Positions 1 to 32,000 of a stretch of 32,000 nt of DNA are shown piece after piece. The position numbers and the translations under genes were made by a program. The stretch is from Candidatus Nanohalobium constans (GTDB lineage: Archaea; Nanohalarchaeota; Nanosalinia; Nanosalinales; Nanosalinaceae). The notes under the pieces were generated by a model. The model was not told the origin of the DNA. It ran no database searches and saw only the letters and a program-made list of their open reading frames with translations. Within the stretch, counting starts at the first letter, position 1, and each line of letters begins with the position of its first letter. The stretch is taken from positions 60,001 to 92,000 of the forward strand of contig NZ_CP040089.1 in NCBI RefSeq assembly GCF_009617975.1. The letters are read 5' to 3'.

Positions 1-843
1 GGTGGTGTAGACGGATTCCCCATCTGCATCAACGCAGACTCAGCAGAAGACATAATAGAACATGTGGAGAGAGAAGCACCGACATTTGGCGCGGTAAACC
101 TGGAAGACATCAAAGCACCCAGATGCTTCAAAGCAGAAGAAGAGCTGAAAGAAAAACTGGATATTCCGGTATTCCATGATGATCAGCATGGAACAGCTAT
201 TGTAGTAGGGGCAGCTCTTAGAAACGCTCTAGAACTAGCTGACAAGGATTTAGAGGATTCTAGAATCGTTATCAGCGGTGCAGGGGCAGCAGGCATCGCA
301 GTAGCCAATTTTCTTCTAGAGTCGGGAGCTGAAAACATTGTGCCGGCTGACTCATCAGGAATACTTAGAACAGAGGATGAAAACAGCTATAAGGCAGATC
401 TCGCTGAAAGAACACTGGCTTCGGAAGAGGAAGGAGACTTAGAGGATGCAATGGAGAATGCGGATGTATTCATAGGGCTTTCAGCTCCAGGAATAGTCTC
501 TCAAGAAATGGTTGGGTCAATGGCGCAGAAACCAATTGTGTTTGCGTTAGCTAATCCGGATCCTGAAATATATCCTGATGAAGCCAAGGAAGCAGGGGCT
601 TTCATCACAGCTACCGGTAGATCAGACTTTGACAACCAAGTTAATAACTCTCTGGCATTTCCAGGTGTTTTCAGAGGTGCACTCGATGCTCGTACATCGG
701 AAATAACTGAGGATATGAAGATAGCTGCATCAAATGTTATCAAGGAATTTATTGACCCTGAGAAGGATAAGATTGTGCCTGAGACATTGGATAAGGAACT
801 GGCTATGGAAATTGCTGACAAGGTTAGGGAGGAAGCTGACTAA
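1..843 (+). CDS. NAD(P)-dependent malic enzyme, C-terminal part (5' end lies outside the window)
   Basis: Frame 1 is open from base 1 (GGVDGFPICINAD... precedes the listed GTG at 64). Rossmann motif ISGAGAAGIAVANFL. FALANPDPEI and ATGRSDFDNQVNNSLAFPG are typical of the malic enzyme NAD-binding half. Confidence 0.9.
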   Translation, partial: GGVDGFPICINADSAEDIIEHVEREAPTFGAVNLEDIKAPRCFKAEEELKEKLDIPVFHDDQHGTAIVVGAALRNALELADKDLEDSRIVISGAGAAGIAVANFLLESGAENIVPADSSGILRTEDENSYKADLAERTLASEEEGDLEDAMENADVFIGLSAPGIVSQEMVGSMAQKPIVFALANPDPEIYPDEAKEAGAFITATGRSDFDNQVNNSLAFPGVFRGALDARTSEITEDMKIAASNVIKEFIDPEKDKIVPETLDKELAMEIADKVREEAD

Positions 844-1168
844 CTTTATACCTCCATTCCCCCTCTTCGGCACCTTTATTATGTGCACATGCAGCTCTAG
901 AGGAGGTAACTATGTCGCTGCCGCCGTCGTAGTCTATCTGTATCTCCCATCGACCTAAAGGCTTTTCCACATAAACTATTTCTTCTACATCGTAACTTTC
1001 CAAATTTTTGGAAATGTAATCACGATCTATGTTTACTTCGGTAACATCTCCCCGAATTGAGAAACAATCCACATTTTTACTTTGCAGAACTTCTTCTAGA
1101 CGTTCTAACCCTTCAAGCTCTTCCCTATCATAAAACAAGGCTTCCAACCGGCTCCAGACTGAGTCCAT
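824..1168 (-). CDS. hypothetical acidic protein (114 aa)
   Basis: ORF with acidic composition like its neighbours. A TATA-like ATTTTAGAG is centred about 25 nt upstream of the ATG. The 3' end overlaps the malic enzyme stop by 20 nt (convergent). No recognisable domain. Confidence 0.5.
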   Translation of the reverse strand: MDSVWSRLEALFYDREELEGLERLEEVLQSKNVDCFSIRGDVTEVNIDRDYISKNLESYDVEEIVYVEKPLGRWEIQIDYDGGSDIVTSSRAACAHNKGAEEGEWRYKVSQLPP

Positions 1169-1255
1169 AACTCTAAATACGGAAAAACTCTAAAATCATT
1201 TGCCTATCTATTCAGTTATCCAACTATTTTTAGCTTTCTATCATAAACTCTCTTC

Positions 1256-2140
1256 ATGGAAGACAAAGTAAAACAAAAATACGTCAACGCAGGTAAAGTC
1301 ATACAGAAGGCTCGAAGGCACGCCAGAGATATAGCCGAGCCAGGAACTAACTATGAAACAATTGCTGAAGAAATTGAAGGACTGATTAGGGATGAAGGTC
1401 TAGAACCAGCTTTCCCCGTCAATCTCTCAACTAACGATCGGGCGGCTCATTACTCACCCGAAACTTCTGAAGAAAGAGTTTTGAAGGAGTCTGATGTCCT
1501 TAAGATTGATATAGGAGCTCACTGTGAGGGATACATCGCAGATACTGCTTTGACAGTCAATACTTCTGGAGAATATGACGAGATGATTCAAACAAATAGG
1601 GAGGTTCTTCAGGCAGCTTTAGACTTCCTAGAACCAGGAGTAACGGTTGGAGAGCTTGGAACTCACATCCATAACCAGGTGCCTGATGAATACAGCGTTG
1701 TCAGGAACTTGACAGGTCACTCTTTAGATAAGTTTACTCAGCACGCTGGTCTTTCCATCCCTAACATCAGGAATTCGGATGAAACAGTTTTTGAAGAAGG
1801 TGATGCTGTTGCTATCGAGCCTTTCCTAACCAAAGGCAGTGGTAAGATAAAGGAAGGTAAGAAAGGAAATATTTACCTTCATCAGGGTGGTAATGTCCGT
1901 GGTAGGACTGAGAGACAGTTGTTGAAGAAGATAAAGAATTTTAATGGGTTGCCGTTCAGTTCTCGCTGGCTTGATATGAGCGGTAGAGAGAAGATGGCTT
2001 TGAAGAAACTGGTCCAGAGCGGCGCTGTCAAACACTATCCGGTCCTGAGAGAGGTAGATAAGGGAGTGGTAACTCAGGCTGAGCATACAGTTCTTGTTGG
2101 TGCTGATGACGGGGAAAATATTGTTACGACGAGGGAATAG
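1256..2140 (+). CDS. map: methionine aminopeptidase, type 2 (archaeal/eukaryotic class)
   Basis: Metal-ligand motifs are in the canonical order: LKIDIGAHCEGYIADTA (D, D), NLTGHS (H), AIEPF (E), AEHTVLV (E). AFPVNLSTNDRAAHYSP matches archaeal MetAP. Confidence 0.93.
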   Translation: MEDKVKQKYVNAGKVIQKARRHARDIAEPGTNYETIAEEIEGLIRDEGLEPAFPVNLSTNDRAAHYSPETSEERVLKESDVLKIDIGAHCEGYIADTALTVNTSGEYDEMIQTNREVLQAALDFLEPGVTVGELGTHIHNQVPDEYSVVRNLTGHSLDKFTQHAGLSIPNIRNSDETVFEEGDAVAIEPFLTKGSGKIKEGKKGNIYLHQGGNVRGRTERQLLKKIKNFNGLPFSSRWLDMSGREKMALKKLVQSGAVKHYPVLREVDKGVVTQAEHTVLVGADDGENIVTTRE

Positions 2141-2627
2141 AACAGGTTTTAGGGTTTCCTAAGCTGCTCAATGCGTAGAGCATTAATATTATTCCGCCAA
2201 CTTTGATTCCTAGTCCGTTAAAAGGTAGTGCTGCGGTAGCTGCTCCAAGCCCTATTATGCTGGCAAATCCTACGCCGCAAGAAGCGCAGCCGGCTGCTAA
2301 AAATCCGGGCAGTATGCTCAAACTCTCTTTTCTAACTCCTACATTTCTAAACTGGATCATGGTGTTTGTCAATGTTATTCCACCCAAAAATGCGTATATG
2401 ATGGTTATTGGAAAGTTTAGTATTCCTTTCATCTTTATGCTGGCATATGAGTTAAGTAAGGCGTCTAGAACTCTTCCTTGCCGCAATGTCTCTAAGTGCC
2501 AGTAGACATCGGTGCTGATCAGCATCAGTCCTAGAAAAGAAAGAGTAAATAAGAGGGAAATAAGAGCAGTCCTCCAAGTATCAACGGAAGACTTTACTGC
2601 AATAACTATCTGATCTAGGCGACCCAT
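2124..2627 (-). CDS. about 4-TM membrane protein with an intramembrane CxxC (GCASCG) and one C-terminal Cys
   Basis: Four hydrophobic segments. The only cysteines are C-A-S-C inside predicted TM3 and one in the tail (KTCSIPSS). The start overlaps the stop of the upstream DsbA-like gene by 13 nt (ATGGGTCGCCTAG). Confidence 0.7.
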   Translation of the reverse strand: MGRLDQIVIAVKSSVDTWRTALISLLFTLSFLGLMLISTDVYWHLETLRQGRVLDALLNSYASIKMKGILNFPITIIYAFLGGITLTNTMIQFRNVGVRKESLSILPGFLAAGCASCGVGFASIIGLGAATAALPFNGLGIKVGGIILMLYALSSLGNPKTCSIPSS

Positions 2628-3547
2628 GAATCTCTGAATTCGTACAGCTTATCGTGGAATTTCCAGTAAAGTTCATCTCCCTGCTCCTGAACGCAGTTGG
2701 CAGCCTGATGAGCAGTACCAGAGTTTCTGTGAGCAGGATAATCCTTGTAAATGAACTCTACCTCTCCCGTACTCACATAGTTCTCCTTAAGCTGGCTCCA
2801 AGAGTTCCTCTTATCTATATCTCTTGAAGGAATGGCATCAAAGCCAGCCCACTCCGCACACCATGGGCATGCAAAGTCTGAAACCTCTATAACTCTGATA
2901 GAGGCATCGCTTTCACCTTTAGAAGGCTCATCATCTAGACTCATGTTTTCCAAGCTGTATTCGTCGCTTTCAACCGTATCGCTGGAAGATTCTGCCTCGG
3001 AAAGCTGCTCCTCGATTACAGGCTGCATGCTGGAGAAAGGCTGTGCGCCTTCAAGCTTCTCAAAACCTGTCTCCGAGTTACCAATTAGGAATGTAGGGGT
3101 GCCAACTCTGCCTAGCGCGCTGCTAGCCTCATTTCTATCCTCTACAGCCTCAGATCCATCTGCTGAGTTCATACAGCTTGCGAACTCCGACTTGTCCGCA
3201 CCAACTTTACCAGCTATCTCCTCCATAACTTCGCCAGGACTCCCAGAAATCTGGGTCGGAGACTGTTCGCCCTCAGAATCATCTGATGTAGTGTCCAAAG
3301 AACCTGTAACCTGGTTAAAACTGATGCCAACAGCAAAACCTAGTGCCAGTCCAACGACAAGCGCACCGATTCCAAACTGGCTTGTTGTTAAAGTAATTCC
3401 GTTTCCAGTATGGTTGTCTTCTTCAGCATCTCTGGAACCTCCGTTTTCAGTATTTTTTTCGTCTTCTTCGTGTGTCTGGCTTTGGTGAATGTGAAGTCCT
3501 CTTTCGGTATCAAACTCTTCTCCACATTCGTCGCATTCATAACTCAT
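2615..3547 (-). CDS. membrane-anchored DsbA-like thiol:disulfide oxidoreductase with an N-terminal C2H2 zinc finger; thioredoxin-fold halves in swapped order
   Basis: C2H2 spacing in CDECGEEFDTERGLHIHQSQTH (C-x2-C-x12-H-x4-H). One TM helix (FGIGALVVGLALGFAVGISF). A DsbA C-terminal-type segment (VGTPTFLIGN, cis-Pro loop) precedes a DsbA N-terminal-type segment (VSDFACPWCAEW ... YKDYPAH ... LYWKFHDKLY). Confidence 0.8.
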   Translation of the reverse strand: MSYECDECGEEFDTERGLHIHQSQTHEEDEKNTENGGSRDAEEDNHTGNGITLTTSQFGIGALVVGLALGFAVGISFNQVTGSLDTTSDDSEGEQSPTQISGSPGEVMEEIAGKVGADKSEFASCMNSADGSEAVEDRNEASSALGRVGTPTFLIGNSETGFEKLEGAQPFSSMQPVIEEQLSEAESSSDTVESDEYSLENMSLDDEPSKGESDASIRVIEVSDFACPWCAEWAGFDAIPSRDIDKRNSWSQLKENYVSTGEVEFIYKDYPAHRNSGTAHQAANCVQEQGDELYWKFHDKLYEFRDSWVA

Positions 3548-3582
3548 ATATGGTACAGAATAGGACAGTATTGAATAAAAGG

Positions 3583-3620
3583 AAAGGGGGTTATTCCCTC
3601 CGTCAGTTAAGAAAAAGAAT
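3583..3620 (-). terminator. candidate terminator downstream of cdc48 (oligo-T run followed by a weak hairpin)
   Basis: The minus strand reads TAA...CCATTCTTTTTCTTAACTGACGGAGGGAATAACCCCCTTTCC. It has a T5 run (A-run 3612-3616 on plus) and a short imperfect hairpin. Confidence 0.3.
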
Positions 3621-3636
3621 GGACTTAGAAGATGCT

Positions 3637-5904
3637 TTAGGCGTAATAATCAGGCTGGTCGTCTTCTTCCTGGTCGATGTTGTTCATCTTCTGCGCCATC
3701 TTCCTGTACATCTCCCGATTCTCATCTGTGGCGGTAGCTCGTACATCCTCCAAGGCGTCCTCAAAGTCTTCCATTGTTGCTTCTTCACTTTCTGGATCAC
3801 TTCTCAAAGCGTTCATGCCTGCTTCACGACATACAGATTCGATATCTGAACCAACATAGTTCTCTGTCTTCTCAGCAAGTTTATCGATGTCGACATCATC
3901 GTTCAGAGGCATGTCTTCCGTGTGTACTTCGAAAATTCTCTTTCTTGCATCCTCATCTGGTATCTCAACTTCGATGTTTCTATCGATTCTTCCAGGACGC
4001 ATAATTGCCGGATCAATCATATCAGGTCGGTTCGTTGCTGCTATAACTGTTACTCCTTTCAATGATTCGATTCCATCGAGCTCTGTGAGTAGCTGGTTTA
4101 CTACTCGGTCTCCTACCTGTGAGTCTCCGCTGCTGCCGCCTCTACGCGGTGCTATCGAGTCAATCTCGTCGATGAATAGTACGCATGGTGCGACCTGCCT
4201 TGCTTTCTTGAAGATTTCTCTGACGGATTCTTCTGATTCTCCTACGTACTTCGAGAAGACTTCGGGTCCTTTGATGGAGATGAAGTTTGCGTTGGCTTCG
4301 TTTGCTACTGCTTTGGCGAGCAGAGTCTTTCCTGTTCCTGGCATTCCATACATTAGGATGCCTTTTGGTACTTCGATTCCCATGTTTTCGAATCTTTCTG
4401 GGTACTTCTGCGGCCATTCAACCATTTCCTGAAGTCTTTCTTTGGTGTCGTTGAGCCCTCCGACGTCTTCCCAGGTGACCTGTGGTACTTCAACCATTAC
4501 TTCACGCATCTGGCTTGGCTCGACATTTCTCAAGCCGTCCAGCATCGCATCTTCGTCAACTACCAGCTTCTCCAGTACTTCGCTTGGTATTTCTTCGTCC
4601 ATGTCTATTTCAGGCAATACATTTCTTAAGGTGGACATAGCTGCTTCCTTACACAGCGCTTCCAGGTCTGCCCCCACATATCCGTGTGTCAGGTCTGCTA
4701 TCTCATCTAAATCCACATCGTCTGCAAGAGGCATGTTTCTGGTGTGGATCTGGAGCACTTCTTTTCTTCCTTCTCTATTTGGTACTCCGATCTCGATTTC
4801 TCTGTCGAATCTTCCGCCACGCCGCAGTGCTGGGTCGATTGCTTCTGCACGGTTTGTTGCAGCTATGACGATGACGTTCTCTCTTGATTCTAAGCCATCC
4901 ATTTCTGATAGTAGTGTGGCGACTACTCTTCTCTCGACTTCTCCGCCTGCGTCACCTCTTTTTGGTGCGATTGCGTCGATTTCATCGATGAATATAATCG
5001 ATGGTTCGCCTTCCCGTGCTTCTTCGAACTTTTCACGGAGTTGTTTCTCACTTTCTCCGTAGTACTTGGACATTATCTCCGGTCCGTCGATCGATAGGAA
5101 GTTTGCATCTGCCTCGTTCGCAACTGCTTTAGCTAGGAGCGTTTTACCTGTTCCTGGCGGTCCTTGGAGGAGTACTCCTGATGGTGCGTCTATTCCGAGT
5201 TGTTGGAAGACTTCAGGATGTTTTAGAGGTAGTTCGATCATTTCTCTGACTTTTTGTACTTCTGATTCCAGTCCTCCGATGTCTTCGTAGGTGACCTCCG
5301 GTACTCTGACCTTTTGTTCGGTTTCCTTGACGGCTTGTTCTTTCATCTTGATTTCTGTGTTCTCTGTTATTTTGACCGGTCCTCTTGGCTTGGTCTTGAC
5401 GACTCTTAGTTTGAGTTCTGAGAAGTTGAATCTCATGTTGTCTGTCATGCCTTCAAACATGTCGTCGAAAAGTCCTCTTGGACGGTCCTGGGCATCGGGG
5501 ACTATTATGTCTCCTCTGATTACTGGGCGTCCGTTTAATCCTCTTTTCAGCATGTTTGGGTCGCTTACTTGCATTACTACTCCTTCTTCTGCAGGTGCAA
5601 GTGTTATCTGGTCTGCTTCTTCGAGTTCTGCTGGTTCTACTTCTACATGTTCCCCCAGTGAGGTTCCGGCGTTTTTCCTTGTGTAGCCGTCCATTCGTGC
5701 TATTCCGAGTCCTTTGTCCGCAGGGTAGCTTCTTGCTGCTCTTCCTACGGTTTCCCGGTTTCCTTCTATCAGTACTGCGTCTCCTTCCCGTACTCCTAGT
5801 TCTTCCATGATTTTGCTGTCTATACGAACGATGCCTTTGCCGACATCCTGTTGTGCGTTCGGAGGAACTTCTCCTACACGCAGTTTTACGCTATCTTCTC
5901 CCAT
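3637..5904 (-). CDS. cdc48: CDC48/VCP-type AAA+ ATPase
   Basis: N-terminal CDC48_N-like domain ([21 protein letters not shown]). Two AAA+ modules with Walker A GPPGTGKT / GMPGTGKT and Walker B IIFIDEID / VLFIDEID. The C-terminus ...PDYYA is HbYX-like. Confidence 0.96.
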
Positions 5905-5928
5905 TTTTGTGTTTTCACCATTGTAGCA

Positions 5929-6276
5929 TTATTTTTCCAGTTCTCCGTTGTTATCATCGTTTCTAATCTTTTCCAGGATTTCCTTGTCGTCTATCATCAC
6001 TGTAAATATGTGGTACGAAATCTTTGGCTCCCACTCTGTGAAGTATTCCCTCGCCTTATCCGTTTGCTTCTTGGCGATTATGAATACTGAGTCATCTATA
6101 CGGATGTTAGGAATCTCGTCCATTAAACCATCTTTGTCATACTCGTAAGTCTTCCCATTCTTCTTCACAGTCTGCTTATACCCAAAAAGCCCTCTATAGA
6201 ACTTGTTCCTCTCATAAACCGAATCAAAATTCTTCTTCTCAGTAGAATAAGTCAAGAGCGAAGCAGGTTCAGACAT
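5929..6276 (-). CDS. hypothetical small Lys-rich protein (115 aa from the second ATG; 130 aa if started at 6321)
   Basis: ORF directly upstream of cdc48 on the same strand. A TTTTTAAG TATA-like box about 32 nt upstream of ATG 6276 lies inside the longer ORF and favours the shorter start. Composition is less acidic and GC is lower (about 38% on one sampled line). Confidence 0.55.
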   Translation of the reverse strand: MSEPASLLTYSTEKKNFDSVYERNKFYRGLFGYKQTVKKNGKTYEYDKDGLMDEIPNIRIDDSVFIIAKKQTDKAREYFTEWEPKISYHIFTVMIDDKEILEKIRNDDNNGELEK

Positions 6277-6390
6277 TGCATAACAACAATAAACAGGAAT
6301 ACTTAAAAAGTTTTTATGCATGTCAACAAAAAAGTTTCCTAGAATTGTTTTTCACTCAGTGATAAAAGATTTCCACAGCAAATCCAGAAT

Positions 6391-7089
6391 GTGAAGCCGA
6401 ATATAGAGAGAGTCTCCACAGGCTGCGAAAGCATCGACCAACTGTTGAACGGAGGGTTGGAGAAAGGCATCGTCAACAATGTCTACGGCGAATCCGGCTC
6501 AGGAAAGACAAACCTCTGTATTCAGGTAGCGGCCCAGGTAGCTGAGAAAGGAGAGAAAGTAGCATACATCGACACAGAAGCAGGCTTCTCCTCGGAAAGA
6601 TTCCTGCAGATTTCTGACGAAGAAGCACTGGAAAATATACTGATCAAAGCACCAACAACCTTCGAAAAACAGGAAGCAGCAATCGAAACACTGGAAGAGA
6701 CAGTCAAAGACCAAGAAATCAAACTAATAATCGTTGATTCAGCGGTCTCACTCTACAGATTGAAGGTAAACGGGGACAATGCTTCAGAGATAAACAACCA
6801 GCTCTCGGGCCAGCTCTCAGAACTTACTAAGATCGCCCGAGAACAGAATATTCCTGTGCTGATTACAAACCAGGTCTATACAAGCTTTGACGATGGTGAC
6901 GAATTCGAACTAGTAGGAAGAGATGTGCCTAAGTACTGGAGTAAATGTCTTCTCAAGCTCTCTGACAAAGGTAAGAACCTGCGGCAGATGGAAATTTCCA
7001 AACACCGCTCGCTTCCAGAAGGAAAGAAGATTCAGTTTGAGATAACGGATAACGGTCTGGAAGAGACAAGTGAGAAAAGCCTCTTCTAG
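6391..7089 (+). CDS. radB: DNA repair and recombination protein RadB
   Basis: RecA-fold with Walker A GESGSGKT and Walker B-like LIIVDS. The size (232 aa) and the absence of an N-terminal HhH domain fit RadB rather than RadA. GTG start. Confidence 0.9.
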   Translation: MKPNIERVSTGCESIDQLLNGGLEKGIVNNVYGESGSGKTNLCIQVAAQVAEKGEKVAYIDTEAGFSSERFLQISDEEALENILIKAPTTFEKQEAAIETLEETVKDQEIKLIIVDSAVSLYRLKVNGDNASEINNQLSGQLSELTKIAREQNIPVLITNQVYTSFDDGDEFELVGRDVPKYWSKCLLKLSDKGKNLRQMEISKHRSLPEGKKIQFEITDNGLEETSEKSLF

Positions 7090-7096
7090 CAAACAA

Positions 7097-7105
7097 TTTA
7101 TAAAT
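7097..7105 (+). promoter_or_regulatory. TATA-like box TTTATAAAT
   Basis: Near-consensus archaeal TATA, with 22 nt between it and ATG 7128 (centre about -27). That ATG opens a 14-codon ORF, MKSASIIGGHVLQY. Confidence 0.35.
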
Positions 7106-7361
7106 CTAAACTCTAGAGATATAGATTATGAAGTCCGCATCAATTATTGGTGGACACGTTCTGCAGTACTAATTCAGTAGTCTCAACTATATCTAAAGTT
7201 TCAACACAGATTTCTCAACTTTCTCAATCATCCAGTTCAACATTCGATTCAGTCTCAGTATCTATCTCAATTATCCTACTGCTGATTCTGACACTGCTGC
7301 TGTAATAGGCGCAGTGTTCACTTCTCGTTTTCTTGAATTCTATTTCAAGGTGAACACATCA

Positions 7362-7442
7362 ATGCAACACAAATACAACACAACTAACGCAATAGATATG
7401 TACAAAACCGTAGACACAGCTGTAAAAGGAGGTGAAAGATGA
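7362..7442 (+). CDS. candidate 26-codon upstream ORF (MQHKYNTTNAIDMYKTVDTAVKGGER), translationally coupled to the 7439 gene
   Basis: AGGTGA lies 8 nt upstream of ATG 7362. Its TGA stop (7440-7442) overlaps ATG 7439 as ATGA. Its last codons contain the GGAGGTGA SD of the downstream gene. Confidence 0.3.
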   Translation: MQHKYNTTNAIDMYKTVDTAVKGGER

Positions 7443-8086
7443 TGGCGTCAGATCAATATCGGAGCAGAGATGAAGTAGATGAAAGAGTAAGGACTGGTGC
7501 TAGGGAATATGAGGCTATTCATGGTGAACGCCCGCCAACAAATCCGAATGAGGCAGTAAGCACTAAGAATTCGTCTCCTACAGAGCACCCGGTAGAATCC
7601 ATAATGGATGATGCAGAAATCGGAGTTGCTGCTCTTTTAGACTCAGAACCTGAGGATGAAAGAATAGTAGCTGACGGCGGTTTTGAGTATCAATTAGGTT
7701 ATGAATCGGCAGATGATGTAGAGCGCCTTCAACAAAAAGCTGCTAATTATGAAGACCTGGATGTCCAGGAACACGGAGATGGAGTTATAGTTAGAGGACC
7801 GCATTCTGAAGTCAGAGAGTTCAGATCTGAGTACCGACAGTCTTTCGGCGCCCTTGATCCAGATAAGAAGAGAGATATGAGAAGTAAAAAGGTGGCAGCA
7901 GATGGTTCGGGGCTAAGAACTACTATGAGGGATGTGGACCATGGAGGTTCTGAAGAGGTCCAGTCTGTAATGGAGAGAGGGTCGGATTATACTGCTCCCG
8001 ATGTAGTAGGTACTTCCATGGGCTCGTATGAAGATGAAGGAGAGGCAACTGAAGTTGTTGATCCAGAAGGAGTAATGGGAATGTAG
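7439..8086 (+). CDS. hypothetical acidic protein (215 aa)
   Basis: Strong SD: AAAGGAGGTGAAAGATG. Acidic composition like its neighbours. No domain recognised. Confidence 0.65.
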   Translation: MMASDQYRSRDEVDERVRTGAREYEAIHGERPPTNPNEAVSTKNSSPTEHPVESIMDDAEIGVAALLDSEPEDERIVADGGFEYQLGYESADDVERLQQKAANYEDLDVQEHGDGVIVRGPHSEVREFRSEYRQSFGALDPDKKRDMRSKKVAADGSGLRTTMRDVDHGGSEEVQSVMERGSDYTAPDVVGTSMGSYEDEGEATEVVDPEGVMGM

Positions 8087-8152
8087 AAAATCCGAAGGCA
8101 ATCGGGAGATCCTTTTTAAATTCTTCTTTCTTATTTTCAGTTATGAGTTCGG

Positions 8153-8167
8153 CAATGAAGGGTGGAC
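8153..8167 (+). promoter_or_regulatory. copy 3 of the recurrent motif (CAATGAAGGGTGGAC); opens the mini-ORF MKGGRFIVGSARLR (8155-8199)
   Basis: Matches the serS and tyrS upstream motifs in ATGAARGGTGGAY. It is co-oriented with the threonine dehydratase gene about 190 nt downstream. TTTTTAAATT (8113-8122) lies upstream. Confidence 0.4.
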
Positions 8168-8356
8168 GCTTTATTGTTGGGTCCGCACGACTTCGATAAG
8201 TTTTCTAGTAGCCGAGCCTCAGCTTTATCCAATTCTGATTTGAATATTTCCGCTATCGGTATTATCTCCATTATTGGTATGATCATGGGTTAGAAGCCCC
8301 TCTGTCACAAAGTTCTTTTTTCCTCACAGGGTTTCTCTGGAGGTTCTAAATCGAAA

Positions 8357-9433
8357 ATGACACAACAAAAATACACCACAACACAACACGACTCTGCAAA
8401 ACCTGGCGAAAACATGGACAGCAGCAATGATATGATCTCGATGCAGCAGATTATGGAGGCCAGGGGGCGTATTATGGACGCAGCACATGAAACGCCGATG
8501 GACAAGTCCAGCACCTTTGCAGAGAAAGCAGGTGTAGAAAGTGTCGCTTTCAAGATGGAGAACTTCCAGAAAACAGGAGCATTCAAGATAAGAGGAGCCT
8601 ACAACAAGATATCACAGCTTTCCGAAGAAGAAAAGGAGAGGGGAGTAATAGCAGCATCATCTGGAAATCATGCACAGGGTGTGGCATTGGCAGCCCAAGA
8701 ACTTGGTGTTGATGCAAAGATAGTCATGCCCGAAAATACTGCTGAATCTAAAATTGAGGCAACATCCGGGTACGGCGCAGAAGTAGTTCTTTCAGGACAG
8801 GAATACGAAGAAGCATACGAAAAAGCCAGAAAACTACAGAAAGAAGAGAATCTAACTTTCGTTCATCCATACAATGATAAGAATGTGGTTGCTGGGCAGG
8901 GAACGCTCGGTCTTGAAATGGTTGAACAGCTCCCAGAACTTGACACAGTCCTCGTTGCTGTAGGCGGAGGAGGATTAATCAGTGGAATAGCTAGAGCAGT
9001 CAAGGCAAGAAATCCTGATGCAAAAGTCATAGGGGTTCAGACAGAGGGGTGTGGTTCAGCTAAACAGACTTTAAACTCTGATGAGATCTATGAGCGAGAA
9101 TCTGTCGATACCGTGGCGAAGGGGATAGCGACAAGAAGTATAGGTGAGCTTCCAGCTAGATATCTCCGTGAGTTTGTTGATGAAGTGGTTTATGTCTCTG
9201 ATGAAGAAGCTGAGGCTGCAACCGCTTTACTTGCCGAAAGGCAGAAAGTGGTTGTCGAGCCTGCTGGCGCGGTAGCTGCTGCAGCACTCCTATTCCAGAA
9301 AGAACACGATTTAGGATTGGAAGACGATGATGTGGCAGTCCCTCTCTGCGGCGCAAATATCGATCTTGAAGAGTTTGGTGAAATCTGTAGAAGAGGTAAG
9401 AGCTATCTTACGGAGGTGAAAAATCAATGTTAG
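8357..9433 (+). CDS. threonine ammonia-lyase / serine-threonine dehydratase (PLP-dependent, catalytic domain only)
   Basis: PLP-lysine motif TGAFKIRGA, SSGNHAQGVA, glycine loop VGGGGLISG. No C-terminal ACT-like regulatory domain. GGAGGT lies 12 nt upstream of ATG 8357; an alternative start is ATG 8414. Confidence 0.88.
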   Translation: MTQQKYTTTQHDSAKPGENMDSSNDMISMQQIMEARGRIMDAAHETPMDKSSTFAEKAGVESVAFKMENFQKTGAFKIRGAYNKISQLSEEEKERGVIAASSGNHAQGVALAAQELGVDAKIVMPENTAESKIEATSGYGAEVVLSGQEYEEAYEKARKLQKEENLTFVHPYNDKNVVAGQGTLGLEMVEQLPELDTVLVAVGGGGLISGIARAVKARNPDAKVIGVQTEGCGSAKQTLNSDEIYERESVDTVAKGIATRSIGELPARYLREFVDEVVYVSDEEAEAATALLAERQKVVVEPAGAVAAAALLFQKEHDLGLEDDDVAVPLCGANIDLEEFGEICRRGKSYLTEVKNQC

Positions 9434-9759
9434 ATGGTGAAGCTGGCGGTGTTGAGAGTGTTTTAGAAAGGTTAGAGCCCGGAGATGAAGTTGCGGTAGG
9501 AACTACTTCAGGCAATGAATATAATGGATATGTGGGCAAAGTCCTCACGCCCGTGGGAGAAGGCAGTTACACTTTAGAGATGACCTATGGGACTGAAGGA
9601 TGGAATCCCGATGATGTGAAGCAAGCAGGAGAAAACCGGCAGGAAACTCCTCTGAGAGATAGACCGGATCAGCTAGTTTTACAGTATGATGATGTAGGTC
9701 CTATTGGGTCAGAAATCCAAGATATTGAAGTGCTCGAAAAGTACAGACAAAGAGATTGA
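9427..9759 (+). CDS. hypothetical protein (110 aa), translationally coupled to the dehydratase
   Basis: GGAGGTGA lies 7 nt upstream of the ATG. The start overlaps the dehydratase stop by 7 nt. No domain recognised. Confidence 0.7.
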   Translation: MLDGEAGGVESVLERLEPGDEVAVGTTSGNEYNGYVGKVLTPVGEGSYTLEMTYGTEGWNPDDVKQAGENRQETPLRDRPDQLVLQYDDVGPIGSEIQDIEVLEKYRQRD

Positions 9760-9760
9760 A

Positions 9761-9838
9761 ATGTTGGAGCCTCGTCAACAAGTTCTTGGAGGATTTTTCT
9801 GTGATAACTTTAACACTTTTTTCTTCTATTCTTTCAGT
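9761..9838 (+). promoter_or_regulatory. T-rich, Phe-codon-rich tract 5' of the chorismate mutase-pheA operon (possible leader/N-terminal extension, terminator, or promoter)
   Basis: ATG 9761 is 1 nt after the upstream stop and is in frame with chorismate mutase, with no intervening stop. It reads MLEPRQQVLGGFFCDNFNTFFFYSFS. T5 (9794-9798) and T6 (9817-9822) runs are present. A TAACTTTAAC TATA-like box lies at 9806-9815. Confidence 0.4.
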
Positions 9839-10111
9839 ATGAGTCTGGAAGAATACAGAAAGGAAATTGACAGGATTAACCATGATTTGGCAGAGTTGAT
9901 TGCTGAAAGAATGGAGGTCGTGGAGAAAGTTGGAGAGTACAAAAAAGAGAATAACATGGAGATCAAAGACGAAGGAAGAGAAGAAGTAGTTAAAGACCAA
10001 TTTGCAGATATATTTAAGCAAAATGACTTGCCTGGGCAGAAAGGAAGGAAGCTTGCCCATTTCCTTATAAGTATGGCTATTGAAGAGGAAGAAGAGGTAA
10101 AAGAGGAATGA
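9839..10111 (+). CDS. chorismate mutase, AroQ class (90 aa; 116 aa if started at 9761)
   Basis: AroQ pattern: R in YRKEIDRIN, R in AERME, K in EYKKEN, D/R/E in KDEGREEVV. The stop overlaps the pheA ATG (ATGA at 10108). Confidence 0.85.
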   Translation: MSLEEYRKEIDRINHDLAELIAERMEVVEKVGEYKKENNMEIKDEGREEVVKDQFADIFKQNDLPGQKGRKLAHFLISMAIEEEEEVKEE

Positions 10112-10884
10112 AGGTTGCACTTCTAGGCCCGGAAGGAACTTACACGCATCAAGCAGCTGCCAGCTACTTTGAAGACCTGGAAACAGACTACTGTTCGACT
10201 ATTAGGGATGTTTTCAACTCGGATACTGAGGTAAAGTTTGTTCCAGTTGAGAACTCTCTTGGAGGTGGTGTTTCTGATACTGTAGAGCTTCTGAAGTCTG
10301 GAGACGATACTGTCACTGCTGAAGTCAGACTTCAGATACAACACGCCTTGATCTCGGATGAAGACTCGATCGAAGATATTGAAAGGATCAAATCTCATCC
10401 TCAGGCGTTGTCTCAGTGCCAGAACTTGATTGAAGAGCACGGCTGGGAGAAAGAAGAAACTGGGTCAACTGCAGCAGCCGTTGAACAACTTGAGGAAGGT
10501 GAAGCTGCACTGGCTTCCGAGATCGCAGCTGAAATCAATGATAAGAACATTTTGGAGACTTCTGTCCAGGATACTGATTCAAATATAACTCGTTTCTTCG
10601 TGCTTAACGGAGATCCAGAACCTGAAGAGAAGACAGCGCTTGTCTTGGAGCCAGGTGAAGACCGTCCTGGACTGCTCCACGCGATGCTCTCCTGTTTCGC
10701 AGGTCATCAAGTCAACTTAACCCATATCCAGTCAAGACCAACGAAAAGAAAGCTGGGAGAGTACTATTTCTATGTTGAAGCAGATGCGGCTGGAGAAAAG
10801 CTTCAGGATACGATAGACTGTCTTGAAACCTATGCAGAGGTCCAAAATCTTGGAAGCTTCTCAGTACTCGGTGACGAAACATGA
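10108..10884 (+). CDS. pheA: prephenate dehydratase with C-terminal ACT domain
   Basis: LGPEGTYTHQAA, SHPQALSQC and TRFFVL motifs of the PDT domain. ACT-like C-terminus: IQSRPTKRKLGEYYFYVE. Confidence 0.92.
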   Translation: MKVALLGPEGTYTHQAAASYFEDLETDYCSTIRDVFNSDTEVKFVPVENSLGGGVSDTVELLKSGDDTVTAEVRLQIQHALISDEDSIEDIERIKSHPQALSQCQNLIEEHGWEKEETGSTAAAVEQLEEGEAALASEIAAEINDKNILETSVQDTDSNITRFFVLNGDPEPEEKTALVLEPGEDRPGLLHAMLSCFAGHQVNLTHIQSRPTKRKLGEYYFYVEADAAGEKLQDTIDCLETYAEVQNLGSFSVLGDET

Positions 10885-11996
10885 GAGAAAGAATAGAAAA
10901 CATAGATCTTTCAATCAGAAAAATTTCGGAAAAAGCAGCTGACCAGGACGATATAGTAAGGTTTGACATCGGTCAGCCCAGCTTCGACACACCAGAACAC
11001 ATCAAAGAAGCCGCCAAAGAAGGACTGGAAAACAAACAGGGCTACAGCCCGATGCTAGGAATAGATGAGCTCAGAGAAGCAATCGCCGAAGAAGAAAATG
11101 GGAAAATAGGTTACGGTCCAGAAGGAAAAGAAATACTTAAAGACCATGTAATGGTTACTACAGGAGGAATGGGAGCACTCTACGCGATCTTTGCCGCAAG
11201 ACTTGGAGACGACGACAAGGCAGTATTCAACGACCCATGTTGGGGACCTTACAAAATGATAAGCGAAGTATCAGAAAACCAGTGGACACAGGTACAGTAC
11301 TGGGATGAAGACAGAAACCTGAGAGAGGAGGCGAAAGAAGAGATCGCTGAAGCAGATATGGTGGTTGTTAACACGCCTTCAAACCCGACAGGATATGTAC
11401 TGACCGAGGAACAGGCAAAAGAGATCGGAGAGTTTGCAGATGAACACGATACTTTCCTGATCTCGGACGAAGTATACCATAGACTAACTTATGGAAAAGA
11501 GCACTATTCTCCAGCAGCTTACGCATGTGATTCGGCTATTATTGGCTCAGTCTCCAAGAACCATGCGATGACAGGATGGAGGATCGGATGGATAGTAGAT
11601 GAAGAAGAAAATATCGAGCAGTATGCCAAAGTTTCAAGGGCTTCAACTGCTTGTCCTCCAAGAGTTTCACAGTATGCAGCTATTGAAGCCTTGCAGAACG
11701 ACTCTCATGTGGAAGAGATGCGTGAGACATACGAAAAGAGGAGAGACCTGCTTGTTGAAAGGATGAATGATCTCGGCTGGGATTTCAGGGCTCCTGAAGG
11801 AGCTATCTATGCTTTCCCAGAAGTAGGAGAAGATTCCTGGAAGTTCTGTATGGAAATGATTGAGGACGGTGTTGCAATGGTTCCGGGAGAGCCAATGGGT
11901 CCCGAAAGTGATCAAAATATCAGGATTTGCTTCGGATCAACTACTGCAGGCGAAATCAGTTTAGCATTTGACAAATTAGAGGAAAAAATACAATGA
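10881..11996 (+). CDS. class I/II PLP aminotransferase (aspartate/aromatic type)
   Basis: NTPSNPTG and the PLP-lysine motif SKNHAMTGWRIGW. ATGA overlaps with both flanking genes. Confidence 0.9.
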   Translation: MRERIENIDLSIRKISEKAADQDDIVRFDIGQPSFDTPEHIKEAAKEGLENKQGYSPMLGIDELREAIAEEENGKIGYGPEGKEILKDHVMVTTGGMGALYAIFAARLGDDDKAVFNDPCWGPYKMISEVSENQWTQVQYWDEDRNLREEAKEEIAEADMVVVNTPSNPTGYVLTEEQAKEIGEFADEHDTFLISDEVYHRLTYGKEHYSPAAYACDSAIIGSVSKNHAMTGWRIGWIVDEEENIEQYAKVSRASTACPPRVSQYAAIEALQNDSHVEEMRETYEKRRDLLVERMNDLGWDFRAPEGAIYAFPEVGEDSWKFCMEMIEDGVAMVPGEPMGPESDQNIRICFGSTTAGEISLAFDKLEEKIQ

Positions 11997-12853
11997 TTGA
12001 CCAAAAGATTGCTATAGTAGGTGGTACAGGACAGTTCGGTCAGCATTTGGGTGAAAGGCTAGAGGAAAACAATGAAATCGTGATTTCCGGAAGCTCAGTT
12101 GAGAGAGCTAAGGAAGAGGCAGAGCCTCATGGCTGGGGTTATGGTGAAGGAAAGGAGATTGTGAAGGGTGCTGACATCGTGATTATCTCGGTTCCTATCG
12201 CAGTTACTGTTGATGTCATCCATGAAGTCGGACCGAATGTTTCTGATAGTGCACTTCTATGTGATGTGACTAGTGTCAAGCAAAAACCTGTTGAAGCCAT
12301 GAAACAGTATTCTGATGAAGTGCTGGGAATGCATCCTATGTATGCTCCAAGTAACTCGATTAAAGGACAGAAGATTGTTATGTGTCCTGAGAAAGGGAAG
12401 AAATGGAGTGTTATGGAGGAGTTCTGGGAGGAGCACGGTGCAGATCTCCACTTTACAGATCCGAAGTCTCATGATAAAGCCACTTCTATTGTCCAGGGGT
12501 TGATGCATTTCTCAGAGCTTGTGATGGCGGATGTCATCAGAAAATCTGAACTATCCACAGATGAAATGAATGAGTACAGCACTCCTATCTACCAGTTGAT
12601 CACAGACTTGACTGCCCGGATGCTTAACCAGAAGGCAGAGCTCTACGGCAGCATCCAGAACCACAATCCTGAGATAGAGGACGTAAGAGAAGAGGTTGTA
12701 GACTCTGCTGAAGAGTTAAGAGAGGTTATCAAGGATGATGAAGAGTTTTCTAAAAAGTTTGAGGAGCTTGGAGAGTCTTTCGATCTTGAAGGAGCTCAGG
12801 AGCGGACGGATAAGGTTATAGAGTTCCTTTCCAACGATGTACGTGATGATTGA
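11993..12853 (+). CDS. tyrA: prephenate dehydrogenase
   Basis: N-terminal dinucleotide fold IAIVGGTGQFG. DVTSVK and GMHPMY motifs, HD..A..VQGL.H. Confidence 0.85.
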   Translation: MIDQKIAIVGGTGQFGQHLGERLEENNEIVISGSSVERAKEEAEPHGWGYGEGKEIVKGADIVIISVPIAVTVDVIHEVGPNVSDSALLCDVTSVKQKPVEAMKQYSDEVLGMHPMYAPSNSIKGQKIVMCPEKGKKWSVMEEFWEEHGADLHFTDPKSHDKATSIVQGLMHFSELVMADVIRKSELSTDEMNEYSTPIYQLITDLTARMLNQKAELYGSIQNHNPEIEDVREEVVDSAEELREVIKDDEEFSKKFEELGESFDLEGAQERTDKVIEFLSNDVRDD

Positions 12854-12863
12854 TTTATAATAT
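12854..12863 (+). promoter_or_regulatory. TATA box TTTATAATAT for the second chorismate mutase
   Basis: Starts immediately after the tyrA stop, with 20 nt between the box and ATG 12884 (leaderless spacing). Confidence 0.45.
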
Positions 12864-12883
12864 TTAACTCGATTACTTTTAGT

Positions 12884-13177
12884 ATGTCCAATCCTCTTGA
12901 AGAAGCCCGGCAGAACATCGACAAGGTGAACGAGGAGATAGTTCAATCCGTAGACAAACGTATGAGCGAAGTACTACGGATTATCGACTTCAAGGAAGAA
13001 CACAACCTCGAAGTAAGGGACGAAGAAAGAGAGGAAAAAGTAATGAAACAGTTCGCCGACCGCTTCGAAGAACTAGGCTACCCAAGAACAAGAGGCAGAC
13101 AACTAGGAAGAGTTCTGATCGACCTCGCAGTGGACCTAGAAAGAGAAGAACTCGACAAAAGAAGAGGAGACGAGTAA
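12884..13177 (+). CDS. chorismate mutase, AroQ class, second paralog (97 aa)
   Basis: Colinear with the 9839 protein at roughly 35-40% identity by eye (NIDKVNEEI, KRMSEV, RDEEREEKVMKQFADRF, GRQLGRVLIDLA). Confidence 0.85.
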   Translation: MSNPLEEARQNIDKVNEEIVQSVDKRMSEVLRIIDFKEEHNLEVRDEEREEKVMKQFADRFEELGYPRTRGRQLGRVLIDLAVDLEREELDKRRGDE

Positions 13178-13184
13178 GCTTGTT

Positions 13185-13568
13185 CTATTCTGTTAAATCA
13201 ATTGGAGATGTTTTGGTCTCTTTTGCAGGCTTTTCAAGTCCGTATTCATTAACAACTTCTTCGGCACTTAATCCTTCAGCGTAGTCTTCCACTGCATTTT
13301 CAATATCTTCTTCGAATTTTTCCTCATTAAGTCTATGGGTATCAGCTAGGTGCCCGGGCACCTCATTGTATATTTCAGCTGCTTCCGTACGAGTTAGCCC
13401 ATACTCTTCAGCTTTCTGATGAAGAAGCTGTGTCATGCTGTTGTCGGGGTCGCTGTGTGTCCTCGTACGGTTCATCGGTATAATGATTTCTTCTCCTGAT
13501 TTGTAGGAATTAGGCGATATAAACTCTCCATCCTCTGCTTCTTCAAATGTTGGCCAATGCTCGGTCAT
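13185..13568 (-). CDS. hypothetical acidic protein (127 aa)
   Basis: ORF with acidic composition. An AT-rich TATA-like CATAAAATAAATATTTT lies just upstream of the ATG. No domain recognised. Confidence 0.55.
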   Translation of the reverse strand: MTEHWPTFEEAEDGEFISPNSYKSGEEIIIPMNRTRTHSDPDNSMTQLLHQKAEEYGLTRTEAAEIYNEVPGHLADTHRLNEEKFEEDIENAVEDYAEGLSAEEVVNEYGLEKPAKETKTSPIDLTE

Positions 13569-13718
13569 ACAGCAAAATATTTATTTTATGCTTATCAATA
13601 CCGCCGTTCTAAGATCAAATTTTAGAATCTCTTTCTGAATCAGTTAATGACAGTGGCCTTTGATTTTCCAATCTTGCAGACACTAAAACTTCATGTTATT
13701 CCCAAATTATCTGCCTAC

Positions 13719-15767
13719 TTACCAATCGTCTTTCGTAGAACAATCCGGATCTATACACATTTCATAGTTGTTTCCACTCTTTCTAGAGACATGAATCTTT
13801 GGAGTGCCACATTCATCGCAAATTTCTCCCTGTGAAGTAACCTCACCGTTGTTAGGCAGCGGATAGGTGTTTTCACAGTCGTCGTATTCTGTGCATCCTA
13901 CGAACCGGCCGTTGTCTGTTCTTATTATTTGTAGTGTTCCATCACAGTCGTCTCTGTCACACGGACCGAGTTTTCTCTTTTGGTCGCGATATTTATCGAT
14001 AGCTCTAACCAGTTTGGCGCCGATTTCCTTCTCCTGTTCTTTAAAGTTGCGTAGAGTCTCACCAAGCTCGTCCCTAGCTCTCTCTAACGCCTCTTCCTTA
14101 CTCTCCTCCTGATTCTTTATAGACTCCATTCTTTCCTCAAACTCTCTAGTAAGTTCCTCGGAGACGATTTCCGGACTGTACTCTTCCAATGTTTCAGCGA
14201 TTGTTAGACCTAGATCGGTTACTACGATTGGATCGTCTTTGATGAACTCTCTGTCGTATAAACGGTCTACGACCTGTGCACGAGTGGCTTTTGTTCCAAG
14301 ATTTCTTTTTTCCAGCTCTGAAACGATAGAAGTCTGAGAAAATCTTCTTGGTGGCTGAGTCTCTTTCTCAGCCTGTTCAAATTCGTCTACCGGCAGTTTT
14401 TCTCCTTCTTCTAACTCTGGTAGCTCTGCTTCTTCTACTTTGACGTATGGATCGTATAGGTCAAACCAGTTCCGCTTCTTTGTAACCTTGGACTTGGCGT
14501 TGAATGTGTATCCGTTTACTTCCAGCGTCATCGTCAATGACTGTCTTTTAGCTGGTTTTCCGAACACTGCGAAGAAACGCTTGACGATCAAGTCGTAGAC
14601 CTTTCTCTCATTCTTTGAAAGATTACCGGGATTCTGTCCTGTAGGATAGATAGCAGGGTGAGCATCATCCTCTTTCTTACCTTGCTTAGTATACAGGTTA
14701 TCGCTTTTATCCTTCTTCAAGACCTTTTTTGCCTTCTCAGTGTAGTTTTCCTGGTTCTTCAACTTGTTCAAGATATTTTTGTAGCCAATTTTCGGTGGAA
14801 GTTTCTGAGACTCAGTTCTTGGATAGGAAATCAATGAGTCTTCATAGAGATCCTGTGCAATGCTCTGTGTGGTTTTAGGGTTGATGTTGAACTGGCTTGA
14901 AGCCTCTTTCTGCAAGCCTGTCAGGTTGAAAGGTACAGGAGGCTTGTGACTGTAATTATTGATTTTGATGTTTGAGACTTCAGCTTCATCTTCGCCCTCA
15001 ATTTCCGAAAATATTCCATCCGCTACTTCCTCCTCCCAGATTCTCTCATCTCCATCATCATGGAACTTCGCCCGAAATTCGGAGTTGTGAAGGAAAATCT
15101 CCCAGTAAGGATCAGGTTCAAACTCCTGAATCTCCCTTTCACGCTCAGCAAGGAAGTTCAAGGCTGGTCCCTGCACACGGCCTGTTGAGAGAGTTTTGTA
15201 ACGATCATTTTCCCTAACTGCCTGCATCAGGGCACGGGAAACATTGATACCGTAGTAGAAATCGAGTATGTGTCGAGTTAAACCCGCTTCTGTCATACCC
15301 TTGTCGAAGTCTTCCAAGTTGTCGAAAGCCTCTTCCAAATCGCTTGGAGTCAAGGTAGAAAACTTCATACGCCTGATACGAGACTCATCCGTAGTACCAA
15401 GCTCCTTGATAACTCTATCTCCGATGACTGACCCTTCAAGATCGAAGTCGCATGCGTTGATATATTCATCTGCTTTCTCACATTGGTCACGGAGGTTTCT
15501 GTAGTATTTTTTCATGTAATCCGCAGAATCACTGGTTTCAAAGGTTGGAGCCCAGTCTACTTCGAAAACAGGATAGTCCCAGCCCTCACTGGTCTGCTCT
15601 AAGTTGAAGATGTGTCCTACGGCAGGTGCGATTATAATTTTCTCGTCATCAGTCTCAACGATGTAGTTCTTGACGCCGTGGTTCTCCTCAATACTGTAGT
15701 TCCCTAATGCCTGAGCCAGCTTAGAAGCAACATTCGGCTTCTCACCAACCATCACTGTAGTCTGCAT
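13719..15767 (-). CDS. topA: DNA topoisomerase, type IA
   Basis: Toprim N-terminus (VMVGEKPNVA, CDFDLEGS). Active-site tyrosine motif ISYPRTES. C-terminal Cys4 zinc ribbons (CDRDDCDG...C..C and CDECG...C..C). Confidence 0.93.
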   Translation of the reverse strand: MQTTVMVGEKPNVASKLAQALGNYSIEENHGVKNYIVETDDEKIIIAPAVGHIFNLEQTSEGWDYPVFEVDWAPTFETSDSADYMKKYYRNLRDQCEKADEYINACDFDLEGSVIGDRVIKELGTTDESRIRRMKFSTLTPSDLEEAFDNLEDFDKGMTEAGLTRHILDFYYGINVSRALMQAVRENDRYKTLSTGRVQGPALNFLAEREREIQEFEPDPYWEIFLHNSEFRAKFHDDGDERIWEEEVADGIFSEIEGEDEAEVSNIKINNYSHKPPVPFNLTGLQKEASSQFNINPKTTQSIAQDLYEDSLISYPRTESQKLPPKIGYKNILNKLKNQENYTEKAKKVLKKDKSDNLYTKQGKKEDDAHPAIYPTGQNPGNLSKNERKVYDLIVKRFFAVFGKPAKRQSLTMTLEVNGYTFNAKSKVTKKRNWFDLYDPYVKVEEAELPELEEGEKLPVDEFEQAEKETQPPRRFSQTSIVSELEKRNLGTKATRAQVVDRLYDREFIKDDPIVVTDLGLTIAETLEEYSPEIVSEELTREFEERMESIKNQEESKEEALERARDELGETLRNFKEQEKEIGAKLVRAIDKYRDQKRKLGPCDRDDCDGTLQIIRTDNGRFVGCTEYDDCENTYPLPNNGEVTSQGEICDECGTPKIHVSRKSGNNYEMCIDPDCSTKDDW

Positions 15768-15870
15768 ATGGCACTACATTGTGGCCTAGACTTAAATTAG
15801 AGATAGTCTCTGAAATGGGTTTATAAAACTAAAATCTAGATGTTAGGATGCGGTAACAATAGGTGAAAAA

Positions 15871-16260
15871 ATGGTAAGATTTGGCTTTGAAGATGGAAAG
15901 GAAACGGACAACGATCAGATAAAAAAATTACTAGAAGAAAGAGGGGCGGATGGCTTCCAATCTACGGTTATATCTACTCTGGATGCAGAGATAACGGTTT
16001 ATGATGAATCCAGTAGCTATGCTGTAAGTATTGATGGAGATGATTATGATACATTTAGTGAAGCCATTGATGATCACTATGATGGTAGAGAAGCTGAAGA
16101 AGTAGCTGGAGTAACAAGAGATAGAAGACCCGGAGATCCAATGACTGATGGAGGAACTACTGTATACGATGATGAGACTGGGGAAGACAGGCTTTATGAT
16201 GTTCCTGAGCTCTCAGAAGATGCACAAAGAATTTTGGATAGTATGACACAAGAAGAATAA
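15871..16260 (+). CDS. hypothetical acidic protein (129 aa)
   Basis: AGGTGA lies 5 nt upstream of the ATG and TTTATAAAA further upstream. Very acidic. No domain recognised. Confidence 0.55.
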   Translation: MVRFGFEDGKETDNDQIKKLLEERGADGFQSTVISTLDAEITVYDESSSYAVSIDGDDYDTFSEAIDDHYDGREAEEVAGVTRDRRPGDPMTDGGTTVYDDETGEDRLYDVPELSEDAQRILDSMTQEE

Positions 16261-16282
16261 AAAATGTAAATTTTCTTTCTCT

Positions 16283-16489
16283 CTATCTTGATCCTCCTAT
16301 TAGGGATGCTGCGACTATGATTGCTGCTGAAAGTACTACGAAGTCGCCTCCTGCTGTTACTCCTGCTAGGTCTGCTCCTGCTACCACGATGAATGTGGTT
16401 ATGAAGAAGGAGATTATTCCCAGGATTATCAGTACTACAAAGGCAACTACGCTTTCAACCATGTCCGACAGTGCATCCATTGCACCCAT
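16283..16489 (-). CDS. small 2-TM membrane protein (68 aa from ATG 16489)
   Basis: GGAGGTG lies 9 nt upstream of ATG 16489, so the listed TTG start at 16507 is itself part of that SD. Two hydrophobic helices. Lies 41 nt downstream of serS on the same strand. Confidence 0.55.
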   Translation of the reverse strand: MGAMDALSDMVESVVAFVVLIILGIISFFITTFIVVAGADLAGVTAGGDFVVLSAAIIVAASLIGGSR

Positions 16490-16530
16490 TTGATTCTGCA
16501 CCTCCAATTAAACATTGGGTTTTCAGGTCT

Positions 16531-17799
16531 TTAATCTATTTCCAAGTATTCTCTTCCGCCCATGTAGCTTTGCAGTGCTTCTGGAATTTTGATTCCTTTT
16601 TCTGTCTGGTTGTTTTCCATTATAGCAGTAATGATTCGTGGGTTTGCTAGTGCGGTGGCATAGACGGTGTACGGTGTTTTCCGGTCTCCGTCTTCGAAGA
16701 ACTGCGTGCCAAGCTTGTTAGCCTGGTAGTCTATGCAGCTTCCGTAGCTGCCGACTTCTCCGTATTCTCCTAGTGGAGGACGCCAGACTTCTATATCGTA
16801 CTGTTTGAATGTTTTGTCGCCTATATCTCCGTCGCAGATATCTACTACTCTGTAAGGTAGTCCTAGTTCCTGCATGATTTCTTCTGCGTTTTCCAGCATC
16901 CATTCTAGGTGTTCTATGTGGTTATCTGGATGAGTGAACATGAACTGTTCGACTTTCTCGAACTGGTGTACTCTCCAGAGTCCTCTGGTCTGTTTGCCGT
17001 GTTTTCCGGCTTCTCTTCGGAAGTTGGTTGAGAATCCTCCGAGTTTGAGAGGTAGTTCGCCTTCTCCGATAACTTCATCTTTCTTCATCACTGCTAAAGC
17101 GTGTTCTGCTGTTGCGATCAGGTATCGACCATTCTCGTTGACTTGGTAAAGCTGGTCTTCGAATGCCTCCATGTCGACAGCGGCACTTATGGCATCTCCT
17201 TCCAGCATATAAGGTGTTTGATGTGTCTCGAAGCCTTTTTCCTTAATGAAGTCAAGCGCAAAACTGGTTAATGCCTGGTTGAGCTGTACTAGTTCTGTTG
17301 TGAGGTAATAGGCTCTTTCCCCTCCTACTTCAGCCGCTTTTTCGCTGAGCAAGAGATTGTTTCTTTCTATTATATCTGCTGCAAGCTCTGATTCATCAGC
17401 CTTACCTTCTTCAGGCTCCCAGGTCCTAAGCTCTGGATTATCTTCCTCTCCGTCTCCTTCAGGAACTGATTCGCCAAGAAGGTTAGCGATCTCATATCTT
17501 AAACTGTCTCTTTCTTCCTTTACTTCGTCGACTCTGTCTTCAAGCTCTTGTATTTTCTGTTTGACTTCCTGCATCCGTTCTATCTTTTCTTCAGCATCTT
17601 CTCCGTTCTGTTTCGCCGCAGCTATTTCATCTCCAACAGTGTTTCTCTCCTGCTGAAGGCTTTCAAGTTCCTGCAGTTTTTCACGCCATTCTTCGTCCAG
17701 TTCGATTACTTCTTCGACTTTTCCTGGTTCTTTCCCTCTGCGTCGCTGTGAATCCTTGATTCTCTCAGGATTCTCACGGAAGACTTCGATGCTGATCAT
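16531..17799 (-). CDS. serS: seryl-tRNA synthetase
   Basis: N-terminal coiled-coil arm. Class II motif 2 region FRREAGKHGKQTRGLWRVHQFEKVE. C-terminal motif 3 region. Confidence 0.95.
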   Translation of the reverse strand: MISIEVFRENPERIKDSQRRRGKEPGKVEEVIELDEEWREKLQELESLQQERNTVGDEIAAAKQNGEDAEEKIERMQEVKQKIQELEDRVDEVKEERDSLRYEIANLLGESVPEGDGEEDNPELRTWEPEEGKADESELAADIIERNNLLLSEKAAEVGGERAYYLTTELVQLNQALTSFALDFIKEKGFETHQTPYMLEGDAISAAVDMEAFEDQLYQVNENGRYLIATAEHALAVMKKDEVIGEGELPLKLGGFSTNFRREAGKHGKQTRGLWRVHQFEKVEQFMFTHPDNHIEHLEWMLENAEEIMQELGLPYRVVDICDGDIGDKTFKQYDIEVWRPPLGEYGEVGSYGSCIDYQANKLGTQFFEDGDRKTPYTVYATALANPRIITAIMENNQTEKGIKIPEALQSYMGGREYLEID

Positions 17800-17873
17800 A
17801 AGAATTCACTTGTGAAGAAAATTTTATCTAGAACAGGTTTTAACTCAATGTTCAAAACTTTGTGTAGACGCGT

Positions 17874-17890
17874 ATCCACCTTTCATCGGT
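17874..17890 (-). promoter_or_regulatory. copy 1 of the recurrent motif (minus strand ACCGATGAAAGGTGGAT); opens the mini-ORF MKGGYASTQSFEH (17886 down to 17845)
   Basis: Lies 74 nt upstream of the serS ATG. TTAACTTTG (17909-17917) lies 22 nt upstream of the mini-ORF ATG. Confidence 0.4.
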
Positions 17891-17969
17891 AATCCAATAT
17901 TACCTATCCAAAGTTAAGTAATCTGTCCATAGGAGTGGAGTCATAAAGAAGCATCCCTAAAACTTGAGT

Positions 17970-18173
17970 ATGAAAGAAGTCGCTGGATACGAGTTTGACG
18001 AAACACATCCCACTGAGCTAAAAGAAGAAGTAGTAACTGAAAAAGAATTCGACAAGATCAAAGAAGCAATGGACCTCGACGACCTAATCCGCTTCGGCAA
18101 AAGACCATTCGACGCACCACCAGGCAAAGTAAGAATCTGGGTAGAAGAAGACGAACCAGAAGAAGAGGAATAA
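17970..18173 (+). CDS. hypothetical small acidic protein (67 aa from ATG 17970)
   Basis: ORF with acidic composition. The listed TTG at 17964 is replaced by the in-frame ATG two codons later. No domain recognised. Confidence 0.5.
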   Translation: MKEVAGYEFDETHPTELKEEVVTEKEFDKIKEAMDLDDLIRFGKRPFDAPPGKVRIWVEEDEPEEEE

Positions 18174-18248
18174 AATCGAAACTTTTCCTCTGTACTTTTC
18201 TATGTCCGGTAATCCTTCATTCAAAACCTGTTTGCGCCTTTAACTTGA

Positions 18249-19226
18249 TTATTCTGAGCTATTGCCATTAATTTTTGCCATTAACTGGGTTAGTACTTGG
18301 CTTTGCGTAACAGGAGGTTTCTCTTGTTCTTGATTCTCCAAAGGATTTTCATGAATTCTATCCATGGCGTCTTTCACAAATTCTCCTGCTTTCTCATCGG
18401 GTAGATCTTCTTTCAGTACTTCTCTATAGGCCATCATAGAAAGGGCAATGTTAGACTTAAACTCGTATTCTTGCATAATTTTCTTTTGTTTAGAGTGGTT
18501 GGAAACAGAAAACCACACAGCTACAGATACCGGTATTAAAAGCGCTATCTTTGCTATAAAAATAGTTCCTGTAGCCATTGAATCAATCTGGTTATATAGA
18601 TGCCAGGAGAAGACTATCAAAGCTGATATAGACAGAATGGATGCGCCGAGCCATGTGAAAACTGATATTCTCAAGTCCTTTTTCCTTTCGTTGAATATTG
18701 ATCCTATCTCTTCGCTTGCCTGACCCTCTACTAAATTACTGCTGGTCTCAAGTAATCGATTTGCCTTTTTCTCGAGTTCGTCTATATCTTCTTTCTTCCT
18801 TTCTATTTCTCTAATCTTTTCGGAAACTCTCTTTTCCTTTGTTGATAGTACTTGCAGTAGGCTGTCAATGCTCTCATCATAGTCTTCTTCGTCATTTAAT
18901 GTTTGATAAATTGCTTTTTCAAGCCGGATACCAGCTTGATTTAGCTCGAACATGTTTTTCTTTGTTACATTCTGTTTAAGTTTGGCGACAGCATGATTTA
19001 TTCCAGCAAGAGATTGCTGAATTTCATCATATTGACCAATTTCTTCTATTTTGCCTGTGTCTACCCAATTTTTTACCCTATCTAGATCCTCTTTTATTTT
19101 ACTTAGTTCTTGGTCTTCTATTCTATCCTTTCTCTCTTCCAAGAAAACATCAGAGTCTTCGATGTTGGCTTTAGCATCCTCCCAGTTAGAGTAGATTTCG
19201 GTTATTTGTTCAGGAGGTTCTGCCAT
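18249..19226 (-). CDS. coiled-coil protein with a C-proximal 2-TM hairpin (325 aa)
   Basis: Long Glu/Lys-rich heptad-like N-terminal half, two TM helices (FTWLGASILSISALIVFSW, IFIAKIALLIPVSVAVWFSV), then a short helical tail. GC is about 30-37% on sampled lines. Confidence 0.7.
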   Translation of the reverse strand: MAEPPEQITEIYSNWEDAKANIEDSDVFLEERKDRIEDQELSKIKEDLDRVKNWVDTGKIEEIGQYDEIQQSLAGINHAVAKLKQNVTKKNMFELNQAGIRLEKAIYQTLNDEEDYDESIDSLLQVLSTKEKRVSEKIREIERKKEDIDELEKKANRLLETSSNLVEGQASEEIGSIFNERKKDLRISVFTWLGASILSISALIVFSWHLYNQIDSMATGTIFIAKIALLIPVSVAVWFSVSNHSKQKKIMQEYEFKSNIALSMMAYREVLKEDLPDEKAGEFVKDAMDRIHENPLENQEQEKPPVTQSQVLTQLMAKINGNSSE

Positions 19227-19388
19227 GGTATCACTTACTCCAATTTTTCATACTTAATTTATTCAGTATTTTGTTAACTTATCCGCTAATATTCTAATTG
19301 CCGCTTTCTCCTACCTACTCTAGTTTATTGTTTAATCAAATTTCCCTCTGGAAATAGGTTGAAAATAAAAATGGAGAGATCGGAGATA

Positions 19389-20417
19389 TTACTCCTCAAT
19401 GTAATCTGGCTTTTCGTGCCCAATTTCTTCCAGAGGGTCAAGCAGTTTTGGGTTTTCTTTGAAGTGTTCTCTTACTGGTTCGAATCTGTCTATTACTTGG
19501 TCTGCTACTGCTTCTTTCAGGTCTAGTGGGTGTAGTTCGCCTGATTCAAAGTCTTCTGCCATTTCTTCGAATTTCTCGTAGTGTAGGTCTCCGCCGTATT
19601 CGTCCTTTCTTTCGACATGCAGTTCTCTGTCGGCGCCGAAGATGAAGACTTCTGCGATTTCGATGACTGGGTTATCTTCTACTTCGCCCTGTGGGCAGTA
19701 TGCGTCTTCAAGTGTTTCTTGGATTCTGCTTGGGTCGGCGTGGAGTGGGAACATCGTATTTTTCTTTGATGAACTCATCTTGTCTCCTTCTCCGCTTAGA
19801 GAGCTCAAGAGAGGCCAGTGCAGGCATGTAGGCTTCTCATATCCCAGTTTCGGTAGTTTTTCTCTTGCGAGCATGTGGATCTTTCTCTGATCTATTCCGG
19901 CTACTGCCAGATCCAGGTCTAGGTGTACGATATCTAGTGCTTGCATCAGAGGGTAGACGACTTGTGATGTATAGATGCTGTCCTGTTCGGATGCTACTTC
20001 GCCCATTGCTCTTTCTCCACGGGTCACGGTTGTGTTCTGTGTCATTCGGAGGATGTCGTGGAAGTACTCTGTGCTTTCCTGGAATTCTCGTCCTTTAACA
20101 TATTCTGCATCAAGTCCGCAGGCTTCAAATGTGGCTTGCCAGTAGTCGACCATGTCCTGGATCCATTCCTCATCTCCTTTCTTGTTAAGATAGGTGTGGA
20201 GGTCTGCGAATAGGATTACGGGCTGGAAGCCGGCTTTCTGTATGTCCTTCATCTTTCGGATCTGAATCCAGTGTCCGAGATGTACAGGGCCGGATGTTTC
20301 GTTGCCGATATAGGCTCTTGGCTCGTCTTTTTCTCTTAGTATTTCTTCAAGTTCTTCTTCCTGTATGATTTCCTCGGTATTTCTGAGAACCAGTTCTTTC
20401 CGTTCTTCAATATCCAT
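19389..20417 (-). CDS. tyrS: tyrosyl-tRNA synthetase, archaeal type
   Basis: HIGH-type HLGH and KMSKS-type KMSSS motifs. Colinear with my recollection of M. jannaschii TyrRS (AYIGNETSGPVHLGH, ADLHTYLN, YPLMQALD, QRKIHMLARE). Confidence 0.95.
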   Translation of the reverse strand: MDIEERKELVLRNTEEIIQEEELEEILREKDEPRAYIGNETSGPVHLGHWIQIRKMKDIQKAGFQPVILFADLHTYLNKKGDEEWIQDMVDYWQATFEACGLDAEYVKGREFQESTEYFHDILRMTQNTTVTRGERAMGEVASEQDSIYTSQVVYPLMQALDIVHLDLDLAVAGIDQRKIHMLAREKLPKLGYEKPTCLHWPLLSSLSGEGDKMSSSKKNTMFPLHADPSRIQETLEDAYCPQGEVEDNPVIEIAEVFIFGADRELHVERKDEYGGDLHYEKFEEMAEDFESGELHPLDLKEAVADQVIDRFEPVREHFKENPKLLDPLEEIGHEKPDYIEE

Positions 20418-20518
20418 GTTTTAATTCACCTGTCAGAAGGTTCGGAGAGAAGCCTTAAAGATTTAGAGCTGTGATTAGAAGATTTTGAATCAGTTGCAAA
20501 CTTGCCGAAGGTAAAAAC

Positions 20519-20535
20519 ATCCACCTTTCATTGGT
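20519..20535 (-). promoter_or_regulatory. copy 2 of the recurrent motif (minus strand ACCAATGAAAGGTGGAT); opens the mini-ORF MKGGCFYLRQVCN (20531 down to 20490)
   Basis: Lies 101 nt upstream of the tyrS ATG. TTAACTTTG (20558-20566) lies 26 nt upstream of the mini-ORF ATG. Confidence 0.4.
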
Positions 20536-20583
20536 CTTCAAGCAGGTTTTTCTTCGTCAAAGTTAAATTTGTTTCCTGCTGCC

Positions 20584-21114
20584 CTAGGGAATGATTTCTG
20601 CGTCGTCTAGAATTGTTCTGGTGGTTTCTTCATCTATGAGCATGTCGTCGATTTCGTTGAAGTCGTGGACTCCGTATTCTATTGCTGCTTCTCTTAGTTC
20701 TTCGTATTTTTCGAGTGCTCTTCTGAGTTCGGTGCCTGTTACTCTTCCTTCGTATCTTGGTTCTGATCTCTGGACATTTTTGTAGTGTTCTTCCATTGCT
20801 TCTGCGGCTTCGCCAGCTTCACTCATGAGAATCCATTCGCTACTATTTTCTCTCAGCGACGCTTTTTCTGGGTCGTCCACAAATTCGGCAGTGGAAAGAT
20901 CAGGATGTTGCGGTGAATCTTCCAGTTCGTCTAAAACTTCTCTACCCTCTTCGTATGCTGCCTGTGCAATGCTATCTAAGATATCGATGCATCTGGAGTA
21001 GTCTAGAGGTTCTAGCTCTTGCTGGTAAATCAATGCTACCTGCAGTTCTGAAGTAGCTGTTCCAAGTATTTCCTCTGCTTCACTCTTCCTAACTAAGATT
21101 TCATCAGAGTCCAT
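20584..21114 (-). CDS. hypothetical acidic protein (176 aa)
   Basis: ORF with acidic composition, between the ybaK-like gene and tyrS on the same strand. No domain recognised. Confidence 0.6.
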   Translation of the reverse strand: MDSDEILVRKSEAEEILGTATSELQVALIYQQELEPLDYSRCIDILDSIAQAAYEEGREVLDELEDSPQHPDLSTAEFVDDPEKASLRENSSEWILMSEAGEAAEAMEEHYKNVQRSEPRYEGRVTGTELRRALEKYEELREAAIEYGVHDFNEIDDMLIDEETTRTILDDAEIIP

Positions 21115-21139
21115 ACACTATACTGAACAGTAAATGTCT

Positions 21140-21709
21140 TTAATCTACAAGTTTTACTGATTCCGCATTTAAGGTTTCTTCCAGCTCTTCAGGGCTTATT
21201 TCAACGCCTATAACTCGAGAACCTGCAGCAGGTCTAACAATATCGTGTTCTAAAAGTTCTTCCTCCATGTAGACCGGTATTTCTAGGTCAAATGGTGATA
21301 CGCCGCCGATTACATAGCCTGTCCGGTTCTTTACTTCTTCTGGGTCTGCCATCCTGACATTTTCTTCTCCTGTGTTTTCTCTTATCTTGTCTGTGTCTAC
21401 TCTTTCGTCGCCGGGCGCTAGAACCGCTACAAGGTTTTCACCTGTTTTGAAGATCAGTGTCTTGACTATCTGGTTGATCTTAATGTCTGTGTGCTGGGCG
21501 GATTCTTCGCATGTCTCGGCTTTAGGATGGACCTTGAATTCGACATCTAATTCTTTTTCCTTGCAGAATTCTTTGACTCTGAGGATATTTTCCCGGTCTT
21601 CTTCGAAGAATTCTATGAACTGTTCTAGTTCTTCTGGTTTCTGTCTGAATGATTCTGACATATTATGAGAAATAGTTTCAAACATTTTTGTTACCATTTC
21701 CTTTCCCAT
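21140..21709 (-). CDS. YbaK/ProX-type aminoacyl-tRNA deacylase (start uncertain)
   Basis: QIVKTLIFK, VAVLAPGD and GYVIGGVSPF motifs of the YbaK/EbsC editing fold. ATG 21709 overlaps the divergent rtcA ATG. Internal ATGs (for example 21697 and 21661) are alternative starts. Confidence 0.8.
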   Translation of the reverse strand: MGKEMVTKMFETISHNMSESFRQKPEELEQFIEFFEEDRENILRVKEFCKEKELDVEFKVHPKAETCEESAQHTDIKINQIVKTLIFKTGENLVAVLAPGDERVDTDKIRENTGEENVRMADPEEVKNRTGYVIGGVSPFDLEIPVYMEEELLEHDIVRPAAGSRVIGVEISPEELEETLNAESVKLVD

Positions 21710-22721
21710 GATAGAGATTGATGGTAGGAAGGGCGGTGGTCAGATGCTGAGAACAGCTTTGACGCTGAGCGCAGTGACAGGTGAAAACTTTGAACTGGAG
21801 AATATCAGAGGTTCTAGAAGCAATCCTGGACTGAAGAACCAGCACTTGGAATGCGTTAAAACTGCTGGACGACTCTGCGATGCCAAACTAGAGGGAGATC
21901 AAAAAGGTTCGGAAAGGATCGTCTTTAAGCCTGGCAACATCAGAAACGAATCTTTTACTTCGAATATAGGGACTGCTGGAAGTATTACTCTGCTTTTTGA
22001 CACTGTTTTACCTGTAACAACTCAGTTTTCTGACTCCTTCAGGTTTACTGCTAAGGGCGGAACTGATGTGAAGTGGTCTCCGACGTTCAACTATTTCAAA
22101 CATGTCAAACTTCCGCTTCTGAGAAAGCACGGTTTGGTAGCAGACATAGAATTAGGGGAGACAGGTTATTATCCTAAAGGAGGTGGTAAGGCAGTTTTAA
22201 CTACTGAAGAATACTCTATGAGTTCGCCGGACTTAAAGGAGAGGGGAGAACTAGAAAGATTTGAGATTTACTCCAAGGCTTCGAAGGATTTAGAATCACA
22301 GGGTGTTGCTGGTCGACAAGCTGATGAAGCTGCTAAACTACTGAAAAATAATCATCTCTCCGTTCCGATAGACAAAAATATCGTTTATGAGGATGCTAAG
22401 TCCACAGGTTCATCGCTTCTTGTCAAAGCAGTGTATGAGAACTCTGTAGCTGGTTTTGATGCGGTCGGTGAGAAAGGGAAGAGATCGGAAGATGTGGCGA
22501 GAGAAGCTGTTGAAGAGTTTAAATCATTCCATGAAACAGATGCGGCCGTTGATCTCTATATGGCTGACCAGTTAATGATCTTCCTGGCTCTGGTCGGCGG
22601 GAAAGTATCTATACCTGAAGTAACGGAGCATGTTCAAACCAATCTGGAAGTGATCAGGAGCTTTGGCTTTGACTTGGAAATTGAGAAAACAGGCAAGAAA
22701 AATGTGTTGAAGAAGGTCTAG
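21708..22721 (+). CDS. rtcA: RNA 3'-terminal phosphate cyclase
   Basis: The N-terminal IDGRKGGGQMLRTALTLSAV motif, size and overall pattern fit RtcA. Confidence 0.92.
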   Translation: MIEIDGRKGGGQMLRTALTLSAVTGENFELENIRGSRSNPGLKNQHLECVKTAGRLCDAKLEGDQKGSERIVFKPGNIRNESFTSNIGTAGSITLLFDTVLPVTTQFSDSFRFTAKGGTDVKWSPTFNYFKHVKLPLLRKHGLVADIELGETGYYPKGGGKAVLTTEEYSMSSPDLKERGELERFEIYSKASKDLESQGVAGRQADEAAKLLKNNHLSVPIDKNIVYEDAKSTGSSLLVKAVYENSVAGFDAVGEKGKRSEDVAREAVEEFKSFHETDAAVDLYMADQLMIFLALVGGKVSIPEVTEHVQTNLEVIRSFGFDLEIEKTGKKNVLKKV

Positions 22722-22729
22722 AATATTTT

Positions 22730-23152
22730 TTATTCGATTTCTATTTCTGTTCCTTCGTCTTCGCTTAGTTCTGCGCTGATTTCCAGTACTCCATCTTCGT
22801 ATTCGGCGTTGATGGTTTCTTCGTCTACTTCTCTTGGCCATTGGACTGTTCTGCGGAAGCTTCTGCTGCTTCTCTCTTTTCTCAGGTATTTTTCGTTCTC
22901 TTCTTTTATTTCTTGACTTGCTTCGGCGCTGATTTCTACTTTTTGGCCGTCTGCTTTGATATTGATGTCTTCTTTCTGTACTCCGGGAAGATCGGCTGAG
23001 ATGATGAGGTTTCCGTCTTCTTCTCTTACATCGATGGGCATGTGTCCTGTGAATTCTGTGGCTAGGTTCATTCCTTTGTTCTGGAATTCTTCGATCATGT
23101 TCTGCATCTGTTCGAAGAGGTCGTCGGAGTTTTGGCGATCAAGTCGTCTCAT
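22730..23152 (-). CDS. small heat shock protein, Hsp20/alpha-crystallin family
   Basis: Alpha-crystallin domain pattern: MPIDVREEDGNLIISADLPGVQKEDINIKADG ... RSFRRTVQWP ... AEYEDGVLEIS. Confidence 0.9.
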   Translation of the reverse strand: MRRLDRQNSDDLFEQMQNMIEEFQNKGMNLATEFTGHMPIDVREEDGNLIISADLPGVQKEDINIKADGQKVEISAEASQEIKEENEKYLRKERSSRSFRRTVQWPREVDEETINAEYEDGVLEISAELSEDEGTEIEIE

Positions 23153-23189
23153 AACAAGTATAAGTTTTTACTGTTATCTATAAAAAAGT

Positions 23190-23348
23190 TTATTCCATCT
23201 TCTCCATCTGTTCCTCAAGAAACTCTATCTGATCCTCTATCTGATCTATCAGCTGCTCAGCCTTCTCCCGTTTCTCTGGCTCAACTTCATCTTTGAACGA
23301 GTCGAAGTCTTCTTCAGTCTGTTCAACCTGTGTCTCGAGGTCGTTCAT
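23190..23348 (-). CDS. candidate small acidic coiled-coil protein (52 aa; 59 aa from GTG 23369), below the ORF-track cutoff
   Basis: My own translation: MNDLETQVEQTEEDFDSFKDEVEPEKREKAEQLIDQIEDQIEFLEEQMEKME. Acidic composition matches the proteome. It fills an otherwise empty 270-nt gap. Confidence 0.35.
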   Translation of the reverse strand: MNDLETQVEQTEEDFDSFKDEVEPEKREKAEQLIDQIEDQIEFLEEQMEKME

Positions 23349-23424
23349 GATGTCTCTGTAGTCGCTCACAACTGTCTTTTAGAGAAAGATAAGATAAAAA
23401 ATGAGGTGTAGAAAAAAGTGGTTT

Positions 23425-23820
23425 TTACTGGTCGACTTTTGGGGTTGGGATCGGCGGCAGTAGGTTGAGTGTGTCTGCTACTCCGACTGCTTCTGACAGC
23501 AGTTTCTTGTACATCTCGTTCATAAGTGGTGCATTGACTTCTTCAGGTAGTTCTCCGTTTTCTTCCCATGATTCTATTATTTCGTCTGTCTGTCCTTTCC
23601 AGAGGATGTGACCGCTCATCTGGATTTCGGCTGCTTTGTCATCGCCTGTCATGTAGTTTACTGAGAACTCGAAGTCGATCTTGGCTACTGGTTCGTCTAT
23701 TGCGTTTACAGTTTGTTCTGTGACTTTTTTGATTTTTGGTGCGTAGTTGACCTGGATGTTTCCCTGTGATCCTGCGCCTTTGGATGCATCGATCGAGTCA
23801 ATATTAAATCCTACTATCAT
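23425..23820 (-). CDS. hypothetical protein (131 aa)
   Basis: Clean ORF with composition typical of the window. No domain I can name with confidence. Confidence 0.65.
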   Translation of the reverse strand: MIVGFNIDSIDASKGAGSQGNIQVNYAPKIKKVTEQTVNAIDEPVAKIDFEFSVNYMTGDDKAAEIQMSGHILWKGQTDEIIESWEENGELPEEVNAPLMNEMYKKLLSEAVGVADTLNLLPPIPTPKVDQ

Positions 23821-23891
23821 ATGTTGGTTGAAAAGTGCAAGATTCTTTAACCTTCCGTGTCCAAAAACAGTTTCAAGGGATTAGATACTAA

Positions 23892-24410
23892 ATGGCAAAA
23901 GATAAATTCCAGCAGGCAATGCTGATCGGAATCGGACTTATGGTAGCAATCGGGTTCTCAGGAGTATTCACATACGGAAACCTAGTAAACACAGGAGGAG
24001 GAAACAACAACCAAGACAATCAGGAGATACAGGCAGAACTTCCAACTCAAAACTATATAGACGGAAATTACAATCTTTCAGTACAAGAACAAGCCTACCT
24101 ATCAGTCAATGAAGAAGTAGTATTTGTGAATGTGCTATACACAGACCGGAGAGAAAACTATACAGAACTACAAGGAATTCCATCAAAATTCAATAACACG
24201 GTCTACATAAACTCCGTTAACACATCCGAATCAACATTTGCAACAGGGACAGGAGCTGAACCACCAACAACTCTGCTGATAGGAAACCAGCCGACCAGAG
24301 GAAGTCCTTACAGCATCAGATCAGCAGAAACAACTCAGGAAGACATAATCTCAGGTATCTGCAGCTCAATGAGGGATGTAAGCCAGTTCGGAGCAACCTG
24401 CTACACATAA
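23892..24410 (+). CDS. hypothetical membrane-anchored/secreted protein (172 aa)
   Basis: N-terminal signal-anchor helix (AMLIGIGLMVAIGFSGVF), an Asn/Gln-rich linker, and two Cys near the C-terminus. Confidence 0.6.
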   Translation: MAKDKFQQAMLIGIGLMVAIGFSGVFTYGNLVNTGGGNNNQDNQEIQAELPTQNYIDGNYNLSVQEQAYLSVNEEVVFVNVLYTDRRENYTELQGIPSKFNNTVYINSVNTSESTFATGTGAEPPTTLLIGNQPTRGSPYSIRSAETTQEDIISGICSSMRDVSQFGATCYT

Positions 24411-24438
24411 ACTTTACTTCCCTCCACTTTTCTCTTTC

Positions 24439-27237
24439 TCAGATGTCAAAAGCCTTCGCAAACTCTTTACCGCCTTGAACACTATCAGAATACTTCTCCA
24501 ACTTTTCCTCAGCGCTTTCATCTGTCTGCGATGCTGAAACAGCGCCCTTCTCACCTATCAAAGTGATACATGCCTGATGCTTGCTGGAAAGCTTCTGAGC
24601 AACTTGGATCAGCAGTCCAACGTTCTCGGTAGGCACCTCAGCTTCAACCTCTTCAAAGTCATTCTTCTCAAGTTCCTCCTCTAAGAACTCTTCAATCTGA
24701 GATTCAAGGTTTTCAACCTTCTTTTCTCTATCTTTTCTGATACTGTACAGGCTCTCGGCTGTTTCCAATGTGGTCTCTCTTCTCACCTTGCTAATTTGAG
24801 TGTCTTCGCCTAGGAAATCTGAAAGCTTTTCGATCTTCTCTTCAAATCCATCTACTTCACGCATGAACCTTTCAACTGTGTCGACAAGGTGCTCAGGTTC
24901 TACGGAGAAGACCTCACAAAGACTTCTCTGAACATTCCTGGTGTCATCCGGTATTTCTGCATCCAGCAACTTGGAAACTTCCTTAACTCTGCCCTCAACT
25001 TCTCTCTGGAACTCTCTGGCTGATTCCCCGGCTTTGTACTCTAGTCTGATAACGCCGTCCTGAATTCTCTTGCAGCCGGTGATCACGAACTCCTCTGCAT
25101 GGGAGCTCTGGGTCAGGTGTGTTCCTCCACACGCCTCGATATCTACGTCTTCAATATCGATCAGTCTGATGGTGTTTCCGGGAGGTGCACCACCCTGGTA
25201 GATCCTGAAGCCATGCTCCTGTTCAGCGTCGCTTTTTTCCATCTCCAAGACATTGATCTCATGATCTTCTTCAATTATCTCTCTGACACTGGCTTCGATC
25301 TCGTCCAGAGTTTCTCGGTCTGGTTTCTCGTAATGCGTTATATCGAGCCTGGCTTTTTCCAATGTCTTGTTTGCTCCGGCCTGATAGATATGTTCGCCGA
25401 GTTCTTCACGCGCTGCAGCATTCACCATGTGGGTCGTGGAGTGGTGCTGAGTCAACTGCTTCCTCTTCTCACCGTTGACGACGCCCTTCACACTCTGCCC
25501 TTCTTCAAGATCATGATCTGGCGCTCGATGGAGTACCACGCCCGACTGCTTCTGCACATCTTCAACCTGGAAACCATTTATTTTTCCGACATCGTGCATC
25601 TGTCCTCCGCCCTGAGGATAGAACATCGTCCTGTCCAGGACTATCCATTCGTCATCTATAACTTCCAGGATTTCTGCTTTGAAATCGAAGTTCTCAGTCT
25701 TTCCGTCTTTTCTATACGGCTCTCTTCTATCGTAGTATAGCTTTTCTGTCTCAGAAACTCCTTCAAGATCAAAGTCCTCTTCAACTTCCTGAATTGCTTC
25801 ATCTTCTTCTCCAATCTGCATGTAGAAGTCTTCAGGTACTTCAAAACCGGCTTCCTCCATCATCTCAGGAGAAACACCGTGAGACTCGTAGAGCTCAATC
25901 ATTTTCTCAACTGAAGGCTGTGATTCAAGCTCCGAAAGCTTTTTCTCGGCTTTTTCACGTGCTTTCTCGTATTTCTTCGCTTCCACTTCTAAAATTCTCT
26001 GAATCTCGTCTATCGACTCCAGAAGCTCTGGGAACATCGGCTCAAGTTCCTCAGCGTTCCATCTGGCGACCTCTGTCATCTTTAACTCCCAGTTATATTT
26101 CTCAATGAAATCCTTAGCTCTTCTGTAAATCATTCTCAGGTTATGTCCTCCACCTGTGTTTGAAGGAATCTTGCCGTCAGCCAGCGCAAAGTTAAGTGCT
26201 CTGCTGTGTTCTGCTATGCTGTAAAGTGCGGCAGCAGGCTTAATCTCGTCTTTAAGATTGTCGACATCTTCATCGATTTTCTCTGCGACTTCCTTCCATT
26301 TCTCGTCGATGTCATCTACTTCATCGATGTTGAGCTCGGAGCTGTGTGGCAGGAACTTTTCCCAGACTTCTTGATCGATTTCCAGTCCTGTTCTTTCTTT
26401 CATCTTGGAGAGGGTTTCTGGCATGACGGATTCGTAGCTGGTTTCTGTTCCTCTGCTGATCCAGGTGATTCGTTCGTGCCCCATTCCCATGTCTAGGACT
26501 TTGAGGTCGAGTTCCTCGTAGCCTTCTGGTGTCTGTTTGTAGAACATGTAGACCTGGTTCCATAGTTCTAAACCATCTACGAAGAACTCCATGCATGCTC
26601 CTAGGTTTCCTCCGCCGCCCCAGCTGTCTTCGTGCAGTATAAGTTTTTCTTCAGGAATGCCGAGTCCTTCGACTGCGAATTCGAACATGTCTCGGAAGTA
26701 TCGGTCCTGGTCGTATTTTTCAGGAGGCTGGAAGCATGTCTGACCGATCATAGTGAAATTAGTATAGTGTCTGCCTGTTATTCCTACATTATCGACATCG
26801 TTGAAACGAAGGCTTGGTTGTGGTATTATTAATTCGTCTGCGGGCGGTTCTGCTTCGCCTGATACTACGTATGGCTGGAAGCAGTAGATGCTTGCGCCTG
26901 TGAACTCTACATCGTCTCTCCAGCGTGCTACGACAGGATATCTATCGATTGAAGCGTATCCTCTGTCGTCCATGAATTCTTGGAAGAGTTCCCAGCTCTC
27001 GGTGTGTGTTAGTTCTACTTCGGTTGGTGAGTCGTTGATGAAGGTGTATCCGTCGCCGCATTCTGGTTCTCCGCAGATCTCTCGCTCCGGGTCTGAGCTC
27101 CAGAAATACAGTCTGCAGTTCTTGCACTGGCCTCGACTGAATCCTTTTTCCTTGAGTACTTCTGTGGCGAAGAATTTTTCCGGGTTCTCGCTGGCTTCTT
27201 CTTTTATCTCTTCTTTTAGCTGGTCGAGGCTCTTCAT
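24439..27237 (-). CDS. alaS: alanyl-tRNA synthetase
   Basis: 932 aa. Editing-domain motifs HHSTTH and ACGGTHL. Archaeal-type N-terminal catalytic domain. Confidence 0.96.
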   Translation of the reverse strand: MKSLDQLKEEIKEEASENPEKFFATEVLKEKGFSRGQCKNCRLYFWSSDPEREICGEPECGDGYTFINDSPTEVELTHTESWELFQEFMDDRGYASIDRYPVVARWRDDVEFTGASIYCFQPYVVSGEAEPPADELIIPQPSLRFNDVDNVGITGRHYTNFTMIGQTCFQPPEKYDQDRYFRDMFEFAVEGLGIPEEKLILHEDSWGGGGNLGACMEFFVDGLELWNQVYMFYKQTPEGYEELDLKVLDMGMGHERITWISRGTETSYESVMPETLSKMKERTGLEIDQEVWEKFLPHSSELNIDEVDDIDEKWKEVAEKIDEDVDNLKDEIKPAAALYSIAEHSRALNFALADGKIPSNTGGGHNLRMIYRRAKDFIEKYNWELKMTEVARWNAEELEPMFPELLESIDEIQRILEVEAKKYEKAREKAEKKLSELESQPSVEKMIELYESHGVSPEMMEEAGFEVPEDFYMQIGEEDEAIQEVEEDFDLEGVSETEKLYYDRREPYRKDGKTENFDFKAEILEVIDDEWIVLDRTMFYPQGGGQMHDVGKINGFQVEDVQKQSGVVLHRAPDHDLEEGQSVKGVVNGEKRKQLTQHHSTTHMVNAAAREELGEHIYQAGANKTLEKARLDITHYEKPDRETLDEIEASVREIIEEDHEINVLEMEKSDAEQEHGFRIYQGGAPPGNTIRLIDIEDVDIEACGGTHLTQSSHAEEFVITGCKRIQDGVIRLEYKAGESAREFQREVEGRVKEVSKLLDAEIPDDTRNVQRSLCEVFSVEPEHLVDTVERFMREVDGFEEKIEKLSDFLGEDTQISKVRRETTLETAESLYSIRKDREKKVENLESQIEEFLEEELEKNDFEEVEAEVPTENVGLLIQVAQKLSSKHQACITLIGEKGAVSASQTDESAEEKLEKYSDSVQGGKEFAKAFDI

Positions 27238-27309
27238 ACCCTAAAAGTATCAGAGTATTTTTTTATCAGGTTGTGGAAAAGAAGAAAGGAAAGAAAATAG
27301 GAGAAGTAT

Positions 27310-28086
27310 CTACTCGAGTCTTGAGTTGAGTTCTGTCAAGATTGCTGGCATGTAGAGTGATCCTACTACGACTGTGAGTAGGTATGCTACTGTTCCTAGG
27401 ATTTCTCCCAGTAGTGCCATGCTTGCTCCACCGATCACTAGTAGGACAACGAATGGAAGGATTGTAGCTATAATTCTAGCTCTGTTTCCTTTTGTGGACT
27501 GTACGCTTTCGTCAAGCGCTTGGAACAGTCTCTTGTCGTCTACTGTGATTCTTGGAACTGAGATGATTAGTGTTGCCAGTAGGTACAGGATGATTCCTAG
27601 TGAGATAAGTCCTAGGATTCCTCCGATTGCGAGAAGTCCTGTGCCTGCTCCTGCTAGGCTAGCTGCCGAACTTGATGATCCGAGACCTGCCATGCTGCCT
27701 CCCAGTACTCCTATGAGGAGTAGCGGGTAGATTAATAGGTATGCGGCAGTGAAGGCAAATGCCTGGATTGTGATGTTGGCTCCTGTCATTCTCAGGAATG
27801 GCCATAGGATGTTCTCTGTGAACATTGACTTGCTGATATCTTTCTGGTCAAATGCTCTGAATGTTCCTACTGAAAGTGCTGCGGCACCTACGATGTATCC
27901 GATGAGTGTCAGTGCCATGACAGCTCCTCCAAGAATTGTGCTTACAGTCATCAGTGCTGCCCCGGCGGTAAATCCTGCGCCGAGAATGACTAATAGGGCA
28001 ATCATAAATCCGATGACTCCAAGTGATGCCTTAGAGGCGATTCTATTGAAGCTTGACAGAACTGTGTCAACTATATCTAACTTCAT
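27310..28086 (-). CDS. multi-pass membrane protein (258 aa)
   Basis: At least 6 hydrophobic segments rich in Gly/Ala/Leu. No family named. Confidence 0.75.
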   Translation of the reverse strand: MKLDIVDTVLSSFNRIASKASLGVIGFMIALLVILGAGFTAGAALMTVSTILGGAVMALTLIGYIVGAAALSVGTFRAFDQKDISKSMFTENILWPFLRMTGANITIQAFAFTAAYLLIYPLLLIGVLGGSMAGLGSSSSAASLAGAGTGLLAIGGILGLISLGIILYLLATLIISVPRITVDDKRLFQALDESVQSTKGNRARIIATILPFVVLLVIGGASMALLGEILGTVAYLLTVVVGSLYMPAILTELNSRLE

Positions 28087-28109
28087 TACGAAAAGATTCG
28101 GTTTTATCT

Positions 28110-28146
28110 AATAAAAAAGAAAAGGGTTGAACCGGTTAAGCCGGTC
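28110..28146 (-). terminator. hairpin plus oligo-T terminator downstream of P1
   Basis: The minus strand after the stop reads GATTGACCGGCTTAACCGGTTCAACCCTTTTCTTTTTTAT. Stem ACCGG/CCGGT (extendable with one bulge), followed by T4 and T6 runs. Confidence 0.5.
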
Positions 28147-28150
28147 AATC

Positions 28151-28459
28151 TTAGAACATGTTTCCTAGTCCTTCAGCTGCTTCTTCGTCGTCTCCTTCGT
28201 CTTCTTCCTCTTCCTCAGCTTCTTCCTCTTCATCTGCTTCTTCTGCTGAGTCGTCTCCTGAAGGTGCTGGTGCTGCGCCTCCTGCGACTGCTGTCTCCAT
28301 TGCTTCCTGGATGTCTACGTCTTCTAGTGCTGCGACCAGTGCTGCGACTTCTGAATCTTCTACGTCGAGACCTGCTGCGTCGACAATGTCCTGAAGGTTT
28401 TCTTCGTTGATTTCTTTATCTGCTTCTGAAAGTGTCAATGCTGCGTAAATTAGTTCCAT
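28151..28459 (-). CDS. rpl12: ribosomal stalk protein P1 (aL12)
   Basis: MELIYAALTLSEADKEINEENL N-terminal dimerisation domain, an Ala/Gly hinge, and an acidic tail ending EGLGNMF. Confidence 0.93.
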   Translation of the reverse strand: MELIYAALTLSEADKEINEENLQDIVDAAGLDVEDSEVAALVAALEDVDIQEAMETAVAGGAAPAPSGDDSAEEADEEEEAEEEEEDEGDDEEAAEGLGNMF

Positions 28460-28486
28460 AGTTAATCAACCAATGTCTGATTATTC

Positions 28487-28498
28487 AGGGTTCACCCT
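28487..28498. promoter_or_regulatory. palindrome AGGGTTCACCCT in the divergent P1 / HTH-gene promoter region
   Basis: 5-2-5 inverted repeat, 28 nt from the P1 ATG and 30 nt from ATG 28529. It abuts the TATA-like CTTAAAAAC. Confidence 0.3.
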
Positions 28499-28528
28499 TA
28501 AAAACATGTACTGCATAGATGATTACAA

Positions 28529-29248
28529 ATGACTGATATCAAGTTCTCAGACCTGCCTGAAGAGTTCAAGGTTCACCTTTCGGAAAAAGGTAAAGATGAT
28601 CTCTGGCACAGAATAGATGAGTTTGGAGGGATAAAGACTTTGTCTGAGTCTTTTGATTTTTCCCGGTCTAAAATGTATAATTGGAAGAACAAAGACCTAG
28701 CCTTACCAGTTAAATTTGTCAAGAGGATAATGGGAGAAAACAGTACCGATGAAGTAACTGTTTTAAAGGGTAAGGGAAGCAGCAGTTACATTAAAGAACC
28801 TTTTTTTCCGTTAAATGTTTCAAGTGAACTTCTTACAAGAGTAGAAGCATCTGTCAACGAAAACTCTGATGGAACACCTGTCTACATAACCGGTGAAAAG
28901 GTTTTGGCAGACAGGTTTACTGAACTACTTGAACAGCTTGGAAGAGTTGAATACAGTGTTTATTCTCGTGATTCAAGGTTTGAAGTAAGGTATCCCAAGT
29001 TTTTGAACCAGTTATTCCGGGGTATCAGCTATGAAACGAATTTTTCTGCATTGATAGACGAGAAAGGAGAGATAAAAGACGGAACTATTCTCGTCCGTGA
29101 TAGGGAGATAGATATCAGTGATTTTGATGGAAAGCTTTATTCTAGAGAGAAAAGTTTTGAGATAGCTCTTCAAAGAAGTGACTCGGATAAGATTGCTGAG
29201 TTAATGGCTGAAGAATCTACAAAAGTGAGGAGAATGATTGGAAATTGA
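28529..29248 (+). CDS. hypothetical protein with a probable N-terminal helix-turn-helix (239 aa)
   Basis: The HTH-like segment GGIKTLSESFDFSRSKMYNWKNK is followed by a Lys-rich, non-acidic region. GC is about 32-37% on sampled lines. Confidence 0.65.
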   Translation: MTDIKFSDLPEEFKVHLSEKGKDDLWHRIDEFGGIKTLSESFDFSRSKMYNWKNKDLALPVKFVKRIMGENSTDEVTVLKGKGSSSYIKEPFFPLNVSSELLTRVEASVNENSDGTPVYITGEKVLADRFTELLEQLGRVEYSVYSRDSRFEVRYPKFLNQLFRGISYETNFSALIDEKGEIKDGTILVRDREIDISDFDGKLYSREKSFEIALQRSDSDKIAELMAEESTKVRRMIGN

Positions 29249-29276
29249 TTTCAAAATTCTTGTTTAGTTTGTTTAT

Positions 29277-30188
29277 ATGACTGAGTTTTTAGTTACATCG
29301 TACTCTAATCCTGATCTTGATGGAACTGCTTGCTCGTTTGCTTATGCTGAATTTTTGAGGAAGAACAATAAAGAAGCTGAGCCTGGTTTATTCGGGAAAC
29401 CTGATGATGAGGCAAAATTCTTACTTGAAAAGCTCAATCTAAAAATTTCTTCCAGTTTAGATCTGATTGAGGAAGTTAATCAGATTGCTTTGGTTGACGC
29501 TAGTAACTTGGAATGGTTGAACCAGAGTATTGACAAATCCAAAATATCTCAAATAATAGACCATCGTGAGCACAATCTTTCTGAAGAATTCGATGGAGAG
29601 TCTCAGATTGAATTGGTTGGAGCAGCTGCGACCTTGATAGCAGAAAAATTCAAGAACTCCGAAGTAGAGATTTCTGAGGAATCAGCTGAACTTTTATACT
29701 GTGCTATAGCAGATAACACCGTGGATTTTCAAGCCAACGTCACAACCAAGAGAGATAAGGATGCTGCTGATTGGCTAGAAAACAAATTCTCGGATAAGAA
29801 TGTATTGCAAGAGATTTTTTCAGTCAAGTCTGATTTTGACAAACCTGTTTCAGAAAAAGTTAAGAACGACTACTATAACACCAACTTGGCAGGACGCAAG
29901 GTAGGGATTGCCCAAATCGAAGCTTTAGGCGCAGAAAAATTTATTGAAGAAAATTCGGAAGAAATTTTGAGTGTAATGTGGAGATTGAAGCAACGTGAAA
30001 ATCTTGATCACGTTTTCCTAACAAGCATAGATATCAGAGAAGAATTGAATATTTTCACAGCTTTGGAACAATCCAAGAAAATTTTGGAAAATGCCCTCAA
30101 CCTCCAATTTAAAAATAACAAAGCTAAAGACTCCAGAATGCTGCTCAGGAAAGAAATAATACCAAAAGTAAAAGAAGAACTGGAATAA
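29277..30188 (+). CDS. DHH-DHHA2 family phosphoesterase (family II inorganic pyrophosphatase-like)
   Basis: Colinear with my recollection of B. subtilis PpaC: SYSNPDLDGTACS (vs GHQNPDTDTICS), LVDASN (vs LVDHNE), IIDHREH (vs VIDHH), VGAAATLI, AIADNTVDF, IAQIE, and LLRKEIIP (vs VSRKKQVVP) in the DHHA2 part. Confidence 0.85.
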   Translation: MTEFLVTSYSNPDLDGTACSFAYAEFLRKNNKEAEPGLFGKPDDEAKFLLEKLNLKISSSLDLIEEVNQIALVDASNLEWLNQSIDKSKISQIIDHREHNLSEEFDGESQIELVGAAATLIAEKFKNSEVEISEESAELLYCAIADNTVDFQANVTTKRDKDAADWLENKFSDKNVLQEIFSVKSDFDKPVSEKVKNDYYNTNLAGRKVGIAQIEALGAEKFIEENSEEILSVMWRLKQRENLDHVFLTSIDIREELNIFTALEQSKKILENALNLQFKNNKAKDSRMLLRKEIIPKVKEELE

Positions 30189-30194
30189 AAAATT

Positions 30195-30220
30195 AGAAGA
30201 GGGTTATTCCTCTTCTTTTT
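30195..30220. terminator. bidirectional hairpin terminator at the convergent DHH / P0 junction
   Basis: Perfect 8-bp stem AGAAGAGG (30195-30202) / CCTCTTCT (30209-30216) with loop GTTATT containing the P0 stop. T-runs follow on both strands (TTTT on plus, TTTTTTATT on minus). Confidence 0.5.
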
Positions 30221-31178
30221 CTTCGGACTCGTCTTCTGAATCTTCTACAGTCTCTTCTTCCTCTTCTGAGTCACCATTTTCTTCAGCTTCATCTTCTTGG
30301 AGGTCTTCTTTTGCTGCTTCAATGTCTGTTTCTGAATCAACTGCTTCTGCTCCGGATGCTGCGTAGCTGATTGCTTCTTCGATTGTTTCTTCTTCTGGTA
30401 ATCCTTCGCTGATTGCCAGGTTCTTGGCTTTCTGGACTGCTTCGCTGACAATTGCCTGCGCTGTTGTTTCGTTGATGATTCCTGCGTTGACTGCAAGATT
30501 GAATGCCTGTGAAGCTGCTGCTTCGACATCTGTTCTGTACTGTTCTGTGTCGATGTCAAGTTCTTCAGCACTGAAGAGTTCTCCTTCATTGTATGCTACA
30601 TCTAGTGTCAGTCCGATTTCCAGTGGTTCGATCCCCATCTGGTTTAGGATTTCTGCATCTTCGGCTGTGATGGTTTCTCCTTTTTCGACGATTACTCCGT
30701 CATTTTGTACATGGATGCTTCCGTCGTCTACCTGTACTTGGAGTCCTGCTTGCTGCAGTTTTCCAAGCATCGGTCCTGGACCTATTCCAGTGTCGCCTTC
30801 AGGGACTACGATATCGTTCGGAGCTGTCTCTCCTCCCTGTGCAGCTGCGGAAGTCTTGTTCTCCTGAATCAGCTGATAGAGCTGGAAAGGGTCTTTGTTC
30901 GAGAAGATGAATGCTGGCTGAGTTGCATCGTTATCTTCAAGCTGTTCGATATCTTCTTTCTCAGCTTTCTCGATTGCGATCTGCATCAAGGTTTTTCTGC
31001 TCATCTTGATGTCTGCGAACTCTTTCATCTCCTTCTTCATCTGCTGTAGCTGTCTTGAAGGAAGGTTGTGCATGTCTAGGAGTCCGACTACAGGGTAGTC
31101 TTCGATCTTGGTCTTGAACTCTTCGACTTTCTCTTCTTTCTGTTCTCTGGTCATCTGTTTTGGAATTGGCTGGACCAT
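30204..31178 (-). CDS. rplP0: ribosomal stalk protein P0 (uL10)
   Basis: uL10 N-terminal domain and stalk helices. Long acidic C-terminal tail. The ATG follows the uL1 stop after 1 nt (TAGAATG). Confidence 0.93.
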   Translation of the reverse strand: MVQPIPKQMTREQKEEKVEEFKTKIEDYPVVGLLDMHNLPSRQLQQMKKEMKEFADIKMSRKTLMQIAIEKAEKEDIEQLEDNDATQPAFIFSNKDPFQLYQLIQENKTSAAAQGGETAPNDIVVPEGDTGIGPGPMLGKLQQAGLQVQVDDGSIHVQNDGVIVEKGETITAEDAEILNQMGIEPLEIGLTLDVAYNEGELFSAEELDIDTEQYRTDVEAAASQAFNLAVNAGIINETTAQAIVSEAVQKAKNLAISEGLPEEETIEEAISYAASGAEAVDSETDIEAAKEDLQEDEAEENGDSEEEEETVEDSEDESEEKEEE

Positions 31179-31179
31179 T

Positions 31180-31806
31180 CTAATTCACCTCTACTGTTGG
31201 ACCCATGGTGGTCTTGATTAAGACATTCTTGAGATTGTTGTCGCCTTTAGGAAGGTGGTTGGATACGAATTCGTAGATTGTATCTGCGTTCATGGCGACA
31301 TTTCCTAGGTCCTGTTCTTCGTTTCCGATTTTAACCTGCATCAAAGGATCTTCAGCAAGTCTGAGAGTTACCGTATTTCTCAGGTCTTCAATGTCTTCTG
31401 AAGGATCTTCTCCAGGCTGTACTGGGTCCGGCATCATGTTTCTTGGACCGAGTACCTGTCCTAACTGAGAACCGATCTTAGGCATCAGTGGTGCCTCTGC
31501 CAGGAGGAATGTAAACTCTTCTGCAAGGTCTTTTGCGTTGGAAGGCTCGTCGAAGTACTCGTCTTCCAGTTCGTTCTCTGTAATGACCTTGTCGGCGTTG
31601 TCAAGGTTCTGAGTAATTGAATCCCCAATTACTGCAACCTTGATCTCTTCGTCTGCCTGATAAGGAAGTTTGATGTCTTCGTTGAAACGATTGTTAGGAT
31701 CAGAAAGATCCAGGTCTCTAAAGTTGAAGACTAGGTCAACTGATTCTGTAAAGTTTCTGTCTTCTGCTTCTTCTACTGCTTGTTCAACTGCTTCTTCGAA
31801 ATTCAT
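31180..31806 (-). CDS. rpl1: ribosomal protein uL1
   Basis: Typical uL1 pattern (FTESVDLVFNFRDLDL, LGPRNMMP). Position between uL11 and P0. Confidence 0.95.
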   Translation of the reverse strand: MNFEEAVEQAVEEAEDRNFTESVDLVFNFRDLDLSDPNNRFNEDIKLPYQADEEIKVAVIGDSITQNLDNADKVITENELEDEYFDEPSNAKDLAEEFTFLLAEAPLMPKIGSQLGQVLGPRNMMPDPVQPGEDPSEDIEDLRNTVTLRLAEDPLMQVKIGNEEQDLGNVAMNADTIYEFVSNHLPKGDNNLKNVLIKTTMGPTVEVN

Positions 31807-31808
31807 TC

Positions 31809-31857
31809 GAAATCACCCTGCGATTTCTGCATGACCGAGAAAATCTGTGATTTTCGG
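31809..31857 (-). promoter_or_regulatory. two tandem hairpins in the uL11-uL1 intergenic spacer
   Basis: On the plus strand, GAAATC (31809-31814) / GATTTC (31822-31827) has the SD-like AGGGTGAT partly in its loop. CCGAGAAAATC (31835-31845) / GATTTTCGG (31849-31857) forms 7 continuous bp, or 10 bp with two bulges. Confidence 0.35.
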
Positions 31858-31862
31858 CTCAT

Positions 31863-32000
31863 CTAGATTCCCTCCTCGTTTTTGAGTTGATCATCGTATT
31901 TTCCTTCGTCAATTTCTTTTCCGACTTCGTAGGCATCTTTGCCGTCAACTGTGATTCCAGCTGAATTGGCGGAACCGATGACTTCCTTGACTGCTCCTCG
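31863..32000 (-). CDS. rpl11: ribosomal protein uL11, C-terminal 45 aa (5' end outside the window)
   Basis: My own translation of the minus strand: [45 protein letters not shown], then stop. This is a typical uL11 C-terminal domain, in the position upstream of uL1. Confidence 0.85.

Follow-up and report, generated by a model that had tools for sequence, protein, structure and literature searches.

Does the gene encoded on the minus strand near the start of the window (the whole 32,000-nucleotide stretch of Candidatus Nanohalobium constans DNA analysed here) specify a DsbA-like domain in which the two halves have changed places, does such a chain still close into one fold, and how could this order have arisen? 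An earlier note had read the gene as a circularly permuted DsbA-like domain, with a C-x2-C-x12-H-x4-H finger followed by a transmembrane helix, the carboxy-terminal half and then the amino-terminal half of the domain, and with a stop exactly where a canonical domain would continue. The analysis bears out this layout (Table 1). With considerable confidence, we regard the product as a type-II membrane-anchored, extracytoplasmic oxidoreductase of the DsbA/BdbD/MdbA type, permuted by way of a tandem duplication and probably recycled by the CxxC protein encoded downstream. The TATA-box-like element in front of the start codon suggests that the gene may be transcribed from a promoter of its own, into an mRNA with little or no leader.

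Table 1. Features of the permuted gene and its immediate surroundings, in window positions.
Feature	Position	Strand	Basis or remark
TATA-box-like element TTTTATT, 27-33 nt 5' of the ATG	3574..3580	-	sequence reading
Permuted DsbA-like thiol-disulfide oxidoreductase, predicted membrane-anchored, complete ORF of 310 aa	2615..3547	-	stop codon 2615-2617
Classical C2H2 finger, residues 3-26, ligands C5, C8, H21, H26	3470..3541	-	presumed cytoplasmic
Acidic linker, residues 27-57, predicted disordered, cytoplasmic	3377..3469	-	low pLDDT, poor conservation
Single transmembrane helix, about residues 58-77 (~F58-F77)	3317..3376	-	sequence; G66, G70, G74 invariant
Extracytoplasmic low-complexity tether, residues 78-100	3248..3316	-	homologue alignment, AF2
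C-terminal-half segment of DsbA-like domain, residues 101-183	2999..3247	-	HMM, Pfam DSBA, AF2
cis-Pro loop G149-T150-P151-T152-F153	3089-3103	-	inside C-terminal-half segment
Junction linker, residues 184-204 (21 residues)	2936..2998	-	doubled-sequence alignment and canonical relatives
N-terminal-half segment, residues 205-310, ends …RDSWVA	2618..2935	-	HMM, Pfam Thioredoxin_4, AF2
Active site C227-P-W-C230	2858-2869	-	inside N-terminal-half segment
Downstream gene for 167-aa membrane protein, overlaps the ORF stop by 13 nt	2124..2627	-	candidate redox partner

The profile search that the earlier note had proposed gives, as it expected, two partial matches with swapped model coordinates: residues 207-308 match positions 5-93 of 165 of Pfam Thioredoxin_4 (PF13462; 73.6 bits, cutoff 23.2), while residues 106-174 match positions 123-186 of 191 of Pfam DSBA (PF01323; 36.2 bits, cutoff 25.6). 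In a custom HMM of 181 positions, made from 73 canonical relatives, residues 101-183 correspond to positions 98-180 (E-value 2.9e-25) and residues 205-309 to positions 1-94 (E-value 1.6e-36), values that put the swapped order far beyond chance. The 310-residue protein covers this model exactly once, with the halves swapped and without overlap or loss; as each half is matched once, two independent complete domains are ruled out. The canonical order, with the CxxC half first and the cis-Pro half last, is not found in the protein.

Pairwise comparisons give the same result. BLASTP against seven close canonical relatives produces two aligned segments in swapped order for all except P0014, for which the common finger and transmembrane helix extend the first segment into a single long alignment with gaps, and phmmer finds the halves swapped likewise against the solved C. 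diphtheriae DsbA (4PWP). When a canonical domain is doubled, residues 101-310 align unbroken over its junction, with a score of 556, against 353 for the single copy. Where the permuted protein terminates, the canonical relatives run on (…RDAWTAGGAGNTTATF…) into the segment that is found at the permuted start. The junction peptide is made up of the canonical carboxy-terminal tail (…EEQLSEAE), a few further residues and the canonical pre-domain segment (…YSLENMSLDDEPSKG…). By homology, the protein is a member of the DsbA-like family, with a non-canonical topology.

A survey of homologues for the same order revealed at least 25 permuted proteins, 15 in the protein database and 10 in species-representative genomes, nine of the latter ten being from Nanohaloarchaea or hypersaline metagenome-assembled genomes (MAGs). 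Fifteen permuted homologues, at 39-69% identity, all keep residues C227, P228, C230, T150, P151, C125 and C285 unchanged. The gene order CDC48, permuted gene, downstream partner gene, MetAP is kept across independent assemblies, and in other Nanohaloarchaea the same syntenic slot is filled by canonical genes. A chimera of two DsbA genes, with the 3' portion of one placed before the 5' portion of the other by a mis-assembly, frameshift or gene-calling error, for which the tandem DsbA genes present in relatives (L045) are a conceivable source a priori, can be given practically no weight and is ruled out by the survey and this synteny: the swapped order spans 39-83% identity in independent assemblies that do not all trace to one pipeline, the contig containing the window has, with 973,463 bp, the length of a published closed chromosome, the gene is one unbroken reading frame with an amino-terminal anchor and a stop codon overlapping the conserved next gene, and a half-domain remnant is absent both upstream and downstream of it.

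In the AF2 model of the monomer, residues 101-310 form one compact alpha/beta domain, with block-mean pLDDT values of 83-97 and one ten-residue block at 70; the carboxy-terminal-half segment has values of 86-97, the amino-terminal-half segment, which contains the block at 70, otherwise 84-96. The pTM is 0.69 despite the presence of about 95 disordered residues, with pLDDT below 50 over residues 29-95. The order of the elements is that expected for a permuted domain. The carboxy-terminal-half segment contains helices a4-a6, the cis-Pro loop, strands b4 and b5, the last helix and the invariant C125, and the amino-terminal-half segment contains strand b1, the active site, helix a1, strand b3 and helices a2-a3 with the invariant C285. 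A strand of residues 217-223 precedes the CPWC motif and another (residues 152-157) comes after G149-T150-P151, while the helical insert is put together from both segments, with helices 274-287, 291-303 and 305-309 from one and helices 104-114, 119-128 and 132-145 from the other. The chain would enter the fold at helix a4, in the helical insert, form the cis-Pro loop, strands b4 and b5 and the final helix, cross the junction of about 21 residues formed by the old carboxy- and amino-terminal tails, and then form b1, the CPWC helix and b3, ending after a3. Residues 101-310 are predicted to close into one domain with the parent fold, as the reading of the earlier note requires, and the catalytic geometry, with CPWC facing the Thr-cisPro loop, should not differ from that of a normal DsbA, as judged from AF2 confidence and Foldseek scores.

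When the model is compared to known structures with Foldseek, the alignments with the canonical DsbA-like proteins 3EU3, 3F4R and 4PWO extend for no more than about 100 columns, at 1.7-2.8 Å. The sole full-length match in the DsbA family is the engineered permutant cpDsbA_Q100T99 (1UN2), with 217 columns, a TM-score of 0.56 (target length), an r.m.s.d. of 7.0 Å and 14% identity in the structural alignment. E. coli residues T99 and Q100 correspond to HMM positions 93 and 94, and the natural permutants end at positions 94-95 and restart at 92-99, so in model coordinates the natural break is in the same a3/a4 loop as the laboratory cut. The high r.m.s.d. of this superposition, together with the prediction having been run on the monomer only, would be compatible with halves that fail to fold together in a single chain; the protein would then be a decayed two-domain remnant that is either non-functional or dependent for its activity on domain swapping in a dimer or oligomer. 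We hold this to be very improbable, given the high pLDDT of both halves and the pTM of the monomer model, the length of the junction, the invariance of the catalytic residues in the 15 permuted homologues and the PDB title of 1UN2, which states that its global fold is preserved. In engineered cpDsbA, a linker of five residues reportedly sufficed.

The transmembrane helix is preceded by a hydrophilic amino-terminus of 57 residues that carries the finger, which implies an N-in/C-out orientation with the catalytic domain predicted to be extracytoplasmic. There, a closed domain would act on secreted and surface-located proteins by disulfide exchange, as is usual for DsbA. The finger, C5-x2-C8-x12-H21-x4-H26 with consensus residues F12 and L18, conforms to the pattern (F/Y)-x-C-x2-C-x3-F-x5-L-x2-H-x3-5-H when read as Y3-E-C5-DE-C8-GEE-F12-DTERG-L18-HI-H21-QSQT-H26, and the pattern is conserved in 11 finger-bearing permuted homologues. 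Pfam zf-C2H2 (PF00096) matches with 16.6 bits (E-value 0.011), below its cutoff of 25.2; a single C2H2 finger seldom attains the whole-protein Pfam cutoff. With phmmer, the finger matches the designed C2H2 protein 2I13, with a whole-sequence E-value of 4.5e-6 that is summed over six individually sub-threshold repeats, and also human 2YTO; in the AF2 model it has a beta-beta-alpha pattern at low confidence.

The earlier note had found a finger on the opposite side of the membrane from a redox domain unusual, and had taken it as a hint that redox state is coupled, across the membrane, to the binding of nucleic acids or proteins. Neither idea is sustained by the distribution of the module. Finger and transmembrane helix together are also present on canonical DsbA-like proteins (P0014, P0015, P0023, P0024, L019, L024 and L073) and head unrelated extracytoplasmic proteins (P0030-32; L023, positions 4160-4846; L072, positions 5015-5752), while many permuted proteins do not have the module (P0012, P0013, P0016, P0021 and L010-L016) or contain another amino-terminal domain in its place (P0017, P0020, P0022 and L009). 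This rules out a finger specific to the permuted or the redox protein. There is no second finger-transmembrane protein within the window, and a homology search for such proteins with the amino-terminal 78 residues returned no matches. Judged by this distribution, the module is recurrent in DPANN archaea, and is older than the permutation and independent of it; the finger would be a separable cytoplasmic module.

The permutation is best explained by an in-frame tandem duplication of the domain, after which the first amino-terminal half and the last carboxy-terminal half would have been lost; permutation by duplication had already been proposed in the earlier note. The junction composed of the old termini, the stop codon at the break and the existence of tandem relatives support this. 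Proteins with 2-10 DsbA domains are abundant among the relatives: of 149 representatives, 25 have the arrangement NCNC and 11 the arrangement NCNCNC; L027 (Aenigmatarchaeota) and L041 (Woesearchaeota) have three domains each. Residues ~105-309 of the permuted protein align in one stretch over the domain boundaries of such proteins, which hold the order of carboxy-terminal half before amino-terminal half internally and are therefore the type of intermediate that the duplication model needs. They are found in DPANN and other lineages and, unlike the permuted protein, retain complete flanking halves. Inside the Nanohaloarchaea, no tandem-repeat protein that could be a direct intermediate was found. 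Among the CNC and NCN architectures of the database representatives, which could be half-domain intermediates, the two that were read (P0137 and P0155) do not convince, as they look like amino-terminally truncated gene calls. Taken together, the shared genomic slot, the extant tandem relatives and a break at the laboratory site support permutation by duplication.

More than one such event appears to have taken place. At a second, paralogous nanohaloarchaeal locus (locus 2, the window protein being at locus 1), the permuted forms are 78-79% identical to a canonical protein (L061) and only 48% identical to the window protein, and the flanking genes are conserved. Three further lineages (L023/P0163, P0164 and P0174), the nearest neighbours of which are each canonical and placed among non-halophile proteins, appear to have been permuted independently. 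The number of independent events rests on neighbour-joining trees with deep-node bootstrap values of 15-60%, pairwise identities and synteny. The permutation is probably recurrent in archaeal DsbA-like proteins, with several origins from duplicated domains and always at the a3/a4 loop, presumably because this loop tolerates free termini. A single origin, with the nested canonical forms being reversions, gene conversions or horizontal transfers, would account for the breaks all lying within about six model positions, for the …W-M-A-G ending of both nanohaloarchaeal groups and for the low bootstrap within the nanohaloarchaeal clade. It seems improbable in view of the locus-specific similarity (permuted forms of locus 2 have only 48% identity to those of locus 1), the conserved genes flanking locus 2 and the position of L023, P0164 and P0174 among canonical non-halophile proteins; moreover, a reversion is in itself a second permutation event.

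The gene directly 3' of the DsbA-like gene encodes a conserved CxxC membrane protein that carries no annotation, in 26 of 28 nanohaloarchaeal loci, and the 13-nt overlap is conserved. The protein has about four transmembrane helices, an invariant C114-x2-C117 in the third and C162 in the carboxy-terminal tail; in many homologues this last cysteine takes the form of a CxxC. Neither it nor 30 family members have a Pfam or NCBIfam match, and a Foldseek search of the PDB with its AF2 model (pLDDT 74.6) gave no match with an E-value below 6. DsbB and VKOR are distinguished by four essential cysteines in two extracytoplasmic pairs and a quinone cofactor, and CcdA/DsbD_TM proteins by one cysteine per transmembrane repeat, in two repeats. 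The downstream protein was rejected as a DsbB or VKOR: it has no profile or fold match and only three conserved cysteines, and its host is without respiratory complexes (PMC7443923), which makes quinone-coupled recycling of the DsbB/VKOR kind unlikely. It was likewise rejected as a CcdA/DsbD_TM protein, with no match among the 30 members, the CxxC being in one helix and the cysteine pattern differing. With a CxxC that appears to lie mid-membrane and C162 apparently on the cytoplasmic side, it resembles a relay of the CcdA or MerT type more than an oxidase of the DsbB type. We infer that it is a candidate redox partner of the permuted DsbA, which would probably be recycled by this co-transcribed protein and not by DsbB or VKOR. 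At a third type of locus, a weakly DsbD_TM-like gene is located two genes upstream.

The same permuted fold could also be kept reduced and serve as a reductase, as an isomerase or in the handling of metal (Cu), comparable to ResA, DsbC or ScsC, the downstream protein then bringing in cytoplasmic electrons like CcdA, DsbD or ScsB. The location of the partner's CxxC within a predicted transmembrane helix, its conserved carboxy-terminal cysteine in a tail that is cytoplasmic by the positive-inside rule, the occurrence of DsbG, ScsC and DsbP among the lower-ranked Foldseek matches and the DsbD_TM-like gene of the third locus type all fit such a role. However, the best relatives in both sequence and structure are the oxidases BdbD, Wolbachia alpha-DsbA1 and C. 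diphtheriae DsbA, a dimerisation domain like that of DsbC and DsbG is absent, and no similarity of the partner to CcdA or DsbD could be detected. We consider a reductase-type role unlikely, while according it appreciable weight, and retain the DsbA-type oxidoreductase as the preferred reading. The wider proposal, of at least five natural permutations at the same loop (two paralogous nanohaloarchaeal loci and three non-halophilic lineages) together with a family-less CxxC protein as the missing recycling partner, is put forward tentatively, falling a little short of an even chance.

To our knowledge, natural circular permutations with close unpermuted relatives are rare. Here, one genomic slot is permuted in some sister lineages and canonical in others, and a natural permutant with close canonical relatives is useful for studying effects of connectivity on folding, secretion and stability; if the assignment is correct, the permuted/canonical pair of locus 2 is a natural experiment on connectivity and on the folding of secreted redox enzymes. 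The coincidence with the engineered cut suggests that laboratory tolerance maps may predict where evolution cuts. For sequential aligners and annotators, permutants appear as two partial matches or as "DsbA", with the topology unmarked, and structure searches that assume sequential order detect only half of the domain. For DPANN archaea without a respiratory chain, the conserved membrane protein with the CxxC is a concrete candidate for the recycling of disulfide enzymes; if its role is correct, it would be an analogue of DsbB/VKOR or a CcdA-like relay in organisms lacking both quinones and respiration.

A search of the literature on natural DsbA permutation returned only engineered work and a general remark on permuted thioredoxin-like folds. 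The best sequence and structure relatives, B. subtilis BdbD (3EU3), C. diphtheriae DsbA/MdbA (4PWO/4PWP) and Wolbachia alpha-DsbA1 (3F4R), which are DsbA-like proteins of the Gram-positive type with a membrane or lipid anchor, share the CPxC motif, the Thr-cisPro loop and the helical insert with the permuted protein, but have the canonical order of amino-terminal half before carboxy-terminal half and each align to one half at a time. Partners of these enzymes are BdbC/DsbB or VKOR; neither was detected adjoining the permuted gene. The additional conserved cysteine pair of the helical insert, C125/C285, may be the counterpart of the second disulfide in alpha-DsbA1; a C97A/C146A mutant is named in the PDB title of 3F4T. 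The engineered cpDsbA_Q100T99 goes back to the work on random permutation that Hennecke, Sebbel and Glockshuber published in 1999 (cited in PMC13552848 and PMC3281007). It has the same fold as the natural permutant, and its termini likewise lie in the helical insert, at the a3/a4 loop; it is a soluble periplasmic protein in which the linker is short and synthetic and the active site is CPHC, whereas the natural permutant has a junction derived from its own old tails, is predicted to be membrane-anchored, is halophilic and contains CPWC. The orthologues and paralogues of canonical order in Nanohaloarchaea (such as L019/L020 of Ca. Nanosalina sp. VS9-1, the MAG protein L061 and P0014-P0022) share 48-53% identity with the window protein and have the same anchor, downstream partner and neighbourhood and, in the locus-1 genes, the same finger, differing from the permuted protein in domain order only.

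The two DsbA-like blocks of the protein encoded by the window gene stand in the wrong order, as can be read directly from the sequence: the half with the cis-proline comes first and the half with the CxxC motif last. The gene is located in an ordinary housekeeping region (window positions 1-8100, encoding a malic enzyme fragment, MetAP, CDC48 and a RadB/RecA-like ATPase), in which no signs of mobile elements were seen near it. The G+C content is 43.8% for the window and 43.2% for the closed chromosome of 973,463 bp of Candidatus Nanohalobium constans LC1Nh (PMC7443923). The metabolic figure of that paper includes "Dsb, disulfide bond formation", with nothing on topology.

Features of the window gene, its product and the adjoining gene
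Feature	Position	Strand	Description
Window gene	2615..3547	-	Single unbroken ORF, 310 aa; coordinates equal those of the earlier note
TTTTATT element	27-33 nt 5' of the window gene's ATG
C2H2 finger, classical	Y3-H26		Y3-x-C5-x2-C8-x3-F12-x5-L18-x2-H21-x4-H26, read from sequence
Acidic stretch	After finger, before hydrophobic helix
Hydrophobic helix	About F58-F77		One helix
Low-complexity tether	Between hydrophobic helix and DsbA-like blocks
First DsbA-like block			…FASC125…G-T150-P151-TFLIGN…GAQP…
Last DsbA-like block	C-terminal end		…VSDFAC227PWC230AEW…YKDYPAH…AANC285…YWKFHDKLYEFRDSWVA*
C125 codon	3173-3175
C285 codon	2693-2695
Downstream membrane protein ("partner") gene	2124-2627	-	167 aa, about four TM helices; its ATG and the window gene's stop lie in a 13-nt overlap

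Sequence comparisons confirm that the order is swapped, with E-values far below anything chance would give. In our own 181-position profile, built from 73 canonical relatives, positions 98-180 correspond to residues 101-183 (E = 2.9e-25) and positions 1-94 to residues 205-309 (E = 1.6e-36); these are the two partial matches with swapped coordinates that the earlier note had anticipated. The profile is used exactly once, with no part doubled and none lost. The best stretch for Pfam Thioredoxin_4 (73.6 bits) pairs residues 207-308 with positions 5-93 of 165, and that for Pfam DSBA (36.2 bits) pairs residues 106-174 with positions 123-186 of 191. With BLASTP, two swapped-order HSPs are obtained for every one of seven close canonical relatives except P0014, where the first HSP is a single long gapped alignment, anchored by the common finger and TM helix; with P0018, residues 152-310 align to 28-188 and residues 101-183 to 191-273. 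On a doubled P0018 domain, the alignment of residues 101-310 passes uninterrupted from the first copy into the second (score 556, versus 353 for a single copy). In this alignment the window protein ends …RDSWVA where P0018 continues …RDAWTAGGAGNTTATFLDIAADNGGD…, a region running into the counterpart of the permuted domain's start, …SGSPGEVMEEIAGKVGAD…; the protein does stop exactly where a canonical domain goes on, as had been proposed. The solved C. diphtheriae DsbA (PDB entry 4PWP) also aligns in swapped order (residues 198-290 to 60-141, residues 99-187 to 156-243). Profile, BLASTP, doubled-domain alignment and 4PWP comparison all agree with the circularly permuted DsbA-like domain suspected earlier.

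An AlphaFold2 model, obtained with an input alignment of 15 permuted homologues, has block-mean pLDDT values of 83-97 over residues 101-310, with one ten-residue block (241-250) at 70; residues 29-95 are disordered or of low confidence. The order of elements is a4-a5-a6-b4-b5-a7, the junction, and b1-a1-b3-a2-a3. In a Foldseek search of the PDB, canonical DsbA-like structures, such as BdbD (3EU3), Wolbachia alpha-DsbA1 (3F4R) and the C. diphtheriae protein (4PWO), align over about 100 columns only, at 1.7-2.8 Å. The one whole-domain match among the DsbA-family hits is entry 1UN2, "circularly permuted CPDSBA_Q100T99: preserved global fold" (217 columns, target-normalised TM 0.56, r.m.s.d. 7.0 Å). 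The window protein is predicted to form a single DsbA domain that shares its topology with this engineered permutant. When the E. coli DsbA sequence, correct at landmarks C30, C33, T99, Q100 and P151, is aligned to our profile, T99 and Q100 fall on positions 93 and 94. The natural permutants have their chain end at 94-95 and their domain start at 92-99, so in nature and in the laboratory the cut fell in one and the same loop, a3/a4 of the helical insert.

That the order is an artefact can be rejected, because it is conserved in 15 proteins from a protein search (39-69% identity in full-length alignment) and in ten further genes found by scanning a single genome from each species, a survey that bears out the earlier reading. 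Nine of these ten come from Nanohaloarchaea or hypersaline MAGs (loci L009-L016 and L025) and one from an unrelated AT-rich uncultured archaeon (L023). Residues C227, P228, C230, T150, P151, C125 and C285 are invariant across the 15 permuted proteins of the protein search. Close canonical relatives emerged from the same protein search, and canonical genes are present in many Nanohaloarchaea, including Ca. Nanosalina VS9-1, Nanosalinarum J07AB56 and strain M3_22. A nanohaloarchaeal-type canonical gene in a MAG labelled Salinivirgaceae bacterium (L021, JAWOEM010000229.1) is probably due to a binning error.

The DsbA-like gene is found in two conserved neighbourhoods. Locus 1 is made up of a small ORF, CDC48, the DsbA-like gene, a 167-172-aa membrane protein, convergent MetAP and malic enzyme; the gene is permuted in the window, L001, L002, L025 and L009 and canonical in L005, L019, L024 and L018. 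Locus 2 contains a divergent HxlR gene, a finger-less DsbA-like gene, a 176-aa membrane protein and a small membrane ORF. Here the gene is permuted in L007, L010-L012, L015 and L016, as well as in L013 and L014, where the gene pair has partly different flanks; it is canonical in L020, L047, L061 and L028, and in L022, where no HxlR was detected. Alignment after de-permutation gives the permuted proteins of locus 2 an identity of 78-79% to canonical L061 of the same locus, against only 48% to the window protein, which has its nearest canonical relatives at 50-53%. A bootstrapped neighbour-joining tree separates the locus groups at 91%, with little resolution within each. For three other permuted proteins (L023/P0163, P0164 and P0174) the nearest neighbours are canonical, at 48-65%, and close relatives with the permuted order are absent. 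Because permuted and canonical genes occupy the same two neighbourhoods, permutation appears to have taken place in situ and more than once, and the sequences are read most simply as the outcome of five or more independent permutations, all at one loop. A single origin followed by reversions would require repeated events all the same.

Each permutation probably arose when the domain was duplicated in tandem and in frame and its first N-half and last C-half were then lost; this predicts the junctions and termini of the window protein and of permuted P0016. At locus 2, canonical L061 ends …RFEEAFETVESE* and its domain starts …EESGSDLVSLDGIDLEDEPSKG…. The P0016 domain starts …SGSQTPEDTF…, reads …RFEEAFKTVENAE-SSDTEMVSLEGIELEGEPSKG… across its junction and terminates …RRDQWMAG* where L061 goes on …RRDSWMQSGDGDTDETF…. 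As sequence evidence for duplication this junction is almost diagrammatic, and the window protein is built in the same way, judged against P0014 and P0018. Raw material is abundant among the 149 representatives of an exhaustive HMMER search: 25 have the half-domain order NCNC and 11 NCNCNC, with up to about 10 domains. Three tandem domains are encoded by L027 (Aenigmatarchaeota) and L041 (Woesearchaeota), and residues ~105-309 of the window protein align in one stretch across the domain boundaries of tandem proteins. Large proteins of 2 to about 10 such domains were common in this search (L027 3572-5656, L041 3422-5446, P0069-P0136 and others). No convincing half-truncated intermediate was found among the database representatives inspected. 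Junction, termini and plentiful tandem relatives together favour the permutation by duplication put forward in the earlier note.

Of 28 nanohaloarchaeal loci, 26 have the partner gene directly after the DsbA-like gene, permuted or canonical, as does one other archaeon. Thirty partner homologues have A111, C114-x2-C117, G126, P135 and C162 invariant, and many end in a second CxxC. The protein is labelled hypothetical in the sources; no member matched a Pfam family, and no PDB match was obtained for its AlphaFold2 model (pLDDT 74.6). Hydrophobicity and the positive-inside rule would place the CxxC within TM3 and C162 in the cytoplasmic tail, which suggests a thiol relay across the membrane. The host is an aerotolerant, sugar-fermenting DPANN archaeon without respiratory complexes (PMC7443923), so a quinone-dependent DsbB or VKOR would not be expected. 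Linkage and cysteines make the partner the obvious candidate redox partner of the DsbA-like protein, perhaps as an analogue of DsbB/VKOR or a relay of the CcdA type. In locus 2, the third gene codes for a membrane protein of 132-140 aa (L007 4645-5067, L011 5113-5556, L012 5173-5577, L016 5188-5631) that matches the partner-family HMM weakly (E about 1e-3 to 2e-4) and is possibly a diverged paralogue.

By pattern and by matches to designed and human fingers, the finger is a good classical C2H2 finger. Its pairing with a redox domain had been thought unusual and to hint at a transmembrane link from redox state to nucleic-acid or protein binding; the first idea does not hold and the second is unsupported, as the module is tied neither to permutation nor to DsbA. 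It is present on canonical DsbA-like proteins of Nanohaloarchaea and of non-halophile L073 (3743-4531, finger-TM-canonical DsbA), is absent from all locus-2 genes, and together with the TM helix heads unrelated membrane-anchored proteins (P0030-P0032, L023 4160-4846, L072 5015-5752). Modules of this kind are found again in Nanohaloarchaea and other DPANN-like archaea at the head of unrelated extracytoplasmic proteins; L023 and L072 share a 'G-P-x-G-S-x-H-I-H' domain encoded immediately beside the DsbA-like gene. In P0017, P0020, P0022 and L009 (3773-4810) the finger is replaced by a conserved cytoplasmic head of ~55 residues (…DYxxLxxxTVDEVKEYV…ERLLxHExxxKDRxTLxxWL…). As this head precedes both canonical and permuted DsbA-like proteins, cytoplasmic heads appear to be swappable. 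A single finger with an acidic linker is unlikely to bind DNA in a sequence-specific way; a role in protein contacts or biogenesis seems more probable. P0134 (1654 aa) matches the finger region (residues 2-38) in ~20 separate stretches, i.e. it is a poly-C2H2 protein.

All catalytic hallmarks of DsbA-like oxidoreductases are present and conserved in the window protein, and the relatives that match it best are oxidases located outside the cytoplasm. Its finger and acidic linker would remain cytoplasmic, the single helix would serve as membrane anchor, and the permuted domain would act on secreted or surface proteins through ordinary CxxC disulfide exchange. As to the direction of electron flow, we modestly favour an oxidase; a reductase or isomerase is less likely. 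Besides the CxxC pair, the helical insert carries two further invariant cysteines, C125 in the first permuted half and C285 in the last. A disulfide between them, if formed, would staple the helices at the new N terminus to those at the new C terminus, close to the domain ends created by the permutation, presumably like the second disulfide of Wolbachia alpha-DsbA1.

In full-text literature searches, neither a natural DsbA permutation nor the partner family came up; the searches returned work on engineered DsbA permutation only, and a general remark that permuted members occur among thioredoxin-like folds. The permuted protein belongs to a known enzyme family, and what is new is a variant topology, not a kind of system: a natural permutation, clean, recurrent and well bracketed, which parallels one made in the laboratory and is accompanied by an unexplored candidate for its redox partner.

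Follow-up and report, generated by a model that had tools for sequence, protein, structure and literature searches.

A cognate-codon leader cassette in Candidatus Nanohalobium constans and other Nanohaloarchaeota, a candidate ribosome-read sensor of amino-acid supply

Leader cassettes in the window

The window, a 32,000-nucleotide stretch of the Candidatus Nanohalobium constans genome, contains a short repeat that a first-pass annotation had located upstream of three amino-acid-related genes. On the minus strand, ACCGATGAAAGGTGGAT (17874-17890) lies 74 nt 5′ of the serS ATG (17799), and its mini-ORF (17886-17845) encodes MKGGYASTQSFEH and ends in TGA. A second minus-strand copy, ACCAATGAAAGGTGGAT (20519-20535), lies 101 nt 5′ of the tyrS ATG (20417), and its mini-ORF, MKGGCFYLRQVCN, also stops at TGA. 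The third, CAATGAAGGGTGGAC (8153-8167, plus strand), is found 189 nt 5′ of the PALP/threonine ammonia-lyase ORF (8357) of the ilvA operon, and translation from its internal ATG gives MKGGRFIVGSARLR followed by TAA. Rechecking reproduced all of these coordinates and reading frames. All three copies are intergenic and share the orientation of the downstream gene, the gene identities being assigned with Pfam. A search with ATGAARGGTGGAY allowing at most one mismatch returns three matches in the window against 0.18 expected, a number reached in 0 of 100 shuffles. The window also holds a fourth cassette, absent from the first list, at 7128-7172 on the plus strand. The features of the four leaders are as follows, where the sensor is the codon that follows the SD-like hexamer GGUGGA after two spacer codons, frame 0 is the frame of the mini-ORF, and the +1 ORF is the frame entered by a shift at the sensor.

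serS leader
16531-17799, minus strand: serS, the regulated gene, for seryl-tRNA synthetase (Pfam Seryl_tRNA_N and tRNA-synt_2b)
17909-17919, minus strand: predicted P1 TATA-like box ACTTAACTTTG, 23-33 nt 5′ of the mini-ORF ATG
17845-17886, minus strand: frame-0 mini-ORF MKGGYASTQSFEH and stop, predicted leaderless (sequence and conservation)
17875-17880, minus strand: SD-like hexamer GGUGGA, with the AGGUG core of the genome SD GGAGGUGA; assigned by its near-invariance
17869-17874, minus strand: spacer codons UAC GCG, presumed E- and P-site codons with the sensor in the A site, by analogy with prfB
17866-17868, minus strand: sensor codon UCU (Ser), which matches seryl-tRNA synthetase under the cognate rule
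17796-17867, minus strand: +1 ORF LHKVLNIELKPVLDKIFFTSEFL, from the sensor to a UGA overlapping the serS start (AUGA)
17822-17841, minus strand: conserved element AAAACCTGTTCTAGATAAAA, predicted as a probable P2 BRE/TATA; invariant in nine serS leaders

tyrS leader
20558-20568, minus strand: predicted P1 TATA-like box ATTTAACTTTG
20490-20531, minus strand: frame-0 mini-ORF MKGGCFYLRQVCN and stop
20520-20525, minus strand: GGUGGA, followed by UGU UUU
20511-20513, minus strand: sensor codon UAC (Tyr)
20426-20512, minus strand: +1 ORF, its UGA within the tyrS SD (AGGUGA), 11 nt 5′ of the tyrS ATG (20417)

ilvA-operon leader
8113-8121, plus strand: predicted TATA box TTTTTAAAT, 30 nt 5′ of the ATG at 8143
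8143-8199, plus strand: frame-0 mini-ORF from the ATG at 8143, MSSAMKGGRFIVGSARLR and stop
8161-8166, plus strand: GGUGGA, followed by CGC UUU
8173-8175, plus strand: sensor codon AUU (Ile)
8174-8293, plus strand: +1 ORF with an Ile-rich end, NISAIGIISIIGMIMG and stop; kept in orthologues
8322-8346, plus strand: predicted hairpin CCUCACAGGG/CUCUGGAGG, sequestering the SD of the operon's first ORF (ATG 8357)

Leu cassette
7097-7105, plus strand: predicted TATA box TTTATAAAT
7128-7172, plus strand: mini-ORF MKSASIIGGHVLQY and stop, predicted leaderless
7149-7154, plus strand: GGUGGA, followed by CAC GUU
7161-7163, plus strand: sensor codon CUG (Leu)
7162-7305, plus strand: +1 ORF with a Leu-rich end, SISIILLLILTLLL and stop

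Conservation and architecture of the cassette

Sequence comparison shows the ATGAAAGGTGGA repeat to be non-random and conserved. It forms the centre of a modular cassette found in leaders of N. constans and other Nanohaloarchaeota. The 285 kb of nanohaloarchaeal loci compared contain 42 copies of the strict core GGTGGA[CT]G[CT][TG]TT against ~0.3 expected, and 40 of these copies lie outside long ORFs; part of these loci had been fetched via the motif itself, and L001-L005 and L182-L191 via protein homology. The serS leader is conserved in nine loci (L001, L002, L003, L005, L168, L170, L174, L183 and L189). Five loci (L182, L183, L184, L189 and L191) have an Ile sensor (ATT or ATC) at the orthologous ilvA leader, and the same five carry the Leu cassette 5′ of the orthologous gene. 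The first-pass annotation had made its proposal depend on the motif being retained at orthologous loci, and the comparison with related loci shows that it is.

The distribution has gaps. The close relative L182 has no leader at serS or tyrS, and alaS never carried a cassette in the loci examined. Neither L185 (of the Lake Tyrrell J07AB lineage, with 32% GC) nor the haloarchaeal L186 has a cassette at glyS, at pheS or at the gene for the class-Ib aaRS. A search for homologues of the ThrRS editing domain returned distant proteins only and no more thrS leaders, so the thrS case described below rests on one contig, which contains Ns. Chance matches make up about half of the metagenome hits (L165, L171-L173, L175-L179 and L181), and scans of viral contigs with a 16-mer and a 14-mer gave only chance matches without leader features among the matches listed. 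For most target proteins other than aaRSs, NCBIfam and Pfam gave no function. The ATGAAAGGTGGA-cored mini-ORF family of nanohaloarchaea appears to be new, as no description of it was found in the literature searched.

Each cassette is predicted to be a leaderless mini-ORF with a TATA box ~30 nt 5′ of its ATG. In 37 non-redundant cassettes, TATA-like pentamers concentrate at -33 to -27 from the first in-frame ATG, including in cassettes that are extended N-terminally. First genes in N. constans are typically leaderless, with the same TATA layout elsewhere in the window, whereas internal genes use GGAGGUGA. Together, these two observations point to frame 0 as the initiating frame, and with the TATA at about -30 the transcript would begin at or a few nucleotides before the AUG, giving a leaderless mRNA. 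The earlier proposal that a TTAAC element acts as an archaeal TATA box, with transcription starting at the mini-ORF ATG, agrees with this clustering. The shared 9-mer on which it was based, TTAACTTTG, does lie 22 and 26 nt 5′ of the two aaRS-leader ATGs, but it is not enriched as a 9-mer and we now regard it as a TATA-like box of the ordinary kind.

A further element, AAAACCTGTTCTAGATAAAA, is unchanged in the nine serS leaders and resembles the alaS promoter AACCTGATAAAAAAAT at -29. It is probably a further BRE/TATA (P2) from which a leaderless serS mRNA would start, and it might pair weakly with AAAGGU; as a second promoter it would let part of the serS transcripts bypass the sensor. AAAACCU was also considered as an anti-SD against the SD of the main gene, but the pairing registers in serS and tyrS are inconsistent, and a P2 BRE/TATA as at alaS is likelier.

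The hexamer GGUGGA was previously suggested to be SD-like, and it does contain the AGGUG core of the genome SD GGAGGUGA; the actual SDs of the genome are GGAGGTGA. It is almost invariant at the nucleotide level, reading GGTGGA in most cassettes, including that of L187 at 58% GC, and GGCGGA or GGTGGC in a few. It ends 3 nt 5′ of the presumed P-site codon, or 4-5 nt when counted from the AGGUG(G) core. The two codons between it and the sensor are YRY followed by UUU, GUU, GCG or CCU; the P-site position is UUU in about two-thirds of the cassettes, and GUU, GCG (window serS), CCU and GAU also occur there. Codon 5 of the cassette is Arg or Cys (CGY/UGY). In L191, whose leader carries three sensors, the first cassette has GGUGAA, the canonical SD. 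The near-invariance of GGU GGA despite the four Gly codons, the CGY/UGY choice at codon 5 and the GGUGAA of L191 argue that the constraint acts on the RNA and not on the peptide. The 3′ end of 16S rRNA, sought for its anti-SD, was not found among the retrieved loci.

The strongest regularity concerns the codon exactly two codons after GGUGGA. In all 23 leaders that passed the filter and have an identifiable gene, this sensor is cognate to the downstream gene, whereas cognate codons at neighbouring positions of the same leaders number about zero; the filter left out L001 serS, where the sensor is also Ser, and L174 tyrS, where the rule is broken. The pairs are Ser with serS, Tyr with tyrS, Gly with glyS, Thr with thrS and Ile with the threonine-dehydratase operon, and synonymous variants occur (TCT/TCC, TAC/TAT and ATT/ATC). 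The rule was first drawn from serS, tyrS and ilvA. The glyS (GGA) and thrS (ACC) cases were found after it had been formulated, by a pattern that left the sensor codon unspecified, and the rule also holds in loci retrieved by protein homology. The position of the sensor is set by GGUGGA and not by the AUG, as seen in L187 (MSTKGGRF-G). Versions for at least Ser, Tyr, Gly, Thr, Ile, Leu, Val, Trp, Pro, His and Met were seen.

These observations bear out the earlier suggestion of a shared 5′ leader module for amino-acid-related genes, and sequence comparison supports reading it as a leader mini-ORF. Attenuation had been set aside on the ground that the peptides show no enrichment in the cognate amino acid. 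They are indeed not enriched, but one fixed position, the seventh codon at a set distance after GGUGGA, is always cognate. That dismissal overlooked this codon, as well as two features described next: a +1 frame that is open as far as the start of the gene under control, and the run of cognate codons that ends the +1 ORF of longer leaders.

The +1 frame and its interpretation

Frame 0 stops 6-57 nt (2-19 codons) past the sensor, whereas 41 of 42 cassettes keep the +1 frame open over 73 nt or more. In 15 of 18 aaRS leaders the first +1 stop falls within -13 to +12 nt of the main ATG, for which the per-leader chance is 0.02-0.13. An ATGA overlap is found at serS in the window (17796-17799), at glyS in L166 and L187 and at thrS in L169, and was read by eye at glyS in L188; five serS leaders have an ATGNTAG overlap, and at tyrS the +1 stop lies inside the SD. 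Sensor-to-ATG distances in seven of the nine serS leaders (69, 96 and 147 nt) differ by multiples of three, and in the other two (71 and 110/119 nt) the +1 frame is open into the serS start. Three aaRS leaders depart from this rule of frame. The serS leader of L001 contains a T6 run and is out by one, the tyrS leader of L174 (U_UUU_UUA) carries an extra T that puts the Tyr codon out of frame, and in the tyrS leader of L168 the +1 ORF is fused to TyrRS.

In longer leaders, the +1 ORF does not stop at a start codon but closes with a run of the sensor's amino acid. With a Leu sensor, 7-11 of the last 15 residues are Leu in six lineages (e.g., IILLLILTLLL), an Ile sensor is followed by 6-8 Ile in the tail (e.g., IISIIGMIMG), and a Val sensor by a VAVHV-type tail. 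Tandem sensors behave likewise, as Val plus Leu is followed by the tail LLDVAVAVHVLVL and the triple Ile-Val-Leu tandem in frame 0 of L191 by IIISIIVAVAVLLLV and a stop. The ilvA orthologues keep the Ile-rich tail despite different nucleotide sequences. Sensor identity predicts the composition of the tail, a check that does not depend on gene annotation. By comparison, the serS, tyrS, glyS and thrS leaders have one cognate codon and none in their +1 ORFs.

Folding gave little sign of a structured RNA. No Rfam family reached its gathering score in the window, and nothing relevant appeared at E up to 10 in 17700-20700. Minimum free energy z-scores of six leaders ranged from -1.0 to +1.5, so that they fold no better than shuffles. 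RNAalifold on the nine serS leaders, a covariation analysis that the first-pass annotation had asked for, gave -1.2 kcal/mol with no compensatory pair; the sole consensus pairing is a weak, invariant GAAAGGU:ACCUGUUC, which offers no variation to evaluate. The earlier idea of an RNA element is not supported in the sense of a structured RNA or riboswitch, given the missing Rfam match, the z-scores near zero and the lack of covariation. A hairpin between GGUGGA and the sensor region, predicted in several leaders, was rejected as a defining feature because its registers are inconsistent. Folding of the serS and tyrS leaders revealed no attenuator-type or SD-sequestering hairpin. A hairpin sequestering the SD is predicted in three ilvA leaders of different sequence (the window, L183 with z -2.7, and L184), and the tail codons of the Leu cassette form the 5′ arm of a predicted hairpin (z -2.3) that precedes a U-rich tract.

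The reading we favour, and consider reasonably probable, is that the motif forms the core of a codon-programmed amino-acid sensor read by the ribosome, in which shortage of the cognate aminoacyl-tRNA would provoke a +1 frameshift and the +1 ORF would couple to the downstream gene. With charged cognate tRNA in good supply, the sensor would be read in frame and translation would terminate early, at a distance from the gene. Scarcity of that tRNA would leave the A site empty at the sensor codon, and the SD-like element 4-5 nt behind the P-site codon could pair with the 3′ end of 16S rRNA and favour a +1 shift. As the P-site codon is not always slippery (GCG, GUU, CCU and GAU), any shift at those codons would have to take place without re-pairing. 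The shifted ribosome would then read the +1 ORF. In aaRS leaders it may re-initiate at the overlapping start codon, a termination-reinitiation event, whereas in leaders of the Leu/Ile/Val type a second stall on the cognate tail may remodel downstream hairpins that sequester the SD or resemble terminators. The outcome would be that limitation of its own charged tRNA raises the level of SerRS (or, in the other leaders, of TyrRS, GlyRS, ThrRS or the operon product), with tandem sensors acting as OR gates. The junction peptides expected across the two frames are MKGGYA|LHKVLNIELKPVLDK for serS and MKGGCF|TFGKFATDSK for tyrS. Slightly better than even, in our judgement, is the chance that Nanohaloarchaeota possess a class of re-programmable specifier-codon frameshift switches, where one A-site sense codon would select the shortage that diverts ribosomes into the +1 ORF, activating the gene by termination-reinitiation or by a second attenuation step. 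Several observations weigh against the frameshift reading: P-site codons that are not slippery, the GUG within GGUGGA as a possible start of the +1 ORF, the probable P2 promoter at serS, the three deviating aaRS leaders, the absence of the leader from serS and tyrS in L182 and from alaS, and the lack of a known function for most targets other than aaRSs. We know of no demonstration of SD-stimulated frameshifting with archaeal ribosomes.

The same features might arise without frameshifting from two overlapping uORFs, the AUG ORF holding the sensor and the long +1 ORF starting at the GUG in GGUGGA and being either coupled to the gene or equipped with a cognate-rich tail; a stall in the former would modulate the second ORF or the fate of the mRNA. 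A GUG is indeed present in the +1 frame in essentially all cassettes, a gene caller set the start of the 242-aa ORF of L188 on the internal GUG, and the C/U variation following GGUGGA is synonymous in the GUG frame (GAC/GAU, Asp). We nevertheless judge this unlikely, as the internal GUG has no SD upstream and is not 5′-terminal, unlike the leaderless first genes and the GGAGGUGA-led internal genes. Moreover, the GUG is 7-11 nt upstream of the sensor and would be hidden under a ribosome stalled there, silencing the long ORF in starvation, the opposite of what aaRS and biosynthetic genes would need, and the model gives no reason for tandem same-frame sensors that feed one tail. Alternatively, the leader peptide could act by stalling only, a pause at the single cognate codon near the 5′ end blocking 5′-3′ decay or melting structure, with the open +1 frame as a by-product. 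Such an arrangement fits the sensor-codon rule and the leaderless layout, would draw on the weak local hairpins predicted between GGUGGA and the sensor region, and has a precedent in the leaderless Cys-sORF attenuators of mycobacteria (bioRxiv 10.1101/834739). It is rather improbable, however, because it leaves unexplained the +1 stops on start codons, the frame kept over insertions of 27 and 51 nt and the restriction of cognate tails to the +1 frame, and there is no stable or covarying structure in the leaders for it to use.

The remaining explanations concern DNA, tRNA binding or coincidence. A promoter with a transcription-factor operator for amino-acid-related genes, the small ORFs being incidental, had been entertained at the outset; the motif lies at or just 3′ of the predicted transcription start, and the combination of AACCTG with TATA is found repeatedly in leaders and also at alaS. 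An operator cannot, however, account for a fixed triplet that obeys the genetic code for the gene's amino acid through synonymous changes, that is always in frame with the 5′ ATG and that is accompanied by stop-codon avoidance specific to one frame, and these features make it a very improbable and clearly not the best explanation. Still less credit is due to a T-box-like RNA binding tRNA directly, by specifier codon-anticodon pairing and UGGA-NCCA pairing with the 3′ end. AAAGGUGGAUACGCG is superficially like AGGGUGGUACCGCG of the T-box, and the leaders do have a codon of the specifier type, yet there is no T-box or other Rfam match even at E up to 10, no Stem I and no conserved structure. The 6 nt between UGGA and the codon would leave too little room for a tRNA. 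UGGA shows no covariation across the Ser, Tyr, Gly and Thr leaders and reads CGGA in L001, and the codon without exception shares its frame with a 5′ AUG. Finally, short ORFs arise easily, and the likeness could be fortuitous or reflect genuine small MKGG proteins acting in trans. The enrichment of more than 100-fold and the retention of the motif at orthologous loci across genomes of 38-58% GC speak against chance, and peptides past the cassette are not conserved between families, conservation being at the nucleotide and not the amino-acid level, so we assign this last possibility a negligible likelihood.

Significance and relation to known systems

N. constans is a DPANN symbiont that must import all amino acids (PMC7443923). 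No ribosome-mediated or leader-peptide attenuation in Archaea was found in the literature searched. To our knowledge, T-boxes are absent from Archaea, and next to nothing is known of how these organisms adjust the expression of aaRS and amino-acid-related genes to tRNA charging. If the favoured frameshift sensor is correct, hungry-codon frameshifting would for the first time have a natural regulatory role, Archaea would have their first ribosome-mediated system of amino-acid attenuation, and the T-box would have a functional counterpart that works through the ribosome. With ~21 nt plus an open +1 frame, and a specificity held in one codon, the cassette could become a portable biosensor of amino acids or tRNA charging for archaeal synthetic biology. 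It also flags about a dozen uncharacterised nanohaloarchaeal genes as potentially responsive to the supply of Leu, Val, Ile, Trp, Pro or His, and its ORFs are currently missed or mis-started by gene callers.

The closest structural parallel is the autoregulatory site of bacterial prfB (release factor 2), AGGGGG-UAU-CUU-UGA-C, where an internal SD-like element drives a programmed +1 frameshift (PMC5009743). The cassettes likewise have an SD-like element a few nucleotides 5′ of the P-site codon, a YRY codon in the E site, an often U-rich and possibly shift-prone P-site codon, an A-site codon whose presumably slow decoding would report on the factor that reads it, and a predicted productive continuation in the +1 frame, open in 41 of 42 cases. 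In prfB the A-site codon is a stop codon and the shift occurs inside the gene. In the cassettes, which are archaeal and whose frameshifting is predicted from sequence, it is a sense codon matched to the gene, with at least 10 specificities; the proposed shift would take place in a leaderless upstream mini-ORF, and its output would be coupling or attenuation and not protein completion, with L168 tyrS and the 242-aa ORF of L188 as possible exceptions. A +1 shift provoked by a slow A-site sense codon is also known from hungry-codon frameshifting (Gallant/Weiss), Ty1 (CUU-AGG-C) and Ty3 (GCG-AGU-U), and Ty3 uses a GCG P-site codon without re-pairing, similar to the window serS leader (GCG-UCU). 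Those cases are laboratory starvation artefacts or fixed-ratio devices, whereas the cassette codon is systematically matched to the gene; a 2016 review in NAR knew of no natural starvation-specific use of such frameshifting (PMC5009743).

With T-boxes (RF00230) the cassettes share the control of aaRS genes and amino-acid operons and a single specifier codon (23/23) that can be re-targeted by a codon change. They differ in having no tRNA-binding fold, Stem I/specifier loop, antiterminator or Rfam match, and their codon is in frame for reading by the ribosome, so that the charged A-site tRNA would presumably be sensed instead of the uncharged one. As in trpL, leuL, ilvL and hisL, a short upstream ORF would be translated first, and leaders of the Leu/Ile/Val type (7128-7305 and 8143-8293 in the window) have cognate runs followed by predicted hairpins and U-tracts or SD-sequestering stems; the leaderless initiation predicted for the cassettes is shared with the poly-Cys sORF attenuators of mycobacteria (bioRxiv 10.1101/834739). 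Unlike in classical attenuators, the cognate run lies in the +1 frame and would be gated by one frame-0 sensor codon, and the aaRS leaders have a single cognate codon and no run.

Downstream, the +1 stops at aaRS starts (ATGA and ATGNTAG) have the geometry that is tightly coupled in Haloferax volcanii (Huber et al. 2019, PMC6728339; PMC10666635), and haloarchaea are known to couple genes with ATGA or TGATG overlaps by termination-reinitiation (PMC6728339, PMC10666635). The upstream partner differs, being a uORF of non-coding type that would be reached only after a change of frame. Upstream, the cassette resembles archaeal leaderless transcripts, with its TATA at -33 to -27 from the ATG.

The cassette and its copies in the window

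On re-check, the sequences, coordinates and mini-ORFs that the first-pass annotation had reported upstream of serS, tyrS and the threonine-dehydratase (ilvA) operon were all correct. The motif is non-random: three copies of ATGAARGGTGGAY lie in the 32-kb window, where 0.18 would be expected, and none of the shuffles contains as many. Every copy is intergenic and oriented like the gene downstream, as claimed. A fourth cassette had not been listed.

16531-17799, minus: seryl-tRNA synthetase (serS; Pfam)
19389-20417, minus: tyrosyl-tRNA synthetase (tyrS; Pfam)
8357-9433, plus: PALP enzyme (Pfam)
7097-7305, plus: fourth cassette (mini-ORF 7128-7172), with TATA box TTTATAAAT and leaderless ORF MKSASIIGGHVLQY ending in a stop

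The PALP enzyme matches the threonine ammonia-lyase of Candidatus Nanohalobium constans at 100% identity. Its gene is the first of an operon that also encodes chorismate mutase, prephenate dehydratase, an aminotransferase and prephenate dehydrogenase. N. constans is a cultivated DPANN nanohaloarchaeon described as incapable of its own amino-acid synthesis (PMC7443923). The fourth cassette, with the core GGTGGA-CAC-GTT-CTG (CTG being Leu), precedes a small ORF (7364-7441, MQHKYNTTN...) and a 215-aa protein without known function (7439-8086). It is kept in L182, L183, L184, L189 and L191 (L-numbers denote other loci or contigs compared, mostly nanohaloarchaeal).

A Thr/His-rich peptide recurs at the starts of ORFs behind long leaders (MTQQKYTTTQHD, MQHKYNTTN, MTQYNTTTPQY and MTTTHNQHTTHD; window 8357-8415 and 7364-7441, L182 17649, L191 14813-14851). 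It may serve as another leader or sensor peptide, or as an N terminus that enhances translation; the Pfam domain of the threonine ammonia-lyase begins only at residue 41. Elsewhere in the window, the CDC48/AAA ATPase (3637-5904) has 755 aa, whereas its orthologue in L184 (1799-5686, minus) reaches 1295 aa and contains an intein (PF14890).

Each cassette consists of a start codon, 1-14 codons, GGU GGA, a YRY codon (CGY, UGY, UAC or CAC), UUU (more rarely GUU, GCG, CCU or GAU) and one sensor codon. Against ~0.3 expected by chance, 285 kb of nanohaloarchaeal DNA contain 42 matches to the strict core GGTGGA[CT]G[CT][TG]TT, 40 of them outside long ORFs. The constraint is on nucleotides and not on the peptide: Gly-Gly is nearly always encoded GGU GGA, even at 58% GC, and the next residue is Arg or Cys by turns. 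GGUGGA contains the AGGUG core of the N. constans SD (GGAGGUGA), and one cassette has the canonical GGUGAA. In 37 non-redundant cassettes, TATA-like pentamers are concentrated at -33 to -27 from the first in-frame ATG, which bears out the earlier reading of TTAACTTTG as a TATA box. This is the geometry of leaderless first genes in the N. constans genome, and therefore the mini-ORF frame (frame 0) is the expected ribosome start frame.

Sensor codons and the +1 frame

Read in frame, codon 7 of the mini-ORFs is TCT (Ser) in all serS leaders, TAC (Tyr) in both tyrS leaders and ATT (Ile) in the threonine-dehydratase leader. The rule was fixed from these leaders before further data were added, and then tested in three ways. 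A metagenome scan with the pattern CCAATGAAAGGTGGAN{31,61}AAAAYCT, which leaves the sensor codon unspecified, returned glycyl-tRNA synthetase leaders carrying GGA (Gly; gene identity by TIGR00389, 295 bits), a leader carrying ACC (Thr) before an archaeal ThrRS editing domain (PF08915), and more serS and tyrS leaders with the synonymous TCC and TAT. Loci fetched by protein homology, without use of the motif, gave a Gly sensor again at glyS (L187, from a 58%-GC genome, and L188), a Ser sensor at serS (L183, L189) and an Ile sensor, ATT or ATC, at the threonine-dehydratase operon (L182, L183, L184, L189, L191). In a position scan, the cognate residue stood at the sensor position in 23 of 23 annotated leaders and essentially nowhere else.

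The sensor position is set by GGUGGA and not by the AUG, as in L187 (MSTKGGRF-G) or the ilvA leaders (MNSA..SGGRF-M-GGCF-I), where a Met sensor is the first of tandem cassettes. The rule fails in one leader, that of L174 tyrS (5825-5860, plus), where one extra T (GGTGGA CGT TTT TTA TCT) puts the Tyr codon (TAT) out of frame, leaves the long ORF in the -1 frame and yields U_UUU_UUA, a canonical slippery heptamer for -1 shifts. Possible explanations are a fault in the assembly, decay of the leader or a -1 variant.

Frame 0 meets its stop codon 6-57 nt past the sensor, and in 41 of 42 cassettes the +1 frame has no stop for 73 nt or more. Among aminoacyl-tRNA synthetase (aaRS) leaders, the first +1 stop falls within -13 to +12 nt of the gene ATG in 15 of 18 (per-leader chance 0.02-0.13). 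It forms AUGA overlaps in the window serS (17799-17796), thrS and three of four glyS leaders (L166, L187 and L188, the last read by eye and additional to the 15 of 18), AUGNUAG in five serS leaders, and lies inside the SD at tyrS. Among serS leaders, the spacings of 69, 96 and 147 nt between sensor and ATG are multiples of three apart. Three leaders do not fit: L001 serS, with a T6 run and a frame that is off by one; L174 tyrS; and L168 tyrS, whose +1 ORF continues in frame into TyrRS.

Behind the CUG (Leu) sensor of the fourth cassette, the +1 ORF (7162-7305) ends in SISIILLLILTLLL and a stop (IILLLILTLLL), and behind the AUU sensor of the ilvA leader it ends in ISAIGIISIIGMIMG and a stop (8174-8293). 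Across lineages, Leu sensors have 7-11 Leu among the last 15 residues of the +1 tail, Ile sensors 6-8 Ile in the tail, Val sensors VAVHV-type tails, and Val+Leu tandem sensors the tail LLDVAVAVHVLVL. In L191, the leaderless ORF MRIIPSSASNSGECFIRGGCFVQGGRVLEQ combines three sensors in one frame (Ile, Val and Leu, 15 nt apart) and is followed by the +1 tail IIISIIVAVAVLLLV. Sensors are readable in frame 0 only and cognate tails in +1 only, and this match is annotation-independent confirmation that both frames matter.

Additional sensors lie upstream of uncharacterised proteins.

L188 1380-1740, minus: two Trp (TGG) cassettes
L169 150-320, minus: two Pro cassettes (CCT, then CCA)
L180 1-340, minus: His (CAT) cassette MKGGYDH..., leader of ~300 nt ending GGAGGTGGACTGTGGTG; the contig does not reach the regulated gene

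The first Trp cassette is leaderless, and its +1 ORF ends in NFSW and a stop. The second lies where an acidic 242-aa protein (702-1430) begins, which is encoded wholly +1 to the short ORF MESTENYSTSEAREQGGRFWKP; this is possibly a frameshift inside a coding gene. The gene after that of the acidic protein, an M20/ArgE-DapE-type deacylase, is joined by an ATGA overlap. The two Pro cassettes form a two-step cascade, as frame 0 of the second coincides with the +1 frame of the first; the contig stops short of the regulated gene. Downstream of a Val cassette, L174 (9100-9430, minus) has three small ORFs chained by overlapping stop and start codons (MKNDHDTT..., MMRKIADLF... and the 95-aa MAESARTAEMYRGG...), with no functions assigned.

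Distribution and alternative explanations

The motif is conserved in relatives, as expected of the shared leader module first proposed: it lies upstream of serS in nanohaloarchaeal L001, L002, L003 and L005, located by SerRS (75% identity to the window in L001; ~60% in the others, 59% in L002), and upstream of tyrS too in L001. Similarity between the window and L001 leaders sets in abruptly at ACCAATG and runs through the entire leader. The distribution of the motif is patchy. L182, a close Nanohalobium relative, has short leaderless-type promoters and no cassette at serS and tyrS (19353-19442 and 20756-20800, minus), yet keeps cassettes of the Leu, Met+Ile and Val types; gains and losses therefore occur gene by gene. 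The cassette was never present at the alaS loci examined, and neither L185 (a 32%-GC Lake Tyrrell lineage) nor L186 (a haloarchaeon) has any. The L002 contig (JBLGBK010000002.1), labelled 'MAG: Colwellia polaris', bears a nanohaloarchaeal-type alaS/serS locus with cassette and is probably mis-binned or mislabelled.

The first-pass annotation had also considered a transcription-factor site or an RNA element. A pure DNA operator cannot account for in-frame triplets that follow the genetic code, and within the reach of Rfam, folding and covariation analysis a T-box-like RNA or another structured RNA is ruled out. The +1 ORF could instead start at the GUG within GGUGGA, but this codon lacks an SD and is not 5'-terminal, and a ribosome stalled at the sensor would cover it, giving the wrong regulatory sign.

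The serS leader contains a further conserved element, AAAACCTGTTCTAGATAAAA (17841-17822), that closely resembles the alaS promoter.

27238-27309, minus: alaS upstream region, AACCTGATAAAAAAAT 29 nt before the ATG (alaS, 24439-27237)

The likeness suggests a common BRE/TATA or regulator site, and AAAACCTGTTCTAGATAAAA is probably a second promoter for a sensor-independent leaderless serS mRNA, to which the cassette would add an inducible component.

Proposed mechanism and known systems

The cassette has the same order of elements as the bacterial prfB site (AGGGGG-UAU-CUU-UGA-C): an SD-like element, a YRY spacer, a mostly U-rich P-site codon, a presumably rate-limiting A-site codon and a productive +1 frame. 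In yeast Ty1 and Ty3, a slowly decoded sense codon drives the +1 shift; Ty3 has GCG in the P site, as does the window serS leader. Because of the match to prfB and the resemblance to Ty1/Ty3, and starting from the established statistics of frame, codon and promoter, we infer the steps that follow from an empty A site. Scarce cognate aminoacyl-tRNA would leave the A site empty at the sensor and favour a +1 shift, though +1 re-pairing is not possible for all P-site codons; with ample tRNA, the sensor would be decoded in frame and translation would terminate early. In aaRS leaders the shifted ribosome would terminate at the start codon of the gene, a geometry that in Haloferax volcanii couples termination tightly to reinitiation (PMC6728339, PMC10666635). 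In Leu/Ile/Val-type leaders it would encounter a run of those scarce codons shortly before predicted hairpins: in three ilvA leaders of differing sequence a stem that sequesters the SD, and in the Leu leader a tail hairpin with U-tract. Cognate-codon tails with such predicted hairpins look like a second, classical attenuation step.

Full-text literature searches found no account of such an element, and we therefore regard the cassettes as a real, highly unusual regulatory family. A 2021 review of archaeal recoding lists one case, a -1 shift (PMC8211752), and a 2016 NAR review knew of no natural starvation-specific use of hungry-codon frameshifting (PMC5009743). At the least, the family represents a new form of ribosome-mediated attenuation, archaeal and governed by a single specifier codon; most probably, programmed +1 frameshifting is put to a new use here. 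Among leaderless uORFs, the mycobacterial poly-Cys attenuator (bioRxiv 10.1101/834739) comes closest.

What the first reader, a model, noticed from the sequence alone, without database searches (positions are those of the whole stretch)
28460..30203. Low-GC two-gene insertion on the opposite strand splits the ribosomal stalk operon between P0 and P1
Seen: on the minus strand uL11, uL1 and P0 are contiguous (the uL1 stop and P0 ATG are separated by 1 nt). P1, however, is separated from P0 by 1.7 kb carrying two plus-strand genes, an HTH protein and a DHH-DHHA2 phosphoesterase. My hand counts on sampled 60-nt lines give about 32-37% GC in the insert (one line at 50%), against about 47-58% in P0, uL1 and P1. 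The inserted proteins are Lys-rich rather than acidic. The junction with P0 is a perfect 8-bp hairpin whose loop contains the P0 stop. Established: uL11-uL1-uL10(P0)-L12(P1) is normally contiguous and co-transcribed in archaea. Inference: this is a relatively recent insertion of foreign DNA that forces P1 onto its own promoter. No integrase, repeats or target duplication are visible, so the mechanism is unknown.
Basis: partly seen in the sequence, partly recalled or inferred. Interest (0 to 1): 0.6.

Follow-up and report, generated by a model that had tools for sequence, protein, structure and literature searches.

The report
Old homing-endonuclease relic splits stalk operon
The ribosomal stalk genes P0 and P1 are indeed separated here. 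The cause is not one recent foreign insert but an old, catalytically degenerate homing-endonuclease-like gene that sits at this same junction in many tiny (DPANN) archaea, plus a later lineage-specific phosphoesterase gene.

Summary
P1 (28151-28459, -) and P0 (30204-31178, -) are separated by two plus-strand genes at 36.8% GC, and an 8-9 bp hairpin lies over the P0 stop.

The interpretation of one recent foreign insertion does not hold. These are two events of different age.

(1) The 239-aa "HTH protein" is an Xre-type HTH fused to a LAGLIDADG homing-endonuclease fold.
- It is single-copy, divergent from P1 and convergent on P0, in 45 of 50 genomes of the window's family. It was found in 1 of 20 genomes of the sister families, where P1 directly follows P0.
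- One sister-family genome (G069) carries the cassette at the same junction, while its congener has an empty site with a 13-nt spacer.
- Relatives of about 370 aa with intact catalytic residues sit between P0 and P1 in Woesearchaeota and Nanoarchaeota MAGs.
- In the window's family the catalytic positions are lost (invariant Ser108, variable K179), yet the gene is under purifying selection.

(2) The DHH-DHHA2 gene fills a variable slot. It was found in 2 of 70 genomes of the phylum.

Low GC mainly reflects amino-acid composition set against GC-rich neighbours. Codon usage and dinucleotide signature are native. A conserved TATA-like box and Shine-Dalgarno sequence in the spacer suggest that P1 has long had its own promoter.

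The parts
28151..28459 (-). Ribosomal stalk protein P1 (aL12), 102 aa, detached from P0
   Evidence: Pfam Ribosomal_60s, E = 1.2e-12. Orthologues lie next to the LAGLIDADG-like gene in all 45 genomes examined.
28460..28528 (.). 69-nt divergent spacer between P1 and the 239-aa gene. It holds a Shine-Dalgarno-like TCAACC (reverse complement GGTTGA; family consensus TCACC, i.e. GGTGA) at 28466-28471, a conserved ACCCTTAAAAA TATA-like box at 28494-28504, and a conserved CATAGATGATTACAA block at 28514-28528.
   Evidence: An alignment of 20 family spacers shows these three blocks conserved, with a variable stretch of about 25 nt between them. The same motifs travel with the cassette in the family-f4 genome G069. 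Promoter function is inferred, not shown.
28529..29248 (+). 239-aa HTH + degenerate LAGLIDADG protein. The Xre/Cro-type HTH covers about residues 16-78 (nt 28574-28762). The LAGLIDADG fold covers about residues 95-220 (nt 28811-29188).
   Evidence: No Pfam or NCBIfam hit. AF2 model pLDDT 93.7. VIA-align Z 9.3 to PI-PfuI and 9.2 to I-Tsp061I, WhiA 7.3, Xre HTHs about 5. Profile homology to proteins carrying Pfam LAGLIDADG_3. Catalytic positions are Ser108 (invariant) and K179 (variable). dN/dS is about 0.08.
29249..29276 (+). 28-nt T-rich spacer between the 239-aa gene and the DHH gene. It may contain a TATA-like TTTCAAAAT at about -28 from the DHH ATG.
   Evidence: Sequence read directly. Promoter function is an inference only.
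29277..30188 (+). DHH-DHHA2 phosphoesterase of 303 aa. It is family-II-pyrophosphatase-like, of a Tyr9/DHR subfamily, and is lineage-specific cargo of the variable slot.
   Evidence: Pfam DHH + DHHA2. NCBIfam PRK05427 scores 157 bits, below the 283-bit cut-off. PDB family II PPases match at E = 7e-24. The Y9 and DHR signature is present in 119-120 of 120 homologues. Found only in G000 and G063 among 70 phylum genomes.
30195..30216 (.). 8-9 bp hairpin over the P0 stop codon with T-runs on both strands. It is a bidirectional terminator-like element belonging to the 3' end of P0.
   Evidence: Equivalent purine-run pairing with the poly-Glu codons is seen in relatives without DHH.
30204..31178 (-). 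Ribosomal stalk protein P0 (uL10), 324 aa
   Evidence: Pfam Ribosomal_L10 + RL10P_insert.
31180..31806 (-). Ribosomal protein uL1, 208 aa. Its stop lies 1 nt before the P0 ATG.
   Evidence: Pfam Ribosomal_L1. Coordinates.

Best explanation
The stalk operon is split by two unrelated insertions of different age.

(1) The old insertion is a free-standing LAGLIDADG homing-endonuclease-type gene with an N-terminal Xre-type HTH. It entered the P0|P1 junction no later than the common ancestor of the window's family. The cassette carries its own compact promoter region, and P1 is probably now transcribed from that region, divergently. In this family the gene is fixed, single-copy and shortened: the second half-domain is truncated and the C-terminal winged helix is lost. 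It has lost the canonical catalytic acidic residues but is under purifying selection. It most likely survives as a sequence-specific DNA-binding protein, analogous to WhiA. It may regulate the shared promoter region with P1. That last step is inferred.

Relatives of about 370 aa with intact catalytic motifs occupy the same P0|P1 junction, co-oriented with the operon, in Woesearchaeota and Nanoarchaeota MAGs, where they are sporadic. Within one sister-family genus, a filled site and an empty site coexist. Both facts point to homing-like mobility aimed at this junction.

(2) The younger event concerns the 3'-to-3' gap between the LAGLIDADG-like gene and the P0 terminator. This gap is a variable slot whose content differs between genomes. 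In this lineage it acquired a DHH-DHHA2 phosphoesterase of a halophile-adapted clade.

The low GC reflects amino-acid composition next to unusually GC-rich neighbours. It does not indicate unameliorated foreign DNA.
For: Synteny
- In all family genomes examined, P1 and the 239-aa gene are divergent neighbours. Start-to-start distance is 62-115 nt in 40 of 45. P0 lies convergent, 0-4 kb away.
- In the 14 f3/f4 genomes among the 40 nearest relatives, P1 directly follows P0 and AlaRS lies downstream.

Distribution
- The A1 profile finds one copy in 45/50 family genomes. The five negatives are 77-89% complete. It finds none in 10 f3, 1 f2 and 1 f5 genomes, and one in 8 f4 genomes.

Filled and empty site
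- G069 has an f4-type P0 (80% identical to congener G030, support 99*) and an f4-type P1, flanking the cassette with the same spacer motifs.
- G030 has the P0 stop, 13 nt, then the P1 ATG.

Fold and homology.

Catalytic residues
- The 370-aa relatives have invariant DG and DDEG motifs.
- The window's family has an invariant Ser and a variable residue at those positions.

Selection: pN 0.13 against pS 0.68 for the closest pair.

Lateral exchange
- Genus g1 is monophyletic for P0 (96/97*).
- It splits four ways in the tree of the 239-aa protein. The AU test rejects its monophyly (p = 1.8e-30).

Other DPANN
- Seven of seven close 370-aa relatives lie between P0 and P1.
- Only 7 of 201 genomes of one Woesearchaeota-type order carry any full-length relative, and 2 of these are the P0|P1 type.

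Slot variability.

DHH gene
- Found in 2/70 phylum genomes.
- The nearest homologues (49-70% identity) are acidic, unlike the CPR/DPANN homologues at about 45%.

Composition.
Against: - No transcript data exist, so P1's own promoter and any regulatory role of the 239-aa protein are inferences.
- The tree does not resolve whether the nanohaloarchaeal clade is sister to the stalk-located 370-aa clade. A joint clan is neither recovered nor rejected (delta lnL 2.2, AU p = 0.35). Shared location could therefore be common descent or convergence.
- The window's gene is on the opposite strand from the operon, unlike the Woesearchaeota-type copies. Simple homology-driven homing does not predict this.
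- Glu178 is invariant, one position off the canonical catalytic site. Some orthologues keep Glu at the canonical motif-2 position. Residual nicking activity is therefore not excluded.
- G069 is a 71%-complete, 200-contig MAG, and its cassette lies on a 4-kb contig.
- P0 alone served as the species proxy.
Confidence: 0.75

Rival explanations
1. One reading: one recent insertion of a two-gene block of foreign, low-GC DNA.
For: GC of 36.8% is in the lowest 0.34% of genome windows. Tetranucleotide distance is in the top 4.4%. The DHH gene was not found in the three other genomes of the genus.
Against: The two genes have unrelated distributions, 45/50 family genomes against 2/70 phylum genomes. The position of the 239-aa gene is conserved family-wide. 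Synonymous sites are saturated. Codon usage and dinucleotide signature are typical. The low GC of the 239-aa gene recurs in 17 of 19 relatives.
Confidence: 0.03
2. The 239-aa gene is still a selfish, active homing endonuclease or nickase that uses non-canonical residues, and is not a domesticated DNA-binding protein.
For: Filled and empty sites coexist within genus g26. Alleles have been replaced between genera in g1. Glu178 is invariant, and Glu sits at the canonical motif-2 position in some orthologues, including G069.
Against: The motif-1 catalytic Asp is replaced by an invariant Ser in every member, and the motif-2 position is unconstrained. The second half-domain is truncated. The gene is fixed in the family, whereas its relatives are sporadic (7/201) in a Woesearchaeota-type order. 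Most genera are monophyletic in its tree: 24 label changes against a minimum of 20.
Confidence: 0.15
3. The gene is an ancient, vertically inherited member of the DPANN stalk operon with a ribosome-related function. It has been lost many times and is not a mobile element.
For: Relatives lie between P0 and P1 in Woesearchaeota, Nanoarchaeota and Nanohaloarchaeota. They are tightly packed and co-oriented with the operon there. A joint clan is not rejected.
Against: The distribution is very sporadic: 2 P0|P1-type copies in 201 genomes of one order, and 79 clusters in 1.84 billion representatives. The 370-aa forms keep intact homing-endonuclease catalytic motifs. Sister clades sit at other conserved genes such as endA. 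An empty site exists in a congener. The gene tree is discordant with P0.
Confidence: 0.1
4. The DHH-DHHA2 gene is ancestral to the genus or family at this slot and was lost elsewhere, rather than gained in the window's lineage.
For: A second family member (G063) has a 42%-identical copy. Codon usage is native. The nearest metagenomic homologues (62-70% identity) are acidic, so they may be unsampled nanohaloarchaea.
Against: The gene was not found in 48 of 49 other family genomes, including three of the same genus. G063's copy has no P0, P1 or 239-aa gene within the fetched flanks of about 1.5 kb. Slot contents differ among genomes, which points to turnover.
Confidence: 0.15

Closest known systems
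WhiA (bacterial DUF199), a domesticated LAGLIDADG protein with an HTH that acts as a transcription factor (PMC3240954, PMC10243135)
   Same: It combines a LAGLIDADG scaffold lacking the catalytic acidic residues with a helix-turn-helix domain. It is structurally similar (Z 7.3 to 8dy9_I and 6.3 to 3hyi_A). It is conserved as a single-copy host gene.
   Different: No sequence or Pfam relationship to WhiA was found. The domain order is reversed, with the HTH at the N terminus. The second LAGLIDADG half is truncated. The lineage is archaeal. Function is untested.
Archaeal intron- and intein-encoded LAGLIDADG homing endonucleases (I-Tsp061I, I-DmoI, PI-PfuI)
   Same: These are the best structural matches (Z 9.2-9.3, 124 residues aligned). 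The family shows presence/absence at a precise site in a highly conserved informational locus.
   Different: The gene is free-standing in an intergenic spacer, not inside an intron or intein. It carries an extra Xre-type HTH. The catalytic Asp/Glu are lost in the window's family.
Free-standing homing endonuclease genes inserted between conserved genes, such as the phage T4 seg/mob genes ('intronless homing'; from my own knowledge), and LAGLIDADG genes in rRNA insertion sequences of CPR bacteria (PMC11270868)
   Same: A stand-alone endonuclease-type gene sits between conserved genes, is sporadic among relatives, and appears to be exchanged laterally at a fixed site.
   Different: The host is a DPANN archaeon. 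The site is the ribosomal stalk operon. The copy here is fixed and apparently inactive.
Family II (Mn-dependent) inorganic pyrophosphatase PpaC
   Same: The DHH + DHHA2 architecture aligns over its full length to solved PPases. Asp13, Asp15, Asp74, His96, Asp146 and the C-terminal Arg-Lys are conserved.
   Different: The metal ligand His9 is Tyr, and the second His of the DHH motif is Arg. Both changes are present in all or almost all of 120 homologues. The score is below the NCBIfam equivalog cut-off. The genome also has a canonical family I PPase.

Membership tests
LAGLIDADG homing endonucleases | alpha-beta-beta-alpha-beta-beta-alpha LAGLIDADG fold | tested here: met
   AF2 model pLDDT 93.7. 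All top Foldseek hits are LAGLIDADG enzymes. VIA-align Z 9.3 and 9.2 over 124 residues.
LAGLIDADG homing endonucleases | Sequence homology to recognised LAGLIDADG domains | tested here: met
   Pfam does not hit the window protein itself. A profile of its orthologues does hit proteins of 290-500 aa that carry Pfam LAGLIDADG_3, and the motifs align.
LAGLIDADG homing endonucleases | Conserved acidic catalytic residue at the end of each LAGLIDADG helix | tested here: not met
   The motif-1 Asp is replaced by the invariant Ser108. The motif-2 position is K179 and varies across orthologues. The 370-aa relatives keep DG and DDEG.
LAGLIDADG homing endonucleases | Site-specific presence/absence (homing) at a conserved target | tested here: met
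   This was shown for the gene family, not for the window copy. G069 has a filled site and G030 an empty site in one genus. Seven of seven close 370-aa relatives lie at the P0|P1 junction.
LAGLIDADG homing endonucleases | Site-specific DNA cleavage | not testable with these tools
   This needs a purified protein and an empty-site substrate.
WhiA-type domesticated LAGLIDADG regulators | Catalytically dead LAGLIDADG scaffold combined with an HTH | tested here: met
   The domain order is the reverse of WhiA.
WhiA-type domesticated LAGLIDADG regulators | Sequence membership in the WhiA families | tested here: not met
   No Pfam or NCBIfam family matched at E <= 0.01 and E <= 1 respectively. The resemblance is structural only.
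Family II inorganic pyrophosphatase | DHH + DHHA2 two-domain architecture | tested here: met
   Pfam PF01368 + PF02833. Full-length alignment to 1k23 and 9m0m.
Family II inorganic pyrophosphatase | Score above the curated equivalog cut-off | tested here: not met
   NF003877 scores 157 bits against a cut-off of 283.
Family II inorganic pyrophosphatase | His9 and the second His of the DHH motif (B. subtilis numbering) | tested here: not met
   Tyr9 and DHR replace them. Tyr is present in 119/120 and Arg in 120/120 homologues.
Genomic island / integrative element | Integrase, tRNA target, flanking direct repeats | tested here: not met
   No recombinase ORF or Pfam hit. No tRNA gene in the window. 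No repeat brackets either gene.
Genomic island / integrative element | Atypical composition | tested here: inconclusive
   GC is low, at the 2.5th and 5.2th gene percentiles. However, GC3 is at the 12th-15th, synonymous codon usage at the 41st-44th, and dinucleotide delta* at the 50th percentile.
Canonical archaeal stalk operon uL11-uL1-P0-P1 | P1 immediately downstream of P0 on the same strand | tested here: not met
   In the window, 1744 nt carrying two opposite-strand genes intervene. The feature is met in the 14 f3/f4 genomes among the 40 nearest relatives.

The most novel reading that the evidence does not exclude
A lineage of HTH-LAGLIDADG homing endonucleases targets the P0|P1 junction of the ribosomal stalk operon across DPANN archaea. 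In one nanohaloarchaeal family it has been domesticated into a DNA-binding regulator. There it supplies and controls the promoter of the detached P1 gene, so that P1 dosage is set independently of P0.
Probability: 0.25. Interest if true: 0.7.

Novelty: new variant of a known kind. Interest (0 to 1): 0.55.

Why it matters
The uL11-uL1-P0-P1 cluster is one of the most conserved gene orders in archaea.

Showing that a homing-endonuclease-type gene repeatedly occupies the P0|P1 junction in DPANN lineages gives a concrete mechanism for the break-up of a core ribosomal operon. In one family the gene has been fixed, inverted and inactivated while bringing a new promoter for P1. This also adds an archaeal candidate, independent of WhiA, for domestication of a LAGLIDADG enzyme into a DNA-binding protein.

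There is a practical caution as well. A strong local GC dip here does not mark recent foreign DNA. It arises from amino-acid composition next to very GC-rich, acidic ribosomal genes.

I found no report of this arrangement in the paper library searched.

Tried and rejected
The contexts of the closest DHH homologues (P0002 at 70%, P0121 at 62%) could therefore not be read.
- A metagenome scan with P0121 found no confirmed locus.
- A phage search with the 239-aa protein gave no match.
- A plasmid search with DHH gave only distant hits of at most 33%, the best on a Halorussus plasmid.
- The palindrome in the P1 spacer (AGGGT..ACCCT, ACATGT) is not conserved in relatives. Only the right arm, which is part of the TATA-like block, is conserved. 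I dropped it as an operator candidate.
- G000 AlaRS first looked closer to genus g2 (88%). That was an artefact of comparing only the N-terminal 375-418 residues. DNA identities are similar for both genera, 74-76%. No large transferred tract is claimed.
- P1 (N-terminal 55 aa) also shows discordant identities, for example G003 at 93% to G019 but 82% to G000. The segment is too short, so I report it only as suggestive of co-conversion.
- The test of whether the nanohaloarchaeal clade is sister to the stalk-located 370-aa clade was inconclusive.
- Sigma-70-type promoter hits were ignored as irrelevant to archaea.
Full report
**Genome and map**

The window is G000:C1:60001-92000 of a single-contig genome of 973,463 bp with 43.2% GC. 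These figures equal those published for Candidatus Nanohalobium constans LC1Nh (PMC7443923), so it is very probably that organism.

On the minus strand lie uL11 (ending just beyond position 31863), uL1 (31180-31806), P0 (30204-31178) and P1 (28151-28459). Between P0 and P1, on the plus strand, lie a 239-aa ORF (28529-29248) and a DHH+DHHA2 protein (29277-30188).

**Composition**

The 1744-bp segment has 36.8% GC. That is z = -3.3 and the lowest 0.34% of genome windows of that size. Three results weaken the inference of foreign DNA.

- I made a crude set of 966 ORF-based genes. In it, the two genes are at the 5.2th and 2.5th percentile for total GC. They are only at the 12th and 15th for GC3, and at the 41st and 44th for deviation in synonymous codon usage.
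- The neighbours are extreme in the other direction. P1 is at the 98.8th GC percentile, the membrane protein at the 94th, AlaRS at the 93.5th and P0 at the 85.6th.
- Tetranucleotide distance is in the top 4.4%. The GC-normalised dinucleotide signature is at the median.

In addition, the orthologue of the 239-aa gene is GC-poorer than the flanking P0 and P1 in 17 of 19 relatives. The dip is therefore mostly a matter of amino-acid composition: fewer Asp, Glu, Ala and Gly codons than in the very acidic stalk proteins. It is a stable property of the gene.

The DHH protein is itself acidic. Its net charge is at the 46th percentile, and only its Lys content is high.

**Synteny**

The 239-aa gene has one orthologue in 23 of 24 same-family genomes in a protein search. 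A profile search finds it in 45 of 50, and the five negatives are 77-89% complete.

In all 45 it is divergent from P1. Start-to-start distance is 62-115 nt in 40 of them. It is convergent on P0, which lies 0-4 kb away. AlaRS follows P1 wherever the contig extends far enough.

In the 14 genomes of sister families f3 and f4 among the 40 nearest relatives, P1 directly follows P0 and AlaRS lies downstream. The ancestral order uL1-P0-P1-(membrane protein)-AlaRS was therefore interrupted once, at the P0|P1 junction, no later than the family's common ancestor.

**What the 239-aa protein is**

Pfam and NCBIfam find nothing. An AlphaFold model built on 20 orthologues is confident, with pLDDT 93.7.

- All top Foldseek hits are LAGLIDADG enzymes.
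- VIA-align gives Z 9.3 to PI-PfuI and 9.2 to I-Tsp061I over residues 95-220. It gives 7.3 to WhiA and about 5 to Xre/Cro HTH domains over residues 16-78.
- A profile search of 1.84 billion representatives finds 30 orthologue clusters. It also finds about 45 more distant proteins of 290-500 aa.
- These distant proteins carry Pfam LAGLIDADG_3, a Cro-like N-terminal HTH and often a C-terminal ArsR/MarR winged helix.

In the relatives of about 370 aa, the two LAGLIDADG motifs end in an invariant DG and DDEG. In the window's family, motif 1 has a 3-residue deletion and an invariant Ser108 at the catalytic position. The catalytic position of motif 2 is K179 here and varies among orthologues. The second half-domain is truncated and the winged helix is absent.

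The gene is nevertheless constrained. There are 20 invariant columns. For the closest pair, pN is 0.13 against pS 0.68, giving dN/dS of about 0.08. Synonymous sites are saturated in the other pairs.

**Evidence that the cassette is or was mobile and aimed at this junction**

*(a) A filled and an empty site within one genus.* G069 belongs to family f4. Its P0 is sister to that of its congener G030 (80% identity, support 99*) and lies inside f4 (98*). Its 4-kb contig carries the following, in order:
- P0;
- a 126-aa ORF;
- the LAGLIDADG-like gene on the opposite strand;
- a 72-nt spacer with the same TCACC, TTTAAAA and CATAGCTGAATACAA motifs as in the window's family;
- P1.

G030 has the P0 stop, then 13 nt including the Shine-Dalgarno sequence, then the P1 ATG.

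*(b) Discordant trees.* Genus g1 (G000-G003) is monophyletic for P0 (96/97*). In the tree of the 239-aa protein:
- G001 joins genus g19 (100/100*);
- G003 joins g17 (98/94*);
- G002 nests in g2 (98/89*);
- G000 is sister to the g2 group (94/74).

The AU test rejects g1 monophyly (delta lnL 158, p = 1.8e-30). Most other genera are monophyletic, with 24 label changes against a minimum of 20. Exchange is therefore occasional. It is not demonstrated for the window's own copy.

*(c) Other DPANN phyla.* A genome scan with the 370-aa relatives returned ten loci from Woesearchaeota, Nanoarchaeota and related MAGs. All six close relatives, plus a seventh found later, lie between P0 and P1. They are co-oriented with the operon and often only 0-4 nt from their neighbours. 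More distant clades sit elsewhere, twice beside the tRNA-splicing endonuclease gene.

In one Woesearchaeota-type order, only 7 of 201 genomes have any full-length relative, and 2 of these are the P0|P1 type. That is the sporadic pattern of a mobile gene.

Whether the nanohaloarchaeal clade is specifically sister to the stalk-located clade is unresolved. A joint clan is not recovered but not rejected (AU p = 0.35).

**The P1 promoter**

Spacers from 20 family genomes share the following layout:
- the P1 start codon;
- 8-10 nt;
- TCACC, the reverse complement of a GGTGA Shine-Dalgarno sequence (G000 has GGTTGA);
- about 25 variable nt;
- ACCCTTAAAAA;
- about 9 variable nt;
- CATAGNTGANTACAA, followed by the start codon of the 239-aa gene.

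Such nucleotide conservation, where synonymous sites are saturated, implies function. The geometry fits a near-leaderless transcript for the 239-aa gene. It also fits a P1 transcript starting just upstream of its Shine-Dalgarno sequence. The two might share the single TATA-like box. This is inference, because no transcript data were available.

P0 ends in a hairpin with T-runs on both strands. Relatives without DHH have the equivalent purine run pairing with the poly-Glu codons of P0. The hairpin is therefore P0's own 3' element, not an insertion scar.

**The slot and the DHH gene**

Between the 3' ends of the LAGLIDADG-like gene and P0, genomes differ.

- Many have nothing there, including the congener G001.
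- G004 has a glyoxalase-fold gene.
- G008, G011 and G014 have an orthologous MATCAP-like gene, which lies elsewhere in G000 (C1:638852-640018).
- Other genomes have unrelated ORFs of about 200, 400 or 930 aa.
- G000 has the DHH gene.

The DHH-DHHA2 protein aligns over its full length to family II pyrophosphatases. It has Tyr in place of His9 and DHR in place of DHH. This signature is shared by 119-120 of its 120 best homologues, many of them from CPR bacteria and DPANN archaea. It scores below the equivalog cut-off. The genome also encodes a canonical family I pyrophosphatase.

Only G000 and G063 among 70 genomes of the phylum carry it. G063's copy is 42% identical, and no stalk gene or 239-aa gene lies within the fetched flanks of about 1.5 kb. 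The closest metagenomic homologues (49-70% identity) are acidic like halophile proteins, unlike the homologues at about 45%. This points to acquisition from another hypersaline-adapted lineage, long enough ago for codon usage to look native.

No integrase, tRNA gene or bracketing repeat accompanies it.

**Verdict**

The interesting element is the "HTH protein", not the GC dip. It is a fixed, degenerate member of a LAGLIDADG family tied to the P0|P1 junction in DPANN archaea.

**Limits**

- There are no expression or biochemical data.
- P0 was the only species proxy.
- One key locus (G069) comes from a fragmented MAG.

No report of this arrangement turned up in the literature library.

Noticed in passing
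window 28345-28363 and 30230-30248: A 19-nt direct repeat matching at 18 of 19 positions (CG[A/T]CTTCTGAATCTTCTAC) lies in P1 and in the acidic tail of P0, so it brackets the whole insert. The TCTTCTGAATC core (Asp-Ser-Glu codons) recurs in the P0 tails of relatives, so it is probably a compositional coincidence.
   Followed up: partly
window 29277-30188; proteins P0001-P0120: The DHH-DHHA2 homologues form a subfamily with Tyr in place of the metal-ligand His9 and DHR in place of DHH. The changes are present in 119-120 of 120 sequences, many from CPR bacteria and DPANN archaea. Substrate and metal use may differ from classical family II pyrophosphatases.
   Followed up: partly
G028 (family f5): C13:85063-85905 and C2:28831-29130; locus L066: In this sister-family genome P0 and P1 lie on different contigs. 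No P1 or AlaRS was found within 3 kb downstream of P0. This may be another, independent split of the stalk operon.
   Followed up: no
L031, L033, L035 (G008, G011, G014) and G000:C1:638852-640018: An orthologous MATCAP-like gene of about 410 aa (Pfam PF08014) occupies the slot between P0 and the LAGLIDADG-like gene in three genera, but lies about 550 kb away in the window's genome.
   Followed up: partly
L103:3641-4765 and L104:3527-4633: More distant HTH-LAGLIDADG relatives (27-30% identity) lie next to the tRNA-splicing endonuclease gene in two unrelated MAGs. This suggests a second site-specific lineage of the family.
   Followed up: no
L098:3371-3892 and L100:1094-1423: In two Woesearchaeota-type loci an extra small ORF (173 and 109 aa) lies between P0 and the LAGLIDADG gene. 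A variable slot next to P0 may therefore exist there too.
   Followed up: no
window 18001-19500; genome windows near 359700, 387700, 591700, 650800, 963700 and 971400: There are other regions of GC at or below 37-38%, in the window and in the genome. The stalk-locus dip is one of seven such regions.
   Followed up: no
L036 (G015:C3:764000-768100): In G015 about 2 kb, including runs of N, separates P1 from the LAGLIDADG-like gene, unlike the roughly 70-nt spacer seen elsewhere. This could be a further insertion or a scaffolding artefact.
   Followed up: no
window 28100-28150 (-): A terminator-like GACCGG..CCGGTT stem followed by a T-run lies just downstream of P1, but its fold is not better than shuffled sequence (z = -0.8).
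   Followed up: partly
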